From Chiloscyllium plagiosum (taxonomy: Eukaryota), in NCBI RefSeq assembly GCF_004010195.1, contig NC_057718.1:64238744-64302743 (forward strand): DNA of 64,000 nt, read 5' to 3'. The position numbers and the translations under genes are program-made. Within the stretch, counting starts at the first letter, position 1. Each line of letters starts with the position of its first letter. The notes under the pieces were generated by a model, which saw only the letters and a program-made list of their open reading frames with translations, was not told the DNA's origin and did no database searches. Below are positions 1 through 64,000 of this stretch, piece after piece.

Positions 1-290
1 ACCTGCACCAGCCAATCCTGTCCCTGTTCTAGCCATGTCTCCGTAATAGCCACAACATCGAAGTCCCAGGTACCAACCCACGCTGCAAGTTCACCTACCT
101 TATTTCTTATACTTCTTGCATTGAAGTATACACACTTCAAGCCACTTTCCTGTTTACAGACACCCTCCTTGGAAATTGATGCCATGTTCCTAACCTCCCT
201 ACACTCCTGGCCCTGCACCCTGAAGCTACAATCTGGGTTCCCATGCCCCTGCAGAGTTAGTTTAAACCCCCCCCAAGAGCACTAGCAAAC
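1..290 (-). mobile_element. CR1 LINE fragment: ORF1 end and ORF2 endonuclease N-terminus, continues left of the window
   Basis: Minus strand translates LKCVYFNARSIRNKVGELAAWVGTWDFDVVAITETWL, typical of the CR1 APE domain. It is preceded by an ORF1-end-like FASALGG stretch. Confidence 0.9.
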
Positions 291-343
291 CAAATTTTAA
301 ATTTTGGCATTTAAAATTACACAACACATCACATAACGGGTAC

Positions 344-501
344 ATTCATTGTTGATGATTGCAAGTGTTGAAAACATTCTCCCTCGGACCAATTTCAAAT
401 AATGGACTCTGGCATTCCTATGCCTTTTAACACTTCAGCAACACTAAACTGTGTTTACTGGGCACTCCACAGAATCAACCTTCTTCCAAACAAATGGAAC
501 A
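344..501 (-). pseudogene. Candidate decayed exon E of the unannotated minus-strand unit
   Basis: AG at 502-503 and GT at 342-343, both weak. A phase-1 join to exon D reads (V)FHLFGRRLILWSAQ*TQFSVAEVLKGIGMPESII*NWSEGECFQHLQSSTMN. Confidence 0.3.
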
Positions 502-2704
502 CTGCCAATACATATTAATCTCACAGATTAATACAGAATGTAACCATCACAACAACAGAAAATGGTGCCTTCATCACAACAATCATTTTGATTCACAGAC
601 AAGAAAATAATACAACAAAGCTCTTTCAAGAAACATTACTCTAATTGATGGATAATCGAATAGGGAACTAAGTAGAACGCATTACCCCATAGCAAATAGA
701 CTTCCAATATTCCATCATATATTTATCAAGGGCTGAAATTATACTGTACTTTTTAAAATCAATGCTGTATCAAATAAAGTACATTCACAAACAGAAATCC
801 AGTAATAACATGTGAATACTGATGTACCACCCTGCCCCTATCTGAAGCCAAAGATGACCTAATGTACAAACCAAAAATATAAAAATACAACCTATATCAT
901 TAATGTTTAGTAGGAAATGGCAGAAACTGCTTGCTATTAAGTCACAAAAGCATCTGATTTAGATAATAAATGAAACTAGAGTAATAACCAATACACACAA
1001 TTGCTAGGATCAATCAATATCCTGAGCACATGTGCCAATTGTCTTTGCTGGAGATGGGCAGTCAGTGCCTAGTCTGCTTTTCCAGATTGGGAACCAGGCT
1101 CCCCACATGTCCACCAAAGTCTCTGACCTATCCTGGAAGCCAGCCTCCTGTTATTGCTTCTGCTCCATGTGACTGGAGTGATGCTGTAACACCATAGGTA
1201 GGAGCCTCCTATCATCAGGAGTTGCAGCGGGTAGCAGCCAGAGAGTGACATTTGGATACAGCATTGCTGAAGGAAGTGCTGTGCAGGGTGGTGCAGAAGA
1301 TCTCCAGTACGAACTGAACCGATGATAGACAGAATTGACGTCCATTGTGGCAGAAAATAGGGTGAAGGAGAGGGCCAGGATAACTGAGTGGAGGAGATGG
1401 AGATTTCTACCTTAAGTTAAGGTAAGGGCAGCATGAACTCGTTTAGGGGAGAGAAGTAGCCAAAGTGACTGGCACCAAAATATGGATAGCAGGAATGAAC
1501 TGCTCAGCATGAAAAAGGCTGTTGTGTCAGACAAGCTGCTAACTAAACAAAGACTGTCATCATGAATGAGGAGTGGGCAATATATATGTTTACAATCAAA
1601 ATCCTGGGTAATCTTACGTAAAGATTCTGAACAAACAGCTCCCAGGATCCGCTGAGCAGACCAAGAAAGGCACTGCATTGGGATAGCATGGGTTTTAATT
1701 TTTATATTTGCAGACCACTTCATGAGATGCTCGTAGGCCCAAATGAATTAATTTACACCATGGAATTTGCTATTAGTAGATCTTCGATTAAACAAAACAT
1801 TTCCCTTCTCAAGAACCGATGATTTGCTGCTGATAAAAAAATTTCAATAAATATGGTTACTGCCAAAATGCCATATATTGCACAGTTTTTAAAAGAAAGT
1901 AAAATTTTCAATGAAGATTAATGCCATGCCCATGTTCACTGTAAATTTCAAAGTTTTGGCAAATGCAAATAAACCATCAAAAAATGGACACTCTCTGGAT
2001 GGAGGAGGTAAAGGAAGCTGACATTAAAACCTTCCACTGCTCCCTAGCTTAGTCGTAAAACAATCCTATTCCTTCATCACATTCCAGGCTATCATGTGTA
2101 TGGGTTTCCTCCTGTCCAATAGGAGTGATGACATGTTAAATATAATTGCAACTTCCTATATTTCACCATCCTTTCAGATGAGTTACATTTTCATGTTATT
2201 GGCTTTCAAAATATCAGTTTCCTTCTGCAGCTTGCAGCTGTTAGTCAGCCTTTGCTGATAATGGATTGCAAAAGCTGCATATATATCAGTACTATCAATG
2301 GCTTTACCTTATAATTTTAGCCAAAATGTTGTTACTTGCACATTGTGATACCAGTCTGGAGTATCTGAGGCTGCACATACTGTCCTTCTGGCTGCTGCTT
2401 CTTATCTTTAAGTAAGGCTCGTTAATTCCTTACACACTGTAACACACCCTTACTGACATCTGTACATAATAAGTTCTTAACTACAGCTCTCCCATGTAGT
2501 GACAAGACCTCATTCTTCATAAGCTCATTCAAGATCAGTTTCTCCTCTCTTACTGATTTCAGAATCATGTAATCAGAGACAGCATCATGATTTCTGTGAA
2601 TCTCATTATGCCACATTGCTTGTACCACGTAGACATTAAGATACCATCACAAAACCTCCATCACAGAAATGCAACTTCATGAAAATAACAAACAAGAATG
2701 ATAA

Positions 2705-2843
2705 AATCCCTACAGCCATTTGGCCTATTAAAGTCACACTGACCTTCCAAAAAACATCCTACCCAGACCCACACCATCCCTGTAAACCTGCATTCCCCAT
2801 GGCTAATCCACCTAGCCTGCACACTCTGGACGCAATGGGCAAT
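2705..2843 (-). mobile_element. HE1/V-SINE 3' fragment
   Basis: Matches the 3' part of the HE1-like copies at 43875, 46835 and 52500 (catggctaatccacctagcctgca). Confidence 0.65.
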
Positions 2844-2914
2844 GACTTTTCATCTTTTACTTAAATAATCTAACTTTGGGATTGCGAAAATGTATTTTAT
2901 CGATCTAGGATTCA

Positions 2915-3072
2915 ACAAAAAAGACATCTGAATGGGTATGTGAATAGGAAGGGTTGAGGGGGATATGGGCCAAATACTGGCAAATGGGACTAGATTAATA
3001 TAGGATATCTGGTCAGCATGGATGAGTTGGACCAAAGGATCTGTTTCTGTGCTGTACATCTCTATGACTCTA
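2915..3072 (+). mobile_element. CR1 (HER1-like) LINE 3' end
   Basis: gaataggaaggg...ggaccaaaggatctgtttctgtgctgtacatctctatgactcta tail, shared with many copies in the window. Confidence 0.85.
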
Positions 3073-3167
3073 AGCTCAGTTAATGATTTTGCATACTGAA
3101 ATGCCGCTTAATTATTGTAACATCAGTTTAAACTAGAAACTGTCAGAAACTCTTTCCTTAATACACC

Positions 3168-3285
3168 TTTTTTTGATTTGGTCGTGGCATGTGGAGGTGA
3201 CTAAACGGGAGAGCACTTATTGCCCATCCCTAGTTGCCCTTCAGAAGATGATGGCAAGCTGCCTTCTTGCATTGCTGCAGTCAGA
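3168..3285 (-). mobile_element. 3' end of a second LINE family (L2/Crack/Daphne-like)
   Basis: gcacttattgcccatccctagttgcccttcagaag, the same tail as at 35755, 42755 and 53350. Confidence 0.6.
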
Positions 3286-3568
3286 GCTAATTCGTTTATT
3301 CTATCTAAAACAACATTTTGCTGCAATTTATGGACGACAAAGTCTGTGCAGATGTGACTGAAGAAGCTTTAATTGCAGCCCCCAGGCACACATTAGGTGA
3401 AAAGAGACCTTCTTCCTGACTTGACACAGCCTATCAGTGTCCTATAAGGTCTATCAGTTTTCAGCTAATCAAGACACCAATGTGTCTTATTCCTCTCTTC
3501 ACTTAAGGACGGACTGGTTTTGTCCTTTCATTCCACTGCCCGAGAGGGAAGGTGAGGTTTACGTCCCT

Positions 3569-3582
3569 GTTGCTCTGGCAAC
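3569..3582. promoter_or_regulatory. Canonical RFX X-box
   Basis: GTTGCT-CT-GGCAAC fits GTTRCY(N0-3)RGYAAC and lies in non-repeat DNA. Function is not shown. Confidence 0.4.
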
Positions 3583-4011
3583 ACTGAACACCATGGAGGC
3601 CAGCAAATAATGCTTCTCTCCTTCAGGCAGAAATTACTTTGTCATTTTCAGGGTGCACATTGTTGGGCCTTTTAATAAAACTGAGAAGTAGACAAGCGTC
3701 TGTTTTACAAATGTGTGGCATATTATCAAATATAGATGTTCTGAGCTATTTAAAAATACAGCAGATAAACTAAGTTTAGTTCCCTAGAAACTCTCATGTT
3801 TCCCCCTTTCAGGCTCTCTACAGAGTTAATCTGTTTTACTTCCATTGAGGAAAGAACAATGTGCAGTGGCTTTCACCAGTTTAAAAACAAAGGCAAGAGC
3901 TGAATAAGAAGGAAATGTTGTCATGAGTTTCCATGACAAAGTACTTAACCATGTTTCTTTGTCTTTTTGAAGAATAACTGTTGTGACATAGTGCAGTGTC
4001 ATACATTATAC

Positions 4012-4183
4012 CTGAGAGATGAAAATCTTGTACTAGAAAGGCCAACACACACTTAGCAACAATAGGACCTCAAAGGTCTGATATTGTGCAGCACCGATAT
4101 CTAAACATGGGAAGATTTGGTTTACAGTGTGGATATTAAAACAAAAGTTGGTAATCTGTCTTATAAAATACTTGCAAATTGGA
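4012..4183 (-). pseudogene. Candidate exon D (172 nt) of the unannotated minus-strand unit
   Basis: Strong acceptor tttttttctccccag and donor cag|gtataa. Frame 0 reads SNLQVFYKTDYQLLF*YPHCKPNLPMFRYRCCTISDL*GPIVAKCVLAFLVQDFHLS. Confidence 0.45.
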
Positions 4184-4834
4184 CTGGGGAGAAAAAAACC
4201 TTCATTAACATTAGATTCATTCTCATAAGAAAAAAAATCAAAACCGCAAATGCTGAAAATGAAATAGAAACATAAGATGCTAAGATGCATGGAAGAATTT
4301 AATTTATTTTAGCCTTTAAAGTAGTATTATAAAAATAGAACGGTGGCAAATGCAAATCTATCAGATCCTGCAAGAATCAACTGATGTGCTCTGCACTGAC
4401 CCCTTTGGTACGTGTAAATTTAATAATTTCTGTTTAAGATGGTAACAATGGCACTTGAAATATTTTCAGTGCTAATTTTAGATTAGTGTCTTTCAGACAT
4501 TCTTGAATTTCTGGATAGTAATTCCAAAAAGCTGGGCCCCTTTGTGCCCCTTTTAAGATCCAATTTCCATCCTGCTTCTTTATTATTCTAAACTATTGAA
4601 TTTGTAGCTTTCTTTTTTCTTCTTTCACTGTTTTTATCTACATTCTCACATGCTTTCTCTCCACAGATGATGTCATTATTACTGAACATTTCCAACATTT
4701 ACTGCTATTATTTCAGATTTCCAGCATTGGTAGTGTTTTGATTTTGTGCTGCTAAAGTTCTGCTCTGTTATACTTTAGTATGGATGAGCACATTCAAGAG
4801 GACAGGCAGGAAAGGGGCACCAAGAAAAGAAAAG

Positions 4835-5760
4835 CTTGTATTTATATATAGAACTTTTAATATAGAAAAATCTCTCAAACTACTGAAGCATAATCAAGCA
4901 AAAATCAACAAATCAACAAGGAACATAAGGAGAAAGTGGGGACTGAAGAAGCTGGAGATCAGAGTCAAAAAGTGTGGCTCTGGAAAAGCACAACTGGTCA
5001 GGCAGCATCCAAGGAACAGAGGAGTCGATGGTTCAAGCATAAGTTCTTCATCAGCAATGTTGAGTGACTGAAAACTTGGAATGGGCTGTGTTTTAAGGAC
5101 AACCTTAAAAGGAAAAAAAAGGAAGTTGAGAAATGGGCCATAAAGTGAGAAAATTAGAGAGCTTGGAGGCTTAGCAATTGCAGATATAGACACCAAGAAG
5201 CAAAGGGATCTCTGGATGCACAAATGTCAGTTGGAGGATTTGAGTACTTGAGAAGGTTACAGACATAGGAACGTGTAAGACCTTAGATGGATTTGAGTGT
5301 GGTGATGAGATTGTCAAATCTGAAGTGTTGGAGATTGAGAACCAGTAATAAGAAAACAGTGGGGTAATGTGTAAATAGCATTTTGTGCAGGTTAAGATAT
5401 TATCAGCAGAGTTTAAAATAGCGAGTTTTGAGAAGATTTGTAGCTCAGGTTGAAGTTCTGGGTTCAGCTCAGCGAGCAAACCTACATCCATGAAAGTGAG
5501 CAGTCCAAAGTTTAAAATGAGCTCAAGCCGATGGAGGACAAAGGATGCAGGACATTGGAATAGTGATTTTCTTTTAGGTAACAAGGCAAGAAATAGGATT
5601 TTAGCAGTGCAGCAGCGGAAAAGCCAAGGCAGATCAAAGAAGAGTGATATTAAGAAGGTGATTCTTGTAATGGGGATTGCACAGCGTCAGAAAGCCAACC
5701 CAGGATCAAACGGGACAATGAGCTTGTGAATTGTCTTATTCAACTCAACTCAGTTTCCAG
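4835..5760 (-). mobile_element. Degenerate L2 LINE 3' portion with two Penelope-derived inserts (~4935-5060, ~5422-5492)
   Basis: ttgtatttatatatag L2-type tail followed by purine-rich antisense L2 body. The inserts match Penelope termini elsewhere in the window. Confidence 0.55.
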
Positions 5761-6599
5761 GCAGGGGCTGGATGTCACACAGAGAACAAAGAGGAAAATT
5801 GTGTTCGGGTGGGAAAGAGAGTGATTGGGCTGGAATGTGGGTAAGGGGTAGATGGAAAATTCAAGACTTTCTTGGGGGAAGTGTATCCTCTCCCATTCCA
5901 GGTGGCCTACAGGGAATGCTGGAAAAGCTATGCAGCTTGTAGAGCCTGCAGTTCTCATCTTCCTGACAACACTTAATAAAAGCACAGGGTTAGTTAGTAT
6001 CTTTAATTAAGCATAGAGTGACTGACCACTGAGAAATATTCAGCTAATCAGAAGCAAAATAAATTTGTGAAGGGTAGGTGATGCCTGATGAATCTGACTG
6101 AACTCTTTAAAGGGGTAACTGATGTAGTGGGGACCAGGAAAAGTCTATGTCTGTTATTTAGGTAACTTTCAGAAAGTATTTGATGAGGTCCATCATAAGA
6201 GACTTTAGACATAGTTGATACTCATGGAAATGAGAGGGAGGTGAGAAGGGTCAGACACAGGACAGGGATTAGCTTTCAGAGGACACATTCCTGCCTGCCA
6301 TCCATGTATCTGACTGCTAGAAGATTGGGACTATGGATAAGCTGCCTCACAACGTTGCCATGGTTTCGAAGTGGGGAAACTAGTCATTGTTTTTGCCTGC
6401 TCGGGAGCCAAATAATCAGTGAGTTAGTGAGTTGAGGCCCATAAAGGGCCATTAATTGATTACTTAAAGTCCTTAATTGCTGGCATTCTCATGCCCACTA
6501 GACCATCTCACCCAGCACTTTTGCTTAGGGGGAGAAAAGGAAGTGAGTTTCTCTCCAGGGCCGACTCACCCAATTATTTTCCCTTCTCATGACTCAGTT

Positions 6600-7285
6600 G
6601 CCACCTCCAGGTCCGCTGCCTCCGCACAAGGTGCGAAACCTGCACCCACACCTACCCGTAACCTCCATCCAAGGCCCTAAAGGAACATTTCAAATCCAGC
6701 AATGATTTTTCTGCACATTCTCCCACCTCATTTACTGCATCTGTTGCTCTTGATGTGGTCTCCTCTACACTGAGACAACCAAAAGTCAACTTGCAGAGTA
6801 TTTCAGGGAACACCTTTGATCCACACAGACCAAACAGCCCTACCGCCCAGTGGCCAACAACTTCAACTCCCCCTCACTCATCCCCAAGGAAATACAAATC
6901 CTGGGCCTCCTCCACTGCCAAATTAAAGTCACCTGCTGATTGGAGGAAGAACGCTTCATCTTCCGACTCAGGACTCTACAACCAAACAGCATCAGCACTG
7001 ACTTCACCAATTTCTAAATCCCCCACCTCCTCCTAGATCCAACCCTCTTGACCTGTCCATCTTCCTGCCCACCTATCCACTCCATCCTTCCCACTGATCT
7101 ATCAATCACCTCCTACCTGCATCCACCCATTTCTTTCCCACGTACCTTTACCCCAGCCCGAGCCCCACCCCTACTTACCCCTCAGCCCCCTTCCCTCTCC
7201 ACATTCCTGATGAAGGGCTTATGCTTGAAAGGTTGACTCTCCTTCTCCTCAGATGCTGCTGACCTGCTGTGCTTTTTCCATCTTC
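6600..7285 (+). mobile_element. Penelope-like retroelement 3' part (GIY-YIG remnant plus terminal repeat)
   Basis: Translates TSIQGPKGTF...HLIYCICCS*CGLLYTETTKSQLAEYFREH, followed by a C-rich tail and a ctgatgaagggc hammerhead-like motif at 7207-7234. Confidence 0.85.
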
Positions 7286-7739
7286 AGAGAGGAAAAATAT
7301 GCCCAAAGTCTCACATTGCTGGTATTGTACTATGTTAGGACCACACTGTTGGGGCAATGCAGCAGGACATCTACTGACTATCGGGTTTGTGCCGAAATAA
7401 AGGACTCACTATTAGTATATAGCACCAAATTAAAGGGAGAAAAGTCAATTTGCCTATATAAAGGTTGATGCACTTCAAAGTTTTCGGTTAAGAAAATACT
7501 TTGAGATACATCTGTAAAATACTAGTGTTTCTAGCTTTTCACTTCTCACTCAAATCTGGCTTCCTTTACCTGAATGAATACCCAATAGTTGTACCATAAG
7601 GAAAGCTTTAAGTACTGATCACTTTATTTCCACTATATTTCCATACCGACATCCTGGCCGGAAATATGCTGCTGGATTGCAGAAGACCAATAGTCATTAC
7701 TTGGAAGGTTTATCACGTAATTGAGGTGATGGGTTTTAC

Positions 7740-7837
7740 CTGTTTCTTGTGTTGAGGTGGAAGGTATGCATCCAAGAGAGAAGGAAAGGTGCTTTTTTTA
7801 TGAGTAGACATTTGTAGGTGGGGAGAAACCAGGACAG
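7740..7837 (-). other. Candidate exon C (98 nt) of the unannotated minus-strand unit
   Basis: Acceptor atttatttcattacag and donor cag|gtaaaa, with an alternative donor cag|gtaaag at 7568-7569. Frame 0 is open: LSWFLPTYKCLLIKKAPF... Confidence 0.45.
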
Positions 7838-8660
7838 CTGTAATGAAATAAATATTAGATAAGTATAAACTGCAGGATTAGAGTGGGTATTAGGAAAATG
7901 GGAAACAATCAGCTGGAACACATGGCTCCTCTTAGCAGCCATGTTTTCATGCATTTTAACTTTTCTCTAACTCTTCTGTATATGATTTTCATTTTTTGCT
8001 GTATCCAAACAATCATTCATGGCATGTATGCCATTGGAAAAAAGTCAGTATTCATCCAGGCAAGTGGAGAATATTTCAGAGAATATGTACAGAATTCCAT
8101 CTTTGACCTCCTTCTAGAGCCACTATATTTATATGGATGATCTAATTCAGTTTCTAGTCAATGGTAGCCCCCAGAATATTGGTGGAGATGTGGATGGTTC
8201 TCTTTCCCTTCTGTTTTCCTTTCTCTATCCACTTCTTTAGTTGAGAGTTCGTGCATGGCACAGTGTGATATGGTATAGTGATGTGGCATAGCATGGATTA
8301 CATTATCTTGTGTATCATGACATATTGTGTTTGGGTGTGTTGTGGCTGACAGGGAAAGGAAGAATTGCCATCTGCTTTAGAAGTCTGATTTGTGAGGAAT
8401 TAGTGGCTCTTGGCAGAGTTTAATTTTAGAACATCCAAGCCAAACTAGCCAGCAGTGCCTCATAACAAATGTTTTGTTAAGTGCATTTTAAGATGTTGGA
8501 TTCAATTACACAATAGCCACCAATTTCAGGTGTGCACTTGAGGAAAACCTATTTAGACAAAGTTATTTTTTATTGAGCATCAAATCATATTTGGAAATAA
8601 TCGGCTCGATATGCAATATGCCTCTTATTTGATATTATAAAGATAAAAGACAAACTGTAC

Positions 8661-8697
8661 CTCAGGAGTTGTGTCCACTGTCGCCATGTCAGAAAGC
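8661..8697 (-). other. Candidate exon B with start codon (MATVDTTPE)
   Basis: Acceptor cccccctcatttacag, ATG at 8687-8685 in strong Kozak context gacATGG, donor GAG|gtacag. Confidence 0.55.
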
Positions 8698-8841
8698 CTG
8701 TAAATGAGGGGGGAACGTGTAATGGGTGAAAGGGGAGTAAAAATAAAACTCAGGGATGACATCCAAACATTCCGCCAAACAAAGAGAAAATAACCAAAAC
8801 AACCCAATATATAGCATTTCGGTGCCTCAATCAGTACTTAC

Positions 8842-8920
8842 CCAAAGAAGATCGGAACAGTCAACTTCTGAGAGTGTTGTTGCTCTGGGTGACTGGAGAC
8901 GCTGTGCTGAGAGGATCCCA
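8842..8920 (-). other. Candidate non-coding first exon A (TSS approximate)
   Basis: Consensus donor tgg|gtaagt at 8841-8836, a 144-nt intron to exon B, and a locally CpG-enriched context. Confidence 0.5.
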
Positions 8921-9300
8921 CCCTCCGCCCACAAAACGCCGTGACGAGTTCCACTTTTGGTTTTAAAGCGAATGGTATTAATAGTTCTGCAGCAGGTAAT
9001 AGGTGGGTCCCCAGCACTTCAGTTCCCAGCCGCTGCTGTCTATAGATGAGACACAATATTCGCATTCCGGTTTGTGCTGGGGAATTACTTGGAATCCTAC
9101 CAAAAACGCTTCATGCTGCCCTGTATTTTCCTGTTAGAGCCTTTCACAATTACGTTGGGAGGACTCGCCACCCTCATTGTAAGCGTTATTCTACAGGACT
9201 GTATATTCCAGTCTCTCTTTTACTTAACCATCCACGACAAATTTTAAGACGAAAAATGTCCCTGTGAAAATGGCTGCTGAAACAAAATCCCGAAGACGGT
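8875..9300. promoter_or_regulatory. Putative promoter with mild CpG enrichment
   Basis: X-box-like GTTGCT-CTG-GGTGAC at 8879-8893, GC box ccctccgccc at 8921-8930, CRE half-site TGACG at ~8942, YY1-like AAAATGGC at 9267-9274. CpG density is visibly above the flanks. Confidence 0.5.
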
Positions 9301-9369
9301 AATATTACACAAGGTTAGATGTGCTTCTTTCAACTTAAAAATCTACACAAAACTCTGCTCGATAATGGA

Positions 9370-9570
9370 CAGGTTGGGTGACCACCCTAGAGGACACACT
9401 CAGTGTCAGCATAACTCCCAGCTACCAGGCACCTGTTACTTTAATTTTCAACTTTGCTCTCACATTGACCTCTCTGGCCTTAGCTTTCTGCAGTTTCCTA
9501 ATGAAGCTCAATCCACGTTCCGGGAAGAGCACATCACAGCCATTTTAGAGTATGGCCCATAGAGTTTGTG
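9370..9570 (+). mobile_element. Old Penelope-like GIY-YIG C-terminal relic
   Basis: RLGDH...CYFN...CSHIDLSGLSFLQFPNEAQSTFREEHI resembles the C-terminus of the 6600-7285 element. Confidence 0.55.
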
Positions 9571-10510
9571 CTATCTCTCTCCAAATCAATCTCGGCAGTC
9601 TCATTGCCCCACACTATCCCATTGGTTCTGTAAGTTTAGTTCCCTCAAGCATTCATCCTGTTCTTTTTGAAATCATTTATCATCTATTTTCCACCATCCT
9701 TACAGGCAGCAAGTTCCAGCTCATTACCACTCTGTGCATAAATATGTTCTTCACACATCTTCACTTTAAGACATTGTCCCCTTGTTTTTTATACAGCTGT
9801 TCTTTACCTACTATATCCAAATCTGTCATTATCATAAATCCTTCATCAACCTTTACTCCAAAGAGAAAGCCCAATTTCTCCAACCTAAACTTGGACCAAA
9901 ACCCCTCGCATCTGAATTCATTCTGGGAAATCTACTCTGAACTGCAATATACAAGTTGTGGCCTAATCAGATCCTTATAAAGGTTCAACATAATACCAAA
10001 ATGTGCATTTGGAGCCATGACCGGTGTTCACACGTTTGCAAGGTGGTTGAGACATTTCCAAGTCATGATGACAGGTTTTGCAATCATAGTTTACAAAAGG
10101 GAAAAAAATGGTTTAATTTTTCCAATTTAGAGGTAAAGGATTAGAAGTTATTTTGGGACCATTACATCAAGCAAAATGACTAAGGGTCTGCAGCAAAAAG
10201 TGCACTGATAAGTGTTGCGAATGGGTTTTCGAACCCTGGAGTAATATTATGATGATATCACAGAGCTGCTCCTCAATGGGGAGAAATAGCAACTTTTGGG
10301 CAGTCAGAAAAAGAGAGAAGCATATAGAGTAGACTAACAAGCATTAGGCAATAGAATTCACAGAATTTTCTTGCAATGATGGAGCTGTTAAATTAGAGCC
10401 TGATAAATCTTTGATGAGCAGGTATTGTAGTATTTAGTCTTAATGCCTAATAAACTGTTTATAAAGACGCCCAATCCTGAAGACAGTTCTTGATCTTGCC
10501 TTCTCCTCAA

Positions 10511-10537
10511 TCTGTCTGTCTGTCTGTCTGTCTGTCT
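10511..10537 (+). repeat. (TCTG)n microsatellite
   Basis: About 6 tandem TCTG units. Confidence 0.95.
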
Positions 10538-10599
10538 TGAACCCAAACTTATGGATGTGGGCATAACAACAAACAAAAGAAAGAACAACAGATTTCTTG

Positions 10600-12100
10600 C
10601 CCAATTAAAATATAATAAAGTAATTGTCTACTGACACACTCAACATGAATCAAATGAGACAACTGGGCAATATTGCATGCAACTTAGGCAATTAGCAAGG
10701 AACTGCGTCTTTGATAACATTGAACATCAGGAAGTCAAAAAAAACACAAATTATTGAAGGCTCTCTCTCCAGTCAGAAGCACCTGACAATGACAGAAGGC
10801 TGTCAGAGCTGTTATAGAGTCAGAATTACACAGAAAAAAAACAGATCATTCGGTCCAACTTGTCCACTCAGACCAGATATTCTAAACTGATTTGCCAGCA
10901 TTTGACCCATATCCCTCGAAACCTTCCTTGTTCATGGACATCCGACTCTACATTGGCCTCCACAACCTTCTCTGGTATATACGCAGCAACCTCTGCATAA
11001 AAAAGTTGCCCCTCAGGCCCTTTTTAAATCTTGCCCCTCACCCAGGGAACAGATCTTGACTATTAACCCCTTAGCCTCCGACGCTGCAAGGAAAAAAAGC
11101 CCAGATTACCCCAAAGCCCAAACCCTCTAATCACAGCAACATCCTTGTAGATCTTTTCTGAACCTTTTCAAGTTTAAAAACATTTTTCCTACAGCAGGAA
11201 GACCAGAATTGAATACAGTATTCTAAAACTGGCCTCACCAATGTCCTGTACAGTTGCAACATGACGTCCCAACTCCTATACTCAATGCATTAACCAATGA
11301 AGGCAAGCCTGCCAAATGTCTTCTTCACCAACCTGTTACCTGCAACTCCATTTTCAAGGAACTATGCACCTGCACCCCTTGGTTAGAGATAACAAGATCA
11401 CTATCACTTTCAATGTCTAGAGTTACTGAAGTTGAGACAGTCAACAGTAACTAACACACAGCAAATTCAACTCCTGTGAACACTGTCCATTGCTTAAATG
11501 CCAGGAAACCAGCTGCATAGCAACATCAGCAATCTCATAGGATTGAGCGTTTGGCAAGGAATGTTTCCACTGTTGCAATGCTGACCCATATACTATAGTG
11601 TCCTACTCCTGGTGAACAGTGTAACATTTGTGGGAAAATGAACCACTTTTCTCATCAGCAAAAGCAACTTCTAAGATTAATATCAAGAGAAGGGCATCAC
11701 ATATGCATGCCACATCAAAAGGATGAGAGAATATCGCCAATGTAGAATCAGATGACTCTGAATATACCTTTGTGCTCTCTTTCAGATGCAGCAATCAGCC
11801 AGGTGTGATAATCATTGTTGGCTACGAGGAAGTGAGTACTCCATAGGTACAAGAGCACTTGTCAATGTCACAGGGCACAAATGTTCAACAAACTTCAGAA
11901 GTGCCCTATTCTCTGCAAAGCTGGGCATATGAAAATTTTCCACTGCAATAGTGACAAATCACTGAATGTTTTCAGGACTTTTGAAACACGAGTCTCTTAG
12001 AAAGCCAATACAACAAACGCTGTATCCGACATCATTATGTCTTACTGGAAGAATGACTTGCTTATCAGTTTCCACACAGCAACAGATCTGACAGCATAAC
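10600..12100 (+). mobile_element. Degenerate Gypsy LTR-retrotransposon gag/protease relic, split by a CR1 insertion
   Basis: 10638: TQHESNETTGQYCMQLRQLARNCVFDNIEHQEVK (gag). 11553-11652: GKECFHC...CPTPGEQCNICGKMNHFS (gag zinc knuckle). ~12060: LISFHTATDL (protease-end-like). Confidence 0.7.
10815..11380 (-). mobile_element. CR1 (HER1-like) 3' fragment
   Basis: Reverse complement of the shared CR1 tail and ORF2 C-terminus (ggcctcaccaatgtcctgtacag). Confidence 0.85.
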
Positions 12101-13204
12101 ATACATGATCCTTATATGTGGCAATCATATTCTTGAATGCTGTACTGGCTGTTTGACTGATATCAGCAACTGTAAGATGTTAAAATAAAAGATCTACATT
12201 AATAGCCAGCTGCCACTTCAAGTCAGAAAGACAAAACAAAGTTTCCGAAGAGCCACATTAACTCTTGTTTCTCTCTCCACCGATGCTGCCAGAGGTGATT
12301 TTCTCTAGTTCTTTCTGTTTTGTTCCAAATCTCCAGCATCCTCAGTTCTTTGTTTTCTTAAAGGGCAATCATCAACTGTTTCATGACCAAAGGCTGTTTC
12401 CCGACAGGGTAGGCAGGATTCAATGTAAGCTTGCATGCTGCTCTTGGTATATATCAATGATTTAGATATAACTATAGGGGGCATGATTAAGAAATTTCCA
12501 GATGATACAAAAATTCTTGCTATCCATTTAAGAGAACAAATTTACAGAATGTGTTAAAATCAGAGGTTTGCATTCATAGAATATACAGTATTGCAAGATG
12601 TGTCATCAAAAAGTCAGTACAGATTCTAAATGTTGGCCTCTACTTGGTTGATTTCTTCCAAGGTCTCAGCACCTGGAATTTCTTTTATAGTCTTCTCATA
12701 AAGAAATCAGAGCTGCAACAAACAACCTTGTTCCTCTGAGAATCATGCCTTCCCAGACTAGGGGTTGGGACCCAAGATGGGTTCATGACCTCTGAGGCAG
12801 CAATGGCCATCATGGAGGTCTCAACAAGTTCTAACAGTCATACTCCCTTTCTAAAAGGTTCCTACTCTCAGTTTTCACTGCAAGGTTGCGCCCGTTTTCA
12901 GGCCTCAAACTGAGGTCAGTGGGTAAAGGTTTGGGAAGCACAGGAGACTGCCATTCAGCCTATTAGGCTGTGCAAAGTCTTTGAAAATACAGTAAAGCCT
13001 GGCACACATCCCTGCCTTTTGCCTAGCATTTACTGTTTGTAAAATATACCAGTACCATGGATGGATGGATTTAATACTGGGAATATGCGACCTTGTCTGC
13101 TTATGCACTTATTCTCACCATTCTCATTTGGATCTGGGTCCCATTAATTCCACAGTCTGCAGGGAGAATAAGCAAACTGTACTGTGGCACAGAGAGCCAT
13201 TCAA

Positions 13205-13238
13205 GTGTGTGTGTGTGTGTGTGGGGGGGGGGGGGGGG
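13205..13238 (+). repeat. (TG)n plus poly-G simple repeat
   Basis: gtgtgtgtgtgtgtgtgtg followed by a G run. Confidence 0.95.
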
Positions 13239-13539
13239 AAGAAATAAAGAAAAATGTTATAGTGCATAGTTAGAGGAATGGATCTGTTCTCTGTAGCAAA
13301 AACAGAGACCCAAAGACTGTGTTCCCCACTTACTGTCAGAGGTGTGAAGAAAATGGGAAAATAAAATAAGGGGGAAGATCGGTAGATGAGCAGCGGCAGA
13401 CATTTAAGCAGATATCTCCTAATACTCAGCAAAAGTGTACTCTAGTCATTCTAGTCAGAAAGGACATGATGAAAACAATGAAAGTCTCATTGTTAACAAA
13501 GGAGGTCAAATAGTGTATCCAATCAAAATCTAATGCATA

Positions 13540-15285
13540 CAAAGTGCTGGAAATTAAAGGTCGTCAGAGGATTTTTTTAGGAACCAGCAGCAGATGACTA
13601 AAAAGTGATTATAGGGAGAAAATCGATTATGAAAGTTAATTGACAAGAAATACAAAAACAAGCAGCAGGAGCTTTTATCAGTTTATAGAAAGACTAAACT
13701 AAGTGTAGCACTCTTTTGGGATGGGACTGGGGAGTTGATAATAAGGAACAGGGAAATGGCTGATAATTTGAAACCAATGTTTTGCATTTGTCTTCATGGT
13801 GAAGGACACTATAAACATCCCAAAGATATCACAGGAGGAAGGGTAATAATGGGAGTAAAATTCTTGTAACAGGCTCTATCATAAGGCAGAACATATCGGT
13901 AACTAATGGGCATGAAGCCAGACAGATAGACAGGACACAACGGCCAGCATCCAAGGATTTTAAAGGAAGTGGCTGCAGGGATAGTGAAAGAACTGTTTGA
14001 AATATTTATGAACTCACTGGATTCCTGCAGGGTTCCAGTAAATTGGGAAAACTGTGAATGTGACAGCCCTGCTCAATAAGAGAGGCAGAAAACAGGAAAA
14101 TATAAGCCAGTTGGCCAACAGCTGTTATTGGAAAATACTATGGTTCATTATTAAGGAAGAAATTGCAAGATATTTCAAAAATCTGAAGACAATCAGAGCC
14201 AACATAGCTTTTAAAAGGGTAATAATGGTTGGCAAATTTGCTGGAGTTCTTTGAAGATATAACAAGCAGAATTGAAGATAGAACTTGTCCGTTTGTCCTA
14301 GTGTATTTGGATCTCCAGAAAGAATTTAGTAAGGTGGCATATAAAAGGTTATTTTACAAGATAGCAGATCATGCTACTGTGATAATGTACTAAAGTGGAT
14401 CAAAGATCGGTTAGCACACAGAAGAGAGAGCATCAGGATGAATGCGTCTTTTTCAGATTGGAAAGACGCAACTAGCTAGGTGTCACAAGCACCAGACTTA
14501 AGGTCTCAATTACTTACTATCTATATTAATGCCTTGGAGGAGGGTGCAGTGTGTAAGGTTTGAAAATTTGCTGATGATAAAAAAAGGGTGGGAGAGTATG
14601 TTGTGATGAGGACAGAAGTACCAATAAGCCAATAACTACTTCAAGTTTCTATAAGGAATCTGCAAGGGAATAGGTTGTGAGTGGGCAAAGACTTTGGAGA
14701 TGGAATATAATGTAATTTCTTGGGAAGAATCAAATGGCAGACTATTGTTTAAATGAAGAGCAACTTCACAAAAAGTGAAGGTTTTGGGTTCTTGCACATG
14801 AAACACAAAACATTAGCATACAGACACAGTAGATAATTAAGAAGGCAAATGGAACTTTGGCCTCTATTGTTAGGGCTTGAAGTAGGGAAGACTTGTTACA
14901 ACTGTACATGATATTGGCGTGGCCAAAGCTGGAGTGCTGTATACAGTTTTGGTCCCATATTTAAGGATATGCTGGCATTGGAGGCTGTTCAAATGGGATT
15001 CACTCAGCTGATTCTTGGGATGAAGGGATCACTTATCAAGAACAGCTACTGTGTTCAATACTGTGTTCAGGATGTTGCTAGGGTTGGAGGGGTTGAGCTA
15101 TAGGGAAAAGCTGAATAGGCTGGAGCTATTTTCCCTGGAGCATCAGAGGCCAAGGGGTGACCTTATAGAAGTTTATAAAATCACAAGAGGCATTGATGGG
15201 GTGAATAGCCAAGGTCTTTTTTTTCCCAGGGTAGGGGAGACCAAAACTAGGGGGCATAGGTTTAGGGTGAGAGGGGTACAATTTA
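13540..15285 (+). mobile_element. Degenerate CR1 ORF2 (RT) fragment joined to a HER1-like 3' fragment (15065-15285)
   Basis: RT motif remnants VYLDLQK and KFADD. The 15051 ORF reads GLEGLSYREKLNRLELFSLEHQRPRGDLIEVYKI. Confidence 0.85.
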
Positions 15286-15539
15286 ATCACTAGTTCCAAA
15301 GTGCTGTCCCACTGTCAGCTTGCCCTGCCTTATTTCCCCAAGAGAAAGTGAAGTTTTATGCCTTCTCTAGTAGTTACATCATACACTTGAATAAAAAGGT
15401 TTTTGATTCCTCTCCAACCAAGCCCTTTACACTATGACATTCCCAGTCTATGTTTTGAAAGTTAGAATCCCCTACCACTACAATCCGAAAACTCTTACAG
15501 ATTTCAGAGATCTCCTTACATATTTGCTTCTTAATTTCC

Positions 15540-16030
15540 TGCTGACTGTTGGAGGGCCAATCCCAATAAGGTGATCATCGCTTTCCTATTTCTCAGGTCT
15601 ATCCATATAACTTAACTGGACAGTCTACCAGGAATACTCACCCTAAGATTAGAGTGGTGCTGGAAATGATGAAGGGCTCCTGCCCGAAACGTCGATTTTC
15701 CTGCTTCTCGGATGCTGCCTGACCTGCTGTGCATTTCCAGCACCACTCTAATCTTGATCTAATCTCCAGCATCTGCAGTGCTCACTTTCGCCTATATTCT
15801 CCCAAACTACAGCCGTTAAGTTATCCTTAACCAAGAATGCCACTCCCTCATCTCTCTTGCGCGCCCCTCCAACCTTCCAATGGCATCTATACCTAGAAGC
15901 TGCCAGTCCTGCCCCTCCTTGAGCCACGTTTCTGTATTAGCTATGATATCCCAGTCTCATGTTCACAACCATGCCGAGTTCATCTGCTTTTCCTGTCAGA
16001 CCTTTGGCATTGAAATAAATGCAATTTATT
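15540..16030 (-). mobile_element. CR1 endonuclease-region relic
   Basis: Minus strand reads WDIIANTETWL at ~15920-15955. Confidence 0.7.
15645..15792 (+). mobile_element. Mini Penelope-derived element with a 24-bp inverted repeat
   Basis: aagattagagtggtgctggaaatg (15645-15668) is the exact reverse complement of 15732-15755. It encloses tgatgaagggc-tcct-gcccgaaacgtc. Confidence 0.8.
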
Positions 16031-16707
16031 AGCCTTACCTTATTTTCTACCTTGCTATTACCTGCCTTGACTATTTAACTTGCTCTTCTCTACTGTATCA
16101 GCCTTAGACTGAGTAATATTGACACCAACTCCCAGGAACAGAGCATTCTTCAAATGTTTAAGCTTGTACAAAGGATGGCTTGTTCTTCAGCCAACACACT
16201 GATAGGTGGTTTGTGAGCAATATGGGTTCAAATCAATCTAAACTGAATGCTCCAAGAAGTTAACAAAACAAACTCTCAAATCATATGTAAGAGAACAAAG
16301 TTCCAAAATTTGGGTAGGACAGTTTTAAGTATCCATGAAAAATATCTGCAAAACATATAAAGGAACAGGCAACTTGGAAGTTGAAAATAAATTACTACAA
16401 GATTTATCATTTAAGTATATTAATTTCAGAGGCCTGAATAGGCTGAAATGTATCTCTCCCTGAAATCACTGATTTCTTGTAAAACATTTTTCATAGGCTA
16501 TTCCTCATTATGTACTTGTGTCAACTGAATCACAATTTTAAATGGCAATTCTTGATATTCGAGTCACTTACATTCATTTTTAAAAGCCATTTCAAAATTA
16601 ACAAGAAAAGATTATTTAATCTACGTCTAAAAGTAATTAAGTATAAGATCTGCACTGTATGCGGCAATGCTTTAATGACAATTTGTTAAACATTCAAAAT
16701 AAGCCAG

Positions 16708-16725
16708 TTTATTTTTAGATTTATT
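16708..16725 (-). terminator. Candidate PRR18 polyadenylation signals (two AATAAA)
   Basis: Minus strand TGTAC-AATAAA-tctaaa-AATAAA followed by U-rich sequence. Weaker ATTAAA sites lie at 17623 and 17679. Confidence 0.35.
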
Positions 16726-16872
16726 GTACACTTTGCACATTCAGTTGTCCACATCACGAGCAGATAGCAGGTATAAATATAAAGTCTTGCTCTGGTAGTC
16801 CTCTCATTTGTCCATTCCTCACTTCTCATTACAGGTCATATCCATTTCTTGCCAGTGATATCATATTCACTC

Positions 16873-17400
16873 AGAGTCATAGAGATGTACAGCACAGAAA
16901 CAGACCCTCCGGTCCAACTTGTCCATGCCAACCAGATATCCTAACCTAATCTAGTCCCATTAGCCAGCACTTGACCCATATTCCTCAAAACCCTTTCCAT
17001 ATATACATCTAATGCATTTAAATGTTGTATTTGTACCAGCCTCCACCACTTCCTCTGGCACCTCATTCCACACATGCACCACCACACACGTGAAAAAAAG
17101 GTGCCCCTTAGGTCCCTTTCAAATTTTTCCCCCTCACCCTAGACCTATGCCTTATAGTTCTAGACTCCCCAACCCAGGGAAAACATCTTGTCTATTTATC
17201 CAATCCATGCCCCTCATGATTTTATAAACCTCTAGAAAGTCATCCCTCAGCCTCCAATGCTCCAGGGAGAACAGCCACAGCCTATTCAGCCTCTCCCTAT
17301 AACTCAAACCCTCTAACCCTGGCAACATCCTTGTAAATCTGAACCCTTTCAAGTTTCACAACATCCTTCCAATAGGAGGGAGACCAGGACTGCACACAAT
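16873..17400 (-). mobile_element. CR1 (HER1-like) 3' fragment
   Basis: ORF 17152-17352 reads RMLPGLEGLSYRERLNRL, and the shared 3' tail is present. Confidence 0.9.
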
Positions 17401-17901
17401 ATTTATATTTTGTTTGACAAGCCAGAACAATTTCACTTTTAACAAAACATATTTGGTAGATCATATCTGTCACGCAGCTCCAAACTAGACAGAGCACAAA
17501 ATGTACCCAAACATTGTGAAGTATATTCCTAAGAATAGTTCCTTTCTTGCACATTACCTTTTTTTTCACTTTACTGTAACATAAGCATCAACCCTCTCTC
17601 CCACTCAATAGTGAACTACATTTTTAATTCTTTAACGGGCACTGTTCTGTGGATCCTGGGTAAACCTTAACTTAAAACTTTAATTGTAGGAATAATGAAG
17701 ATTTCAAACAAAATGCAAACAGCCAGAGTAATGTTGATGGTGGATTTGCAGTTTTCATTCAGACAGGGAAGCAGTGTGGAGATTGCTGAAATCGGGGGGT
17801 GTGGGCGGGATGACTCACACCCTTAGCCGGTGTAGCTGGGTGGGGGACCAGCCTGGGCTCAGCCACCCCCGACTCTGTTTGGTGTCCGGTCCCGGGGCCG
17901 G

Positions 17902-18525
17902 TCAGCTGAGCGTCCGGGGCCGGGTAGCCGCCTCCTGTACCCCGTGCAGCCAGTCCAGGCACCTCTGGTGCAGCGCCGGGTCACCTGGTCCGCCCTCCTC
18001 CTCCTCCTCCTCATACTCCACATCGTCGTATTTGTGTTGGTTATTGAGCAGCGAGATCTTCACCAGGCCCCGGATATCGGCGGCTGCGGCCCACCGCGGG
18101 CCTTGCCTCCTGCTCCTCCCGGCCCCCAGCGGCTGGAGCTCCAGGCTGCGCCTCTGGATCAGCAACATGGCCTCGGGGGTCAGGCTGAGGGAGAAGCCCC
18201 CTTCTCCAGTGCTGTCCACCGGCCCGCTCCGGGGTGAGGTATCACTGCTCCCTCTACCCGAGTCCGCCGACCTGGAGGCGGGCCCGCTCTCACTCGAGCT
18301 GCCCGGAGCCCTGGGTCCCGCGGGTGGAGCCTGCGGTCGGAGGCCGCCCAGCCGCGAGGTGGAAAAGCGGGAGCGGCCCCGGCCCTTAGCCGGCGGCGCT
18401 GGGCCTGCCCTTGGCCCCCGCACCATCTCCTGCTGCCTCCCGGGGATACAGCAGCCTCCAGCTGGAGCCACTGCAGGGAAGGACACCGCGGCTCGGTGAG
18501 GCCTCGGACAGCTTTCCAGCTTCAT
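17902..18525 (-). CDS. PRR18: Proline-rich protein 18, single coding exon, 207 aa
   Basis: Family motifs FSLSLTPEAMLLIQRR, LVKISLLNNQHKYDDVEYEEE and QRCLDWLHGVQ match PRR18 (FCLNLTPEAVLVIQKR, KVSLLNERHRYDDVEYEEE, KCTEWLRGVE). It is adjacent to and co-oriented with SFT2D1, as in mammals. Confidence 0.93.
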   Translation of the reverse strand: MKLESCPRPHRAAVSFPAVAPAGGCCIPGRQQEMVRGPRAGPAPPAKGRGRSRFSTSRLGGLRPQAPPAGPRAPGSSSESGPASRSADSGRGSSDTSPRSGPVDSTGEGGFSLSLTPEAMLLIQRRSLELQPLGAGRSRRQGPRWAAAADIRGLVKISLLNNQHKYDDVEYEEEEEEGGPGDPALHQRCLDWLHGVQEAATRPRTLS

Positions 18526-18578
18526 TACCCCCGGCCGCTCTCAGGATCGAGTGACCCGAGAGCAAGCACGGGCCCCGC

Positions 18579-18594
18579 TTTATACCGGGGCGGG
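18579..18594 (-). promoter_or_regulatory. PRR18 TATA box and GC box
   Basis: Minus-strand TATAAA at 18584-18579, about 54 nt upstream of the ATG. GGGGCGGG lies at 18587-18594. Confidence 0.55.
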
Positions 18595-18602
18595 CTACCG
18601 TT

Positions 18603-18695
18603 CCCCGGGGCTGAGGCTGTCCCCTCCTCCCGCAGGCTCCCGTCCCTCCCGCGGGCTCCTCTCCCTCCCCCGGGGCTGAGGCTGTCCCCTCCTCC
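18603..18695 (+). repeat. 28-bp perfect direct repeat upstream of PRR18
   Basis: ccccggggctgaggctgtcccctcctcc at 18603-18630 and 18668-18695. Confidence 0.9.
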
Positions 18696-18944
18696 TCTCA
18701 ATGGGGATATGTTTGGGTAATAAATGCTGCTATTCACATCAACATCCACGTCCCAAACATTATGAAGTATATAACTAATGTTGCCTCACTTGTAAAGTTA
18801 CAATAATTTGATTTGATTGTCATTGAACTATTTTTGAGATTTATCTCAACACATTAGATTATATCACGAACAACACCAGAGATTCAAATTTATCCAACTT
18901 GTTGTAAGTTGCTATAGCCTTACCAGGCAAGAAGGCCTGGTTTA

Positions 18945-19112
18945 ACCTGAGGGTCAGCACACCTCAGGTGAGGGGGAAGAGAGAGAGAGAAAGTCATTAG
19001 TAGCAATTGCAGCTGGTGCAAGAATTGAACCCACGCTGTTGCATCACTCTGCAGACCAACATTCAGGATCAGTGGTGCTGGAAGAGCACAGACCAACATT
19101 CAGCCAACTGAG
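18945..19112 (-). mobile_element. tRNA-derived SINE relic carrying a 22-bp insertion
   Basis: Minus strand begins ctcagttggctg (A box-like) and contains gggttcaattc (B box). A related copy lies at 37630-37860. Confidence 0.55.
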
Positions 19113-19303
19113 AGTGTGAAAGGAGCCTAGATAAGTTTCAGAATTCAAGTGTTCTGAGCTAATCTTAAAGAATCAACTTTTTCAATCTGAATAATGAAAT
19201 ATGAAATTAAGAACATACATTCTGGAAAAAAAACTCAGGCCAGGCAACAGACTTAACATCTCACGTTAATGATGTTTCAATAGAACTTGGTATAATAGCT
19301 AAT

Positions 19304-19542
19304 ATCGAGTTTTGAGAAGATTTGTAGCACAGGTTGAGGTTCTGGATATGGGTTTGCTCGCTTAGCTGGAAGGTTTGTTTTCAAATGTGTTTAGGTTTCC
19401 TTCACCGACCTAAGGAAACATAAATAGGAGGCGGACCATGCCACCAGTGCTTCATCTGAAGGCTCACTGATGATGTTACCTAATATGGTGATGAAATGTC
19501 TGAAAACGAACCTTCCAGCTCAGCGAGCAAACCTACATCTAG
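19304..19542 (+). mobile_element. Internally deleted Penelope-like element (second family) with inverted ends and 11-bp TSD
   Basis: taatagctaat at 19293-19303 and 19543-19553. Inverted repeat ~19346-19388 vs ~19496-19539. Same termini as 53690-54385. Confidence 0.8.
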
Positions 19543-19765
19543 TAATAGCTAATTAATATAAACAAAGAACTCTGGATGCTGGATATCTGAAACAAACAAA
19601 AACAGAAATTTCTGGAGAAATTCAGCAAGTGTTTAAAGTTTTTGTGAAGATCTGTAGCTAGTGAGCTGTTTGCATTTGTTGTTAGGTCTGTTCGCCAAGC
19701 TAGTAGGTTTGTTTGCAGACGTTTTGTCCCCTTTCCTGCATGTCTGGTACCACATGTGGAGAGAA

Positions 19766-19965
19766 ATAGAGTCATAGTTATAGAGTCATAGAAATGTACA
19801 GTATGGAAAGAGACCCTTCGGTCCAACTCATCTATGCCAACCAGATATCCCAACCCAATCTAGTCCCACCTGCCAGCATCCGGCCCATATCCCTCCAAAT
19901 CCTTCCTATTCATATACCCATCCAAATGCCTCTTAAATGTTGTAATTGTACCAGCCTCCACCAGT
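19766..19965 (-). mobile_element. CR1 (HER1-like) 3' end
   Basis: Near-identical to the reverse complement of 32190-32360. Confidence 0.9.
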
Positions 19966-20019
19966 TCAGTGACCCTTCTTCAGAAATGTATTATTAGTTT
20001 TTAACATACTGTTAATCAT

Positions 20020-20258
20020 ATAGGCCACACCAGGTAAAGATGGAAGGCTTCATTCTCTAAAAATACATTAGTGAATCAGATGAGTTTTCACAACAAAGAT
20101 AGCTATGAACTTCTACTATTACTAGCTTTTAATTACAGACATTTAAAATTAATTTAAATTCCACCAACTCTCATGGTGGGATTTGAACCCATGTCTATAT
20201 AGCATTAGCTTGGATTCTGAATTATAAATCCAATGCTATTGTCACTATTTTCAGCATC
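20020..20258 (-). mobile_element. tRNA-derived SINE relic
   Basis: B-box gggttcaaatccc on the minus strand at ~20178-20190. Confidence 0.5.
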
Positions 20259-23012
20259 TTCTAATACAATTGATTCTTATATAGGGGCTTTCCAATTGAC
20301 TTGTGACAGTTATGAATTTGCTCCATACAGTCAATTGGTCTGTTGTATATTTATGGCTTGTTGCTGGAATATGTTCTTTGTGATTGTGGCCAGTAATATA
20401 ATTGCAACAAATTCATTGCAAATCCCTTCAGGAAAATCTGGGTTCATTGCAGCTGATGAGTCTATGCCTGAAAAAAAAAGACATTGGCACAGATTATGGA
20501 GTGTTTGAAGGAACTTATTTACTTTGCCTCAAAGTTCAGTTCAAAGTCTGGATCCAATCATCACAAGATTAAATCACTGGTTCAGATGGTGTCATGCATC
20601 TAATTACCACATCAGTGAATATTCATTACATAAAATAGGTGAAGGAAGTTTACAAAACCTTCAAACAGCATGTGGGAGTTGTTCTGAGGTGTGCATGACT
20701 TAATTTTGATGAAAACCTTTGCCTATTAATAATCAAGAAAGAAAATAGGAAATGGATCAAGATGACAAAAATGAGAAAATATTTTTTTTTAAACAGATAA
20801 AACACTGATTTTACAAATTTCATAATTTATTACCCAGGAAACAGTGGTGCTGAGCTAATTCCTTGACAACTGAAGTCCTTGAGGGGTAGGGACACTCAGT
20901 GCTGTTAGAGAGCTTCAGGATTTCGATGCAGCAACAATGAAGGAACATGCTACCTTATCCTTCTATGTGGTAAAGATTGCAGATTTAGAAGATGTTATCA
21001 ACACATTCACAACTTTGATGCTGTTTGACATGTTGGTATTTTCCTTTTTTACTTAAAACCAAAGCGGTGTGGCGTTTTTCATTGGTCCCTGTACATTTTG
21101 TATCAATAGGAACTCTGTCTTGTTACATATGAATATTTACTTCTATTTCTCACTAGGAAATAGATGTGGGATTGGGACTTTTACATTGTTTCAATCAAAT
21201 TGCAGAATGACTGCAGCATAACAACAATGGATCTTCACAGTCTCAACTTGGCTTTGCTGCATGCTAACTAGAAATTTGGTATTATATACATTAGGATTGA
21301 CATTTAATGTTTTTGATTTGGTGTCTACAATGAGCCTATAAAATAGTGACTAAAATCAAAGTTCCTATCTTGTTACAATCTTTGCTGTGGAATAGTAAAC
21401 CAAAATAATTGTATCTACTGAATGACCCATAAGAGAAATTAGTCATAGCGCTTTTTTCAGCTTTTACTTTAAAATACAAATCAGAAGCAATGCAAATTAG
21501 AAATTAATGAACAGTCACATATTTCAACTAAAGGCAAATTTTAGCTGAAATAGCTGACAACAAAAATGTCTTACCCACAAATTTTTGTATTATTTCTGAA
21601 ATGGTAGCACTGCACATGTTACACAATTTGCTTTACTTTATTCATGTAGGGTAGGTCAATAGCACTCTTTGATAATAGCCACCACCTTCAAGTTTCATAG
21701 CTATGATTATCATCAGTAAGGCACATTTCTACAATTGCTCCCTTTTCTGTGGATCAACAGTCTTGATTTGTTTTCCTTTTCAACCAACACCACTGTTCAC
21801 TTTGGCAACTTATGGGTAATCACATAATTCTAAACTATCCCTGAGCTATTCAGGTTTTAGACCTACTGAGCCAGCTTGCATAGTGCCTCCTAAAGCTCAT
21901 TTTTATTTTTCTTTCAAAAAAATGACCACTTCCTGAAAGCATTTATTTAAATATTGTATGTTCCTTTTTCCCTTAAGTCTGTTTTCTTTCTCTTCATATC
22001 TGTATCTGTACACAGATTGCCTACACCATCCAGTTCTTCAGCTGCAACACTTATATCGGTTATACACATAGCTGTTTTCTCTAATTTTCTGTTGTGACTA
22101 CTTCCAGATCAAGGTCACGTGCACCAAACTAATAGATTCCTTTTATAATCAATGCAAATTTTGAAAAATCCTTCACAAACATTTTTCACAGGAATTACAG
22201 ATTTCAGTCTTCTGAAGAAATTACATTTTCCTTACTGCAGTGTTTCTGGATCAAAGGTCAATCACAACCTCTTTCAGATAAATTATAAGCAGTGGCAATC
22301 ACTTTGTCTAATTACCAGTGACCATCTGATCAACAAATAGTTCACTCAGCAAGGAATTTGTAAGAATGCATCTGATCAGTTGTTGCACTGGTTTTATTCT
22401 CGACAGAACTGAAATCTACTCAGAGGTGGCATAGAACAGAAGCTGATATTCTGCGTTTTTTGTTAGAATTTAATCTTAATTCCAGGAAATTCACAGAAAA
22501 ATACCTACAATGCTAATTTAGAAACTTGGTGAGTAGATAAACCATATGGAAAAGGAAAACCACAAGGAAAGTTTGATTTCTGGTTAGCAAAATTGATTAT
22601 CAATGCAAATGTGATGAACCAGCTAGTTAGAGGAACACTGACCCACATTTCTGGTTAGTGTTCAGTATTCCCTGTTGGATGCACACATGTGCAGATGCCT
22701 ATTGAAAATAGGATCAGATGGGTCAGAGATGACCACGGTGAGTGACAAATTGTTCAACCACATTACTATTCATCGGTAAAGCCCATCACAAGTTGTGTAG
22801 TATCACTGGTGAAATCTCAACGCATCAAGGAGCAAATGTCTTAACGAGGGGAAGGTAGAAAATTGGTTAAAAAAAGCCACATATTTACAAAAATGTGGTA
22901 AACCACTTTCATGCATTTTACAAACAGATAATGCAATGTTAAGGCATAACTAATGTGAAATAGTGTTAAAAATTCACGTTGGAGAAATATTTGAGTATTT
23001 CATGAACTCCTC

Positions 23013-23485
23013 TGAGTCACAGTCATTGAAATGTACAGTGTGGAAACAGACCCTTCAGTCCAATGAGTCCATGCTGACCAGATACCCTAAATTAATCTCG
23101 TCCCATTTGCCAGCATTTGGTCAATACCCCTCTAACCCCTTCGTATTCACATAGTCATCCAGGTGCCTTTTAAATGTTGTAATTGTACCAGTTTCCAGCA
23201 CTTTCTCTGGCAGCTCATTCCATACATGCACCACCACACATGAAAAATTTGCCTTTTAGTTTCCTTTTAAAGCTTTCCCCTCGCACCCTAAACTTATGCC
23301 CTCCAGCTCTGGACTCTGCATCTCCATGGAAAAAACCTTGTCTATTTATCCTATTCTTGCTCCTCATGATTTTAAATCTCTATAAGGTTGCCCCTCAGCC
23401 TCCAATGCTCCAGGGAAAGCAGCTGCAGTCTATTCAACTTCTCCCAAAAGCTCAAACTGTCCAACCCTGGCAACATCCTTGTAGT
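23013..23485 (-). mobile_element. CR1 (HER1-like) 3' fragment
   Basis: RMLPGLDSLSFWEKLNRL plus the shared tail. Confidence 0.9.
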
Positions 23486-24119
23486 CTTTGAGTGTGCAAA
23501 GATTATAAAGAAATATATAGTGTGAAAGAATAGACTGATCAGATGACAAGAATTCGAAAAGTTGACTAATTTAGCGCATTTAGTTGTTCGGAGCACGTAA
23601 TTTATTTGGATTTTCAGAAGCTCCACTTCAGACTTTTAAAAAGACGACTGAAGTTCATGGAAATTAGCTGCACGGATTGAAAACATATTTCCTCGGTATA
23701 ATGACAGATAAGTCAGCCAAGCAGATTTGGGTTTGTAATAGATCTGCCTGTATAATTTTTTTTTTCAAAGAAATCTTTTGTCATAAAAGGTCTTTAAATT
23801 GATCTCATCAGTGTTTATCTGAAGTACAGGCTTTACATAGAAATAATCCATAACACAGGATTCGCTAAAGCCAAGCAAAATGGTTGGAGGAGAGGCAAGA
23901 CAACAATCATAACTCAACAAAACTGTACCGCAGGCTGACAGTATAGTCACTCCACACAAGGTGCTAAATGGACTTCAAAATAGGATTGCTCGAAATGGTT
24001 TTCTTCACAAACCTACAAAGGAACAAACCAGTGGTAAGCATTCACGTAAGATGTATTCATAGATAAAACTGCTTTATAAAAAGCATGTTTTTATTCTTTG
24101 GAGGACTTTTAATTTTAGG

Positions 24120-24885
24120 TACGGCACTTCAGGTTGGACTGCAGATTCACCAGAATGATACTTGGGAGTTGGTATTAAATAAGAGTGACAGGTCACACAA
24201 ACACGGTTAGTATTCCCTTAAATTTGTATGACTGAGGGATGTTCTAATCAAAATGAGTTTACAATTATAAAAGGATTCAAATAGAGTCAATGAAGAGAAC
24301 CTATTTTCTCTGACAGGGAAATCCAAAACAATATGGCATAATTTAAAAATGTCTGTCATGCTATTTAAAATCAGGAAATCAAGTGGCACTGCTTCACATA
24401 AAGGATCGTAGAAACATGAAACAATTATCTTCAAAATGGCAAATGATCAGATCAATTAAAATGATCATAACCAAGATCACGACATCTGTAGGTAAAGGTA
24501 TCAAAGGCAGTTGAATAATGCTCATGGATAACTTTATAGAGGTTTATAAAATCATGAGGGGCATGGATGGGGTGAATAACCAAGGTGTTTTCCCCAGGAT
24601 GGGGGGAGTCCAAAACTAGATGGCAAGGTGAGAGGGGCAAAATTTAAAAGGAACTTAAAGGGTAACTTTTTCACACAGAGTGTACTGCTTGTATGGAATA
24701 AGCTGCCAGAGGATTTGGAGGAGGCTGGTACAATTACAACATTTAAAAGGCATCTGGATGGGTATATGAATAGGAAGGGTTTAGAAGGATATGGGCCAAA
24801 TGGGACTAGATTAATTTAGGATATCTAGTCAGCATGGACAAGTTGGACCAAAGGGTCTGTTTCTGTGCTGTACATCTCTATGATC
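24120..24885 (+). mobile_element. CR1 3' fragments (old 24120-24520; HER1-like 24525-24885)
   Basis: FFTQSVLLVWNKLPE...FKRHLDGYMNRKG plus the shared tail. Confidence 0.85.
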
Positions 24886-25574
24886 ATTCATAGCCTAATT
24901 AAATTAAGGAATAGGCCCAAGAAGTGGCATAGCCTATTTCTGTTCCTATGTTTTTCAAGGACATCTTAAAGTACATAACATTAATTACTTTCTTTTTAGT
25001 GCAGAAATTGTAGACAAACGCTGCAACTAATGTGTGCAAAGCAAAACATCAAATGAGATTAACAAGTACTAAGCAAATAAAAACACAGTAACTTTTATCT
25101 AAAGAGAGTTATTATTTGAGTGGTTCAATTTTATATACAAGCTCCCTTTATAGTATAAGCAATAATCACTTTAAAGTAGCACACAGATTCGGTCTTTGCT
25201 AAATAAATGCTGCTTACAATTATTAGCTTTCCACTTTGAAATTCATAAGCAAAATTCATTTGCTCAGTAATGCAAATAAAACACAGGTAATATAAGCACA
25301 TGGAATGATGTTAAATATGAAACAATTATATAAAAGATGAAAAATCCTTAACTAAGGACAAAAACTTGATTCTTTGGAACAGCATATAATCAGTAACATG
25401 TGCAACAGACATTTTTAAAACAAATTTATATTACATCATTTTCTATGTAATAGTCCAATGAGTAGTATTTAGGAGTCATCCAAGAAACAAAATGTACAGT
25501 AGGCAGTCCTTCCCCCGGCTACAAGCAACCTTCTGGAAATATCCGATTCTGGTCTATTTTTCCATCTTCCAGAT

Positions 25575-25614
25575 TTATCCGAGGCAGGAAGTGCAACACT
25601 TTATGACAGCATCC
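25575..25614 (-). CDS. SFT2D1: SFT2D1 last coding exon (exon 8): (R)DAVIKCCTSCLG*
   Basis: Acceptor cctaattcatttttgttatttttaag, phase 2, stop TAA at 25577-25575. Homologous to the human C-terminus DAVIKCCSSLLS. Confidence 0.95.
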
Positions 25615-25837
25615 CTTAAAAATAACAAAAATGAATTAGGAAAGCAAGAACTTTCTCAGAGAGGGAAAATATTAACTCAGCATTTATCCTGTCAAGCCCC
25701 TTAAGAATCCTGTATATTTAAATGAAATCATGTTCTTCTAAATCCAGTGCAGAGTCCCAAATTGTTTAGCCTTTGCTTGTAAAACATTCCTCCATACCAG
25801 GATCATACGAGTGAACCTTCTCTGTTCGGCCTGTAAT

Positions 25838-26433
25838 GATCACACAACACCAGATTATAGTCCAACAGATTTGTCTGAAAGTACAAGCTTTTGCATCTCT
25901 GCTCCTTTGTGAGGTACATAGTGGGGCAGGTACATAGGAGACAGAATTTATAAGTAAAAAATCAAAGTGTCATACAACTGATGCAATGTATTAGACAAAC
26001 CTAGAAGGCTGTTAAGTCTTTAATAATTCAGAACGGGGGTGTAAGTTTTGATTAATTACAGACAAACTTTAATGCATTGTCTGAGCTGAGCTGTCACTTT
26101 TTTTATTCCACTGATAAAACCTTAAGTTATCTCAGGGCTGTGACTTTGAAAAATTCTGGGATTTACATATTAATCAATCAAAACCTGCATCCCCATTCTA
26201 AGTGAGTAAAGACCGAACAGCCATCTAGGTTTGTCTAATAGAAACATCAGTTGTAAGACACTTTGATCTTTTACTTGTAAATTTTGTATCCTATCCTACC
26301 CCACTAACTGCCTGATGAAGGAGCAGCGCGCCGAAAGCTTGTACTTACAAATAAAGCTGTTGGACTATAACCTGGTGTTGCATGATTTGTAAACTTTGTC
26401 CACCCCAGTCTAACACTGGTATCTCCACATCAT
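25838..26433 (+). mobile_element. Penelope-derived inverted-repeat element (third family)
   Basis: Arms ~25840-26055 and ~26170-26385 are imperfect reverse complements (ttatagtccaacag / ctgttggactataa). A hammerhead-like motif lies at 26312-26340. Confidence 0.8.
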
Positions 26434-26993
26434 GCCTCTAATAAAACAGTATATTTTATTTGAAAAAGGGACCAAAGCTGCTCTCAGTACTCCAGATGTG
26501 GTCTCACCAATACAATGTACAGTTACAGTAAGACTTTGTTACTCTCATACTCCAACCCCCTTGAAATAATGGCTAACATTCCAATAGTTTCCCCGATTAC
26601 CTATTGCACCTGCCTGTTAGCTTTGTGCTTAAAACACAAGTACCACTAAGTCCCTTTGAATTACAGATTCCTGCAGTTTTTCTCCATTTAAATAATATTC
26701 CGTTCTTTTGTTCTCTCTTTCAAAATGAACAACTTCACATTTTCCCACATTAAACTCCACTTGCTAACTTTTTTGCCCATTCTCATCTTATTAATATCTC
26801 TGTAAACTGTTTGTATCCATCTCAAGTTGCATTTCCACCTATTTTTGTGTCATGTGCAGATCTGGCTACAGTACATTCACTTCCTTCCTCCAAGTCATTA
26901 GTAAACAGTTGCAGTCCCAGCACTGATCCCAGCACTGGTTACAGATTGCCAACTTGAAAAAGAATCCTTATTCCCACTGTTTCCTGCCTATTT

Positions 26994-27323
26994 GGGCAGC
27001 ACGGTGGCACAGTGGTTAGCACTGCTGCCTCATAGCGCTAGAGACCCAGGTTCAATTCCTGCTTCAGGCAACTATCTGTGTGGAGTTTGCACATTCTCCC
27101 CGTTTTGCATGGGTTTCCTCCGGGTGTCCGGTTTCCTCCCACAGTCCAAAACTGTGCGGGTTAGGTGAACTGGCCATGCTAAATTGCCCGTAGTGTTAGG
27201 TGAAGGGGTAAATGTAGGGGGATGGGTATGGGTGGGTTGCTCTTCAGAGGGTCGGTGTGGACTTGTTGGGCCGAAGGGCCTGTTTCCACACTAAGTAATC
27301 TAATTTAATCTAATCTAATCTAA
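26994..27323 (+). mobile_element. HE1 SINE (V-SINE), full length
   Basis: gggcagcacggtggcacagtggttagcactg head with A/B boxes, V domain, LINE-derived tail and (taatc)n end. Confidence 0.93.
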
Positions 27324-27555
27324 TTTCCAATGAGCTATGCATTCCTATATACTATCTCCAAAACAATTGGTACTTATGACCTAACCTTTTATGAGGTGTC
27401 TTGTCGAACACCTTTTAGAAGGTCTAAATACAACATATCTACTCACTCCTCTCTATCCACTCTGACTGAGATTTCCTTGAAAAATTCTAACAAATTATTC
27501 AACATAATTTCCCTTTCATGAAGCCATGCTGACTCTGCTTGATTATATTATGGTT

Positions 27556-28113
27556 CCGAAAAGACCACTCCCTCCGTGACTCCCTCGTCAGGTCCACACC
27601 CCCCACCAACCCAACCTCCAACCCTCGCNNNNNNNNNNNNNNNNNNNNNNNNNNNNNNNNNNNNNNNNNNNNNNNNNNNNNNNNNNNNNNNNNNNNNNNN
27701 NNNNNNNNNNNNNNNNNNNNNNNNNNNNNNNNNNNNNNNNNNNNNNNNNNNNNNNNNNNNNNNNNNNNNNNNNNNNNNNNNNNNNNNNNNNNNNNNNNNN
27801 NNNNNNNNNNNNNNNNNNNNNNNNNNNNNNNNNNNNNNNNNNNNNNNNNNNNNNNNNNNNNNNNNNNNNNNNNNNNNNNNNNNNNNNNNNNNNNNNNNNN
27901 NNNNNNNNCCCCCACCCCACTCCAGCCTATCACCCTCACCTTGACCTCCTTCCACCTATCGCATTTCCAACGCCCCTCCCCCAAGTCCCTCCTCCCTACC
28001 TGCTGGGCACACTTTCCTCATTCCTGAAGAAGGGCTTATACCCAAAACGTCGATTCTCCTGTTCCTTGGTTGCTGCCTGACCTGCTGCGCTTTTCCAGCA
28101 ACACATTTTCAGC
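27556..28113 (+). mobile_element. Penelope-like element spanning the assembly gap
   Basis: FRKDHSLRDSLVRS before the gap and a terminal repeat after it. Flanking 12-bp repeat tatattatggtt / tatactatggtt at 27544 and 28114. Confidence 0.8.
27629..27908. other. Assembly gap (280 N)
   Basis: Run of N. Confidence 1.
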
Positions 28114-29692
28114 TATACTATGGTTTTCCAAGCATGCTGCTGTTACTTTCTCAATTGATCTCAGTACATTTACAACAATAGATGTTAGGCTAAGCAGACT
28201 ACAGTTGCCAACTTTTTCTCTCCCTCCCTTTTGACAGTTTGCCAATCCAACGATTTTTGGAAAATTTCAACTTATGCATCAGTCTCTGTAGCTACCTCTT
28301 TAGTGAGGATGATGATACTTAATTCTTTATTTCGTACCTATGGAATACTTGAAGTAGCTTTCACCAGAAAGTCTGACACAAAATAACCGTGTACTCCTCT
28401 GCCATTTCCTTGTTCCCCAAAACTGTCTCCCCAGATTAATTTTTTAACCATTGTATAATCTGTGACATTAATTTAGGTAAAGGAATGTGTGCTTTTTTTC
28501 AGTTTTTGCAGTTATATATAAATTCATTCAGCAGCAATAATAGTAGAATCCATTATTAAAATACTTCAGTATTATAAATGATAAAAAATGACGAGTTCGG
28601 AACAGGAATTCTATATCAACTTTTTGTCTGAAAAGTTTAGTCAGCTAGATATCATCTTTCCTCTGAGAAGAGTGACTTTTCAAAACAGAGGCAGATTCTG
28701 ACCTCATTTTCAGTGTGGTGGAATATGCTAACCCAGCCTGAGCACTCAATGTAAATAGTCAAGGACAAAGATTCCCTAAATTTTGGGCGGAAGGATGGTA
28801 AAATACCCGAAGCATAGAAAGCTGTTCTGTCCCAGTGGGTGATGACACTTCTACCAGGACACCCTGTTTCGATGATTTATAGGGAATAATTTGCAGCTTT
28901 GTCTGTATAAAGTAAAATGTTCTAACATAACTAATGAAAAAAGCATAATAGGATATAAAAAGTTTGACCCAAAACCAAGATCAGCTCATGATAATTTGAA
29001 TTTTGCATGTGCAGCGAGATATTTTCCTTTCTCACACAAGGATATGCCTATCTGCAGTTTGCTGATTTTGCATGAAGATGTTTAGAGGAGCATACAGAGG
29101 AGACTTCCTAATTACAAACTCACATCCCAGAAGCACAATGTGGTAACATAATTTATATTCTTTTCCACTCCTTCAATAAATGCAATTTTTGTGCATGATA
29201 TTATTGTACCCATTAGCTTGATTGTACAAAGCCATTTCAAAAACAAGGACACTAGTTTGTACCACACGACTTACAGGAACTGATTTCCTGGGATAGAGAA
29301 TTTAGACTAGGATCCCAGGAGAAGGTATTACCCGTTTAGAATTCAGATAATGAGAAAACCTTTTATTCAAAGGGCTGAGTGTCTTTGGAATTCTCTACAG
29401 TCGAGGATATGGATGTTCACTTGTTGAGTACATTCAAAATTAAGATGGTTGGATATCAAAGAACCCAAAACTAAGTCGAGGAGTATAGGGATTGGGACAT
29501 ATGGAGTTGATATAGAAAGTCACACAAGATCCTAATAAATGCCTTTGTAAGCTCAAGGTGTTGTATGCCTATTCTTATTTCTTACTTTCTTAAAATCAAA
29601 TGCTACAATAAAACAAACACATTCTGAGTAAACTGTTTTCAGGCCCATACTTGTATATCTAACATAAAATGGCTTTTTTTCCAAAATCTCAC

Positions 29693-29722
29693 CTTGCATA
29701 GGGAATGTATGACAGACTATAC
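29693..29722 (-). CDS. SFT2D1: SFT2D1 exon 7 (30 nt): (W)YSLSYIPYA(R)
   Basis: tttttcag|GTATAGTCTGTCATACATTCCCTATGCAAG|gtgaga, matching the SFT2D1 peptide YSLSYIPYAR. Confidence 0.96.
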
Positions 29723-30269
29723 CTGAAAAATAAATTGGAGAAAGTTATAAATCTCATTAAGGTTTGAATAAAATCCACATTAGGTTGTCACAAAGTAGGA
29801 AAGGTTGTAGCATCTTGATGAAAAGTATCTCCATTGCAGGAAAAGAGAAACAAAAATTAACCACTGGAGAAAATATCCACTATGCCTCATTAAGGCTTAA
29901 TGCTTCAGAATAGTTCTGTAAATTTGGTTTGCAAAGGAAATGCACTATGGCGACTATGGTATGTTTTGTTTAAGAGTAATTTTGTATTAACTCATTAAAA
30001 ATATGCACCTCCATGATATCTGGCTTCATTAACCACAATAAAATAACTATGGAAGGAATTCAACTAGATCTATACCCTTTGATTTTGTCTGTACTTGCAC
30101 TCTTTGATGCATTGCAACATATCACTTAATACCCTGTGTAAAGAATGGTGACTTACTAGATGACAAAAGGGAAAAGAAAATTCCTCATTAAAGAACAATA
30201 GGTTAGTGAAACAGTTGAATAACCAGGTCATAGTATGGAATTGTTTCAGGTACGTCAACCAGTTAAGTT

Positions 30270-30375
30270 TAATTAACCTGTTCAAGTGTGTTATGACGTA
30301 ACTGCAAGGCAGGAGGCACTTGAACCAGAGTCCTGGCTCAGAGACAAGGACACTTTCACTGTGCCACATGACCCT
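30270..30375 (-). mobile_element. tRNA-derived SINE head relic
   Basis: Minus strand gtggcacagtg...ggttcaagt A/B-box-like motifs. Confidence 0.45.
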
Positions 30376-30717
30376 ATCAACCAGTTTGTATCATTATAAA
30401 AATGTTCAGCTAACAGCTTAATATAAAACTATCAAATCGACAACCACAGTTCTCACAACAGTGCAAATTAATTTTGGTAATGCCTCAGAATACACCAAAA
30501 ATATGCTAAGATTTATTTTCTACTGACATCCTTAAGCCTTTAAAGTTTGCTTTGTAAAAGATATTAGCATCAAGACAGTTTGAAATTTACATTACTATAT
30601 GATGGTAAATTGCTAATAAACATGGGACAATGGCTCAAGTTCATTATGCTATTCGGGCATTTAAAAGACATTTGACAAAGTTCCACATGAAAAAGATACT
30701 AGTAGAGTAAGGACATA

Positions 30718-30952
30718 AGAATCAGAGTCCCTACAGTGTAGAAAGATTTTGGCCCATAAAGTCTGTGCCCACTCTGATGTGTATCCCACCAAGACCCAGC
30801 ATCCTACTCTACCCCCAAAGCCCCACACTTATCATGGCTAATCCACTGAGGCTATACATCCCTTGACACTATGGAGCAATTTAGCGTGGCCAATTCACTT
30901 AACTTGCACAATTTTAGACTGTGGGAGGAAATCCATGCAGATATAGGGAGAA
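30718..30952 (-). mobile_element. HE1/V-SINE partial
   Basis: gcaatttagcgtggccaattcac...gactgtgggaggaaa. Confidence 0.75.
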
Positions 30953-31199
30953 CAACTAAGAATAAATCTGTGCTGGAACCAGTGCAGGCACCATTGAGTG
31001 AATGGCCTTTGTGATTTGTGACACAGCTAACAGAAGAGGTTGGAGAACAATCGGGTTTGCTAAGGTAATGACATTGGCGTCTGATGGAGACATAACTGTT
31101 CCAGGGTCAATATGGAGACCAGTATGCTGTACAATTTACATCAGGGACTTGGGATTCAGAAAACAAACAGAAATTTGCAGATGGTATCAAGTTAGTGGA

Positions 31200-32361
31200 A
31201 CTTCAGTAAGGCATTCGACAAGGTTCCCCATGGGAGACTGGTTAGCAAAGTTAGATCTCATGGAATACAAGGAGAACTAGTCATTTGGATACAGAACTGG
31301 CTCAAAGGTAGAAGACACAGGGTACTGGTGAAGGGTTGTTTTTCAGACTGGAGGCCTGTGACCAGTGGAGTGCCACAAGGATCGATGCTGGGTCCACTAC
31401 TTTTCATCATTTATATAAATGATTTGGATGTAAGTATAAGAGGTATAGTTAGTAAGTTTGCAGATGACACCAAAACTGGAGGTGAAGTGGAGAGTGAAGA
31501 AAACCTCAGATTACAGCAGGATCTTGATGAAATAGGCCAATGGCAGTGGCAGGTGGAGTTTAATTCAGATAAATGCGAGGTGCTGCATTTAGGGAAAGCA
31601 AATCTTAGCAGGACTTATACACTTAATGGCAAGGTTCCTATGGAGTGTTGCTGAACAAAGAGACCTTGGGTGCAGGTTCATAGCTCCTTGAAAGTGGAGT
31701 CACAGGTAGATAGGATAGTGAAGAAGGCATTTGGTATGCTTTCCTTTATTGGTCAGAGTACTGAGTACAGGAGTTGGAAGGTCATGTTGCGGCTGTACTG
31801 GATATCAGTTAGGCCACTGTTGGAATATTGCGTGCAATTCTGGTCTCCTTCCTATCGGAAAGATGTTGTGAAACCTGAAAGGGTTCAGAAAAGATTTACA
31901 AGAATGTTGCCAGGGTTGGAGGATTTGAGCTATAGGGAGAGGTTGAATAGGCTAGGGCTGTTTTCCCTGGAGCATCGGAGGCTGAGGGGTGACCTTATAG
32001 AGGCTTATAAAATCATGAGGGGCATAGATAGGATAAATAGATGAAGTTTCTTCCCTGGGGTGGGGAAGTCCAGAACTAGAGGGCATAGGTTTACGGTGAG
32101 AGAAGAAAGATATAAAAGAGACCGAAAGGGCAACCTTTTCGCACAGTGGGTGGTACATTTATGGAATGAGCTGCCAAAGGAAGTGGTGGAGGCTGGTACA
32201 ATTGCAGCACTTAAAAGGCATTTGGATGGGTATATGAATAGGAAGGGTTTGGAGGGAAATGGGCCGGGTGCTGGCAGGTGGGACTAGATTGGGTTGGGAT
32301 ATCTGGTTGGCATGGATGAGTTGGACTGAAGGATCTGTTTCCATACATTTCTATGACTCTA
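31200..32361 (+). mobile_element. CR1 (HER1-like) LINE, 5'-truncated and relatively young
   Basis: FSKAFDKVPHGRL, VPQGS, FADD, RPLLEYCVQFWSP and a complete 3' tail, with few frameshifts. Confidence 0.95.
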
Positions 32362-33477
32362 GTAACTGCAGTAGCGAGAAGAGGCAGACCAGAAAATAAT
32401 GACTGGATAAAATCAATTAAGTTAAAGAAATAATAGATGAAATTTGTAAACAAAATACAACAAATGATATAGGGACAACAAAAAAGTGCTATGATATTGG
32501 AACAGCAAAAAAAAAGGACAGAATTATATTCATATATGCTCTTCCATAACTTTGAGGTATTTTAATCATGTAACTGATTACTTTTGTTCAGTATTTTGCA
32601 GGCTTGGTTAGCAAACTGCAAATTAGATAAATTAATGGTTGTTACAAGTGACTGAGAGACATGGAATACAAAAACATGTAATGTCCTATTTCTGTTATAT
32701 ATTTTAACTTCTATTTAGTTAGTAACACTGCCTTTACATTCAAAATATTAGATGACACATTACTAGTCCATGTTCTCCACCTTAATAGTAAACATTAATT
32801 TGTTGCTGTTTCTCAATTTCCTTTCAAAGTAAATAATTGTGAAATTAATCTCTTGGTGCACTAATACTTATAGATGCAGTGTACTGCCAACTATATCAGT
32901 TCAAATCAAATGCAAGTTCACTTTATCACCAAACCATTGTAATGCAGCAAGGCTCTTGTCACAGGCATTCCTTCTGTTAAAAGATTAGAATGATTATCTG
33001 CTTGCGAAATCTTATAACATGCTCCTTTTGCTGGTGGCTCCAGCTTTTGCAATGGTACTGTTATAGGTGGTTGCCACAACAATCTTTAAAGCGTTACAAT
33101 GATTTACGCTGCATTGTAGCAAAAGAAAAACAAGGTGGACACTGCTTATCAGGCTGTGAGTAGTCATTAGTGGTAAAGAAATTCTGTTAACAATGGATGC
33201 AGAGACAAAAAACTCAAGTTTAAAACGTGAAGGGGCTATCTAACTGAATCTTTTAATACTAAATATGTCAATTTACTTTATTTAGCAAATGAAAAACCTG
33301 TAGCCCAGCAGTATCCTCCTTATTTATTGATCAATGTGGTTAATTTACCACTTACTCTGTACATTTCCCTGGTAAAATGCAATATTGTGTCTTTCCACAG
33401 ACACGTAACAGAGGTTGGCTGCATAGAGCCTTCAACTTGTTCTGAAACTGTTTTCAAAGACTACTGTCACCCTGATA

Positions 33478-33667
33478 CAGCAAATCCTCAGTATCCGGGA
33501 AATCAAAATTTGGCCTTTCTGCACCAAAGAATAACAACAGAAATCAATATCCATGGGCAAAACTTGTATCGGCAATTTTTAGACTTATTTTGAAACAAGC
33601 TCTGCACTTGCAAATTTCATTAGTCACAGGGGTTCTCATAAACCTCGCGGATACGGAGGAATGACTG
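33478..33667. mobile_element. Tc1/mariner-pogo (Tigger-like) MITE
   Basis: TA|cagcaaatcctcagtatcc ... ggatacggaggaatgactg|TA: imperfect TIRs with TA duplication. Confidence 0.7.
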
Positions 33668-33789
33668 TAGTTCAAAGCCTACAATTGACAGATGGGATTT
33701 CTTACAAGGACCTTGCTAGCAACTTCTGTGATTCCCATTCCTGCATTCCAAGGAGGTCTGATCATATGATGGGCAGTAGATGGATTGAA

Positions 33790-34702
33790 CAGGTCATAGA
33801 CACATAGAAGGTAGGAGGAGGAGCAGGCCAGTTAACCCCCTGAGCCTGCTCTGCCATTCATTATGATCATGGCTAATCATCAAGCTAAATACCCTAATCC
33901 CAAACCCTTCAATATCCCTTGATCCCTTTAGCTACTTCTTTAAAAACACAATGTTTGGCCTCAACCACTTTGCAATAATGCATTCCAGAGGCTCATCATT
34001 CTCTATGTGAAGAAATTTCTCATCTCAGTCCTAAAAGGTGTATTCCTTATCCTTAAACCATGACCCCAGGTTCTAGACTCCTGCACCCCCCCCCCACCTC
34101 CCCGACCATCAAGAACATCCTTCCTGCATCTAACCTGTGTACTCCTGTTAGAGGTTTCTTTAAGATTTACCTTTTTACAAAAATTTCTATAAAATTTACC
34201 CTCCCCACCCATTCTTCTGAACTCCAAAGAATACAATCCTAACCAACTCAAACTCTCCTCATATGTTTGGCATCAGTTTGGTAAACCTTTGCTTGCACTC
34301 CCTCTATAGCAAGAGCATCCTTCCTCAGAAAAGGAGACTAAAACTGCACACAATATTTCAAATGTGGCCTCATCGATGCACTAAGATATCCTTCTTGTGC
34401 CTGTACCCAAATCCTTTCGCTATGAAGGCCAACAGTTTGCCTTCTTTAGTGCCTGCTGCACCTGCGTGCTTACTTTCAATGACTGACGCACAAAGACACC
34501 CAAGTCTCATTGAACGTTCCCCTCTCTAAATTTACAGCCATTCAAATAATAACCTGGCTTCCTGTTTTGGCTACCAAAGTGGATAACCTCACATTTATTC
34601 ATATTACACTGCATTTGCCAACTTACTGAGCTGTCCAAATCAAACAGCAACACCTCTGTATCCTCCTCCCAGCTCAGGCTCCCACCCAGCTTTGTGTCAC
34701 AG
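33790..34702 (-). mobile_element. CR1 3' fragment (second subfamily)
   Basis: WQMQCNMNKCEVIHFG, LGLYSLEFRRM, FRTEMRNFFT. Confidence 0.85.
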
Positions 34703-34829
34703 TAGTTGAAGATAAAGATGAATGGTTTCAATCAGTTTGTGAGATTTGTCACTCAATAGACTGTGTGGGACAGGGATGTTTGAGAGGACAGGAAGCCAGG
34801 GGAGAGATGTTGAGTGGAAGATTCAAGCA

Positions 34830-35750
34830 CTGATACACATTGTTGCATTCAATTGAATGTCAGCAAGATATGCCTGTGATAATCTATTCTTCTAGTCTGG
34901 CAGAGTTCACAGATATTTTGAGCTTCAACGGAATGCAAAGTACATCATAACTGGAATCTACTACTCATGCGCATTGCTATACTCAATTGAATGTTAACAC
35001 GATGAGTCTGTTGCAGAATCTGATAGGTCAAGGACAGAGGTCCTGAGTGTAGTAGAGGCAGCACCCTATATAGATCCAACAGATTTAGTTAATATGTTGC
35101 TCTGATTTTGAGCTTTGCTGCTGTCTTCTTTAGATATTCTCAGAAGCTCCAAGTTCTATTGAGAGTCACTTCTAAGTGTATAGTTGGAATCATATTTTAG
35201 AGTCTGACAATCCATGCAATTCTTTTATCCATGCAATTATACAATTCTTTTTTGGCATTGGCATCCTGAAGGGAGAATACACTGGGTACGATTTTGAAGA
35301 ATTCAATACGACACACACCATGTGCTACTTCCCGTTTGGTTTAAGAACTTTGAGTGTCTTATCCTGCAACATATCTCCAGAAGTGGAGACTACTCTTAAT
35401 GTTGTTGAAGCTGGCTTCCGTTATGGGGACAGCATGTGAGATCAATTTTTAGTACTCTCCACCTATGCTGGGAACAGCTTCCAAAAGAACATGAAACAGC
35501 ACTGTGCCACCATACCTCTCAGCCACCTACTCTACAGTGTGGCACTACAGCCTGTTCCTAAAGCAGACTGGAGTACTTTTAATCTGGGTCAGGACAGTTG
35601 TTGAAATAGCCCTTCACAACAGATGATACTGGACAAGGGAGAAGTGCATGGACTGACCAACTGACTACCACAGGGTCAAGTGCTAACCCTAAGGCTGTTT
35701 AACACTTTTCCAAATTACCTGCCAATAACGGTTTGCAAGTTAATTTAAGC
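34830..35750 (+). mobile_element. Vingi/Ingi-clade LINE relic
   Basis: Frameshifted RT blocks: FECLILQHIS, EAGFRYGDSM*DQFLVLSTYAGNSFQKNMK, LSATYSTVWH, LPQGQVLTLRLFN. Confidence 0.65.
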
Positions 35751-35754
35751 TTTT

Positions 35755-36075
35755 TAAAAAATATTTGTTCATAAGATGTGGGCTTCACTGGCCAGGTTAG
35801 CATTTATCTCCTATCACAAAACACTGTGAAGAAGGTGGTGGTGAACTGTTGTCTTGAATCGTTTTAGTTTTTGGGGTATTGGGAGACCCAAATTATTGTT
35901 ATGGATGGAGGTCCAGAATCGTGACCCAGCACAATGAGAGAACAGCAACATCACTCCAAATCAGGAAGATGTACAGCTTCTAGGGGAACTCCGAGATTGT
36001 GGCGATCCTAAGCATCTGTGGTCTTGCAGATCACAGGTTTGGAAGGTGCTGTAGGAGGAGGAGGTTTGGTGAGTT
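35755..36075 (-). mobile_element. L2/Crack-like LINE 3' end
   Basis: Same tail as at 42755 and 53350. Confidence 0.65.
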
Positions 36076-36754
36076 TATTAAAAGGCACAATAAAAATGCA
36101 ATATGTTATCATTGCTTGTGTCTTCTGGGTTAAATTCGAGTTCAATAGTTGGCAAGATAAAACATACAATAAAAACTGTTAAAAGGGAACTAAAGTTTAG
36201 CTTAACATAAAACTTGAATTTTTATTTTCTATTGCAAAGAGTACATTGCAATTTATAAACTAGCTGTGAAACAAAACTATACTGCTACCTTTTCTTCCTT
36301 CATTATTGTTCAATAGAGCTGCTTCGATAGATAAGCTAAAATAGTGTTATTCTGTAGCTTTGTGAAGAGAAGGATTTGATGGAAGCAGAAGTAATTTGCT
36401 TGTTTTGTGAGCAGGCTTTGAAATTTGTATGCTAAGTGGAAACAATTTCTGGAATGAGGGATCTTGGTTGCACCCAAATAACTCATTTGAAATACTGAAA
36501 TCAAGCATATCTATAAAACTTAAAATGGCTAAAAACAATGTAACGTTTGATTAGTACAAATTGAATAAAGAAACAAGCCACCTGGGTTTAAAAGGCACAC
36601 ATTTGAAAGTTTGTAGTTTTCCAATATGTGACTATGCTAAAATGAAAATTACAACCTTAACAGTAACAATAATCAAGTGATAGCAGAGATAAATACAGGA
36701 CCACATTTGTTCTCATTTTTTTTTAAAGTAGCATTCTGTGATGGGTCTTACCTA

Positions 36755-36850
<96 letters not shown>

Positions 36851-37629
36851 TTATCAACAGGTTAATAATATCCAACATATAATTAATCAGCTGACGGCCA
36901 CAACAGGAAAGTATACCAACATTTTATTTTCCACTGTAGTTTATGTTAAAAGTAGTGAAAATCATGAAGTATGACATTCATGTTACAGAATAATAACATA
37001 TAAAAATGGAATAAAACCAGACAAAATATAAATGATCTAAAAAGTAAACCAGACTAATCGGCAATACCAACAAGCTGCTGTGATCTTGTGTTCTAATCAA
37101 CCAATGCCAAGCAGTACACTGTGCTCCACACATATTTGCTAACACACATTCCAACAGCATTGTTTAACTTTGCCAATTCCTAATATTAGTCACACTAATT
37201 ATATTAAGCAAATCTAAACAATGATATGTATTTTCTGAATTTCATCAATACAGATATAAACAATCTTTGTTAAAATTAAATATCACAACAACAGGCTAGA
37301 GTCCAACAGGTTTATATGGAAATACAAGTTTGCAAAGCGTTGCTTCTTAGTCAGGTAGCTAGTCACCTGTTGGACTATAACCTGGTGTTTTGTGATTGTT
37401 AAACTTTGTCCACTCCAATACAGCCCCTCACATCAAAATTAGATACAACACTGTAAGGAGCAGTCTCAAAAAGAGCATTTCTGTAAAACTGGAGTTAAGC
37501 AACTAAGGAGAAATACCAAGGTAGTAAAAATCTGGAACAAAGTCCTCCAACCACTTACTGATTGAAAATTCAATTTGGTCAATATAAAATTTATAAATGC
37601 AGAATGCCAAATGCTGTATGAGTACTTGG

Positions 37630-37860
37630 TGTTAAGTAGGCTGGTTAGCTCAGTTGGTCCCGAGGCTAAGGTGTGGTTCAGATTAATGCCATCAAAAAGA
37701 GGTTCATTTCCTGTCCTGACTGAGTTAGATTTGGGATGTCCCTCATCATCTTATGAGAACACTAGGCAACCACCCATTTGCAAAAACTGCCAAGAAAACA
37801 AAAAAGCTCAGATAACAATGAGTCAAGAACCTGCCTTTACCTTTGAACAGCGCAATCATG
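37630..37860 (+). mobile_element. tRNA-derived SINE relic
   Basis: ggttagctcagttgg A box and ggttcatttcc B-box-like motif. Confidence 0.5.
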
Positions 37861-38458
37861 GGTGACATGAAGATGGGTTAAGATGCAGGTGAACCATGAT
37901 CAAACTGTACTGATGTGCTTGCTTGAGGGGCAGAGTAGCCTAGGATTCCATTCTTTATGTTTGATATGTAAGATTTGTTAACAATGCAGACAATGCCACA
38001 AATGAAAAGGCCCCACCTTGATTACCAAAAAATAAGTAAGTGGTCAGTGTACTGTTACAGCAATATCAAATCTGGAAATAAGTTACAAGTACGCACTCCA
38101 AATTTTCCAGGGCTTCAGTTCCACGTACATGGTACTCCTCGCAGAAGATTTTGTTTCTCATTTGGAAGCTTGACGAATTAACTCCGGAAAGCCTGTTCCT
38201 ATTCATATTTACTTTCCAGCAATTTTCATGAGAGAGAGGATCATGAAGTTAGACTGTGACCAATCTTACCCAAGGAGCATTAAACCAACATGCATCATCC
38301 TAGCTGAAGTCAGCAAACTTAGCACAATCCAAGGTTGCATTAAAGAGGGATCTTTTGACCCGCACAGCTCAATGGAGGACCATCACAAAGTTTTATTCAG
38401 AATGCTAATTAACAATAGATTTTATACTTAACAAAGGGATAACATATATGCTACCTAC

Positions 38459-38494
38459 CCAAAAGACTGCACATAGCGTTAAGGCGAAGCATAG
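38459..38494 (-). CDS. SFT2D1: SFT2D1 exon 5 (36 nt): LCFALTLCAVFW
   Basis: tttctcttttattctctag acceptor, gtaggt donor, phase 0/0. Confidence 0.95.
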
Positions 38495-39779
38495 CTAGAG
38501 AATAAAAGAGAAAAATGTTAATATTTTTAAAAACAGTGTCCAATTATTTCAGCAACTCAAATGCAAACAAGCCATTATGACACTTATTTAGAATAGTAAC
38601 TTTTGGATGAACTACTTGCAACTGTTCAATTTGCAAGATACTGCCTATTGAAAGTATATGTGAACGAATGATTTCTTCTCTTCTAATACCTCAAGGCTTC
38701 ACATAAATTACTTGTGGCGACTAAGATAACCGCTTCCCAGCATATAACAAATTTCAGGCTACAACTGCAGCCTAATATATTGCAACAGACCACAGTAGGA
38801 AGTATATTAGAGAAGAAAACAGTAAACAGCGCAGATCTCCCAGATCAGAAGCCCCTCAAACCTTTGTATACTATAGATAAAATAATGTAACACCATAGTT
38901 CTTACGTATATTAAAAATCCATTACTATGTATAAAAGGACTCTTGTAAGAACTGTATTTCGGGACTCTATTGCTGCCTTGAATTTGTGCTACTGAAGTTG
39001 CCGAGTAGGCTATTTTCGCCACTCAGCTATTTCAGTCATTACTTGAACACAATCCCACGAGGACAAAAATTTACATTTTGTCTAAAAGCAAACAGCAGTT
39101 CTCAAGCAAAAGAAAATAAAAGAATGCGTAGCTTGGGGAGGTACCAAGCAGGTGAATATACTAAAGCTGCTTCACGAGATAGCTCTCAAACGGAACTTGA
39201 CACTCAGATGAAGATATTACATCCATAGAGAGCAGCTGTCAAAGAGGTAGGTTTTAAGGTCTGCTTCAAAGGAGGACAGTGAAGAATAGGGGCTTAGGAA
39301 AGAATTCCAAAACTTGAGGCCTTGTAACCTGAAAGTATGGCTGCCAATGGTGATTTCAGATGGTCAAAATTGGAGAAACACACATTACCATGGTGCTACC
39401 CAGTGTGGTCTGTGACTTGAAGAGCCTGAGCACAGCCAACAGTTTTATCCAGTTGTGTAAACCTCGGAGGTGTGTGCAACAGTGCCTTTTGAAAGCAGAA
39501 GCTAATGTGTCAGCATAGTGATCAGCATGCATGGAACCATCCAACAACTGTGCAGCTTGGCAGGAACGTTGGCCTCCACCCTCATCAAAACAATTAGAAC
39601 AAAGAGAGGAGTGAAGCAAAATCTATGAGGAATCACATGACCCAATAGTTAGTGAAAAATTAAGTAGCTTCCACAAACTATAGATAAGCAAAACTCAAGA
39701 GTTGAAGAGAATTTTTTTGACATACAGGGCCAGATTCAAAGAAGTGAATCTGGTTACATAATATTAACAGAGGAGAAAG

Positions 39780-40495
39780 CACTACAGCCCATGATTTCTT
39801 TTCCACATGACATGGTCAACACTTCCCTTCTCCCACCCAAATAAACTAATAGGTGTATTAAACAATTTGTTTTTAACAACTACGTGCTTGTTTTCCTTAA
39901 TTAATCCAGACTCTTAATTTTCTCCCAGTTTATCATTCCAACAAATTTTTTTAATCTTACCAAGATCAACTGCCTGGCTTGTTTTTGCTCAGCTTATCGT
40001 TTTACTTGCTCTTGTTCAAGGGTAAAACATTTGCATTTCTTCAGTCTTCTGACACCACTGTTGTATCTAATGCAGATGGGATAATTTTGGCTAGTGTCTC
40101 CGCAATTTCCATTCTTGATCCTTTATATTCCTTGGGTGCACCCCATCTAGTACTTGTGAAATCTCAAATTTAAATGCAGCTAGCCCTTTTCATATCTTCT
40201 CTGTATCAACTTTTAACTCTTCCAGTATCTAAACTGCTTTCTCCTCTACTATGACATCAGCAATACCGTTCTTGGCAAAGACAGATATTAAGTTCAGAAC
40301 CTCAGCATTTCCTCTGCTTCCTTGCACTGATCCCTCATTGTCCCTTAAATCAGCTCCCCTCTCCAACAACACCTTCACTAAATGCCTTAACAAGATCTCT
40401 GGAGTCTCTTTCATGTTAGCAGCCACTCTGTTCTCACATTCTCTCATTCTTTCCCATTTTCCTTTTTGTTCCTTTGAACTTCAAGTGTTAGTTTA
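39780..40495 (-). mobile_element. Degenerate CR1 ORF2 fragment
   Basis: ENRVAANMKE...AEVLN..SVFAK, a CR1 inter-domain region. Confidence 0.65.
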
Positions 40496-40515
40496 ATCTA
40501 TTTAAATTTGACATT

Positions 40516-40738
40516 CAGGGCGATCCCTGTATCCACAGGTCCAGTTACCCGTGGTTTACCCCGGCCTGAACATATTATAGGGGACGTTCCAAAACCTGGA
40601 ACCAGGAGGCTGCTGGGAAGGTACGTTTCCCATTTAAATGAATAGGTTCACAGCTATCCATGGTTTAGGGCTTCTGCAGGTAGTCTTGGAATGTATCCCC
40701 CGTGGTCGGTTGGGGGTGGGGGGGGGGGGAAACTACTG
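40516..40738. mobile_element. Tigger-like MITE
   Basis: cagggcgatccctgtatcc left end and ...actactg|TA right end, with CAG terminal motifs as in pogo/Tigger MITEs. Confidence 0.6.
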
Positions 40739-42754
40739 TACTTTATTCCCCATAAACTATCAATAAGAGGTGTGTCACATACAGTGTATGATGGGGCAAT
40801 GAGTCAGAAATTAGGGGGAGATGAAGTTCAGCGTTACAGTGAGGAATGTTGAAGAAAGCTTGGCCCAATGGGCTAAGGGAAGGAAAGGAACGGAACCAAG
40901 AGAGGGAGGTAAATGGATCTCCTATTTAATGACAAATATGTCCATGGGCTCCTGACACCTAATGTTGAAAGTGAGGGTCAGGAATCTAATTGTCAGTTTC
41001 CCCCAGGATATAGTTGGGGGCTACCTTTGCATTACATGATATTTCTGGAATAATGAGCAGCTCTGGCAGGCAGGCAGACAGGAATTGGATTAGTTAATGC
41101 TTTATATTTTGAGGCATCTCAAATCTGTGACCCATGGTTTAAAAGAACATAAAATAGATGCAGATGACATAATGAATCAATGCTGCAAAGTTAACCATGT
41201 TCCTGATTATTTGGAAGCCAGTGTTGGTAGCCACTTATAAATGTACAGCTTAAACAAACATTTGGATTCAGAACATGAACTGTTGAAATGCGTTAAAAAA
41301 AGGTAATACCATGAATGAATATCAGAGACTCTTGGCTTAACAGTCAGAATTAATAACTGAAAATTCCAACAGGTTAATTATTAAGCAATGTGAACAGTTG
41401 GGGCTTGAATCAAACAGCAAAGAAGAAGAACATTTTAAGTAATAGAAATAGCTTTCACATTAACATTTTGTTTTCAACGGAAATTAATCACCTTCATTTG
41501 TAAACGCTCTGTCAAAGCCACACTTGGGAAGAATTTGCTGTCCCTGACAACAAAACTGTGTTAAGGCATTAGAGTTACCTCAAATAATATTCTTACTGTT
41601 CGAAGCAGGTCTGCAACACTTGCATAAATGCAAACAAGTCAACACGCTCCACTTCTTTATCAAACAAAGGAGGAAACAGATGGGAAATAAAGGAGCCAGG
41701 AATAAGGTCCATGAGCCTTGTATGGAGTTCTTGATCTATTTTGTGATGTTTTGAGCAAATTCTTGAAAAATAACTTATATACTGTGTCATATTAATCCTC
41801 AATTTCCCAAATACTTAGTATAAACTTGGTCTGCTTCAGATACAATGGTGTAAGTTGTTTTTGTAAATAGTCTGACAATCTCATTTTTGAGAAAGTTGAC
41901 TCATGTTGCCGTATAGCTACACAGCAAAGATAGACTGAACGATAGGACCCCTCTCACATGGACTAGATAGCAGTACTAATTCCACATGTATTGTCAATCT
42001 GCCCAATGACAAATCATGTTTATAGTTCAAAAGGCAATACCTGGTTTAAAACAAATGTTTTTCTTCCAACAGCAAGTTAAAATGTGCAAAGGAAGGCTTA
42101 TAGCATTTGAACTCAGGAGTTTTTAATTCAATCTAAGTTCACTATATCACATATTGGCTTCTGTGATAAAAGATGGTTGCAACCTGACCCAGAACCTACA
42201 ACTGGTTTCACATCTATATTTCTTGCTTTGTTCAGATGATGAATTATTCAGCTTGTCTGGCTATGTGTAGCAAGAAATTGTCCAGTCATCTGGAACCAGG
42301 TACTTAGAAAAATTAACCTTCAGGTAGGTTAAGTTTAGCTTTTGTTTAATGGAACACTCAATGTTCATAGCAGGAGATTCAGCTATGATAATTAGATAAT
42401 TAGATTCTATCTTGTTGGATATGTTTTAGCTGTGGTACTTTTATGGCGCTAATGTTACTTGTGACTTATTAGCCCATACTGGGAACAAGAAAATTGTTGA
42501 GCGATATTTGTATTTGGCATACTTTGGTTATTGTCAGAGCTGATATTCTAAAGACAGGACACAAATAAAAGATGTAGTTTCAGAACTATATGCCTCTGTT
42601 CCAGCAATAATAGCTGAGTTGGAGAAAAGATTTAACAATTGCAACGTTAAAAGGTATCTTGAGCATTTAACCTAACCATGCTCACTTCTTCATTGGAGCT
42701 GGCAATAGCCAATTGTTTTGAGAAGAGCTGGAGTTTCAGATCTTGGTATCAATC

Positions 42755-43860
42755 TTTTTTTTTAAAAAAGAAGAAATTAAGATGTGGGCTTTGCTGGCTA
42801 GGTTACATTTATTGGCCATTCCCAATTGCCCTTGTGTTGGTGGTGAGCTGTCTTCTTGAACAGCTATAGTTCATTTAGAACAGGTACAACAGCAATGCTG
42901 AAAGTGACAGCGTTCCAGGGGTTTGATCCTGCAACACTAAAGCAACTGGAATATATTTTCAATTTAGGATGAGTGGTAGCTTGGAGGAATAGTTGCAGGT
43001 GATGGTATTCCCATTCATCTGCTGTCCTGGTATTTCTAAGTGGTAGTGTTCATGGGTTTGGAAAATGGTATAAGAAGCCTTGGTGAATTTCTGCAGCCCA
43101 TCTTGTAGATGGCGCATACTGCTGATAGTGTTTGTTGGGGGTGAAGAACATGAATATCGAAGGTAGTAGATAGGTGTCAATCGAGATTATTGCTTTGTAC
43201 TGGATACTGTCAAGCTTTAAATGCTATTGGCACTGCACTTATTCAGGAATGTGGAGAATATCCCATTACACTCCTAGCTTATGCCCTGTAGACAGTGGAC
43301 AGGCTTTGGGAGACTCAGGCGGTGGGCTGGATTCCTATCCTCTGACCAGCTACTGTACCAATAGTATTTGCATGGTTAGTGCAATTTTGTTTCTCGTCAA
43401 TAGTAACCCTCAGGATGGTATTAGTGGGGTTTTCAGAATTAGTAATGCCATTGCATTTCAAGAAGCAATGGTTAGATTCTCTTTTGTTGGAGATGGTCAT
43501 TGCTGGAACTTGTTTGATGTTAATGTTACTTGCCACTTGTCAGCCCAGGCCTGGCTGTTAACAAGGTCATATTGCATTTTGGTACAGACTACTTCAGTAT
43601 TTGAGGAGCTAAAAATAATCTTGAACACTATAATTATTGGCAAGCATTCCCACTTCTGTTGTTCGCACATAGAATATCACACTGAGGAGATCTTGCAGTG
43701 ATGCCCTGGAGTTGAAATGTTTAACCTCCAAAAATCACAACCATTTTCCATTGTGCTAGGCTCAACTCCAAACAACTGACTTGAGTTTTGCTAGGACTCC
43801 TTGATGCCATAGTTGAATGCGATTTTGATGTCAAGGGTAATCATTCTTATCTCACCAATT
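42755..43860 (-). mobile_element. L2/Crack/Daphne-like LINE 3' portion
   Basis: AMTISNKRESNH...ILRVTIDEKQNCTNHANTIGTVAGQRIG. Homologous to 51060-51640. Confidence 0.8.
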
Positions 43861-43869
43861 GAGTTAATC

Positions 43870-44197
43870 ATAGAATCCCTACAATATGAAACAGACCCTT
43901 CAGCTCAACAAGTCCACACTGATCCTCCGAAGAGTAACTCACCCAGATCCATTCCCCTACTACTCTACGTTTACCCTAGACTAATACACCTAACATACAC
44001 ATCCCTGAACACTATGGGTAATTTAGCATGGCCAATTCACCTTACCTGCACATCCTTGGACTGTGGGAGGAAACCAGAGCACTTGGAGGACACCCCACAG
44101 ACACTGGGAGAATGTGCAAACTCCACAAAGACAGTCGCCTAAAGCAGGAATCAAACCCAGGTCCCTGGTGCTGTGAGGCAACAGTGCTAACCACTGG
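43870..44197 (-). mobile_element. HE1/V-SINE
   Basis: V-domain and head reverse complement (gctgtgaggcaacagtgctaaccactg). Confidence 0.9.
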
Positions 44198-44330
44198 GTA
44201 AAAACAAGGGCTGCAGATGCTAGAAACCAGATTCTAGACTAGAGTGGTGCTGGAAAAGCACAGCAGTTCAGGCAGCATCCAAGGAGCAGGAAAATCGACG
44301 TTTCGGGCAAAAGCCCTTCATCTGGAATAT
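44198..44330 (-). mobile_element. Penelope terminal-repeat fragment abutting the SINE head
   Basis: ctgcagatgctagaaacc...ggaaaagcacagcag...gacgtttcgggcaaaagcccttcatc. Confidence 0.8.
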
Positions 44331-45614
44331 TCAAGAAAGTACTTAACACACAACTTAAAGTTTTGAGCTATATTGACATGCAGAAAAGGATTGTTTGAAA
44401 GCTGCCAAAATTCTGAGGTAGCATTGGTAAAATACAAAAAAAAGAACAAATTTATACAATCCACCAAAAGAACTGAGTTTATTTAAAAATTTATCATATT
44501 TAGATCAATATAAAAGTTGTACTTGATTATTTTTCAGTGGGAAAGACTGCAGCCATTGATAGTACAGTCCACAGAGTGAGTTCTTGTACTGCAAGTTAGA
44601 TAGAAATCATATGACTGTTCAAGGTGCCAATATCTGGAGGGGCAAAATCCCAAGGTAGTTCCCCTTTTGACAGGAAAATTGTACTTGAAGGTCGAACAAA
44701 CAAGTAATTTCACACACATTCTTTGACGTTTAAGAGTCTGTCACTAGCTTGTAAAACACATTGATGGATCAACAATTCTACAAATATTCCTGTTTTAACT
44801 TAGTAATATGTGAAATAGACAATGAAAATGACACACAACACTACATAAGACAAAATGTAACCTTTCAGATGATTAGTCCTATTTCTGTCCAATTTAAAAT
44901 ATGTTGCCTAAACTTGACTTTTATAAGTATTTTGTAAGTATTTATAAGCATGATAAAGGTTTACTTATGATTGAGACCCTCCATCGCCAAATGTAAAGGC
45001 ACTTTGAATATTACAAAACAGGATGACAATTTGTGCAACAGAAATGTTGGAATTTCAAAAAATCTTTTTAGTCACATCAATAAAATCACATTCAAAGCCC
45101 CCACCACAGATAGGGAGCTAATGAAAGGACCCAATGTTTCAGCAAGCTCCAGTAATTCACTTATTACCTGTGGTTTAAATTAGGACAAACAAATGCAACA
45201 TCAAAGCCAGATAGGGCTGAGCTATTTGCCAAAAATTAGTGGTATTAATGATCATGGGTTGGAGAGAAAGGATGATGAACAAAGAGCTAACATAAATAAT
45301 GTGCAGTAATGACAACTTGGAAATTTGAAAATTTTAGAATAGAATTGGCTTGCACTTTTTAAATTAATTCAGAATAATTTCTGGGAAAATTACATTTTCA
45401 AATCATACAACCATACAAATTAGGAACAATAGGCCATTTGGCCCCTTGAACCTGTGATTTAATTTTCCAATTGATCAGAGTATGGCATCAACTTTACTTT
45501 CATGCCTATTCCTTAGTCCCTGTAAATAATACTCTTTTATGGTACAGTACTTTATGTAAATTTGTTAAACTTATAGAAAGAATGCATACAAAAAATTTAC
45601 TATAATAGAATTTA

Positions 45615-45755
<141 letters not shown>

Positions 45756-46834
45756 TTAAGTTTTCAGAAACTAGGTTTGGCAAAGAAGGTGAGTAGATTC
45801 AGGAGGAAAGAAAGACAAAGCGGTCTTACAGTTGTCAATTATTAGGCAGCAAACTATGAATCTCAATCAGAATCACCCTTTCACTTCATGGAGCCAAAAG
45901 ATTTTTTTTTAAAAAGCTGTGTAGCTTTTCAAACCACACAATAGCATTGATATCAAAGTGAAACTTGTGTTAGGAAATGTAGTCACACTGCCATCCCGTC
46001 TTCACTTTGCATTCAATATTAATTTAAAGCATTTATTGAATTAAACAGCACTGATGGCAGTTACCAATAGGCTTTCTCCAAAATCTTCATTCAACAACCT
46101 GACTGCATCTCTTACAAAATGCAGATGATAGCAGTTTTTTTCAAAAAACTGGATAACACAAGGTATCCAGAATACTTGCCAATCTGAAAGTGGCATAAAT
46201 TTAAAGAAAATAATTTACAAATTTCAGATGATACAGAAGAAAAATAAGGAAAATACTGAATACCAGGAAATTGTTTTACAAATGGAAACAGTCTTCACAG
46301 CTTTCTTTAAAATGCTGTTTTCAATTTTTAATAATTTCTTGGAACAAAAACCTCTGAATAAATCAGATTTGTTCCTTTCTCGATAGCATAAAGTCTCAAA
46401 ACATTTTTTTCCGTTTTACAAGTACAATCCCATTTATAAAGCAACTTTAATAGATGGCAATGTCCTAAAGACATTACAGAGGCAAGATGATTAAAAGCAT
46501 GGTTTCTAACAGTGACATGAAAGAAGTGATGGATGTGAAAGAATTCATAGTTGGAGCAACAATGCTTCTAGAGAACCAAGGAGGGCTTTTAACCAAAGGA
46601 TGAGCTGGCTAAAATTGAGGCATAGTGCTCTGGTAGCCAATACAGGCAGGCAAAGTCAATGATGGCTAATGGAGTGGCGTTTGGTTTAGGCTATGGATTG
46701 CATGAGCAGGTTTATGGAAAGTGAAGTGACTGGCAGGAAGAGCACTGAAATAGAACTGACAAAGACATAGACAAGGATTCAACAGCAGAAAAGCGGAAGC
46801 AGGCTGGAGATGGGTAACCTAATATAATAAAGAA

Positions 46835-47168
46835 ACCCTACAGTGTGGGATTAAGCCCTTTGAGTGCCCTCAAAGAGAACCACACCCAGAGCCACAACTC
46901 ATACTCTATTCCCGTGACCCCATGTTTCCGATGGCAAATGTACATAGCCTGCATATCCTTGGACACAATTGGCAATTTTAGCATCTCCAATCCACCTAAC
47001 CTGCATATCTTTGGACTGTGGGAGGAAAGCAGAGCATCTAGAGGAACCCACACAGGCACAGGGAGAACGTGCAAACTCCACACAGACAGTCACCTAAGGT
47101 TGGAATTGAACCTGGATGCCTGGTGCTGTGAGGCAACAGTGCTAACCACTGAGCCACTGTGCCACCCC
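46835..47168 (-). mobile_element. HE1/V-SINE inserted in an L2 relic (~46500-47450)
   Basis: Full head (ggggtggcacagtggctcagtggttagc) on the minus strand. Confidence 0.9.
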
Positions 47169-48701
47169 AGAGAAGGAAGTAGTCATGCCAGAATAGTAAT
47201 GCTGTGAAAGATAATGCCAATGCAATTTTTTTGGCAATGACTCCAAAGCCAAGTGGAATCAGGTGAGGTCTGTCTACTAGTGTTGGACAACATATAAGAC
47301 ATTGAAAGAAAATGAGTGGTTCCATGTCAAAGATTGCAGAGGTGTCAGAAAGGATGAGGATGGGCTGTGCATCATGGTCACTTACACAGAAGCTGAAATT
47401 TATTACCCAGGACTATTTCGGGATTATGGGTATGCATGCAAAACCTTGACCAGAGAGATTTAAATACAGAGTTTTGGAAAAAGGTACAGATTTGTGAGAT
47501 AACATGCTCAATTTTTGATTTACATGCAATTGATGAGCATAACATTCAAATGAGCTTAGTTGTCACTGGCAATCATTTATGCTTTAATGCAAAGCTATTT
47601 CATTGAGGAAGTCAAACAGATTTACAGTTAATTTTCTTTTCAACTTATAAACTATATTTTCAGAAAAGACAATTTGGCAGGGTATACATAATTACTGTTT
47701 TACCAAAACGGGTTCGTTTATTCACTAATTTAGAGTCAACAATACAATCCAACTCTTGGAGATGGTGTGACTAAATGAGCCTCCTTTTCAAGGCTATGTT
47801 CTATAAACTATACAAAAGTCACACAAACTCTTATTTTTCTTATTTTTGGCAACAGTGAGATAACTTTCAACTTCAAAGTTTTACAATTATAAAAAAAACC
47901 TAAGTAATAAAAGGTTGAAAATTTGTGCAAAATCAACCACAATTAGTGCCTAGAATAGATTTCAAGTTTAATTATCTTCATAAAAAAGTAGGAAGTAAAA
48001 TAAATTTTGGTCAAAGGAAACAAAGTTGTTTAATATTTTGTCTGTGCAAACTATTCTTTGGCAATGCACTGTAATGAGTCATTTTCCATGAGCTCTATGG
48101 CTTCAAAATGCTTATTGTTTTTTCTGCTTTCATGATGTAGGAGTAATTGTTTTATAACTATGCAAGCATCAAGACTGATGAAAGCAAATACGTAAAAAAG
48201 CAACACAGATTGACGTTTCGTTCTCAGCTGCTATTTAGACAGCATCATTTAAATCCACACAGATATTTCATTTTATACTGGTTTATTCAATCCGTCTAAT
48301 AGTGTTGGATATACATATCCATATTGGATGACGCATAATATTTTAACATGAAATAATTTCTCAATATATTGACATCACAATGCCTTGTAGATTACAAACT
48401 ACCAAATAACTAAAATGCTCATTTGGCATTACTAACTGCTAATTAAGGCCAAACTTGGTTTGCTTTGAACAGATTATAGTGATTATGTTGCAATTTACTG
48501 GCTTAAAGAATGCATTGGCTACAATGAAAAATATCTAGAAATCAAATATTGTGGTAATTGTACTAATAAAAGCAACATAATACCAACAGCACACTTTCAA
48601 AGAGGCACAGCATAACTTTTATTTTTCCTTGCACTCCTCGAGGTCTATGCTTTGCTTTTCATAGCTACTTTTTGATTCTCGCTAACAACTTTATTAGCCG
48701 T

Positions 48702-49040
48702 GGGTGGCACGGTGGCACCGTGGTTAGCAATCCTGCCTCACAGCGCCAAAGACCCGGGTTCAATTCCCGCCTCAGGCGAATGACTGTGTGGAGTTTGCAC
48801 GTTCTCCCAGTGTCTGCGTGGGTTTCCTCCGGGTGCTCTGGTTTCCTCCCACAGTCCAAAGATGTGCAGGTCAGGTGAATTGGCCATGCTAAATTGCCCG
48901 TAGTGTTAGGTAAGGGGTAAATATAGTGGTATGGGTGGGTTGCGCTTCGGCGGGTCGGTGTGGACTTATTGGGCCGAAGGGCCTGTTTCCACACTGTAAT
49001 GTAATCTAATCTAATCAGTAATGTAATCTAATCCAATCAG
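48702..49040 (+). mobile_element. HE1 SINE, full length and young, with a duplicated tail unit
   Basis: Retains many CpGs. The tail taatgtaatctaatc(t/c)aatcag occurs twice. Confidence 0.95.
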
Positions 49041-50290
49041 ACTAGTACAGTAACAATACATTCTGCAAATTTAAAGGTGCAACACGGAAAGAAAGCATTG
49101 ATATTCCACACATCATTGAATTTGAATAGATGTAATATATCAGGCATAAGCCAGCAAGCTTTTATCCCCAAATAACTGGCAAGCTTCTACAAAACAAAAG
49201 CTGAAACACACCTTCAGATTGGTAAGGTTACAGTCAATGTATTTCCATTGTATATTCAAGATAGGCAGTTATTACTCTCTTTACTCCCTTGCAGATCATC
49301 TCAGATTCAAATTTAAACATTGACCATGTTTGCTTTAATAACAACGGAATGTTTTCTGCAGCTAGGTCTTCAGCAAATGTAACCTTAAGTTACTTTCTCT
49401 TGCAAGTAATAAATTACTTTGGTGATTCCAACTTATCCTCACTCCTAGTTAGCTGTGATCCCCCTCTTTTCTGCTCAGGATTCTGCATGTTTCAGGAAGA
49501 CCATCACACCATAAGATGTAGCAGCAGAAGCAGACCGAGTCTACACCACCTGATGACTGGTCTGATAATTCTCAACTTCACTATCCCAGGTTCCCTTACT
49601 AATTAAAATTGGTCTACATGAACAGACGAACTAGAACAAGATTAGGCCACTCAGCCCTTTGGACTGAATTTAACTTCAATTCTACATTCCTGCATACCTC
49701 TGACCATATTCATCTGCTTGGTAAGAATCTGCCTTAAAAATAGTTTACAATTCCGCATCCACTGCCCCTTTTATTCCATCATGTTCAACTTTGCTGACAA
49801 GCCTGTTATATAGTAAAAGGCTTTCAAGAAGTTCATGTGCACCACAATCAATCATTACATCATTAAGACATTCATATTAGCTAAATAAGAACTACTTCAA
49901 CAAATCCACGTTGACTTCCTTATTAATCTGTTTAGCCAAATAACTGTTAATTTTATCCTGAGTTATTGTTTCTAAACACTATCTCTAGGGTTAAAACTCA
50001 TCGGTCCTTGGTTGCTAGCCTTCCCCTTAGAGAGTTTTCTGAACAATGGTGTCAATATTTGTAATTCGTGTGTTCCCTGGCATCGTGTCCATATTGAGAG
50101 AGAAAATTATGGCCAGTATCTCCCAATGTTCACCTATATGTTTGAGGTCACTCCCCTCACTAGAAATGGAAATATTCAATTATTTTTCCTAAATGAGAAA
50201 ACGAGGTCTGCAGATGCTGGAGATCAGAGATGGAAATGTGTTGCTGGAAAAGCGCAGCAGGTCAGGCAGCATCCAGGGAACAGGAGAATC

Positions 50291-50318
50291 GACGTTTCGG
50301 GCATTAGCCCTTCTTCAG
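50291..50318 (-). ncRNA. Minimal hammerhead ribozyme motif (PLE type), on the SFT2D1 sense strand
   Basis: CUGAAGA-A-GGGC-UAAU-GCCC-GAA-ACGU-C. The core is intact, but helix I is very short. Confidence 0.65.
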
Positions 50319-50567
50319 GAATGAGGAAAGTTTGTCCAGCAGGCTAAGATAAAAGATAGGGAGGAGGGACTTGGGGGAGGGGCGTCGGAAATGTGATAGG
50401 TGGAAAAAGGACACCCGGACCAACCAACCCAACCACCCTGTAGCTCAACATTTCAATTCCCCCTCCCACTCCACCAAGGATATGCAGGTCTTTGGACTCG
50501 ATGCCCCTCCCCCAATTCCCTCCTCACTATCTTTTATCTTAGCCTGCTGGACAAACTTTCCTCATTC

Positions 50568-50595
50568 CTGAAGAAGGGCTAATGCCCGAAACGTC
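50568..50595 (+). ncRNA. Minimal hammerhead ribozyme motif (PLE type)
   Basis: CUGAAGA-A-GGGC-UAAU-GCCC-GAA-ACGU-C. Confidence 0.65.
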
Positions 50596-51059
50596 AATTC
50601 TCCTGTTCCCTGGATGCTGCCTGACCTGCTGCGCTTTTCCAGCAACACATTTCCATCTCTATTTTTCCTAAATGCCAACTAACCTTTTGTAATTCATGCA
50701 CTAGAGCACCCAGATCCCTCTGCACCTTAAAGTTCTGTAATCTCTCTGTTTAAATATGCTTTTATAAAGGTTCTTCCTGCCAGACTGAACAATTACAATT
50801 TTTCCTACATTCGCACCCATTTGTCAGACCTTGCACAGTTACCTAACCTATCTATAACCCTTCCCAATCTCTAGTCTTCCTCATAACTTGCTTTCCCATA
50901 TATTTTTGTCATCAGCAGATTTAGCAACCTTACCTTTGATCCCTTTAGTCATTTATATAAAATGTAAAAAGCTGATGCACCAACACGGATCTCTGGCATA
51001 TCAGTCTTTACATCTTGCAACCATAAGAATGACCCATTAGAGTTTGATTCCTGTCTAAA

Positions 51060-51640
51060 TGCTTCAAGACTGGGACAATATCTGGGTAAGGGCTGACAAG
51101 TACAAGGAATATTCGCACCACCTAAGTGCTGGGCAATGACTTTCGCCAACAAGAGAAGTTGTGACCATGACCCCTTGACATTCAATTATGTTACCATCAT
51201 CGAATTTTTCACTATCAGTATCCTAGGTATGTTACTATTGACCTGAAACTGAACTGGACTAGCCATACAAACACTGTGGCTACAAGAGATGGTCAGAGGC
51301 TAGAAAACCTGCAATGAGTAATTCACATCCTGACTCCTTAATGTCTGTACACCATTTACAAGGCACAAGTCAGCAGTGTAATGGAGTACTCTCCACTTGC
51401 TTAGTTAAGCTCAGTTCCAACAATACTCAAGAAGCTTGACACCATTGAGGACAAAGCAGCTCATTTGATTGGGACTATGTCTACTACCTTCACCATGCAT
51501 GCTCAGCAGCAACAGTATGTAAAAAAAACACTGGCAGAACTTTACCAAGGCTTTTTAGACAGCGCCTTTCAAACCCACAATTAATTCCATCTCGAAGGAC
51601 AAAGACAGCGGATGCAAGGATACATCATCACCTGCGATTG
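51060..51640 (+). mobile_element. L2/Crack/Daphne-like LINE fragment (a matching 3' tail lies at 53350-53585)
   Basis: DLKLNWTSHTNTVATRDGQRL...IYKAQVSSVMEYSPLA. The tail at 53350-53585 ends QQFKAEAYHDLLKGK followed by an A-run. Confidence 0.8.
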
Positions 51641-51649
51641 ATAGCCATG

Positions 51650-53345
51650 GGTGAGTTGCCGGAAGATATCCTTATTTAGGAAAAGTGGTGAGGAAAGCCA
51701 GGGAATGATAGAACAGTGAGCCTGACGCCAATGGTGGGTAAGTTGTTGGAGGGGATTCTGAGGGGCAGGATTTACATGCATTTTGACAGGCAAGGCCTGA
51801 TTATAGATAGTCAACATGGCTTTGTGCATGGGAAATATAGTGTCTCACTAAGTTGATTGAGTTACTTCTTTTTGAAGAGGTAACAAAGAAGATTGATGAA
51901 TGCACAGCAGGTGGACGTTGTCTATATGGACTTCAATCAGATCCTGCATATACGACTGATTAGCAAGGTTAGATCACAAGGAATCTATGGGGAGCTAGCC
52001 AGTTGGATACAAACTTGGCTCGAATGTAGGAGACAGAGGGTGGTGATACAGGGTTATTTTTCGGTCTAGAGGCCAGTGGTGTGCCACAAGGATTGGTACT
52101 AGGTCCACGGCTTTTCATCATTTACATAAATAATCTGGATGTGAATACAGCAGATATGGTTAGTAAGTTTGCAGATGACGCCAAAATTAGTGGTCTAATG
52201 GACAGTGAAAGTTATTTCTAAGTACAATGGGACCTTGATCAAATGGGCCAATGGGTCAAGGAGGCAAACGTGAAGTGTTGCATTTTGGTATGGCAACCCT
52301 GTGCAGGAATTGTACAGTGAATAGTAGGACCCTTGGGAGTGCTGCTGAACAAAGATACCTAGCGGTGCAGGTGCACAGTTCCTTGAAAGTGGAGTCGCAG
52401 GTAGATGGGATGGTAATGATGTTTGGCATGCTTGCCTTCATTGGTCAGTGCATTGAGTATAGGAGTGAGGATGTCATGTTGTGGCTGTATAGGACATTAC
52501 AATCATTAGAAAGTGTGGAAGCAAGCCATTCTGGCTATCAAGACCACACGGACCCTTCAAAGAGCAGCTCACCCAGACCCATCCCCTACCCTATCCCTGT
52601 AATCCTGCATTTTCCCATGGCTAATGCACCTAGCCTGAATTTCCTGGACATTGTGGGCTACTTAGCATGGCCAGTTCACCCGCACATCTTTGAAGTGGAA
52701 ACTGGAACACTCCGAGGAAATTCACACAGATGTGGAGAGAACGTGCAACCGCCACACAGACAGTCGCCAGAGACTGGATTCGAAACCAGGTTCCTGGCAC
52801 TGAGGCAACAGTGCTAAGCCATCATGCCACCTCCAACATTGGTGAGGCCAGTTTTAATTCTGGTATGCCTGTCAAAGGTAAAATGTTGTTAAAGTTGAGA
52901 TAATTCAGGAAAGATTTCCAAGGATTTTGCAGAGTTTGACCTGTAGGGAGAGGGTGAATGGGTGGAAGCTTTTGTTTTTACCTGGAGCATTGGAGGCTGA
53001 GGGGTGACCTTACAGGGGTTTATAAACTTATGAGGTACATGGACTGGGGGAATAGCCAGGACAGTAGAGTCCAAAACTGGACAGTATCAGTTTAAGGTGA
53101 GAGGGGAAAAGATATAAAAGGAACCTAAGGGGCAGCTTTTCACATGCGTGAATGGAATGAGTGGCCAGAGGAAGCGGTGGTGACAGGTACAATTACAACA
53201 TTTAAAAGGCATCTGATGGGTACATGAGTAGCAAGGATTTAGAGGGATATGGACCTTATTGGTGATGAATGGAACTACATCAGATTAGGTCGTCTGTTTG
53301 GAGTTGGCCCACAGGGTCTGTTTCCAGCTGTATAATTCTCTGACT
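51650..53345 (+). mobile_element. CR1 (HER1-like) fragment interrupted by an HE1 SINE
   Basis: SQHGFVHG, VPQG, FADD and the 3' tail. The SINE at 52500-52835 is flanked by acatt. Confidence 0.9.
52500..52835 (-). mobile_element. HE1/V-SINE
   Basis: V-domain reverse complement (agagaacgtgcaaccgccacacagacagtcgcc). Confidence 0.8.
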
Positions 53346-53689
53346 CCCCCCAATCTACTCATCATCCAGACTTGCAAATATATCACCATTCCTTTCAGTG
53401 TCACTGGATTGAAATCCTAGAATACCTTTAAGGAGGGAATTCCGAGTCTTCCTACAGAACATGGGCTTCAGCAGTTCAAAGCAGAAGCTTACCATGACCT
53501 TCTCAAGGGCAAATACAGCATGACAGTAAATGCTGGTCCAGCTACTGATGCCCTCATCCCTTAAGTGAATAATGTTAAAAAAAAAGTTGATGCCCAAGCT
53601 GATTCCTGTGAAGCTTCACATATCACATCTTGTCAACCTGAAAATTATCCATTTTTGCCTTGTCTTGTAGTAGCTATAAATGCTTTCTC

Positions 53690-54385
53690 CATAACGTCCG
53701 TCAGTTAGCTCGCTGAACTGGAAGGTTTGTTTATCAGACATTTTGTCACCATGGCTGGGTAACATCATCAGTGAGATGCTCCAGTGAAGCGCTGGTGGTA
53801 TGCCCTGCCTCTCCATTTATAGATCTGGGTTTCTGAAGGTGGGTAATGTCATTTCCGTTTTTTTTCCCCCAAGGGAAGCAATACTAATGTAATTTACAAG
53901 ATACTATGCAAGAACTGTAAAAAACACTACATTGGATAAACTATCAGGAAACTTGCCACCAGGATACATGAACACAAAGTGGCCACCAAAAGACATGACC
54001 ACTCTCACCATTTTCTATACATACAGACCAAGATGGACACCACACTGACGTGACAATACACACATCCTAGGACAGGCAAAACAAAGACACAAACAAGAAT
54101 TCTTAGAGGCATGACATTCTAACCAGAACTCCATTAATAAACACATCGATTTAGATCCTATTTACCTTCCCTCGAGAAAAAAAAACTGGAAATGACATCA
54201 CCCTGATGAAAGAAAGAAATCAAGACCTATAGAGAGAGAGCCCGGACACACCTCCAGTGCTTCACTGGAGACTCTCAGTGATGTTGTTTCCTAGTACGGT
54301 GACGAAACATCTGAAAACAAACCTCAAGCTCAGCCAGCTAACTTGACTTACCATCATCCTGAGTTACAAATCTTTTCAAAAAATG
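53690..54385 (+). mobile_element. Penelope-like element (second family): GIY-YIG remnant between inverted terminal repeats
   Basis: 53883: TNVIYKILCKNCKKHYIG*TIRKLATRIHEHK. Arms ~53700-53865 and ~54175-54342. Confidence 0.88.
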
Positions 54386-54389
54386 CTTT

Positions 54390-56300
54390 CTCCATGTTAA
54401 TACATTACCTTTTACAATGAGCTTTAATTTTGCAGTAAACTTTGTTCAATCACGTTGTCAAATGTCTTCTAGAGATCCAAGCACTGTATATCCACAGATT
54501 CTCCTTTATCCAAGCTCTGTACTTTCTCAAAGAATTCCAAGCATTCATCAAACTGGATTTCCCTTCCACAAAACCACGTTGACTCTGCCTGATTGCCTTG
54601 AGACTTTAAGTACCTTGCAATAATCTTAACAGATTCCAGCAATTTCCCGATGACAGAGATTAGTTGGCTTTGCACCTGGTGTTTCCATTCCCTTTCTTGA
54701 ACACAGGAGACCTTCTAATTTGACGATATCTTTCCAGAATCTTGGGAATTTTGGAAAATTAAAAACCAATTCATTAATCTTAGCAACCACTTTTTATTTT
54801 AAAAAAGATGCTAGGATGAAATTCATAAGGACCTGGTGACTTGGTCAGCTTTCAATTTCAAGAATTTTCCCTGGCAATTATAATTTTTAAAAGTTCTTCT
54901 TTCCTTTCACCTCCTAACTCATAATTAATTTCCAGACGTTATTTGTATACTCTGCAGTGAATTCAGACAGAAAATAGCTGTTCAATTACTTCGCTATTTC
55001 CTTATTTTCTATTAACTCCACAGTCTTTGTCAAGGACCAGCATTATATTACTCACTCTTTAGCCTTTCAATGTTTGCAGAAATTCATGTCTTATATTTCT
55101 ACTTAGTTCCCTCTGGTACTCCACTTGTCCATCAATTTAATAATTCTTTGCTGTTCATATTTTGTTCAATATTTTGATCTGCTATTCATTCTTTGGCAAT
55201 GACATTTTCTTTCAATTTGATACTATTTGTAATTGCTTTAATTAGTCATGGGTGGTGCAACCTTCCTTTAGGTCTTTCAAGTATGCTGAAAACGTATCCT
55301 TAAATATCAGTAGAGATGCAGTGGCAGACCCATCCCTTAATTTCCCACTTCATTCAAATCAGCTCTGCTTTCATTTCTGCATGATTGCCGTTATTAAATT
55401 TAATACACTAATTAGATTATATTAGATAAGAGTAGTTTTTTTTAGATTAGATTACTTAGTGTGGTATCAGGCCCTTCGGCCCAACAAGTCCACAGTGACT
55501 CTCCGAAGAGCAACCCACCCAGACCCATTCCCCCACACCTACCCCTACGGGCAATTTAGCATGGCCAATTCACCTAACCTGCACATTTTTGGATTGTGGG
55601 AGGAAACCAGAGCACCCGGAGGAAACCCACGCAGACACGGGGAGAATGTGCAACCTCCACACAGACTGTTGCCCGAGTCGGAATTGAACCCGGGTCCTTG
55701 GCGCTGTGAGGCAGCAGTGCTAATCACTGTGCCACCCAAATCTTAGAGTTGCTTCCCTCCCTCAAACTGAATATGAAATTCTGTCATATTTTGATAATTG
55801 CTATTGAGACATTTTCATTGAGATTAATTAATCCCATCTCGTAATTTACCAGATCTAGTATACCCTTTCCTTTGGTTAGATCTAGAACATATTGCCCCAA
55901 GAACCTGTCTCAAAAAACACTCCTATAAACTCATTGTCCAGACTACTCTTGTCAATCTGATTCATCCAATCTATATGCAGATAAAAATCTCCCGTGATTG
56001 TTGACACACCTTTTACAAAATGACCCATTATTTCCTCCAGCAGACCTAGCTGGACAGTGTGATTACAGTCAGGGTTAGCAAAACCATTGCCACAAGTGAC
56101 TTCTGACCACTACTAATTTTGTATCTCAATCGGAGTTCTGGACATCAGGATATAGAATAAGGGCATCTCTTTGGTACCAACATCATCTTCAACTCAGTTA
56201 TCCCTCCACCTTTTCCTAGCTTTCTGCTCTTACGAAATGTTTTGCACCCTCGAACATGAATTACTGTCACATCATACATTTTTTTTCTATTTGTACCGTG
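54390..56300 (-). mobile_element. Degenerate CR1 ORF2 interrupted by HE1
   Basis: LISVIGKLLESV...CLEFFEKV..LDKGESVDI. Confidence 0.7.
55440..55737 (-). mobile_element. HE1 SINE
   Basis: Reverse complement of the 48702 copy. Confidence 0.93.
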
Positions 56301-56569
56301 TATTCATCTATTATAAGTGACAGATGCCTTTCAGATAGAGCTTTGTACACTATGTCCCCTTCCAAACATAATCATCATTTCCCTTGTCTTCTTTAGTTAG
56401 CTTATCATATGTTCCCAAATTTGATTCCTTGCCCAAAGTTTAAAATATCCTCTCTACCGTTCTAATTATAATGCTCACCATGGTTTTAACACACTTTAGG
56501 AGAAGACCATCACAACAGTACAGCTTTTAAATAAAACTTTTGATGACATACAATTTTTAACATCGTCAA

Positions 56570-57480
56570 AAGGGCTCAGTGCTGGACCACAACACTTTGC
56601 AGGATACATTGTTGACTTGGAAGAGAGAAGTCAATGTACTAACTTTGCAAATGACAAAACAATAGGAGGTGGATAGTGATGATGATGATGATGCAGGGAG
56701 TCTGACGGAAAATGGACTGGTTGGATAGGTGGGTGAATGAAAACTTAGTGGTTGGGGAGTATAATGTGGGAAAATGTGAGGTTAAGCACTTTGAAAGAAA
56801 GAATGGAAGAACGGAGGAAGAATTTCTTCTTTCAGAAAGTAGTCAAACTATGTAATTCTTTCCTGTAGAGGGCTGTCAAGTTTGGGTTGGTTACATATAT
56901 TCAAGGCCAAGATGGACAGTATTTAATCAATAAGGAGATCAGAGTTATGGGAAAAAGGCAGAAAAGTTGATTTGAAGATTATTAGATTAGACTCAATCTT
57001 ACTGACTGGCAGAGCAGACGCAACAGCCGAACAGTTTATTTCTGCTAGAGTCTGCACCACTAAAAGATCATAGCTGATCTGACTGCAGCCTCAAATTCAT
57101 GTGCTTGTCTATCCTTATAACCTTTGTTTAACAAGAATCTATCCACTCTGTCTTAAAAACATACAAAGACTCTACTTGCACTGCCTTTTCAAGAAAAGTT
57201 CCCAAGCTGCTTGACACAGCAAAAAATTGCTTCATGCCTGTTTTCGATGGGTGACCCATTATATTTTTAACTGTGATCCCTAATTTGAGAGATTCTCCCA
57301 AGAGAAAACACCTGTTTCACAGCTCTGTCAAAACCGCTCAGGATCTTATGTTTCAAACAAGTCACCTCTTACTCTTCCAAACACCAATGAGTATAAGCCC
57401 AGCCTGTCCAACTTTTCCTCACAAGGCCATATAACTATTCCAGGTGTTTGTCAGGTAAATACTTTCCGACCTGCTTCCTG
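56570..57480. mobile_element. Two old CR1 3' fragments (+ ~56570-57050; - ~57050-57480)
   Basis: NVGKCEVKHF and EFLLSESSQ-type remnants, then an antisense CR1 tail. Confidence 0.55.
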
Positions 57481-57949
57481 AAATATGATAACTGTATCCA
57501 GTGTTGAAAGTGAAGCCCGTACCAAGATACAAAACTTTCCCTTGAACAGAGTTAATTTACTTGTTCATAATTATTTCTTCAAACTAAAAACAGAACCATA
57601 AACCCACCACAACCCCCTTACCCCTCTGGAGCTAATAACCAAGTTAACCAGAGACAAAAACACATGATTGTCCCTTGAAGAGACACCATGACAAATCAAA
57701 ACTTCAACGAAGCTTAACACTGGTTACATTTCTTTGCAAAACTTACTTAATTGTTTAATAATTTCACTTGTCACTAACCCCATATAGACTTGACTTATTT
57801 CACTCACAAATTAACATACTAAAAGTGAAGTGGGCAATTCAAGCTTTAGGCAGGAAAGGCAGTGAGGAGAAAGTAAACTAATTACAGAAGGTCTGCACTA
57901 GCTGCAGCTACATTACAACTTACTACTCACATTTACAATTGAAGAATGA

Positions 57950-58245
57950 ATCCAAGCTTAGTTTCTTTCAGAAATCTGGGACATCCCAAAGGACTTTCCA
58001 GCAAATGAGAGCTTTGAAGAGTACATGCTGTTGTAACTCAGAAAAAGAATTAACCAATTAACTTGCACAAACAATTAGATCAGTGAGCAGCTCAGTAGTT
58101 TTAGATGTTAGCAGAAGGCCTAGTCACTGGGAAAATCTCTGCTCAGCATCAATGTAGGTTCTTTTACATCCATCTGAGGGAGCAATACCGCAACTAGTCC
58201 AATATCTCAAAAAGTTCAGCACTTCTGACAATGTGGCATTCTGAG
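57950..58245 (-). mobile_element. Degenerate Deu-SINE-like (SacSINE/AmnSINE-type) relic
   Basis: gggacatcccaaagg...ttttacatccatctgaggg...cacttctgacaatgtggca resembles the recalled antisense Deu-SINE consensus. Confidence 0.45.
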
Positions 58246-58831
58246 TTCATACGTTTTGAAGTCTTTTGACTTTAATTTGCAAAGCTGCCTGAGCATAACA
58301 ATCAGTTGAACGTGCAGTTATAAGTGATATAAACCAAATGGTTGGTGGGAACTTCTTCACGTGAAAGACAGAGAAATCAGCATGATATACAGTTGAAGAG
58401 CTGCTGGTGGCAGAGTGAATCCTATGGATGCATCAAGCTTGTGATGAATTGAAGTTTGTCAGTGATTCTACTCCATTTCTACTTATTATCAGAGATGTAG
58501 TCATTGAGGTCTAGTGCACATAAAAAGGCCCTTTGGCCCATTGAGTGTGCCGGTGAAAAACAAATAACTAGCTATTTCAATACTGGCCCATAGCCTAGCA
58601 TGCCTTGGCATCACAAGTGTATATCTAAATATTTCATAAATGTCATGAGGGTTTCAGCCTCCACCACCCTTATAGGCTGAGTGTTCCAGATTCCCACCAC
58701 CTTCTAGGTGAAAGCGTTTTTCCTCAGATCCCCTCTCCTGCCTCTCATTATGCCTTCTTGGTCATTGGTAACTCCATCATGAGGGAAGATTTCGTCCTGT
58801 TTACTCTATTTATACCCTCAACTTTACAACT

Positions 58832-61060
58832 CCATAAGAACTAGGAGCAGGAGTAGGCCATCTGGCTCTTCGAGCCTGCTCTGCCATTCAATATGATCAT
58901 GACTGATCTTTTAATGGAGTCAGCCCCACTTACCCACGCTCTCACTGTATCCCTTAACTCCTTTATTTTTCAAAAAAAAATCTATCTTAGCATTAAAAGC
59001 GTTTACTGAAGAAGCGTCAACAACTTCTCTGGGCAAGGAATTCCATAGCTTAACAACCCTCTGGGTGCAAAAGTTCCTTCTCAATTCAGTCCTAAATCTG
59101 CTCCCTCTAATCTTGAGGCTATCCCCTTTTGTCCTAACTTCACCTGCCATTCCCTTCATAATTTTATGTTCCTATAAGATTCCCCCCCGCATTTCTTCTG
59201 AATTCCAATGAATATAATCCCAATCTACTCAGTCTCTCCTCGTAAGCAAGCCCTTCAGCTCCGGAATCAACCTAGTGAACCTCCTCTGCGCCCATCTAGT
59301 GCCAGTACATCCTTCCTCAAGTAAGGTGACCAAAACTGCACACCGTACTCCAGGTGTGGCCTCACCACCATCTTGCACAGCTGCACATTACCTCTCTGCT
59401 TTTAAACTCAATCCCTTCAGCAATGAAGGACAAAATTCCATTTGCCTTCCTAATTACTTGTTGTACCTGCAGACCAACCTTCTGCAATTCATGCAAAAGG
59501 ACATGCAGGTCCCTTTGATAGCAGCATGCTGCAACTTTTTACCATTCAAGTAATAATCTTTTTTACTGTTACTCCTACCAAAATGTATGACTGCACATTT
59601 ATTAACATTGTATTCCATCTGCCAGACTTTTGCCTATTCACTCAATTTATCTCTGTTCCTCTGCAAAGTTTCACAGTCCTCTGCACACTTTGCTCTGCCA
59701 TTCCTCTTAGTGTCATCTGCAAACTTTGACATCATACTCCCCAACTCCAAATCATCTATTTAAATTGCAAATAATTGCAGTACCAACACCAATCCCTGAG
59801 GCACACCACTAGTCACTGATTGCCAGCCAGAATAGCACTCATTTATCCCCACTCTTTGGTTGACTAACAGGAAGCAATCTTCTATCCATGCTAATACTCT
59901 ATCCCCAACACCATGCATCCTTACCTTATGTAGCAGCTTCTTGTACGGCACCTTGTTAAAGGCCTTTTGGAAATCTAGGTACACCACAACCACTGGGTCC
60001 CCATTGTCCATCTTGCTCATAATGTCTTCATAGAATTCCAAAAGATTGGTCGAGCATGATCTGCCCTTCATGAACCTTACTTGCGTTTGTCCAACGTAAC
60101 AATTTCTTTCGAGATGCCCTGCGATTTCTTTCCTGATAATAGACTCAAGCATCTTCCCCATTACAGAGGTTAAGCTAATTGGTCTATAATTCCCCATCTT
60201 TTGTCTACCTCCCTTTTTAAACAGTGGTGTCACATTTGCTGTTTTCCAATCTACTAGGATTGCCCAGTGTCCAGCAAACTTTGGAAAATTACCACCAGCG
60301 CACCTACTATTTCTCCTGCCATCTCTTTTGGTACCCTGGGATGCATTCCATCAGGGCCAGGAGACTTATCTATCCTTTGCTCCATTAGCTTGTCCAACAC
60401 TACCTCTTCTGCGATAATGATTGTTTCCAGGTCCTAATCTACCTTTGTCTCTTGGTCAATTACTGGCATGTTATTAGTGTCCTCCACTGTGAAGACTGTT
60501 ACAAAGTACCTATCCAATGCCTCGGCCATTTCATCATATATCCCATAATTAAATGTCCCTTCCCATCCTCTAAAGGACCAATGTTTTCTTTAGCCACTCT
60601 TTTTCGTTTTATATATTTATAGACACTTTTGCTCTGTCTTTATATTCTGTGCTAGTTTTTTCTTATTTTCTATTTTACTTTTCTTTAAGCTCTTCTTGTG
60701 GCTTTCTGTTGTCCTTTAAAAGGTTTCCTAATCTTCTGGTTTCATGCTGTTTTTGGCCACTTTGTATGCCTTGCCTTTCAATTTGATGGACTCCCTTATT
60801 TCCTTCGACACTCATGGCAGATTACTCCTTTTCTTACAGTCCTTCCTTTTCACCGGAATATACTTTTGCTGAGTACTTTGAAAAATTGTTTAGAAAGTCC
60901 TCCACTGCTTGTCAACTATCCGACCATAAAATCTTTGTTTCCAGTCTACTTTAGCCAGTTCCTCTCTCATAGGCCCCCTTGTTCAAGCGCAGGACCCTGG
61001 TATTGGATTTTATGTTCACACTCTCCATCTGTATTCTAAATTCAACCATACTATGATATT
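58832..61060 (-). mobile_element. CR1 LINE, ~2.2 kb 5'-truncated (second subfamily); further CR1 pieces at ~58500-58820 and 61075-61370
   Basis: ORF 59760-60233: GNYRPISLTSV, VYLDFQKAFNKV, SGVPQG. Also FCTQRVVKLWNSLP. Confidence 0.93.
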
Positions 61061-62132
61061 TCCTTCTAATATCTCAATTACGTGCCCTTCAGTTTCCTCT
61101 GCTCCAAGGAAAAAATCACTAATCGGACCAATTCATAACTAAAACTCTCTAGCCCAGGCAAAATGCTGCTAAATCTCCTCTGCACCAGACTAATGACATT
61201 CCTCCTATAATGTGGATTCCAGAAACGCACACAATACTCTAGTTGCAGCCTAACCAACATTTTATACAGTATCAGCATCATCTCCCTGCTCTTAAACTCA
61301 AGTGCCTCGGCTAAACAACGCGAGTATTCTATATCCCTTCTTAACCATGTTATCTATTTGTACCTCAAAAGGGACCAATGGACATATACACGGATGTCCT
61401 TGTGGTTCTCATAGCACGACCATTTATCATGATCTAAAAGTTACCATTAACTTGTCCAAAGTAGTTTTATCACTCAAGTCAGTATTTAAGCCAGTTGAGG
61501 GATTGGGGCAGACAATCACACTTTAATCTATTTATATTTTACTATTGCAAAAGTGACTATGTAATGAAACAACGGTCATATTTTGTCTTACAGAATTTAC
61601 ACACCTTGCTTAATTTTTTTTTTAAAAAGGTATTTTGTGGTATGATTTGCTGGTGACTGCAAACTATGTAGTAAATGACAATACGTTTTTTTTAATTGCA
61701 TGCATGGAGAAGAAAAAAAAAGTTAGGGCTCAATAATGAGGTTCAAGATCTAATCAGTAACATCAGTTGATAGAATGTAAGTGGCTGTGATGTCACTAGA
61801 AATGGATATCAGGGCAGTTCAATATTTGATTGGTGGACTGACTTGGATAGCATAACGTCTCCACTTGTGTTGTCCTCATGTTCCACTTGTGGAGCAAAGG
61901 ATTACATCTCCCCCAAAATTAACAGCATTTAATGTACCAAAAAATTAGAAAGGTTAAACAATGATAGATTTTACTGATAAATATTAGGTATTGCACATTG
62001 AGATAGGAAACAAAAGACTCACAATTAACAAAGGGAGAAAAAAAAACACAGACTGAGGGGTATGGCAGGTGATCAATCATAGCATGAGTCACTCCTCAAC
62101 AAACCTAATCAAGTACAGGTAAAAGTGAAAGT

Positions 62133-62508
62133 AGAGGTTTACAAAATTATGAGGGGCATGGATAGGATAAATAGGCAAAGTCTTTTCCCTGGGGTCAGGG
62201 AGTCCAGAACCAGAGGGCATAGGTTTAGGGTGAGAGGGGAGAGGGGAAAGATATAAAAGAGATCTAAGGGGCAACATTTTCACGCAGAGGATGGTACGTG
62301 TATGGAATGAGCTGCCAGAGGATGTGGTGGAGGCTGGTACAATTGCAACATTTAAGAGGCATTTGGATGGGTATATGAATAGGAAGGGTTTGGAGGGATA
62401 TGGGCTGGGTGCTGGCAGGTGGGACTAGATTGGGTTGGGATATCTGTTCAGCATGGACAGGTGGGACCGAAGGGTCCGTTTCCATGCTGTACATCTCTAT
62501 GACTCTAT
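62133..62508 (+). mobile_element. CR1 (HER1-like) 3' end, young
   Basis: Very similar to 31997-32361. Confidence 0.93.
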
Positions 62509-62868
62509 ACGTAATCTAGATAGTTATGTTCACTCATCCTTTACACAGCTTGAATAAGGAACCAATAACACTCATTGGAACTTACCATTGCGGTATTTAG
62601 CACATACTACTAATATTTTAATTCAATATATAAGGTTTGAAAATATATATTTTTGATTTAAATTATTTTGAAAGCATTTCTAAGTCACAATTCACTTGTA
62701 TCTTTTAAACCAAACAATTTCTATTATAAGTACTGTCAGAAATAATTGAGAGACTGAAAGATGACAGAAACTGATGAAAACTTGAAACATTAAGGAGAAA
62801 CAGATCTCTCAAGCATAGAACAAAAAGCAGCTGAACAGTACTGTTGTTGTTAAGATGGTAAACACTTA

Positions 62869-62985
<117 letters not shown>

Positions 62986-63264
62986 CTACCATTTTATCAG
63001 AAATTATTACAGCTGCAGTAAATCTTGGTGTATGTCTGAAATTCACTAATATTTTAACAAAAGGACTTTCAATATCCATTTGAGAGAAAGTGAAATTATA
63101 TATTTTTAAAAGTGTCATTTTTATTCTTTGCCTTTGATTTTATTTTTACATTTCTATGCATTTGGTTTCTATCCAACAACAAACATTAAGACATTTGGTT
63201 GAAAAAATAATGGCGATTGAATAATACATACCATTACTGATTTGCAATTTATTAGCAACTTAGA

Positions 63265-64000
63265 GGCTTAGAGTTATACAGCACGGAAACATATCCTTCG
63301 GTCCATTCATCCATGCCAACGGATCTAGTTCCATTGGATAATGTTTGGCCCACAACTGTCTAAACCCTTCCTGTTCATGTACTCATCCAGATGCCTTTTA
63401 AATGGTGTAATTGTTCTCACCTCCACCACTTCCCCTGGCAGCTCACTCGATATAGGCACTACCCTCTGTGTTTAAAAACTTGTCCTTTAGGACCCTTCTA
63501 ATTTTTTTCCCCGCTCTCCTTAAACTTATGTCATATAGTTCTGGACTCCCCCACTCTGAGGAAAAGATCGTGGCTATTCACCCTATCCATGCCCCTCATG
63601 ATTTGATAAACCTCCGTAAGTTCCTACGTCCTTTTAATGACAACACTCCAGGGGGCCCTATCATTAACTGTATAAGTCCTGCCCTGATTTACCTTCCCAA
63701 AATGCAACACCTTGCATTTATCTAAATGAAACTGCCACTCCTCAGCCCATCTGATCAAGGCCCATTGTGCTCCGAGATAACCTTCTTCACTGTTCACTAC
63801 ACCACCAATTTTACTGACCATACCTCCTATGTTCACATCCAAATCATTTATATAAAGGACAAAAAACAGTGGAATCAGCACCAATCCTTGTGGCACACTG
63901 TTGGTCACAGGTCTCTAGTCCAAAAAAACCCTTCTCAACCACCATCCTCTGTCTCCTACCTTCAAGCCAACTTTGTACCTAATTGGCTAGCTGCCCCTGT
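63265..64000 (-). mobile_element. CR1 (HER1-like) fragment, runs off the window
   Basis: VPQGLVL...YINDLD, DKCKVLHFG and the antisense 3' tail. Confidence 0.9.

Follow-up and report, generated by a model that had tools for sequence, protein, structure and literature searches.

Does the minus strand between PRR18 and Brachyury of the shark Chiloscyllium plagiosum carry a hidden gene, and has such a gene ever encoded a protein? The first-pass annotation of the window (the whole 64,000-nt stretch of DNA analysed here) had proposed a multi-exon minus-strand gene, probably in decay, at the position of mouse T2. A promoter-like 5' end, a likely spliced transcript and a T2-like position have stood up to analysis, but the coding past has not.

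Neighbouring genes and copy number

Two flanking genes could be recognised in the window:

17902 to 18525, minus strand: PRR18 coding sequence, 207 residues (Pfam PF15671, E 7.5e-21)
29693 to 62952, minus strand: SFT2D1, four exons seen (motif scan and splice sites)

The exact PRR18 protein of C. plagiosum is present in NCBI and UniRef. The SFT2D1 exons are located at 62870-62952, 45648-45729, about 36756-36814 and 29693-29722, and the two that were scanned gave the Pfam family Got1 with E-values of 0.041 and 4.4e-6. Both genes lie upstream of the candidate unit on the same (minus) strand, the promoter segment of the unit being situated 9 kb downstream of PRR18. This supports one side of the claimed synteny with mouse T2; the other side, Brachyury, was not seen within the window, and is placed to its left by literature gene order (PMC10584899) only. 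The PRR18 locus was not found in the metagenome contigs.

The exon blocks, which might have turned out to be repeats, are single-copy: none of the exons lies in a repeat according to self-BLAST and contig depth, methods that old diverged repeats may escape. Rfam gave no matches in positions 1-20000.

Promoter-like segment, candidate exons and RNA cover

The 5' end of the unit is characterized by the following features:

8550 to 9250, no strand assigned: CpG-enriched, single-copy, promoter-like segment (CpG count, window ranking, contig depth)
8924 to 8930, minus strand: GC box of the Sp1 type; one of five in the window and one of two outside the PRR18 region
8879 to 8893, minus strand: X-box of the RFX type; one of two mismatch-free sites in the window
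8842 to 8905, minus strand: exon A, non-coding, its 3' end set by a GTAAGT donor and its 5' end provisional (donor rank, RNA cover)
8661 to 8697, minus strand: exon B, 37 nt, with an ATG at 8687 in good context (acceptor and donor rank)

Segment 8550-9250 contains 21 CpG dinucleotides versus 7.1 expected, and its CpG observed/expected ratio is 0.66 compared to 0.22 elsewhere (P about 2e-5 for the excess, or about 0.002 over the window). It forms the densest CpG cluster in the window outside PRR18, and when 717 non-repeat windows of 400 nt were ranked with PRR18 masked, the first 12 all fell within it. CpG islands are classically delimited by a length of more than 200 nt, an observed/expected ratio above 0.6 and a G+C content above 50%. 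The segment, with 701 nt and a ratio of 0.66, exceeds the thresholds for length and ratio, and its G+C content of 43% is below the cut-off. Contig depth is about 20, as for single-copy DNA. The segment makes up 1.1% of the window, yet it carries one of the two perfect X-boxes, one of the two GC boxes outside the PRR18 region, and the best acceptor.

The donor of exon A (8841) belongs to the top 0.9% of 3,620 minus-strand GT sites, while the acceptor of exon B ranks first among 4,204 minus-strand AG sites and its donor falls in the top 9%; the exon A donor and exon B acceptor bound an intron of 144 nt. A 5' end that combines a CpG cluster, GC box, X-box, donor and acceptor is more than chance. 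The first-pass annotation was correct in its description of this region: the CpG-enriched promoter with X-box and GC box is present with a CpG excess beyond chance, the non-coding exon does end in gtaagt, and the 37-nt exon has AG/GT ends and its well-placed ATG.

Three further exons had been suggested:

7740 to 7837, minus strand: exon C, 98 nt (acceptor top 7%, donor top 2%)
4012 to 4183, minus strand: candidate exon D, 172 nt (acceptor top 5%, donor top 9%)
344 to 501, minus strand: candidate exon E, doubtful (weak splice sites)

The AG/GT ends are all present in exons B, C, D and E, but the splice sites of exon E are poor (acceptor 39th percentile, donor 37th percentile), and the DNA contigs of runs X1 and X3 both depart from the window sequence at position 417, inside this exon. 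Exon C includes a run of seven A residues (A7, 7799-7793) and a second ATG at 7811 in weak context; it is spanned gap-free by one DNA contig of run X1. Contigs of both X1 and X3 carry exon D unchanged.

Control segments of 8.3 kb each hold 4 to 18 exon-like blocks of the quality of exons C and D. The matching phases reported across the junctions could be verified, but they do not exceed chance, as an equally good in-phase chain occurs in 5 of 14 control segments; the real region has 14 in-phase pairs compared to 7 at most in any control, with thresholds that were set from the real region itself. The abundance of such blocks in every control, together with the poor sites of exon E, favours an explanation in which only the promoter-like segment is real, as an orphan CpG promoter, an enhancer or a PRR18 read-through exon (8986-8842), and exons C to E are chance AG/GT pairs. 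An acceptor at 8986 would indeed turn exon A into a 145-nt internal exon, and no junction was found among those listed. We nevertheless consider this explanation rather unlikely, given the short intron between exons A and B with the best acceptor of the window, and given the RNA data.

These data come from one single-cell RNA run (X5), of which 2% was read. Cover of at least 60 nt is confined to two of 20 single-copy bins, those of exons A/B and C, and in both it is oriented as minus-strand RNA, the predicted direction (about 63 nt in the exon A bin, 8685-9018, and about 70 nt in the exon C bin). This pattern has a post-hoc chance of about 0.05 and amounts to one or two reads. In the same 2% of the run, the own bin of exon B (8351-8684) has zero cover, and exon D has none in the sense direction but about 23 nt in antisense. 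Another run (X6) had 0 reads placed and hence has no bearing on expression. A search across sequencing runs listed no RNA data set with the unit, an outcome that weighs neither way.

Reading frames and the question of protein coding

The open frame (a) that had been described across exons B-C-D was verified: it runs for 91 codons from ATG 8687 to the TAG at 4035-4033. From a fixed start, an open frame of 91 codons across two junctions is found in 0.5% of control DNA, although the exons were chosen partly because this frame is open. With its stop 21 nt ahead of the exon D donor, the last junction, the RNA would escape nonsense-mediated decay. Moreover, run X1 matches the exon D block without a single difference over 757 nt, where 2.3 would be expected (P 0.10). 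These properties would suit a living micro-protein gene consisting of exons A-B-C-D and encoding 91 residues, but we regard this as very unlikely, since the exon C and D parts of frame (a) are the least protein-like of the three frames (percentiles 0.90 and 0.94), the D part has no match among proteins of at least 87 residues, including those of C. plagiosum, and the recognition score in the ESM Atlas is 1244, compared to 2300 reached by known families. No relative was found in this Atlas for exon C or for frame (a) of exon D.

Frame (b) had been presented as the ancestral frame, re-entered if one A was lost from the A7 run and interrupted by two TGA stops that could stem from CGA decay. Both points need correction. 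The ATG at 7811 allows entry into the frame without such a loss (it stops after 39 codons), and there are four stops, TAA 4138, TGA 4072, TAA 457 and TGA 397, only the two TGA stops being compatible with CGA decay. Two stops or fewer in a given 172-nt frame are found in 36% of controls. The exon D stops are also present in the DNA of two runs (X1 and X3), and the A7 stretch is present in X1; they are therefore not assembly errors; for TGA 397 no contig is listed.

The composition of all frames of exons C, D and E is non-coding-like (percentiles 0.27-0.94), but this test is weak, as true SFT2D1 exons fail it too (percentiles 0.16, 0.45 and 0.84); the ATG frame of exon B is coding-like (top 1.5%, over 12 residues). 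A phmmer search with frame (b) of exon D against 1.84 billion representatives gave three matches, all tandem-repeat proteins, which were discarded as homologues. Word searches among longer proteins yielded nothing for frame (b) of exons D and E or frame (a) of exon D, and Pfam yielded no family for the exon frames while recovering PRR18 and two SFT2D1 exons as controls. In the PDB, two frames of exon C had no matches, and the single helix-turn-helix-like match of exon E (E 1.6) is at chance level. All homologue queries were single exons of 32-57 residues, which distant relatives may escape.

The evidence on frame (b) bears on the possibility that the unit is a unitary pseudogene, i.e. the 5' part of an old coding T2 orthologue, RFX-driven, perhaps ciliary and still transcribed, with the frameshift in exon C and the four stops as its lesions. 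Arguments for it are the gene order SFT2D1-PRR18-unit, the exon layout (a non-coding exon first, then a short one whose ATG is well placed), which is typical of coding genes, the recurrence of the exon D stops in two other samples and of the A7 run in one, and the two stops that are TGA. However, five lesions would be required in about 140 codons, the chain of exons is matched in the controls, and the intact protein homologue that defines a unitary pseudogene was not found with single-exon queries in the searched frames. We therefore consider this origin unlikely. No sign of present or past protein coding was found in the unit, and its two short frames, of 91 and 39 codons, would then be incidental; a coding past is not supported, given that the frames searched found no homologue, that the composition of exons C-E is non-coding-like and that in-phase chains are common in controls.

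Relation to mouse T2 and proposed nature of the unit

Mouse T2 (brachyury 2, ENSMUSG00000058159), whose position is between Prr18 and T, in the same orientation as both, resembles the shark unit in this position and in that a short protein has been proposed on a long RNA. The genes accompanying T2 in expression tables are presumably ciliary. In two such tables, rodent T2 tracks airway-epithelial or ciliary genes (PMC4339611, PMC10894918), and another table (PMC7498320 supplement) assigns an RFX1 peak to the mouse T2 promoter in at least one row, a loose parallel to the X-box in the shark. Both observations would fit the pseudogene, but RFX1 peaks are numerous (T2 stands in row 1985 of that table), and the knockout table gives no expression values for T2. 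PMC8722351, which names the T2-T locus, describes T2 as multi-exon, with a coding exon 2 and an exon 5 that overlaps the TNE/T3 enhancer; T2 frameshift embryos have no trunk or tail defect according to this paper. In contrast to T2, with its annotated open frame, the shark unit has no frame beyond 91 codons, and the window contains no match to the shark-skate core of T3 even when 3 mismatches are tolerated, although the unit may extend past position 1. A T3 enhancer inside the window was thus rejected; exon E is therefore not the counterpart of mouse T2 exon 5, which also speaks against the pseudogene.

Orthology to mouse T2 is putative and rests on gene order and on the loose parallel between RFX1 peak and X-box. 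A more far-reaching and rather improbable scenario is that T2 is an old jawed-vertebrate, RFX-driven and probably ciliary protein gene, dead in this shark lineage, whose promoter and splice skeleton were kept since its body carries Brachyury notochord enhancers. T2 would then not be a rodent oddity, and T3 would be an enhancer that evolved within one of the exons of a repeatedly lost gene.

We tentatively prefer, at slightly less than even probability, a low-abundance, spliced, minus-strand non-coding RNA gene with its promoter at the CpG segment, as positional counterpart of T2. In such a gene the CpGs would persist because segment 8550-9250 stays unmethylated in the germ line. Transcription would be initiated near 8900 by Sp1- and RFX-type factors, mainly in germ cells or ciliated cells, and exon A would be joined to exon C either directly or through exon B; the RNA may continue toward Brachyury through the less certain exon D and the doubtful exon E. 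Any importance would lie in the promoter, or in the act of transcribing through the enhancer field upstream of Brachyury, rather than in a peptide. If the unit is the shark counterpart of T2, this enhancer field would have contained a transcription unit for as long as there have been jawed vertebrates, which would bear on whether T2 is a regulatory RNA, a protein gene or a decayed one, and on the reason for the conserved gene order. At present the unit is an unannotated gene candidate, probably non-coding, with thin evidence of expression.

Among known systems, the lncRNAs upstream of vertebrate Brachyury/tbxtb (PMC10584899) share the interval and the lack of an evident protein; they have been likened to enhancer RNAs, whereas the shark unit has a CpG segment, GC box and X-box near PRR18. 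Transcribed unitary pseudogenes are similar in single copy, kept promoter and stops common to several samples, but differ by their defining intact orthologue. 'Brachyury' is absent from the main text of a human unitary-pseudogene catalogue (PMC2864566), T2 is absent from four supplements of PMC4498915, and PMC11927911 and PMC9019162 contributed nothing useful. No paper on shark T2 was found in literature that covers few subscription journals and in which a two-letter name is unsearchable.

Codon conservation of T3, considered for chimaera and skate, was dropped, as about 20 further species show shared stops and frame-breaking indels (by eye). Sites resembling acceptors and donors flank T3 on the T2 strand in turtle, crocodile, chicken, opossum and chimaera, again judged by eye.

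A promoter-like segment at the T2 position

The candidate unit and its neighbours are arranged as follows.

Features of the window
344-501, minus strand: candidate exon E
4012-4183, minus strand: candidate exon D
7740-7837, minus strand: candidate exon C
8661-8697, minus strand: candidate exon B
ending at 8842, minus strand: candidate exon A, GTAAGT donor
17902-18525, minus strand: PRR18, Pfam PF15671
right of PRR18, minus strand: SFT2D1, four exons, Pfam Got1 match on both exons scanned

NCBI and UniRef contain the exact 207-residue PRR18 protein of this genome, and its annotated proteins are therefore within the collection searched. The order Sft2d-(Prr18)-Brachyury-Pde10a is conserved throughout jawed vertebrates according to PMC10584899, so that Brachyury is expected to the left of the window; it was not seen within the 64 kb.

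A single-copy segment, rich in CpG, that combines promoter motifs with a strong first intron lies at the position of T2, the mouse gene between Prr18 and Brachyury. When 717 windows of 400 nt were ranked by CpG count, with PRR18 and repeats masked, the first 12 all fell within 8551-9550 (centre 8550-9250), and the 701-nt segment 8550-9250 contains 21 CpGs versus 7.1 expected (P 2e-5; window-wide ~0.002). Contig depth is ~20 here versus 10^4-10^6 on repeats, identifying the segment as single-copy and hence not a young repeat. One of the two mismatch-free X-boxes of the window and one of the two GC boxes outside PRR18 fall inside it, by consensus patterns. The 5' end of the candidate unit exceeds chance expectation.

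We tentatively favour, at somewhat below an even chance for all steps jointly, a reading in which the CpG-rich segment would lack methylation in the germ line, Sp1 and RFX would drive transcription at a low level in ciliated cells or germ cells, the RNA would be spliced from exon A to exon C, and no protein product would result. Mouse Prr18 is lowered in RFX knockouts and carries an RFX1 promoter peak (PMC7498320 and PMC4498915 supplements), and therefore T2 and Prr18 may share RFX control.

The second mismatch-free X-box (3569-3582) lies between exons D and E without a CpG cluster. In the low-copy stretch 6300-6600 (depth ~100-160) CpG is slightly raised and an X-box with one mismatch occurs at 6367; this stretch may be enhancer-like or a low-copy repeat.

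Splice sites and RNA signal

Coordinates, splice dinucleotides and frames of all exons in the first-pass annotation proved correct. Scored with approximate matrices, the donor of exon A falls among the best 0.9% of 3,620 GT sites, the exon B acceptor ranks first of 4,204 AG sites, and the sites of exons C and D (top 2-9%) are comparable to the weakest real SFT2D1 exon. Exon E has the proposed dinucleotides; it lacks a polypyrimidine tract, its donor is weak, and its sites rank at 37-39%. Directly behind it, at 1-290, is a high-copy LINE-like endonuclease fragment (depth ~5e5), presumably of a CR1/L2-type family.

None of the indexed runs containing this sequence was recorded as RNA. Four of the 16 listed sequencing runs were aligned to 1-10000. 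In a single-cell RNA run (X5; ~2% sampled), 625 of 12,955,460 records aligned, almost all on repeats, and 5 of 20 single-copy bins had depth. Cover of ~63 nt in bin 8685-9018, which takes in exon A and part of B, and of ~70 nt in bin 7683-8016 (exon C) has the orientation expected for minus-strand RNA; the other three bins, including that of exon D, hold 15-25 nt running the other way. In bin 8351-8684, where 24 nt of exon B fall, there was no cover in this ~2%, and the predicted junctions were absent among the 15 joints listed, each needing three reads. Either a single read with an A-to-C splice or two independent reads would account for this. Run X6, from the same sample, gave no aligned records and so does not bear on the matter. 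That both larger bins are exon bins has a chance of ~0.05, calculated post hoc; the cover is a hint of transcription, short of proof.

A real promoter-like element accompanied by chance exons is an unlikely alternative, to which the absence of listed junctions and the control segments described below are favourable, and the exon A and B splice ranks and the placement of X5 cover unfavourable.

Reading frames and coding potential

The phase match across junctions is present as claimed, and equally good in-phase C-D-E chains occur in 5 of 14 8.3-kb control segments. In-phase C-D pairs are most numerous in the real region (14; controls at most 7), with thresholds derived from that region.

Frame (b) was posited to require an A lost from the A7 run of exon C and to contain two stops. 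Both TGAs (4072 and 397) are present, with TAA 4138 and TAA 457 making four, and the lost A is unnecessary: an ATG of its own at 7811, in weak context, gives 39 codons without frameshift. In control blocks of 172 nt, a frame fixed beforehand has at most two stops in 36% of cases, and the most open of the three frames in 76%.

The exon D part of frame (b), searched among 1.84 billion protein representatives, found nothing but three tandem-repeat proteins. Word searches with both frame (b) parts (D, E) and the exon D part of frame (a), Pfam, the Atlas for exon C and the frame (a) part of D, and PDB for exons C and E (best E 1.6) gave no match. These searches should have picked up any intact, close orthologue annotated in a related species; with queries of 32-57 residues they could miss a more distant one, for example mouse T2. 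The E 1.6 hit is a loose likeness of frame (b) in exon E (window 400-460) to a helix-turn-helix (PDB 2elh), and the C-D part of this frame may resemble repeat motifs of microtubule inner proteins.

The suggested T2-like gene, possibly a unitary pseudogene, has the T2 position and a promoter-like 5' end, with no protein homologue detected in the frames searched; it is at most a candidate for either class, T2 orthologue or unitary pseudogene. A decayed protein-coding T2 orthologue, to which position points and the empty searches and control chains do not, seems rather improbable.

A living 91-residue micro-protein is very unlikely. Counting in favour of coding are the exon B ATG frame (composition score in the top 1.5%), the 91-codon open frame (a) from ATG 8687 (which chance gives from a fixed start in 0.5% of cases) and its stop 21 nt upstream of the D donor. 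Amino-acid composition is unremarkable for all frames of C, D and E, in a test that also misses three SFT2D1 exons.

Other samples and mouse T2

In DNA runs of other samples (X1 and X3, both from one study), each run has contigs that cross the whole of exon D and show 0 differences, and its stops are therefore real. One gap-free X1 contig covers exon C, which makes the A7 run real in that sample. In exon E both match only from 417 upward, ending short of TGA 397, and then continue into other sequence (580 and 196 letters); the samples therefore differ structurally in exon E, by an insertion, a deletion or some other rearrangement. An X1 match ends at 7739, at the donor of exon C, leaving 27 letters unplaced, and an X3 match at 8838, just inside intron 1 (29 unplaced), possibly variants at or near splice donors. 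Upstream of the promoter-like segment, an 11-nt insertion (9368) and a 23-nt deletion (9775) are common to both.

In mouse, the Brachyury upstream enhancer TNE/T3 sits on T2 exon 5, and T2 frameshift embryos have no trunk or tail defect (PMC8722351). The T3 core common to skate and chimaera had no match in the 64-kb window, which rules out exon E as counterpart of T2 exon 5. In the T3 sequences of ~20 species from the PMC10584899 supplement, read by eye, no frame is open across species; the coelacanth block is open in one frame, most others are not. The same reading shows T3 flanked, on the T2 strand, by acceptor- and donor-like sites ~100 nt apart; the species are turtle, crocodile, chicken, opossum and chimaera. 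These sites are a lead only, because the acceptor-like site coincides with an E-box.

In its working, the candidate unit would resemble a T2-type upstream transcript. Human seems to lack T2 (PMC3626178), an RFX1 peak is listed at the T2 promoter without expression values (PMC7498320 supplement), and the expression tables of PMC4339611 and PMC10894918 include T2.
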